DNA of 25,515 nt, from assembly GCA_002269645.1 (NCBI GenBank), contig NIVC01005125.1:1-25515 (forward strand), written 5' to 3'. The notes under the pieces are model-generated. The model was not told where the DNA came from, made no database searches, and was given only the letters and a program-made list of their open reading frames with translations. Shown here one piece after another: positions 1-25,515 of the stretch (within the stretch, counting starts at the first letter, position 1; every line of letters starts with the position of its first letter). The translations under genes were made by a program, and so were the position numbers. The stretch is from Macrostomum lignano. Taxonomy: Eukaryota.

Positions 1-974
1 GAAGCAGAAAGATATAATTGTGTATTAACGAGTATTCCTGATCAGTATTTAATAATTGAATACAATATCTAGGCAATCCAAGAGTTAAATTGGTTTTCAA
101 TGAGAGTTGATTTCAATTTTTTAGCCTGAAACACCACTCATGCAGTTCTCGGGAGGCTGGCCGCGCTACATCCGCCACGATGACGCATTCTCGGCGCACA
201 GTAGCTGTTTTATGACTCCTTTCTTAGAAAACAATTGGATCTATCATTAAGTAGCCTAGCTGTGTTCTCGCGCTGTTCACTAATCAAATTATTGGCATGT
301 AACACTAATAATTATGTTTGTTCATAGTTTGCAGTGTCTAAAAATGAAATCAGCAAAATGTTGCCTATTATCTCAGCATTGCCTTTCCCTCTCTGTATAT
401 TGAAAAATCATTTCTGTAATTTAAAATTGTACGCCGCGACCGCTGCATGCTCGCAAGTGCCGGAATCCGCAGAACATGCTATACCTCTGTGACTCACCTG
501 TGCTCTACCAAGCAGGCTATTTCATTTTGGCGCCTCAGAGCTGTCTCCACAGGCCCCATGGACTGCTTGGCAACCGGGTGGAGCCTTGTAAATTCTGCAC
601 CCCAACAATTATGAAATTTGCTTTCTGTTTATCGGGTACAACTCGATAGCTCCAATACGGTATTGTCGTTTTGTAGCACTTATTAAAGCAGTTGCTCCTT
701 ACTCTGCTTTCATTTTGCAGCAAAAGTCCTAACTTTTGTTTGTTTGTTTGTTATTTTGTTTATCTGACTAGCTTTCACGCTGCTGTTCTGTCTTTTGTCT
801 TGGCCCAACGTAGATTATCTATTTTGAGCATGCCGGCCTGCACTGCCGTCAGTTGGCCACTTGGTTTGTCACTTAGAAATACAGAATATGAACGGGCTTG
901 TGGAGTCTGTCCACTGTTCACTTTGCAGTTTATAGTAACTCAACACTTTTATTGCTTTAATCTGCCTCTCGCAA

Positions 975-1093
975 CCCGAATCTACCTCTTACTCAAATCT
1001 ACATTTTACCCAATTCTACCGCTTACCTAGTTCTACCGCTTACCCGAATCTACCGCTTATCCGAATCTACCTTTTACTCGTATCTACCTTTTC
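975..1093. repeat. 17-bp degenerate tandem repeat, 7 units (consensus about CCCGAATCTACCGCTTA)
   Basis: Units read directly at 975, 992, 1009, 1026, 1043, 1060 and 1077. All contain TCTAC, and the period is exactly 17 bp. Confidence 0.9.
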
Positions 1094-1893
1094 AGATACG
1101 AGTTAAAATTTCACAAAACTTGTGATTAATAATGGTTCGTAAAGTACCAGCAGGTCTACCATATCAAATTTAATTAGTTTACAAGCGAGTTTAAAACATA
1201 AGCCTTAATTTACAATTCAAAACAAAAATACAAGTTTGAATCTAACTATTCTACTGATTTCAGTAGGGTACTAAGAAAAATACGCTGAAAATGACTAAAG
1301 ATATATGATCGTGATCTATAATAAAACTAATAACCCTACCACAATGATTCATGAAGATTGGGAATTAACGCATTGGTATTCCTTCCTGAGCAGCTGGGCT
1401 TACCAGAATTGAGCAAAATAGGGGATTAATTTTTTCAGCATTTCATCCCTTTCCAAGCAGCCAGATTCCAACGTTCGTAATCCCCTCAGCTGCTTGGGCC
1501 TCCTGGACTGCTCCCGCCTGCCATTCAATTCTGCTCTGCATTGTTCTCAAGCCGGAAATTCGCCACATCTGCCACAGGAATAAACCTTACTGGCCTCGGG
1601 CAGACAGCCTTGAAAAGCCCAGCAAATTGCGGGATAGGCGCTTTGCAATAAATGACCGCACGCTGAGTTGTACGCTTGCCCAACTATCTAGAGATGAAAA
1701 CTACATGTATCTAGAGATGAAAATGTGTTTCAGTGAACACAGAAAACTGAACGAGTGGGTGGGCCAAGAGATTGCGATGCAATTACATGTACATGTATCA
1801 TTTACATGTACATGCAGTCTTAGTGAGCGCTGCATGATGAATGGGGAAGAAATTTCTAGCAAGATAAGGACGGAGAGGTACAAGTACATGTAC

Positions 1894-3044
1894 GGAGAGT
1901 GGAAATAGAGAAGAGTGGAGAGGGAGAAGGGTGGAGAGGGAGAAGGGTGGAGAGGGAAAAGGGTGGAGAGGGAGAAGGGTGGAGAGGGAGAAGGGTGGAG
2001 AGGGAGATGGGTGGGAGGGAGATGGGTGGGAGGGAGATAGGTGGAGAGGGAGATGGGTGGGAGGGAGATGGGTGGAGAGGGAGATGGGTTGAGAGGGAGA
2101 TGGGTTGAGAGGGAGAAGGGTGGAGAGGGAGAAGGGTGGGAGGGAGATGGGTGGAGAGGGAGATGGGTGGAGAGGAAGATGGGTTGAGAGGGAGATGGGT
2201 GGAGAGGAAGATGGGTTGAGAGGGAGAAGGGTGGAGAGGGAGAAGGGTGGGAGGGAGATGGGTTGAGAGGGAGAAGGGTGGAGAGGGAGAAGGGTGGGAG
2301 GGAGATGGGTGGAGAGGGAGATGGGTGGGAGGGAGATGGGTGGAGAGGGAGAAGGGTGGAGAGGAAGATGGGTGGAGAGGAAGATGGGTGGAGAGGGAGA
2401 TGGGTGGGAGGGAGATGGGTGGGAGGGAGATGGGTGGGAGGGAGATGGGTGGGAGGGAGATGGGTGGGAGGGAGATGGGTGGAGAGGGAGAAGGGTGGAG
2501 AGGAAGATGGGTGGAGAGGGAGATGGATTGAGAGGGAGAAGGGTGGAGAGGGAGATGGGTGGGAGGGAGATGGGTGGAGAGGAAGATGGGTGGGAGGGAG
2601 ATGGGTGGAGAGGGAGAAGGGTGGAGAGGGAGATGGGTGGGAGGGAGATGGGTGGGAGGGAGATGGGTGGGAGGGAGAAGGGTGGAGAGGGAGATGGGTG
2701 GGAGGGAGATGGGTGGAGAGGGAGATGGGTGGGAGGGAGATGGGTGGAGAGGGAGATGGGTGGGAGGGAGATGGGTGGGAGGGAGATGGGTGGAGAGGGA
2801 GATGGGTGGGAGGGAGATGGGTGGGAGGGAGATGGGTGGGAGGGAGATGGGTGGAGAGGGAGATGGGTTGAGAGGGAGAAGGGTGGAGAGGAAGATGGGT
2901 GGAGAGGAAGATGGGTTGAGAGGGAGAAGGGTGGAGAGGAAGATGGGTGGAGAGGGAGATGGGTTGAGAGGGAGAAGGGTGGAGAGGAAGATGGGTGGGA
3001 GGAAGATGGGACGGTGGGAAAAGGGTGGGAAAGAGGTGGATGGT
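1894..3044. repeat. G/A-rich minisatellite of mixed 15/16-bp units (GGGTGGAGAGGGAGA[T/A], GGGTGGGAGGGAGAT), about 70 units
   Basis: Seen directly. The + strand has no C between 1894 and 3011. It explains all the P/S/H/L-rich and G/R/E/W-rich ORFs in the track at 1701-3111. Confidence 0.97.
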
Positions 3045-3597
3045 AGTACATGTAAACATACTCGTACTGTTTAGTGGAAGCAATCAATATATTGTTTAGA
3101 AATGCCAGCAATTGAATCGAAATCCAATCCGGCTAATCCGCGGGGCTATTGAGGTAATCGTTGGGTATGTTCTGAACTTGTTTCTTGTGTTTCCTTGACA
3201 ACAGTAAGTCAGTTTTGAGTTTCAATCAATCACTTGGCCAATGCAAAGAAATCTTGTTGTAATTGTGTCGCAGGCTGCATGTCTGGCATCTGAGTTGAGT
3301 GCACACATTTGCCTGGCAACGAGTGCCTTAAGGTGCTCAAAGATTTTCTTTTAGCTCGTACCCAAAATGCAGTCTGCTTGGAAAGGCGCTCGCCTTAACA
3401 ACTAATTGGCAGGCTAGAAAGGCAGACGGTCCCTAATTGCTTCTTTTGTTCGTAAAAAAATTACCGCGATTGGGAAGCTGTCAATTCTTCAAGTGGAGAT
3501 CAGACAGCGGCACTGGGGAGTGAAAGGGGTCGACGTGTGAGGCAGTGAGACAGTGAAATTGCTAGGTAGAGAATGCATGCAGGAGAGAACAGTTATG

Positions 3598-4044
3598 GAC
3601 TGAGTAGGGACTCGGGAGAGACTGAGCAGAGACTCAGGACAGACTGAGTAGAGACTCAGGAGAGATTGAGTAGACTCAGGAGAGATTGATTAGACTCAGG
3701 AGAGACTGAGCAGAGACTCAGGAGAGATTGAGTAGACTCAGGAGAGATTGAGTAGACTCAGGAGAGATTGATTAGACTCAGGAGAGATTGAGTAGACTCA
3801 GGAGAGATTGAGTAGACTCAGGAGAGATTGAGTAGACTCAGGAGAGATTGAGTAGACTCAGGAGAGACTGAGCAGAGACTCAGGAGACACTGAGCAGACT
3901 CAGGAGAGATTGATTAGACTCAGGAGAGACTGAGCAGATACTCAGGAGAGATTGAGTAGACTCAGGAGAGACTGAGCAGAGACCCAGGAGAGACTGAGAC
4001 GAAATCCAAGAGAAACTTAGGAGAAGCTCAAAGAGACTCAGCAG
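3598..4044. repeat. 20/22-bp minisatellite (GACTCAGGAGAGATTGAGTA / GAGACTCAGGAGAGACTGAGCA), about 20 units
   Basis: ACTCAGG recurs every 20-22 bp from about 3632 to 3966, and both ends of the array are degenerate. Confidence 0.95.
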
Positions 4045-6028
4045 ATTTGAATGAATGATAAAATTGAAGCTCGTTAAAGAGAAGCTTAACTAATCCCTGT
4101 GGATTGGCGCCAAAGCCAGTTGAGCTGCAAGTGACAAACTCCCGTTTAACGGGAAGCAGAATCCAGCTAATGCCGAGGGGATGCAGTGAAATGGTGTGGT
4201 AAAAATCGGATTAAAGGATTACTCTGAAGTATTTTTTGACGAGCCGGATTCGAGCTCAATAAAAATTCACTTTTATAATCTCGGAAGAAAAGGAAAATCA
4301 ATTGGAGATATCAATTGGCAAGCAATATGTAATGAGGTGGCCCATGAACTGATGCTCACTCTCACCTTGCCATCTGCCGGTGGTTAACAATGTCATTTAT
4401 TTGCATCTTCAGAGCAGGCTTATCTGAAATTTCTTTGGCAGAAAGGAACTGCCCGCATGGTGTGCTGTTGTGATGCATTATGATTAAGCGGCAGTGGGAC
4501 ATGCATAATTCATGCCAAATAATGCACGCATTAGAGCAAACTGGGGAGGTCTATGGGAGCTCCCATCTCCATCGGCTCTCCTGGGGGAGGCAGAGGATGG
4601 CTATGAAGTCTAAAAGCCTTCATGAATTAGTGCATGCGTACAGACACTCAACCAGACACTCAAGCGACGGGGAGACCCCAATAGAACTGAGTCAAAGTCA
4701 CCGGGTTGCGATTGAAATTTTCAGCATTTTCAAATACATCGGATGACCAGACAGTGGCTGGTTCCATGTAATCCGCCTTGCTGAACTTCAATTCCAGGGA
4801 GCAACATAGCTAGCTGCTGGTGACACAAGCACCAGAAGACCTTCCTAGAGGCTCTCCTAGAGCCTGTCGTCCAGGGCCTAGCGTAATGATTTCATTGGAG
4901 CAAACTCTGAGATTTTGTTCGTAAATTATACCATACTTATTATTACATGTACATGCAGTTTTTCAGATTCCTTTGAAAGACAAAGGCGACAAGGGCACAT
5001 CTCGACAGTGCAGCTGTATTATTTTCTCAAGGCACACAGATGCTTACAGTGTTGATCTGTCCCTTCACCTTGAGCGATACAAGAGTTGACAAAGAAGCTA
5101 CAACATACCGTGTAGTCTTTTTGGCTGAGCAGAAAGGAAAGAATAAACATGAAATTAGACACTGCGCATCTCAGCTAGGAATAGCACAGAATTCAGTCAA
5201 TTCCTTGGCCAACTGATATGCTGTTTATGTTTCCATCTCCAGTATCTGGCTTCTACGTGCATCAGGCATGGGTATCAAGGTCCCAACTGCTGAGAAAGTA
5301 TTGCAGATAATGAGGCATGCTCAATACAGGTAGCACATCATACATACCCTGTGGCGACAAAACTTTTATTGACTTTCTGAAAACAGTCGATCCGCTGAGC
5401 TCAGACAGGCTGGAAACGTTTTTTGACTCGTTTTTGAATGCTCGAACTGACTGACACCTGGGGATAAAAGGCCACAAAGGGCTGACTCAAAGGGGTGAGT
5501 CAAAGCAGGTGTTTTCATGTATAGGGGGATAAGAAAGACTTTGCAGCCACACCAATCTGCAACATCGAATGCACAGAGAAGAGGACAAAGGATGCTGGAG
5601 AAGCTGGAGGTGAGTCGGGGAAATTCTCCCCTTGGCTAGCGGTAAACACACGGGAATTCGATGAGTGCACGCAGGCCGCCTTTCCTCGGCTTTGAGAGCG
5701 GCAGGCTCTGCCCCTCCCCCGAGCATAGGCTCCAGTCGCAATCGATCTGAAAATGTCCCTAAAGACTGACAGGGAGAAGAAGGGACGCTTCTTCTAGTGG
5801 AAATCCCATCTACGCCTCTCTGTTTCTCTGACGAGGACAAAAGACGGTTTGGCACAATCAAGCCTTGCAGCGTTAGGGAGCTTACGTGCGCTTTGACTCC
5901 GCCACAGCCTTCGCCATGATTAGAAAGACTGAATAATCTCGCCATTATCAAAATTAGTTCCCTTTGCTTCTCCTTCGTTTGATAAGGACGTTTTGTTAGG
6001 CTTGTTTAGCTAATTTTTCGTCTAAATT

Positions 6029-6725
<697 letters not shown>

Positions 6726-7697
6726 ACGAGTAGTAAGTGGAAGTCTAGAGTCTGTTAACCCCGAAATCCCACAGTCAGAAAGTGAGAGAGCGTAGAGTTT
6801 CTTCTCTCCGCTTCTCACTGTCGAAGCGGTGGCTTTTGATCTGTGCCTCAGAAAAAGTGTCCCATTCAGCGCCAAATTTAGCAGCTCTGCAATCCACCCG
6901 GGCGGTCATCAGGGTGATGAATAGCGGAAATGAGTTCACACTGCTTCTGCGATTCCTGCCAGAATTGCTGGCGGCAGCATTGATAAAGAGAAGCTCACAG
7001 AGACCATCTCTTTCTTTCCGTTCTGTTCCAGCCACGTGCTATTGTATTCCCGATCAAGCACTTGCTGGAAATTAGGCGAGTAAACTTGGAATATTTAGGA
7101 GTCGCTGTTCACGGGACAATCCCAATCTATTCTCCGACAGGCTCAGAACAATTTTGAAAACTCATTCAAGAGACCCAACGGGATCTCTTAGTAAACAAAC
7201 GCATACCGGCCTCACCTCAATGTCTACTCGCACAAGCTCTGCTTTGAAGCATTGAAATGTCAGTCTTAAGTCAGCTGTAGATCCATCAAAGGGAACAGGG
7301 GCCTTTGTGTTTGTTCCTTTCTATTCTTCGTTGGCTCGTATTACTTGCGTAATAATTACCAAACCTGATTTATGTCTAAACTCGTTTATACTTCTCTGAG
7401 TTAGACTCAGCGACAGGTATTGTTTGCTGTGATTCCTCTATACATGTAGGCTTTTCTGCTATTGAGCGCAAACATTTTTGTAGGCTTCACATTCCTATGA
7501 GTGCGTGAGGTTCAAGGCACAAAAAGAATTCCTCTATTCAGTTCAGCTACGCTTCTGCAAGTTTGAAACGGAAATGCAATTACCAGCGCATCTCCTGGAC
7601 AAATCAATCTTGTGTACTCAGCTCCCTGCAGTCATTGTCGCTAACCCCACGGATTGATTGGCCAGCCCCATTTCACCCTATTGAACTCGGCCTTTAG

Positions 7698-8175
7698 CCA
7701 GTGCACCAAGCTCAAGCATAGTAAGAGAGAGCGAGACAGAGAGTAGACAAGCGGAGATCGCCAGGACCCTCCCTTCTCCCAGCTGGCTCTCAGTGAGTCG
7801 CCAGGTCGCAGCCATTCTGAGCGTACCTTTGCTAAGGGGCCACGACGAGAGCGGTCCCCAGGCGCCGGGCCTGCAAACCGGCTCAGCTATTTTCAGAGAC
7901 CGCACCCGCGGCTCCTCCGTCTCCGGATTGCCATCTGCGTCCTCGCCGGGGTCTGCAGCGCTCGGCGGACGGCCCGGTCGGTCGTGGTCGGCCGCAGTCG
8001 GCGGAAGCAGCGGAATCGGTGGCGGTGGAGTCGGCGAAGAGGACTGGGAGGTGCGGATCGGCCGACCAAAGGATCAGTCGGTGGGATTCTTTGCCGCCAA
8101 CGAGAGCAGCCTCGGGGCGCCGGTGGTGGAGGCGGTGGCTTTGATGACAGCGACGAAGAAGAACGCTTGGTGAAG
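7698..8175 (+). CDS. Probable 5' coding exon(s) of the ligand-gated ion channel gene (low-complexity Ser/Gly-rich N-terminus); exact structure unresolved
   Basis: GC/CpG-rich block with an acceptor CCTTTAG at 7697. It ends ...GGGFDDSDEEERLVK at AAG|GCAAGT (8175/8176, GC-type donor), which joins in phase 0 to RQVYICVVF at 8726. Reading through the block needs either a +1 base near the G-run at 8114-8117 or an intron at 7793-7896. A candidate start is ATG A|GTGCGT at 7497-7500. Confidence 0.5.
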
Positions 8176-8725
8176 GCAAGTGCTTGTACATGTACTGCTT
8201 TACTATTCCTTGGAGTCAATTTAGTGCATGCGAGTTAAACGACTATTCCAAAATGCTCATATGTAAGTGTGGATTTTCCAAACCAATTCCTGGGATATCA
8301 TTATTATGCTGTACATAGATGTTTATACTTCCTATAGCTTACATTACATTCTTGAGTATTGTAACAGTTTATGTAAATTGACGTCATTTGTTGCACACTC
8401 GGCACTCCGATGCAAAAAATACGCTACGTATGTGCTTTTTAAAGAAGTTTTCTTTATTAGTCTTGGAATACACACACAAGGAGCACTGTAGTACATAACA
8501 GGATGTAAAACTCAATGATCGAGTAATTTTTTGAAGGCCACTTTCTTGGAAAAATACACTGTGGAGATAGGAAAAAATTATCTTCACATAATCACTTATT
8601 GAGTTATACCACAGTGGTCTTTGTCAGTTGTCGCAAGACCAGGTTTCTTCGGCTAGGTACAGTAGTATAGCTTGTCATGTTCCTCGCAACTGGCTCACTA
8701 CTTCATCCGCCCTTACGTTCTTCAG

Positions 8726-11700
8726 CGCCAGGTGTACATCTGCGTAGTTTTCATGAAGATCGGCGAGATAGACACCATCAAGGAGCAGTTCGCAGCGGAT
8801 GTTCTAATCAAGGCCAAGTGGCGGGAGCCCGACCTGGACCACAAAAACATCCAACAGGGCAGGCTGGTGAGAAGCGAGCCTTTCTTCGAAAATCTTAGTA
8901 CAGAACACAGTAAAGTTGAAGCGCAAGAGGTGAACAGTTGAACTTTCCTAGAAATACTATTGATTTCCCTCTTGCAGCGCTAAACATATATAAGGAATGG
9001 CATGTCATAAGCGCTAGCGACAAAAATACATAGCATTTTTTCAGTCTTGCCAATTCTTAAGTCTCTATCTATAGTCTCTGCTCTGCAAGTAGTGACAGAT
9101 TGTAATAACAATACAAGTGTATCTACGAAATGCGATACAATATTTTATTTGAGTCAAAACTATTTTTACTCAGTTCAACCTGCGGATGCCTTCTAGCCTA
9201 GCTAGACGCTCTATTTTTCCCAATCCCAATCCTAATCTCGAAATCCGAAAAATCTACAGAGCTACACATCAAATTAGGCCATGATTAGTCAGGGTGGAAT
9301 ATGCTATTAAATGGCATAAATCGATCAGATTTCCATTTCTGACACACAAGTCGCTGGATCGCCTAAAATCGCAAATCACGCAATCTAATTTGGCTTTGCA
9401 TGCGGCAAAGCTAATTTTCAGAGCTGCCGTGGGTGAGGCGAAATAATAACAAAAAAGTCGCGTAAACGTTTCTAATCGATAAACTCTCGCTGGTTGCATA
9501 GCTTATAAGCTTTAAATGAATTTATTCAATCAGACAGTGGTAAACAATTTTTTACTTTGAATTTCAACATCATATACTGTTCTCAACATTCTAGGACTAC
9601 GACTGGTCAAAAAGTTGGACCCCGAAGCTGTACATTGAGAACACTATCGGAGAAGGCAAGGAGCAGGTCTACCAGATGATTTCATTCAATGAAGTTGGTC
9701 ACGCCTTCCTATTTGAAAAGCGGCGCGTCTCGGGCGTTTTCCTGGAAAATCTGGAGCTCAACCACTTCCCGTTTGATGTTCAGGTAAATGCATGAAGCCA
9801 GCACGATGGCTTGTTGGCCGAATAAGAGCTTTTGCATGAAATCGACGGGATCTCTCTGAGAGGCTGTGCGCCTTTTTAAATCTGCTCACACGCCTACTCG
9901 GGGAGTATCCTAATATTTGCGTGGCAAACGCACGAGTCCGTGTGTTCTTAAGACGTTCTGTGCCCTGTTTCTGTGAAGGTGGATATAAAAGATGCGATGA
10001 ATCCGTGTACCCATTACCCTCCCATTGGCATGATATCCGGGCTGGATGCTGCCTAGATGGAATGCTAGCTGAGTGAGCAGCAGAGTACTCCAACCCTCAA
10101 GTAAAAGAGCAGATGAGAAGTGGCATTAGCAACCTTACATGTATTTCTGGCGAGAACAACTAGAGATGGATAGTGGACAGTGGAAATGCGCATTTTTTAG
10201 GTTCATTGTATGCATTAAAATTAAATGTGACACAAAATTTGCGCAAATAGAATAGAAAATGAGCTTTCACTACATTTATAGACAAAAATCATGCTGACCT
10301 ACTTAAAGTAATCAGTAGTTTTTTATATCTTCAAGGACCTGACAATAACGGTGGCATCAAATCTGTCCTCAGCCGAGATTCGCCTGGTCAACGATCCCGA
10401 CGAGCCCCACCGGATTAACAAACAGTCGTTTGTTGGTGAGGAATTAAAACTCAGTGAATTAATTCTTCGTTGACTTCCGCTATAAAAAGCCGCTGAAATT
10501 GAATAGTTAGCATTACAATTTTTGTTTGAAATCTACAACTAAGGATATAAACCAGATAAACCCGGAAGTTTTTTGACTACGAACGGAATATTCATCAGTC
10601 TTTTAAAAATTCCACTAAGGTCTAACAAAGATAAAAAACACTGAACTTCTCCAATCAACGCCTTAGACGAACAGGAGTGGTTTCTGTACAAGCACATCGA
10701 CACGGAGCAGCGAGAGCTGGCCTGCGAGTACGCGGACCAGAGCTCCACCCGGCCTGCGCTGTCCGTGAAGTGTCGCGCCGCTCGAAGACCAGCTTATTTT
10801 ATCTGGAATATTTTCCTCGTCACGGTGAGTAGAAGTGCTCCTTCTACTTTTGCTTCAAGTGCTTACCCTCTGACACTACATACAAATTCCATATTTGTAT
10901 GAAGTTCAACCACTATTGAGTTCAGACTGAAGAAAAGTTTGAGTTATTTACAGGTCCATTTTGTTGCGCAAAAAGCGTAAGCCAACAACTGTTCGATATG
11001 TTTTTATTTAATTATATTGCTTGATACTTTTCAATCCATTAACTTCGTTAAAATTCAGTGATGAAAATGAAAAGTTTCGTGTCGCTTATGCATTTTGCAA
11101 CTGAAACGCACCTGTCATCGTTAAAGTTTGCTTGATTCGCAGTAGGACTCACATGTTAATTGGCAAGCTCGTATACCATAATACAACAGTACCACAATTG
11201 TTGCCAAACTCACCTTACCAATGCTTTCTATCAACGCCAACAGTTCCTCATCTGCTCCTTGTCGTTGGTAACCTTCGCAGTGAAGAGGGACCTGCCGCAG
11301 AACCGATTGCAGCTGACGTTCACATTGGTGCTCACGCTGGTAGCATTCAAATTTGTGGTGAACCAATGCTTGCCAAAGATTTCTTATCTCACGTATCTGG
11401 TAAGTTTTTTCGTGCACAGATAGCTCATAGCATCTAACAAGCTTTAAGATACGTGTTACATCATTGTGTTAAGCTTGGTGCAATTGTATTGTTGTATAAT
11501 ATAATAATAATTGTTTATACCTGCCCTAATGGGCACATGTGCAACCTACAACAGCCGCAGCTATTGCGCGGCGCATCTAAGGCTACATACGGCTGTTCAG
11601 TGCAAGTACTGGGGGGTCGCCACACACCCTTAATTACATCAGCTAATGCTGGCACCCATTTTACAGCTGGGTGAGCTGAAGCAATGCATGCAAAGTTACA

Positions 11701-12841
11701 GGTAAGTGTCTTGCTCGAGGGCACAAATTGTTTCGAGTGGATCGAGAATCAAACCCCCGACAGTTTAGTCATGAGCCTGATGCTCTAACCACTAGGCAAA
11801 CCACTCATTTTGCATTGTTGCATGAAATTGGAATGTTGTGCTACGATTATTGCAAGTACAAGCCTTATAGGAAATGTCAATAGCAACAGAAAGCAATTTA
11901 AAACTGCAGGACAAGTACGTGATCAGCAGCCTGTTCATTCTGACGCTAATCTGTCTGTGGCACGGTCTAATTGTGGTCATTGACAAGATCATCCTCGAAC
12001 AGTTTGGCATGGTGTGGGACAGTCTGGAAACTTACGTAATCATTGGCATGGCATTCAGCTATGTTGCCTATAACGTTGGCTTTGTCATCATGATTTTTTG
12101 CGTGGTAAGCTCGCACGGTGGAGCGGTCTTGTCACTGGAATGTACTAAGTAAAATAGAATAATGTGCTCAAAGCTGGAAGCCTAAAAATACTACCTAAAT
12201 AAAGTCGTTCGTTTAAATTCGATGAAAAACAATATAACACTTTACAGGCCTGCAAGAGGCGACGAATAATGAAGCAGAAGGACAAGGAATACACGGTGAG
12301 CAAGCCTCAATACGATATTGCACCTACCAGCGCCTAAAGTGCTAAGTTGGGCAGCTTTTACGAGCGTAACTTTTTAAAAGACAAACTCTGTCAATTTTAC
12401 AATTTTACAGTCGTCCTCTTTTACAATCTAAATTTGCCCAACAATACAATAGTTTTGCATAAAAATGTTTAATGATTTAACTTTGTACTCGTAATTAATG
12501 TCTACTTCCTCCATATCCGGTTTGATCGCAAGAGGCTCCAATGCAGAAGTTCCGATTAAACGGTCCCCAGCTTGCTAGCTCGTAGCTTGCTGGTTATAAT
12601 GCAGAGAAGATATTCTCCCTTTTTATATCGCTTTTATCCTTTTTATAGCACCGGGTGAAGAGTTTTCAGCGCTATCAAAAAGTAATGTAGACTCGCAATA
12701 GCTAACCTCGTATATTTTCAGGAGCGAGTGAAAATGCAGGTGCGGTCCAAGGGAATGCGAACTAAACGGATGCTACAACAGACTCAGCTGCTACACGAGG
12801 TCAAGGAGAATGGGCAGTCCACGGCGGTTGCGTTCATTTGA
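8726..12841 (+). CDS. Cys-less pentameric ligand-gated ion channel subunit (Pro-loop receptor; neurotransmitter-gated ion channel superfamily)
   Basis: Exons 8726-8866, 9595-9783, 10336-10435, 10667-10824, 11244-11399, 11910-12104, 12248-12295 and 12722-12841 (TGA). All seven introns between them are GT-AG and in phase, giving 368 aa. Hallmarks: KIGEIDT..F.ADV.I...WREP, W.PKLYIEN, LELNHFPFDVQDL (Pro-loop), EQEW, ARRPAYFIWNIF (pre-M1), M2 RLQLTFTLVLTLVAF, LPKISYLTYLDKY (M2-M3), and four hydrophobic segments. Confidence 0.93.
11496..11806 (-). mobile_element. tRNA-derived SINE, antisense in a channel intron
   Basis: The minus strand reads an A-box-like TGGTTTGCCTAGTGGTTAG (+ 11785-11803) and a B-box-like GGTTTGATTCTC (+ 11744-11755). 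These are followed by GTGCCCTCGAGCAAGACACTT and CACCCAGCTGTAAAATGGGTGCC, motifs I recognise from conserved central domains of animal SINEs, and then an (ATT)n-like tail at about 11496-11511. Confidence 0.75.
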
Positions 12842-14494
12842 GTTCGACGAAATGACTGCTGTGGTATTCATGTCTGACTTGAGAAATTGTGACAAGAGCT
12901 GCGCGATCATGCAATGTACGAGGAACAATTACCCATAGTTCAATCAGTTTCGGCAAATGGGTGTCTTAACAGCGGGAAGGATTTCTCTATAGCTACAAAC
13001 CGCAAAAAATCGCAGATATTGTACCCTCAGGGAGCTTGAAATCTTGGCGCGACTGGGATCATAATCAGCCCCTGAACTCAACCAGCAGTCTGTTGCTCAA
13101 GATGTTGCTCAAGAACATCAGAAGGACTACATCAGCACGCTTTCTGATGCTAGCAAAAATGCAGAAGGTTTAACTTCCTGCTTGAACAGATCAGTCTCGC
13201 AGTGAAGGAGAAGCATATTAGTCGAATTTATTCATCAGAAGCGACTGTTTTCTCGGTTTTACTTCAGCTCTGCGACCCACAGAGTGTCGTTGAAAGAGAA
13301 TATTCTCTGTTTTCCGTCGGTTAAAACCCTGCAAAACGTTACACGGCGGGTTCAGTGAGAAACTGGGCTTGACAACACCGCCTTTCTGAGTCTCCGTATA
13401 TCGAAGCTGAATGCCTTGAAGAAAGCAACCTCTGGTGATCATCGACTTATTACTATTGCAGAAGGTCCAAGATTCAACTTATTATCCAAGATTCTATAAA
13501 TAATATACGAGTACAATGAGACTATAAAATTGAATATTTAGTCAGAATTAGACAGGAAAACTGGAATTGTTCCACGGGAAAGATTACAGGGCCATTACGC
13601 TCGTACGTGTAGGTAGGCTAGGCCCCTATGTGATCACATATGTAGGTACGCCCCACAGAGGTTTCTCATCCAGGCTCTACGAGCTAGTTACAAGGACCAC
13701 TGTAGGTCCTTGGCTAGTTATAGAGAAATCTTTGCCAGGAGGTGAGTCAATGTGTATTTAACTTTAAAATAACTTCAAAATTGCTCATTTAAACATTTTT
13801 TGCTTTTTCCTCATAACAAATAAAGTTAATTTTCGGCCTGGTTGTCTCGCTCTAAGCTAGCTATTGACTCAATACACAAGCTGCTATAAAGCTTATTGGG
13901 TTATCGTAGTTTTAGCTAACTTTAATTGTAACTGTACTCTCACGAATAGATCCTGTCGCTTCGGAAACAAGCTTATACAATTGACTTACATGCAGGATGC
14001 AGCTCAAATGCGAGCTTTTGTCGAAATGTTGACAATCTCCAATGCCAACCGTTTGTCTGCGTCAGTTATTTTCTTTTTTGTCCGGTCCTACAGCTAGCAG
14101 AACCGTTCTTATATGTTTAGCCGTACCTACAGCTGAGACTCCGCTTGCAACTTTAGTCACTGCGAATTGCCCTCATTTGACTTTTTCCGAGGCACCTGCT
14201 ATACACCAATTGGCTTTGAACCCGAATCTCTACTGATTAAACTTCAAACAACAACGCAGCTCTTTACTGGATCCATAAACAGTAAGCTCACATATGCCGC
14301 GCGCCTGTCAGTGCGAACTAAATTTCAGGCACCAGCAACTGCATCACACGGCACACGCAATATTCATTTTACAAATAAAAGATAATTAAATCGATTAAAT
14401 TTTCAAATGTTTTTTTGAAGTTCAGTGTATTTCCGATAACTTCATTGCAGACTTCAAGCGACACTCAGTCAATTGCAGAGCGTACTTGCAGATC

Positions 14495-17400
14495 TTACTG
14501 TGAACCAGAGTTTCCCTTAGTAGCCAGGTAAGGCCTCTGTTCCGTTGGACAGTTCACCCGGTCGTTCAAGACCCAGTCGGTTCGCTTCTTACCAACGGGT
14601 TCCAGCTGAAAGTGTGTAGATGAAGTTGAATGACGCTTGATGCTTCGACTGACATACTTAGTAGGAAGCTAATAGTTGATTTTGGAGACTCATTAATGAA
14701 TGAAATTCAAACAATTGATGAATATAAATATCTCGATGCGACGACTCGACTCATGGAGATAACTTGAATCTCACCATGGTATTCCAAAGAGCCAGTCCGC
14801 CAAGCGCATGTCCTTTGTCGCTCAGGTGGAAGCAGTCGGGCGCAAAGTAGGCCATGTCCGGCTCTCCCTGCCGTGGATTTTTAGGGTAGAAAGAAGTTTC
14901 ATTCATGAACGAATGGTTTACAACAATACCTATTGGACTTATTGGAGCAAATACGCTCATATTGGATTTGTTATTTTTGTATCTGACGATGATGCATCTG
15001 CTTGTGCTTGATTGAGAAATTATTTTACGCTTTTACGAGTACTCCTGCTGTAACAAACCTTTCATGTATTAAGAAAAATATCGTTGCTTCACTCGAAGTA
15101 ATCATCTCAAATCTTTAAAAAACATCAAACTTATGTTTGGTTAAATCCTTTAAATCTGTACCAAGGATGTCTGCCTTAGCCAATTGTTTGTACCACACAT
15201 TCAAACTAAAAAACATGCCCTGACGCACATTCGGTAGAGTAGGTGGGGTAATTTCGCGAAGGAAGGGCTGCAGAACAACAGTGAAGTCGGACTTTCGAGT
15301 CCATTTGGGATCTTCAGCAATCCTCCTGGCACGCCGCTGAAGCTCCATCGAGTACTCATAGACCTCCTCTTTGGACAATGTGGAACCGCATTTGCACCAG
15401 AAAGTCCTGCGCGTTTGTTTGCGAGTGTAATGTACATAGATTAGTTGCCATTATACATCAATTAAAGCTTAGTGCTTTAGTGCTAAGCTACAGATATTAA
15501 AAAAACTACATGAGTTGTGCATTACTGGAAATTTCATTCCCAATGCCCTGCCCAATACAAACTGAAAACAGTGCAATTTACTCACTGAAGCAAAGCTTTG
15601 CAGACAAGACTCTGATCCTTCAGATCATTAACTGCTGCCACATCCATCATCTCAATGAGATTGACAAACGCTCGAGGCACATTGTCGTACAGGTAATCCA
15701 AAGCAGTTCTAATATGCTTCTCATAGTTTTCTACAGAGAATCTGCTGGGATCCTTGCAGTGGTCGCAGACGTCGTTGCCTCCGATGAAGAGGTTAATTAG
15801 CTTCCAATCGGTCTCGAATGCCACCTTTTTGTCCTTTTTCATCTTTTCCACCAGTTGTCTGGCTTGGCGAGGCATATCTCTGGAGTAAAGAAATTAAAAC
15901 AAAGTTGAAACAGTTAAAACAATTGGACTGCTGATCCTAATAACAATACGAGGTCGATTTAATTAAGTCGATTCCGATCCTTGCCAATGAAGTCATGCAC
16001 ATTCACAGTTTATCTAACACGATCTAAAAATTTCTATAAGGCCCATCAAAATCGACTCAGTCGGGATTTTAAACACAGAGTCGATAGCAACAGGCTTACT
16101 CAGCTCTGTTGCCCACCACAGCCTCGTTGAAGCCGGCGAAGATGCCGTCCGGGCCACTAATTCCAGTCGAGAAACCGGTGAGTTTTGGGTTGAACTTCTT
16201 CAGCACGGCTGAAATGGTGCGGAACGATTTCTTCATTGGTAACAGCAAAGCATAGACATGTGTATTTTTTGCTTGTTAGATGCCAGAAATTACATGTAAA
16301 CTTTAATTCGACTGATGTCCTCTTAATAGGGGATCACTAGAAATTATGAGTACTCATACTAGCATCAGGATCGATTTTTATCTCTAATTTTCGAGTTTGC
16401 GTTCATTTTCATAATTTTACATTAATTTTCCGACTTAACTTGGCATAGTAGTGTGCTGAGACAAGTCTTCTTTGCCGCCCATGGTAAAACTGTGGCCCCG
16501 GTATTGCGTAAAGATGGTGAGCAGATTCTTGGAGTAAATGCCCATGCCAGCGGTGAGAGAGTCGCCGATGGCTCCAACAACATCGATATCAGCTGGCCGC
16601 AGTTTGTCAACGCTAGTCGGCGGACTGTGGCTGCGAACGACATCGCAGTTAAAAGCGGATCCAGTCTGAATTTTTTACCTTTCATAGTTTTAGCTTTTCT
16701 TCGACATTAAAATCAACCTGAGCTAGATACATGAGTACGAGTATTTTATCCACTATTATTCATTCAAATTATAACATTTAAAGTACATATAGTTGTCAGC
16801 ATGCAACCGATTCTTTTTAAAAATTAATAAACGGTTAACTGGCAAATATGCAACTTTAGTAAAAAGCCAACTTTCAGTTACTTAGAGCTAAATGAACACT
16901 CAATGTTTTACCGTTGGAACAGCGGCAACTGCGTGCTTCTCACGGGCGGCGTTCCACTTGCGCTCGTGCTCAATTCTGTGCCGCTTCAGCTTGTCAGAGG
17001 CATACAGTGCGGTCACAGCGCTCTGCAGCACACGCAGATAAGTTTCACCTGTAGTAATGTGGATTAGCATGTTGAAAATATATGGCTGCTTAAGTAAGCT
17101 TAAGCTTAAGTAAGCTTAAGTAAGCGTAAGCTTAAATGCCATGTTTTTCGGTTCTAAGGCATTTTAGGTGAGAATAGTCATTCAAAAAACTACAATGAAT
17201 TGTCTTGAGACAGTTATAGCAACTGCGTGACAGTGACTGGATACAACTAAGACCGTTTCCAGTCAACTGTCTCAACAACTAAGACAATTTTTTTAAATTG
17301 AATGTGCAGGTAGAAGAACGTAATTTAATCGTTTAATTAAATTTTCTTTGATGCAAAATGTCAAAAACGACCCGGCAGAATGCTTGAAGGTCAAAGATCC

Positions 17401-17864
17401 AGCGCTAGCATCAAGACACCATGGTTTTAGTTCCGGATTTAGGTCCGGATTTTGTACATGGTCACCTGGTGGCATCAACTGTTGGGAGCAACATAGAGCC
17501 ATATAAGACGCGGTTCACGTACCATCCATTATACGACAGAAATAATATGAAAATCGGTGCCCAGATTCACTTACCTGCAGGGATGACTTCGTTGTCAAAC
17601 GGTACCGCTTGCCTCAGAGTATCCACAATTTCCGCAAGATCTTCCTCGGACCGATCCCGTGATTTTGCGGATTCTGAAGATATGCAATTGAATGACGAAA
17701 TATAGCATTATTCTAAATCTACAAACTACTATTTGATAAATAAGGTTCTTAAAAGTACATGCAGTCCTAGCTGTTTCCTTTAGCTTACCCTGAGCTTCAG
17801 TCAGTGTCGGCAGCCAACAAGCCAATAAAAGACAAGTAGTCGCAACTAAAATATTCAGCTGCAT
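14495..17864 (-). CDS. PLB1: Phospholipase B1-like GDSL/SGNH lipase, secreted, single catalytic domain (440 aa)
   Basis: Exons 17864-17789, 17673-17575, 17048-16912, 16665-16440, 16208-16100, 15879-15586, 15406-15229, 14867-14775 and 14605-14495 (TAA). All introns are GT-AG and in phase. Signal peptide [24 protein letters not shown]. Motifs [19 protein letters not shown] (block I), [20 protein letters not shown] (block III), DFTVVLQPF and [14 protein letters not shown] (block V DxxH) are typical of PLB1 repeats. Confidence 0.94.
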
Positions 17865-18409
17865 CACGACGACTTAATGGTACCTGCTTTTTTGTGGAAA
17901 AAACCTTCAAACTTGAAATAAAAGCTGGACTACGCTTATAGGAACCGTCCTTTACTTTTTATACCCTCATAGCGATGACCTTTGTACTATCAGGAATTGC
18001 ATATATGATAAGTTTTATCGCTTTACAAACTGCCGCAACAGTTGCACCACCAATAGCTACTACAGTGGCGCCACCACACTCAGAAAGAACAACGCAAATG
18101 GGAAAACAAATTTGTGACATTTCCTCGTACTGATTATTAATGTGCAGGTCTTGAGCCGTTTCTCTAACTTTTTTCCGAAAAGCAACTGGTTGTTTCTCAT
18201 TTATCCTGTCTCACTTAAAACTGCAGGAGCATTCTAGAGTATATAGCTATATGTAGATTAGCTAAAACAAGTAATAGTTGAAAGGCTTGTATCATCCTAT
18301 TATCATAGATGTACAGTGTACATCCAGGCGTTTTCATAAAAACAAAGACATGTAGCATAAGATCTGCAAGACCATGCAAATAGACTTCAGATACCAATGC
18401 TTGCAACTA

Positions 18410-19654
18410 CGAGCCGGTTCTCATTAAGTTCTCAGAAAGATGTACTTCGCATTAATTGGGTTCAGTTGAAATTTGATTAAATTTGATCCATCATAAGGAA
18501 CCTAATTAACTTTCTCAACATACTTTTCACCCAGATCCAAGTATTTTTGCATTCGCTGGAACGACGAGTTTAAGCCCCTCCTTAAATCAGCTTTTTGGAA
18601 CGAGTCCAACTCAGCTCGCAAGGCATCCACGAGCTCCTCCCTTGAGTAAAATCGCCTCCCCTTCAAGTTCTTTTTCATTTTGTGCAAGAGGAACGATTCG
18701 CAAGGCGAGTAAGCCGTGCTGAAACTGTGTTGTCTGCAAAAATTGCTGGGCCAACCCTCCGGTGCGCTGTTGTGGTTAAGGAAGATGCCCTTTTACTCGG
18801 TTTTGGCCGCTCTTGAGTAGACGGTGCTGTATCATTAAACATTCATTGTAGCTCTGCGCTCGAGCAACACCAACCGCAAGATGCCACAGCGACGGAAAAA
18901 GATGACGGAAGTACTTCCCAACGCTTCGCTCGCGGCGAACTTTCAGCGGCGCATCCTCGTCACTGGTGACCCACTGACGGCTGTCTAGTCTCCGGGTCGC
19001 AGAATTAGACCCAGGTTTCTTAACCTGTGCGAATATTGTTCAGTAATTTTGAGGCAAAGCCATCAAATTTGTCGAGCATGAGACGCACGATCTCCATGCG
19101 GGCCTGCTTCTGAGCGACACTGAGGGGCACCCAGAGCGCGGACGCAGCATCCCGACGAGGTGATCGTTTAGGCAGGATCTTAAACAATGGTTGAATCCGA
19201 CACCCCGACAAGATTCTCTAACCGTCGAATCGTCACTCACCGATCTTCGTATAGGTGTCACTACACGATAGCAACGACTTTATCTGTAACGACGAAACTT
19301 TGACGGACTTCGCGGGGTTCTCCATACAGACTGGCCGAGTCGCAGCGGAAGCGGCTGAACTAAGCCGTAGACTATCGCCATAGACGGCCGCTTTGTCACC
19401 GAAGGCTGAACAGAGCGTATGATGGCAAGCAGCCGCCGTACTGTGCCCAGTCGAAACGGGACCAGGATAGCGTTGCGCCTGTCTCAATCAGCCAGGGTGG
19501 GCACAGTGCAGGGAAAACTAGAACCTTTTCTATAGTTGTCCCTGGGTGGGCAGTGGTGGCAGCAATTCAGCAGAACTTTGGCCACTTCGGCACATCATGA
19601 TGGCCGATGAAGCGGAAATTTTGCATTGCCTTGCCCCATTTGCATTGCCCCTCG
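18410..19654 (-). mobile_element. Degenerate mariner (Tc1/mariner) DNA transposon, inactive
   Basis: Minus-strand fragments across frameshifts and stops: FSRFRCD..EPR..VVTDK..EDR*VTIRRL (HTH region), ALWVPLS (WVPxxL motif), NIRTG*ETWV (TGDETW with D to stop), IFLNHNSAP (HDNA site), YSPCESFLL (YSPDLAPSD site with a deletion) and KKNLKGRRF..RMQKYLDLGEKYVEK (C-terminus). Both ends read TA-CGAG (18408-18413 and 19651-19656), 1245 bp apart. Confidence 0.88.
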
Positions 19655-19963
19655 TATCAATGGTCATAGCTTGTGCAGAGGCATAGGGAGAATTTCGTGG
19701 TGCTGTACGTCTTTAAATCTCTTATTTCTGAAATTCATGAAGGTTTATTCAACTAATAAATCGATTCATTCATATTTAAAAATAGGGAAAATTTGTCTTC
19801 TGTGTCTCATTTAGTAGTATGTGTAGAGTACGGAGGGAAAAATAAAGTTTGCAGATATCTTTTGGAACTCTCATCGGACACACTACTAAAATGAATGGCA
19901 CGGATGCGACTAACGGAGTAATAAACAGCTATAGTATATCAAGATGTTTCACAACCGTGCATT

Positions 19964-20997
19964 AATAGACTGGGACTAACAGAAGAGTTAGGAGTTATAA
20001 ACTCACAGAGACATTAATAGATCTCATCTCTATGATTCCATCTGCTCCCTTGGTCCATCTGCTGGCTCCTGTGGTTGTCTCCCTGCTTTGTATCTTGGCT
20101 CTCATATCTGACAGTGGATTGGTGTCCTGGGGAATGAGTTCGTCCCGAATCGGGAAATACCGGCTGAGTCCGGGTTCCTCTTGCTCCTTGTGCCCCTCAC
20201 CAACCCCTTGGCTTGGGAGCTTTTAGAGCTGGATAGCGAAAAAGCGTTGAGGCTTGCAGCCCTATAGGAGGATTTATGCGGTTGCCTACCTGATAGGAGA
20301 CTCGCCCATCGCAATAAGCTTCCAGACTCGCTCCAATCTAAAGCATTCTTTCCGTAGACTTCGGGCTTTCCCGCTCTCGGACCGCTTTCCAAAATTTTTA
20401 CAAAATTTTTCGCGCACTCGGGACTTGTCGCTAGGGGTTGCTTGGGTGGACTCGGTCCTAGCACCGTCCCTGATTCCACTATGGGTTGGCGGTGTCTTAG
20501 TCCATAGGCTTGGGTTAGTAGCGTCCAATAAGGCTCCACCAGGCCTTGAGTCCTGGTCCCAATCTAGGCTGCTCGGGCTATATGCCCCTGGTAGATAAGC
20601 CCCCTACAAGATCCAGCGGCAGAGCCAGAGCCCTCCTCCGGGCTGATCCGCGGTAGCACTGCTTCCCACCCCCCGTTTTAACAACAATAGATTGGGACTA
20701 ATTTCAATTACGAGTACCAGCCAACCGAAAGGAAACGAGCTAGCTAAGACGAGTTATCTAATACATACCCTCCACTGATGTATCTTAATGCATCCTAAGG
20801 TATTCTGGCTGGGAATCCCATTCTGTTCAAAAACAGCTTTAATTGTCCGAGACCGAATACGCAGAATTCTGTTACCGTTTCCGTGGTTGTAATGTTAAGT
20901 CTCTACAGCCTCTGTCGTTTAGGGGGGGGGCTTGCTCTAGCTGTAGGACCAGTTGGAGAGTGAACCCCGTCATTCTGTAAGAGCTAATACTGTAACA
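19964..20997 (-). mobile_element. Possible decayed LTR-retrotransposon remnant (LTR-like segment plus gag-like fragments)
   Basis: The minus strand starts TGTTACA at 20997, has ATTAAA at 20838-20843 and ...GATACA at 20779, followed by TCAGTGGAGGGT (weakly PBS-like). Downstream lies about 600 bp of GC-richer sequence with overlapping long frames (e.g. RSLRKECFRLERVWKL). There is no second LTR and no pol motif, so this rests on pattern resemblance only. Confidence 0.3.
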
Positions 20998-21470
20998 CTA
21001 CTCAAATGAACTTATATTTTTTACATGTAGAAAACCAACCCTGTATAAGATCAATCAATAACTTGGCGACAAGCGGTGCCGATTAAGGGGATGATGAAGC
21101 AGTGGGGCAAAGAAATTTGGTTCTGTACGTGTACTGAGAAGATCGAAGCAAGTCTCTCTTAAAGGTGCAAAACTTTTAATTTTCCACTTGGAGATAATGA
21201 GACTAGCTGTAACGGCTTAGCTTCATGTGGCAAGCAGCCTACTCGTAGACTCCTAGACGCAACTCTAGTGAACAAGAATGTTTTTCTGAAACACTTACTT
21301 GCGTACTACATGTATAGGTATGAATGAACCAGAATCCTATATAATTGAAAACAGACTATACATGTATGCGGCACTGCATGTATAAATCGTTAGTTGTGGC
21401 TTCCTCTTACTCCATGATCAGTGTGACCAATTTTTTAGCGACATTAACTACTGAATACTACGAGCGTAGC

Positions 21471-21533
21471 TGTTAACTGCATGCTATTGTAGTTATAGCT
21501 CGTAGATGTTAACTGCATGCTATTGTAGTTATA
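21471..21533. repeat. Local tandem duplication, 36-bp period, with a 27-bp perfect direct repeat TGTTAACTGCATGCTATTGTAGTTATA
   Basis: Copies at 21471-21497 and 21507-21533. Confidence 0.9.
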
Positions 21534-22230
21534 TATATGTAGTTATAGTTAAAACAACGCATTCTAAGAACTTTGGTGAGAGGGGATTCTGGGGTCAAGA
21601 CCCAAAAGGTGGCCGGTGGGCGGGCCTGTATTATAACGAAAATTCGCTTGGTTCCCTTTGTAGTTTTTGGAGTCTCCGCCGAAAGAGGGCCCTCCTTGTT
21701 GTGCCCCTTGCTCAGAGTTTTGTCGTACCTACATATGTACTGTGTAACATATACTGCTGTGTACTCGGCCCACATTAGCTATGCTTTCTGTTCATAAAAT
21801 AAACGCAGCATACTACTAGAAGTAGATGTAAACACATGACGTCCAAAAAATAGTGTTTTCATTTTAGTCAACTCTAAGAGATATAGCTGAGAGTTTTCCT
21901 CCCATGTAAGAATAACGACCTTGAATGGTAAAAAAGTTAAGCTTGTTTTTTGCGCTATTTTATCCTTGATTAGCAGTTTTTATAATTTTTTTCAGCGAAA
22001 AGCTAAACCCATTTACACAGAAACTAAGCAATTAACGTCAAATATTGAATGCACTAGTGTAAGCTTTTTAGGATCTACTTTGCGCAACTTCAATGAATGC
22101 AAATCGTTCCAAGAAACATGCAATATTTAAGCTTACCCGCAATAATATTTTCGGTATCACACTCGAGTCTAATTACGAAGCAGTTTCTGTTTACTCACTG
22201 AATTTGACCGACTAACGATCAAAGATCAAA

Positions 22231-23990
22231 ATGTCTGACTGGCTTGCTTCATCTGGTGTGTCGAACCGTGATGATTTGGTCTACATGGCTAAGCTTGCCG
22301 AGCAGGCCGAACGATATGATGACATGGCAGCTGCTATGAAGTCTGTAACAGAGAAGGGACAAGAGCTTGGAAACGAAGAAAGGAACTTGCTTTCTGTGGC
22401 CTACAAGAACGTCGTTGGTGCCAGACGTTCTTCATGGAGGGTTATTTCCAGCATTGAGAGCAAGACCGAAGGCCATGAAAGGAAACAGTCCACTGCAAAA
22501 GAATATCGTCAGAAGATTGAAGCTGAACTTCAAAAAGTATGCAAGGAAGTACTGGTAAGTAGGCCTATAGAAACGGCATTATGACTATATTCTCTACTTT
22601 ACTTTTCGCTCACATTTAGACCATAAAGTATTTATTGATGTAATTTTAATTTCTCTTAAAATTAACCATTGATAATGGCATTGTATTAATTTAATAAGTT
22701 ATAAATTATAAAGTAATACATAGTAGATACATATATTTAATTATGGCTATTATATCAATACTATATATAGTATAGTACATTGTATTAATATATAACTAGC
22801 AACTTACTCAGAAAACTGTCATCTATTTTTAGCTTAGTTCAACCTAGACAGCATCTTAAAAAAAACAAATATCTACTTGAAAGGTATCTTTTTTTGTATC
22901 ATTATGATTAATATATTTTTACAACTATATTTATATTTATTTAAATATTTATTATATATTTTAGTTTTATATGTATTTGATAGGGCCTAATGTAAACATT
23001 AATGTATAATATTTATAATAATTAATACTTATCAAAAAATGAATAATGATTGATAGGCTGTTCTATTAGTAGTATTAAATTTAATAACTCATTTTTAGAT
23101 TAAGAATCTTGATTATATGTCTATAACAATTTCTATTCTATTTAATATTATATATTATCAAATATATATATTAACCAAAAATAAACCTTTCTCTAGCTAA
23201 TAAATGTTGTTGTGACTTATATGCTTTATACAAAGAAAATAGACTATATCAAAATCATTTTCCTATCTTTAAAGACTGAAAAAATAGCCTTTTGTAATAA
23301 AACAAGTATTATCATTACTATGCATTATATTTAACATTTGTATAACTTATCTATCATTTTCTTTCATTTTGTAGAATCTGCTTGATGACTTTCTGATCAA
23401 GCAAGCTTCTACCCCAGAGTCGAAGGTCTTCTACTACAAGATGAAAGGTGATTATTACCGTTATCTGGCTGAAGTTGCCACTGGTGATGAGCGCAAGGAT
23501 GTCATTGACCAGTCTGAGGGTGCCTACAAGGCTGCCACTGAGCATGCTGAGTCTGAGCTGCCAACCACTCATCCAATTCGGCTTGGCCTGGCCCTCAACT
23601 ACTCTGTTTTCTTCTATGAAATCAAGAGTGAATCTGACAAGGCCTGCCAGCTGGCAAAGAAGGTAAATGAGGCTAATATATTAGCAATTTGATTGTCTCC
23701 TCAACTAGCTGGCAAGTAGCTAAGCTATTAATCAAACCACTCGTCTGATTTCCAGGCCTTTGACAATGCAATCGCCGACTTGGATGAAATTGGCGAGGAT
23801 TCCTACAAGGATTCGACACTCATTATGCAGCTCCTGCGAGACAACCTGACTGTAGGTTTACTCCATCTATTACATGGTGTTTTGCTGTACACTTCAGTGT
23901 TTTAAATAACTTTATTTGTATTTGAAACCTACTCCATTTTAGCTGTGGACATCTGAGCAAGGCGGAGAAGACGGAGAGCAGGATCAGTAA
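22231..23990 (+). CDS. YWHAZ: 14-3-3 protein, zeta-like (non-epsilon), 251 aa
   Basis: Exons 22231-22554, 23375-23662, 23756-23851 and 23943-23990 (TAA), all GT-AG and phase 0. Signatures [58 protein letters not shown] and [21 protein letters not shown]. The phosphopeptide-binding K, R, R and Y (zeta K49, R56, R127, Y128) are intact. Confidence 0.98.
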
Positions 23991-24104
23991 AGTCTACACA
24001 CCCAGCTCTGGCCACCAGCAGTACCGACTTATTTACTGTACTAATGACTTGATTAGATTGCATCAGTTGTCATTCTCAAATTTGTCCTACTCGGTATTAG
24101 TATT

Positions 24105-24110
24105 AATAAA
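24105..24110 (+). terminator. Candidate polyadenylation signal AATAAA for the 14-3-3 gene (a second lies at 24870-24875)
   Basis: Hexamer 115 bp after the stop codon in an AT-rich 3' region. Usage is not demonstrated. Confidence 0.4.
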
Positions 24111-25515
24111 AATTCCTTACTTATCTTACTACTATTATTATTATCGTTTATTCATGCTACCCTATGCTTTATACGATTCCTTAAATTCATCAACACAAAC
24201 TAAAATTTAGGTGTTGATTTGTGTTGTGTTTTCGGACAGCACAGATACTATTAGCTATTCATTTTTTATTATCTAATCGTTTCTTCTCTGATGAAAAACG
24301 AAAGCTATAAAATTTAGGATTTATTCGTTATTAGTCAACTATTCGTGTCTGTTGGTAAGGCTTACAATTAGACTAACTTTGAATTAAAATTAATGTAATG
24401 ATCCGAGAGCGATTTATTGTACATGTCAGCTGGCCAGTCTTTGCGCAAGTGCAGGATTCAAAAGCAGTAATTTTTTGTTAACTATTGGCTAAAAGCTGCT
24501 ATTAGGCTTCGAATCTGTAGTTCATCTGATTGATTAGTTTCACAAAATTATGCTTAATTGATCAGTACTATAATACTGATCTATTTGTCCGTCTCAGCAA
24601 CTCTGCCATGAAACTTAGTCAAGCTAACAGCGTTGTAATCTGCTGTGATTTTATTAATTTTATTGTGTATTTATTAGTATGGCACTATTCTGTCAGTATA
24701 TACAAACGTATACTATATATTATAATGCTATTTCTCAGCAGCAGGGCGCAGGTAACAAAACTGACAAATTGCATAAGCTCTACATTTTCCACAGTTTGCA
24801 AGTTTGCAACTTTAAAAATTAAACTACGAGCGTATGAATACGTGTAGAACTTTCGATAATTTTTGTCTCAATAAAACTGCTTTTGGTAATTATTTTTGAT
24901 TCCTTAAGACTTTGTCCTTTTTATTGCTTTTCTACGAGCATAAAGTGATTTTAAGATCAACGGAAATGATTATAGGCTGCATGCAAGATAACCCTTTAAA
25001 ATTAAAGTCTTGGTGAATGTTGTACTTTGAAACCGAGTATTCAGCTCCATTCTTGTTAAAGCGTTCAGTTGGATACTGTAATGTAGCAGAGGCTCATCAC
25101 AGAATCTACAAGCAAAGGCGTCGCCATGGATTTCATGGTGGAGAGGGGGCAAAGCCAAGAATTCTACATGTACATTTATGACCATTTAAATTTCTACATG
25201 TACATTATTTATGGAATCTGTGTCAGCGATCATTTTAGCGCCGCAGGTATACTCTTGGCGCCGCAGGTACATGTACCAGCTCATTGTGGTGGCGCGCAGG
25301 CGCTATGTTTTGTATAGCTGAAGCAAAACTATTGATTTCCATAACGGGTCACAAAGTGGGGTGGGGGACAACGCGGTAGGAGGCCACATCATCTGTGCTT
25401 AGCCGTGGCTAACCGCAGACCGTTCTGCTAGAGGCTGTTCATTATGATGTTTCAATTGCACCCTCACGGCGGCATGCACGTGCACTGTGTTTCATGCCAA
25501 ATGCGTACGTGCACA

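What the first reader, a model, noticed from the sequence alone, without database searches (positions are those of the whole stretch)
11910..12841. Hypothesis: an inside-out pentameric channel with its ligand-binding domain in the cytosol
Seen: (a) no clear signal peptide in the most protein-like frame of the 5' region; (b) no Cys-loop disulfide; (c) M4 is followed at once by ACKRRRIMKQKDKEYTERVKMQVRSKGMRTKR (14 K/R against 3 D/E in 32 aa) within a 55-aa tail ending ...TAVAFI; (d) the M3-M4 linker DKIILEQFGMVWDSLET is net acidic. Established: canonical pLGICs have a signal peptide, a cytosolic M3-M4 loop and a short extracellular C-terminus, and the positive-inside rule places basic flanks in the cytosol. 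Inference: N- and C-termini may both be cytosolic, giving a channel gated by an intracellular ligand or working on an organelle. Counter-evidence: the M1-M2 loop KRDLPQNR is also basic, an N-L-S sequon occurs in the 10336 exon, and the true N-terminus is unresolved.
Basis: inference. Interest (0 to 1): 0.7.

Follow-up and report, generated by a model that had tools for sequence, protein, structure and literature searches.

The report
Possibly inside-out Cys-less pentameric channel
These are the last three exons of a flatworm gene for a 'Cys-less' pentameric ligand-gated channel subunit, and the whole animal family it belongs to lacks signal peptides and has a reversed charge pattern, so its ligand-binding domain may face the cytosol, not the outside.

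Summary
Window 11910-12841 holds the last three GT-AG exons of an eight-exon pLGIC gene. They encode M3, a 17-aa acidic M3-M4 linker, M4 and a 55-aa basic tail (15 K/R, 5 D/E). The gene belongs to the known bilaterian 'Cys-less/Pro-loop' clade; its closest solved relative is bacterial ELIC.

- The post-M4 motif [KR][KR]RRxMxxKD[KR]EY is conserved from flatworms to molluscs, annelids, nemerteans and rotifers, with looser basic versions in amphioxus and a sea cucumber.
- Only 5 of 169 complete N-termini have a signal-peptide-like hydrophobic stretch, against 57/80 ELIC-like bacterial and 87/102 vertebrate alpha7 controls.
- K+R next to the membrane favours the ligand-binding-domain side by +8.3 (closest relatives) and +6.2 (wider clade), against -0.8 and about 0 in the controls.
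- The ligand-binding domain has no conserved sequon and no conserved cysteine pair.
- Two of three transcript contigs have a nearby in-frame stop upstream of the ATG.

So an N-in/C-in topology is the best-supported reading (about 0.6). It is untested experimentally, and I found no paper proposing it. The window gene's own first exon remains unresolved, and gating by a cytosolic ligand is inference.

The parts
7700..8170 (+). GC-rich block upstream of the first recognisable coding exon. It may be the promoter or a 5' exon. The true N-terminal exon(s) are unresolved.
   Evidence: GC is 0.50-0.52 here against about 0.42 around it, seen also in the sequence itself. No homology to orthologue N-termini. 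No ATG-started phase-0 exon with a good donor lies here.
8726..8866 (+). Coding exon for beta1-beta2 of the ligand-binding domain (RQVYICVVFMKIGEIDTIKEQFAADVLIKAKWREPDLD...).
   Evidence: AG|..|GT borders, phase 0. tblastn to cestode proteins gives 79% identity. The FxKxGEIDTxKE columns are invariant.
9595..9783 (+). Coding exon running from loop A (WTPKLYIEN) to the Cys-less Pro-loop (LENLELNHFPFDVQ).
   Evidence: (81-83% identity to flatworm proteins).
10336..10435 (+). Coding exon (DLTITVASNLSSAEIRLVNDPDEPHRINKQSFV), ending in phase 1. It contains the non-conserved N-L-S sequon.
10667..10824 (+). Coding exon for the last beta strands, the basic pre-M1 segment SVKCRAARRP and the first half of M1.
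   Evidence: C179, A181, R183, R184 and P185 are invariant.
11244..11399 (+). Coding exon for the second half of M1, the M1-M2 loop KRDLPQN, M2 (RLQLTFTLVLTLVAFKFVV) and the M2-M3 loop LPKISYLTYL.
   Evidence: Pfam Neur_chan_memb covers M1-M3; AF2 helices 186-208 and 214-238.
11910..11981 (+). Start of exon 7: DK, then M3 (YVISSLFILTLICLWHGLIVVI, 11916-11981).
   Evidence: AF2 predicts one helix over residues 245-276, which also includes the end of the M2-M3 loop and the start of the linker.
11982..12032 (+). M3-M4 linker DKIILEQFGMVWDSLET: 17 aa, 1 K against 4 D/E.
   Evidence: The family median linker is 12-15 aa, with on average 1.6-1.8 K/R and 2.8-2.9 D/E.
12033..12104 (+). M4 (YVIIGMAFSYVAYNVGFVIMIFCV), followed by a GT donor at 12105.
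   Evidence: AF2 predicts one unbroken helix over residues 281-359, starting in the linker and running through M4 into the tail.
12248..12295 (+). 16-codon exon for the juxtamembrane post-M4 signature ACKRRRIMKQKDKEYT.
   Evidence: Borders ttacag|GCC...ACG|gtgagc. tblastn gives 80-87% identity to Sparganum and Tubulanus proteins. Family signature [KR][KR]RRxMxxKD[KR]EY: R318 in 140/192 sequences, D325 in 130/192, Y328 in 112/192.
12722..12841 (+). Last coding exon: the rest of the basic tail (ERVKMQVRSKGMRTKRMLQQTQLLHEVKENGQSTAVAFI) and the stop codon.
   Evidence: Acceptor ttttcag|GAG. Matches the Mesocestoides tail YLERIKCQMKKKGIRQHRT at E = 0.003. AF2 predicts a helix, with block-mean pLDDT 86-93 over residues 301-340, falling to 67 and below after that.

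Best explanation
The region holds the 3' exons of a gene for one subunit of a pentameric ligand-gated ion channel. The gene belongs to the bilaterian 'Cys-less / Pro-loop' clade, whose members resemble bacterial ELIC: no Cys-loop disulfide, a very short M3-M4 linker, and (in the partial window model, which starts at beta1) no N-terminal helix.

Shown:
- the gene model
- the pLGIC fold
- membership of the clade
- the family-wide conservation of three unusual features: no N-terminal signal peptide, a short acidic M3-M4 linker, and a long, helical, strongly basic post-M4 tail with the signature [KR][KR]RRxMxxKD[KR]EY.

Inferred:
- With no signal sequence, M1 acts as an N-cyt (type II) signal anchor. 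Its upstream flank KCRAARRP is strongly basic.
- The protein therefore inserts upside-down relative to every characterised pLGIC. The beta-sandwich 'ligand-binding' domain, the M2-M3 loop and the C-terminal tail would be cytosolic. The M1-M2 loop and the M3-M4 hairpin would face the outside or an organelle lumen.
- The tail would then take over the cytosolic roles that the M3-M4 loop plays in canonical receptors. Possible examples are binding of anionic lipids by the juxtamembrane KRRR, palmitoylation of the adjacent Cys, and phosphorylation at RRxS/T sites.
- The channel would be gated from the cytosol by a still unknown ligand.

Because the gating interface (Pro-loop, beta1-beta2 loop, pre-M1 Arg, M2-M3 LPKISY) is almost invariant, I expect gating to work as in other pLGICs, only with the sidedness swapped.
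For: Gene, fold and clade:
- Pfam Neur_chan_LBD at 7e-10, and Neur_chan_memb at 1.6e-4 (22.5 bits, below its 28.1-bit gathering cut-off).
- AF2 mean pLDDT 86.9, pTM 0.77. Foldseek matches GABA-A, GlyR and sTeLIC with probability 1.0.
- ELIC is the best solved sequence match, 2e-17 against 2e-11 for GlyR.
- 247 homologues; the best 120 (all that were listed) come from Spiralia. A profile search finds 611 cluster representatives at E <= 1e-30. Named members of sampled clusters include Branchiostoma and Holothuria proteins.

No signal peptide:
- The best 10-aa hydropathy window in the first 45 N-terminal residues has a median of 1.06 in the closest relatives and 0.68 in the wider clade. It reaches 2.0 or more in 4/90 and 1/79.
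- The same measure gives a median of 2.39 (57/80) in ELIC-like bacterial proteins and 2.50 (87/102) in vertebrate alpha7.
- In three RNA-derived contigs the nearest in-frame stop lies 16, 28 and 119 codons upstream of the called ATG.

Charge:
- Mean K+R in the closest relatives: pre-M1 4.5 (D/E 0.01), M1-M2 1.8, M2-M3 2.0, M3-M4 1.6 (D/E 2.8), first 15 aa after M4 5.2.
- The bias towards the ligand-binding-domain side is +8.3 in the closest relatives and +6.2 in the wider clade, and is positive in every sequence (lowest values +2 and +1). It is -0.8 in ELIC-like proteins and +0.06 in alpha7.
- Median tail length is 51 aa, against 0 in ELIC-like proteins and 15 in alpha7.

Ligand-binding domain:
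- 0.30 sequons per domain against 0.88 expected from shuffles; no conserved sequon column.
- Only one conserved Cys (72% of sequences), with no partner. Alpha7 has 1.87 sequons against 1.05 expected, and 5 Cys.

Other:
- In members with long M3-M4 loops, the loop has 43 sequons against 24 expected, while the ligand-binding domain has 6 against 8.7 (weak evidence).
- The motif columns are conserved.
- In a census of human membrane proteins, 89% of multipass Ncyt proteins have an even number of TMDs, and large exoplasmic N-terminal domains are typically preceded by a signal sequence (PMC13220792).
Against: - No experiment bears on topology. All the evidence is statistical prediction from homemade measures, not SignalP or DeepTMHMM.
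- The controls show the hydropathy test misses 15-29% of true signal peptides or of mis-annotated starts.
- The window gene's own first exon was not found.
- The M1-M2 loop, which would face outside, carries an invariant 0' Arg and often one or two more K/R (KRDLPQNR in the window).
- A flatworm subfamily has M3-M4 loops of 100-170 aa that end in a basic amphipathic helix like the cytosolic MA helix of canonical receptors.
- Rare eukaryotic proteins do translocate sizeable N-terminal domains without a cleavable signal (my own knowledge).
- The ligand-binding domain evolved as an extracellular sensor, and no cytosolic ligand is known.
- Planarian homologues give neuronal and behavioural RNAi phenotypes, which fit an ordinary receptor equally well (PMC9874803).
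Confidence: 0.6

Rival explanations
1. Canonical orientation. The subunit sits with its ligand-binding domain outside, as in all known pLGICs. The N-terminal domain would be translocated without a cleavable signal, with M1 acting as a reverse signal anchor or with help from another factor. The basic helical tail would then be an extracellular appendage lying along the ligand-binding domain. It might bind acidic matrix, lipid head groups or a partner, or be cleaved at KRRR by a proprotein convertase.
For: - Homology to receptors with a known outside ligand-binding domain.
- The gating interface is conserved.
- The M1-M2 loop is basic, with an invariant 0' Arg as in canonical channels.
- There is an MA-like basic helix before M4 in members with long loops.
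- KRRR fits a furin-type site (my own knowledge).
- RNAi of planarian homologues gives neuronal phenotypes (PMC9874803).
Against: - It needs post-signal-less translocation of a domain of 200-800 aa that folds, and whose membrane-proximal flank has about 4.5 K/R and essentially no D/E.
- The overall K+R bias of +6 to +8 would violate the positive-inside rule in all 192 sequences.
- The ligand-binding domain has no conserved sequon or disulfide.
- Controls with the same architecture (ELIC-like) have signal peptides and no tail.
- A convertase site two residues from the bilayer would be hard to reach.
Confidence: 0.28
2. Annotation artefact. A signal-peptide exon is systematically missed. Alternatively, the tail exons are not used, and the real protein ends by read-through after M4 (window: ...FCVVSSHGGAVLSLECTK*).
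For: - The window's first exon is unresolved.
- Two database models end in read-through right after M4: Spirometra P0002 (...CVVS) and Cichlidogyrus P0003 (...CVVSQLLYP).
- Some database N-termini are clearly mis-predicted, for example P0055 and P0064.
Against: - About 170 independent complete models lack a signal peptide, including RefSeq isoforms and RNA-derived contigs from many phyla.
- Two RNA-derived contigs have an in-frame stop 16-28 codons upstream of the ATG (a third at 119) and carry a single uninterrupted ORF.
- The tail motif is conserved at the protein level across phyla, and in the window it lies in exons with canonical splice sites and the right phase.
Confidence: 0.07
3. The locus is a decaying or non-functional paralogue, so its odd features say nothing about function.
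For: No expression data exist for this window. The first exon was not found.
Against: - Eight exons stay in frame with canonical splice sites.
- Identity to cestode and monogenean orthologues is 73-77%, and every family-invariant residue is kept.
- The features are shared by hundreds of conserved genes.
Confidence: 0.03

Closest known systems
Metazoan 'Cys-less' Pro-loop receptors. Described by Jaiteh, Taly and Henin 2016 (PMC4795631) and, for schistosomes, by Johnson et al. 2023 (PMC9874803). The planarian genes gabrg1 and gabrg2 belong here.
   Same: Same clade. The best hits are flatworm, mollusc, annelid and nemertean proteins at 50-77% identity. They share the Cys-less FPFD loop, the lack of a second Cys-loop and the taxonomic spread, including amphioxus and echinoderms.
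   Different: Nothing differs structurally; this is a new member. What I did not find in those papers, or in any paper the searches returned, is the family-wide absence of a signal peptide, the reversed charge bias, the conserved post-M4 motif, or any suggestion of inverted topology. I searched those two papers by terms and read two of three parts of the second, not their full text. Function is still called unknown in a 2026 preprint.
ELIC (Erwinia/Dickeya ligand-gated ion channel) and related bacterial pLGICs.
   Same: ELIC is the best solved sequence match (2e-17). It also has no Cys-loop cysteines and a very short M3-M4 linker (median 16 aa in ELIC-like proteins, 12-15 here). The window model, which starts at beta1, shows no N-terminal helix.
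   Different: ELIC-like proteins have signal-peptide-like N-termini (57/80), about 4 K/R in the M3-M4 linker, and essentially no residues after M4 (median tail 0; 0.12 K/R). The animal family has none of the first, 1.6 K/R in the linker, and a tail of about 50 aa with 14 K/R.
Canonical eukaryotic Cys-loop receptors (GlyR, GABA-A, nAChR alpha7).
   Same: Same fold (Foldseek probability 1.0, TM-score 0.6-0.7). M2 has 9' Leu and 6' Thr (read directly from the sequence, counting from the 0' Arg). They share the LPxxSYxxxxDxY M2-M3 loop and the pre-M1 Arg.
   Different: Canonical receptors have a cleavable signal peptide (alpha7: 87/102 by my measure), a Cys-loop disulfide, conserved sequons, a long cytosolic M3-M4 loop (about 155 aa) and a short non-basic C-terminus (15 aa).
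Channels gated by cytosolic ligands (cyclic-nucleotide-gated channels, IP3 and ryanodine receptors). This is a functional analogy only.
   Same: If the topology is inverted, this would also be a channel whose ligand-sensing domain faces the cytosol.
   Different: There is no homology. No ligand, membrane location or conductance is known for the Cys-less family. The analogy is inference.

Membership tests
pLGIC / Pro-loop receptor superfamily | N-terminal beta-sandwich ligand-binding domain (Pfam Neur_chan_LBD). | tested here: met
   PF02931 at 7.2e-10, 39.1 bits against a cut-off of 26. AF2 predicts beta strands over residues 2-183. Foldseek matches GABA-A and GlyR.
pLGIC / Pro-loop receptor superfamily | Pro-loop [FY]PxD motif between beta6 and beta7. 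| tested here: met
   HFPFDVQ at 9766-9783. F105, P106 and D108 are invariant in the family.
pLGIC / Pro-loop receptor superfamily | Four transmembrane helices M1-M4, with pore-lining M2 and a conserved M2-M3 loop. | tested here: met
   AF2 helices 186-208, 214-238, 245-276 and 281-359. The M2 and M2-M3 sequences align to ELIC. PF02932 scores 22.5 bits, below its 28.1 cut-off, and covers M1-M3 only.
pLGIC / Pro-loop receptor superfamily | Pentameric assembly and ligand-gated conductance. | not testable with these tools
   No multimer prediction or electrophysiology is available. No member of the clade has been functionally characterised in the literature I searched.
pLGIC / Pro-loop receptor superfamily | Ligand-binding domain on the exoplasmic side, delivered there by an N-terminal signal peptide. 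| tested here: not met
   Inconclusive for the window gene, whose first exon was not found. In orthologues, 5/169 have a signal-peptide-like stretch, against 57/80 and 87/102 in the controls. The charge bias is +6 to +8 towards the ligand-binding-domain side. This is prediction only.
Cys-loop receptors in the strict sense | A disulfide-bonded pair of cysteines 13 residues apart, flanking the FPxD loop. | tested here: not met
   LENLELNHFPFDVQDLT has no Cys. The only conserved Cys in the ligand-binding domain is at pre-M1 position 179 (72%).
Metazoan Cys-less clade (Jaiteh 2016; Johnson 2023) | A metazoan pLGIC lacking both Cys-loop cysteines and the second Cys-loop, and grouping with lophotrochozoan or flatworm sequences, not with the GABA/Gly or nACh clades. 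| tested here: met
   The top 120 hits are all Cys-less spiralian proteins at E of 1e-83 or better. All 150 best profile hits that contain the loop are Cys-less. I built no formal phylogeny.
Metazoan Cys-less clade (signature proposed here) | Post-M4 motif [KR][KR]RRxMxxKD[KR]EY and pre-M1 motif C[RH]A[AS]RRP. | tested here: met
   The window has ACKRRRIMKQKDKEY and KCRAARRP. Column counts are; invariant columns are.
ELIC/GLIC-type prokaryotic pLGICs | Bacterial origin, signal peptide, minimal M3-M4 linker, and a C-terminus that ends at M4. | tested here: not met
   This is a eukaryotic intron-containing gene. The linker is short, so that feature is met. There is no signal peptide, and there is a 55-aa tail.

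The most novel reading that the evidence does not exclude
The whole bilaterian Cys-less pLGIC clade is a family of inside-out pentameric channels. The clade has hundreds of genes in flatworms, molluscs, annelids, nemerteans, rotifers, brachiopods, amphioxus and echinoderms.

On this reading, loss of the signal peptide flipped the ancestral topology, because M1's flanks already favour N-cyt even in canonical receptors. The 'neurotransmitter-binding' domain would then be a cytosolic sensor. The conserved basic C-terminal helix would replace the M3-M4 intracellular domain. The channels would be gated by an intracellular messenger or metabolite, at the plasma membrane or on an organelle.

That could also be why their function is still called unknown, if the ligands tried so far were applied only from the outside.
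Probability: 0.55. Interest if true: 0.9.

Novelty: new variant of a known kind. Interest (0 to 1): 0.75.

Why it matters
An extracellular ligand-binding domain is part of how pLGICs are described, from bacteria to humans. A large animal clade with that domain in the cytosol would be the first case of inverted topology in the superfamily. It would create a new class of channels gated by intracellular ligands.

It would also redirect attempts to find the ligands of the 'Cys-less' receptors towards cytosolic ligands and inside-out patches. In addition, it would show how losing one signal peptide can re-purpose a receptor fold.

The family is absent from vertebrates and present in parasitic flatworms. 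Knowing which face carries the binding site therefore also bears on its proposed use as an anthelmintic target (PMC9874803).

If the prediction fails, the family is still notable. It would then be a signal-less pLGIC that moves a large, basic-flanked domain across the membrane against the positive-inside rule.

Tried and rejected
- **First exon.** I searched for the window gene's first exon by tblastn with seven orthologues and by listing ATG-started phase-0 exons with good donors. Homology found nothing. The one candidate, 5517-5609, is unverifiable. The in-frame Met at 8753 (MKIGEID) would cut into beta1, and I rejected it as the main start.
- **Fused domains.** I looked for cytosolic domains fused to long N- or C-extensions of family members, as independent evidence for topology (Pfam on 10 long proteins). 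Nothing informative turned up. There was one DUF4706 in a 408-aa tail, which may be a gene-fusion artefact.
- **PDZ ligands.** I checked C-terminal ends for PDZ-ligand motifs. Only 12 of 69 distinct ends fit any class, which is not convincing. Lineage-specific ends do exist (..KSKY in molluscs..GS[LI]GC in rotifers).
- **RRx[ST] sites in tails.** There are 20 against 4.8 expected in the closest relatives but 3 against 2.4 in the wider clade, so this is weak.
- **Hydrophobic N-termini.** The few I inspected by eye (P0055, P0064, P0010/P0011) look like translated AT-rich leader, an old gene model, or a poly-Ala run that other isoforms lack. I did not inspect P0241, the one high scorer in the wider clade (10-aa window 3.43).
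- **tRNA and Rfam scans.** Both were negative.
- **Literature.** Searches for inverted topology, a cytosolic ligand-binding domain or a missing signal peptide in pLGICs found no relevant paper.
Full report
**What is at the coordinates**

The window is eukaryotic DNA with short exons and GT-AG introns. On the + strand I reconstructed eight coding exons: 8726-8866, 9595-9783, 10336-10435, 10667-10824, 11244-11399, 11910-12104, 12248-12295 and 12722-12841. All have canonical splice sites and consistent phases. Together they give 368 aa.

The finding's span (11910-12841) covers the last three exons:
- exon 7 encodes M3, the linker DKIILEQFGMVWDSLET and M4
- a 16-codon exon encodes ACKRRRIMKQKDKEYT
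- the last exon encodes ERVKMQVRSKGMRTKRMLQQTQLLHEVKENGQSTAVAFI and the stop.

tblastn with cestode, monogenean, nemertean and other orthologues reproduces every exon border, including both small tail exons.

The N-terminal exon or exons could not be located, either by homology or by listing ATG-to-donor exons. The window gene's own N-terminus therefore stays unresolved.

**What the protein is**

- Pfam finds Neur_chan_LBD (7e-10), and Neur_chan_memb over M1-M3 below its gathering cut-off.
- An AlphaFold2 model built with a 38-sequence alignment is confident (pLDDT 86.9, pTM 0.77). It shows the beta-sandwich plus four helices. Foldseek matches GABA-A, glycine and sTeLIC structures with probability 1.0.
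- By sequence the closest solved structure is bacterial ELIC (2e-17), ahead of the glycine receptor (2e-11).
- The Pro-loop reads LENLELNHFPFDVQDLT, without the two cysteines.
- A profile search of 1.84 billion cluster representatives finds 611 at E <= 1e-30. Named members of sampled clusters include amphioxus and sea-cucumber proteins.

This is the 'Cys-less' metazoan Pro-loop clade of Jaiteh et al. 2016 (PMC4795631). Johnson et al. 2023 described it again for schistosomes (PMC9874803). A 2026 preprint still lists its function as unknown.

In alignments of 26 and 38 diverse members, the pre-M1 segment C-R-A-A-R-R-P is essentially invariant. A post-M4 motif is conserved across phyla. Over 192 complete sequences the motif columns read [KR][KR]RRxMxxKD[KR]EY. 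Arg is present at position 318 in 140 of 192, Asp at 325 in 130 and Tyr at 328 in 112.

AF2 predicts that M4 continues as one helix into the tail. Block-mean pLDDT is 86-93 up to about residue 340.

The M3-M4 linker has a median of 12-15 aa and is net acidic. Tails have a median of about 50 aa, with about 14 K/R.

**Test 1: signal peptide**

I scored the most hydrophobic 10-aa Kyte-Doolittle window within the first 45 residues of everything that precedes beta1. I calibrated the score on two control sets fetched for this purpose:
- 120 ELIC-like bacterial pLGICs
- 120 vertebrate alpha7 subunits.

| Set | Median score | Sequences scoring 2.0 or more |
|---|---|---|
| ELIC-like bacterial (control) | 2.39 | 57/80 |
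| Vertebrate alpha7 (control) | 2.50 | 87/102 |
| Closest relatives of the window protein | 1.06 | 4/90 |
| Wider clade | 0.68 | 1/79 |

Only 4 family sequences in total have any TM-like 19-aa window upstream of the ligand-binding domain. The hydrophobic exceptions I looked at by eye appear to be annotation artefacts; I did not inspect the single high scorer in the wider clade.

Three RNA-derived contigs carry uninterrupted ORFs. Their nearest in-frame stop codons lie 16, 28 and 119 codons upstream of the ATG, so at least the first two N-termini are complete, and they have no signal sequence.

**Test 2: positive-inside rule**

Mean K+R in the closest relatives:

| Segment | K+R | D/E |
|---|---|---|
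| 15 aa before M1 | 4.5 | about 0 |
| M1-M2 loop, including 0' | 1.8 | not noted |
| M2-M3 loop | 2.0 | not noted |
| M3-M4 linker | 1.6 | 2.8 |
| first 15 aa after M4 | 5.2 | not noted |

The side that carries the ligand-binding domain exceeds the other side by +8.3 in the closest relatives and +6.2 in the wider clade. The difference is positive in every sequence. The same calculation gives -0.8 for ELIC-like proteins and about 0 for alpha7, counting only 15-aa flanks of alpha7's 155-aa loop.

In both control sets the pre-M1 flank is already more basic than the M1-M2 loop (about 3 against about 1). In canonical receptors the signal peptide is therefore what forces N-out. Losing it would be enough to make M1 an N-cyt signal anchor (inference).

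A recent census of human membrane proteins reports that 89% of multipass Ncyt proteins have an even number of TMDs. It also reports that large exoplasmic N-terminal domains are typically preceded by a signal sequence (PMC13220792).

**Test 3: marks of the secretory pathway**

- The family's ligand-binding domain has 0.30 N-x-S/T sequons, against 0.88 expected from shuffles.
- No sequon column is conserved (maximum 3%). The window's N-L-S is not shared, even by cestode orthologues.
- There is a single conserved cysteine with no partner.
- Alpha7 has 1.87 sequons against 1.05 expected, and five cysteines.
- In the 15 members with long M3-M4 loops, the loops carry 43 sequons against 24 expected, while their ligand-binding domains carry 6 against 8.7. 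This is suggestive but weak, because the sequences are related and of low complexity.

**Interpretation**

The beta-sandwich domain, the M2-M3 loop and the basic helical tail would lie in the cytosol. Only the M1-M2 loop and the short acidic M3-M4 hairpin would be exposed on the other side.

The gating interface is almost invariant: the beta1-beta2 loop KxGEIDTxKE, the Pro-loop, the pre-M1 Arg and the M2-M3 LPKISYLTYLDKY. I therefore expect ordinary pLGIC gating with swapped sidedness.

The following are inferences, not results:
- the tail's juxtamembrane KRRR binds anionic lipids
- the adjacent Cys (present in 50 of 192) is palmitoylated
- RRxS/T sites are phosphorylated
- the agonist is cytosolic.

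I put the inverted topology at about 0.6.

**Counter-evidence and rivals**

- The M1-M2 loop keeps an invariant 0' Arg and often further K/R.
- A flatworm subfamily has long M3-M4 loops that end in an MA-like basic helix.
- Rare proteins translocate large N-terminal domains without a signal peptide.
- My measures are crude, and the hydropathy test misses 15-29% of the controls.
- No experiment addresses topology.

The main rival is canonical orientation with an extracellular basic tail, at about 0.28. Systematic annotation error is unlikely given the RNA-derived contigs and the breadth of taxa (about 0.07). A pseudogene is very unlikely (about 0.03).

**Novelty**

The gene is a new member of a known clade. 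The idea that the clade is topologically inverted is not in any paper my searches returned, and neither are the supporting signatures: no signal peptide, reversed charge bias and the conserved post-M4 motif. I rate it a new variant of a known kind, with high interest that depends on experimental confirmation.

Noticed in passing
window 22231-22584 (+): An open reading frame encoding the N-terminal part of a 14-3-3 protein (MSDWL...[19 protein letters not shown]...). Pfam 14-3-3 at 1.6e-34, covering profile positions 1-92 of 223. It is probably the first coding exon of a neighbouring gene.
   Followed up: partly
window 1908-3028: A 1.1-kb minisatellite of 16/32-bp units (GAGATGGGTGGAGAGG), about 70 copies at 91% identity. 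One strand has G and no C (GC skew 1.0). It creates long spurious ORFs on both strands.
   Followed up: no
window 6030-6710 and 3609-4045: An (ATAC)n microsatellite of about 170 copies, and a 20-bp tandem repeat (GACTCAGGAGAGATTGAGTA, about 19-21 copies).
   Followed up: no
window 7700-8170: A GC-rich block (about 0.50-0.52 GC against 0.42 around it), 0.5 kb upstream of the first recognisable pLGIC exon. It may be a promoter or 5' exon. It contains no ATG-started exon that splices in phase to 8726.
   Followed up: partly
window ~11718-11805 (intron 6, minus strand): A stretch that looks tRNA-derived by eye (box-A/box-B-like TAGTGGTTAGAGC ... GGTTTGATTCTCG), possibly a SINE. ARAGORN and Rfam found nothing.
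   Followed up: partly
window 12105-12152: Read-through past the M4 donor gives ...FCVVSSHGGAVLSLECTK*. Two database models (Spirometra P0002, Cichlidogyrus P0003) end in the same way (...CVVS, ...CVVSQLLYP). These are either annotation errors or a tail-less isoform.
   Followed up: partly
family alignment A1 (proteins P0067, P0073, P0084, P0097, P0106, P0120, P0075, P0117, P0055): One subfamily carries a conserved amphipathic helix-like segment in the N-terminal extension, ahead of beta1 (for example ERLIEAIESLRDTISDNT). It is not hydrophobic enough to be a signal peptide. Its function is unknown.
   Followed up: no
C-termini of family proteins: The C-terminal ends are lineage-specific and conserved. 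Many mollusc proteins end ...[KT][SA]KY. Rotifer proteins end ...FRxGS[LI]GC. Several annelid proteins share ...RRxST.LLH..., echoed by QQTQLLHEV in the window.
   Followed up: no
proteins P0094, P0120, P0123-P0127, P0134, P0140, P0158, P0212: A mainly flatworm subfamily has M3-M4 loops of 60-170 aa. The loops have more N-x-S/T sequons than shuffles predict (43 against 24 expected). In the two loops read in full (P0094, P0120) the loop ends in a basic amphipathic helix just before M4.
   Followed up: partly
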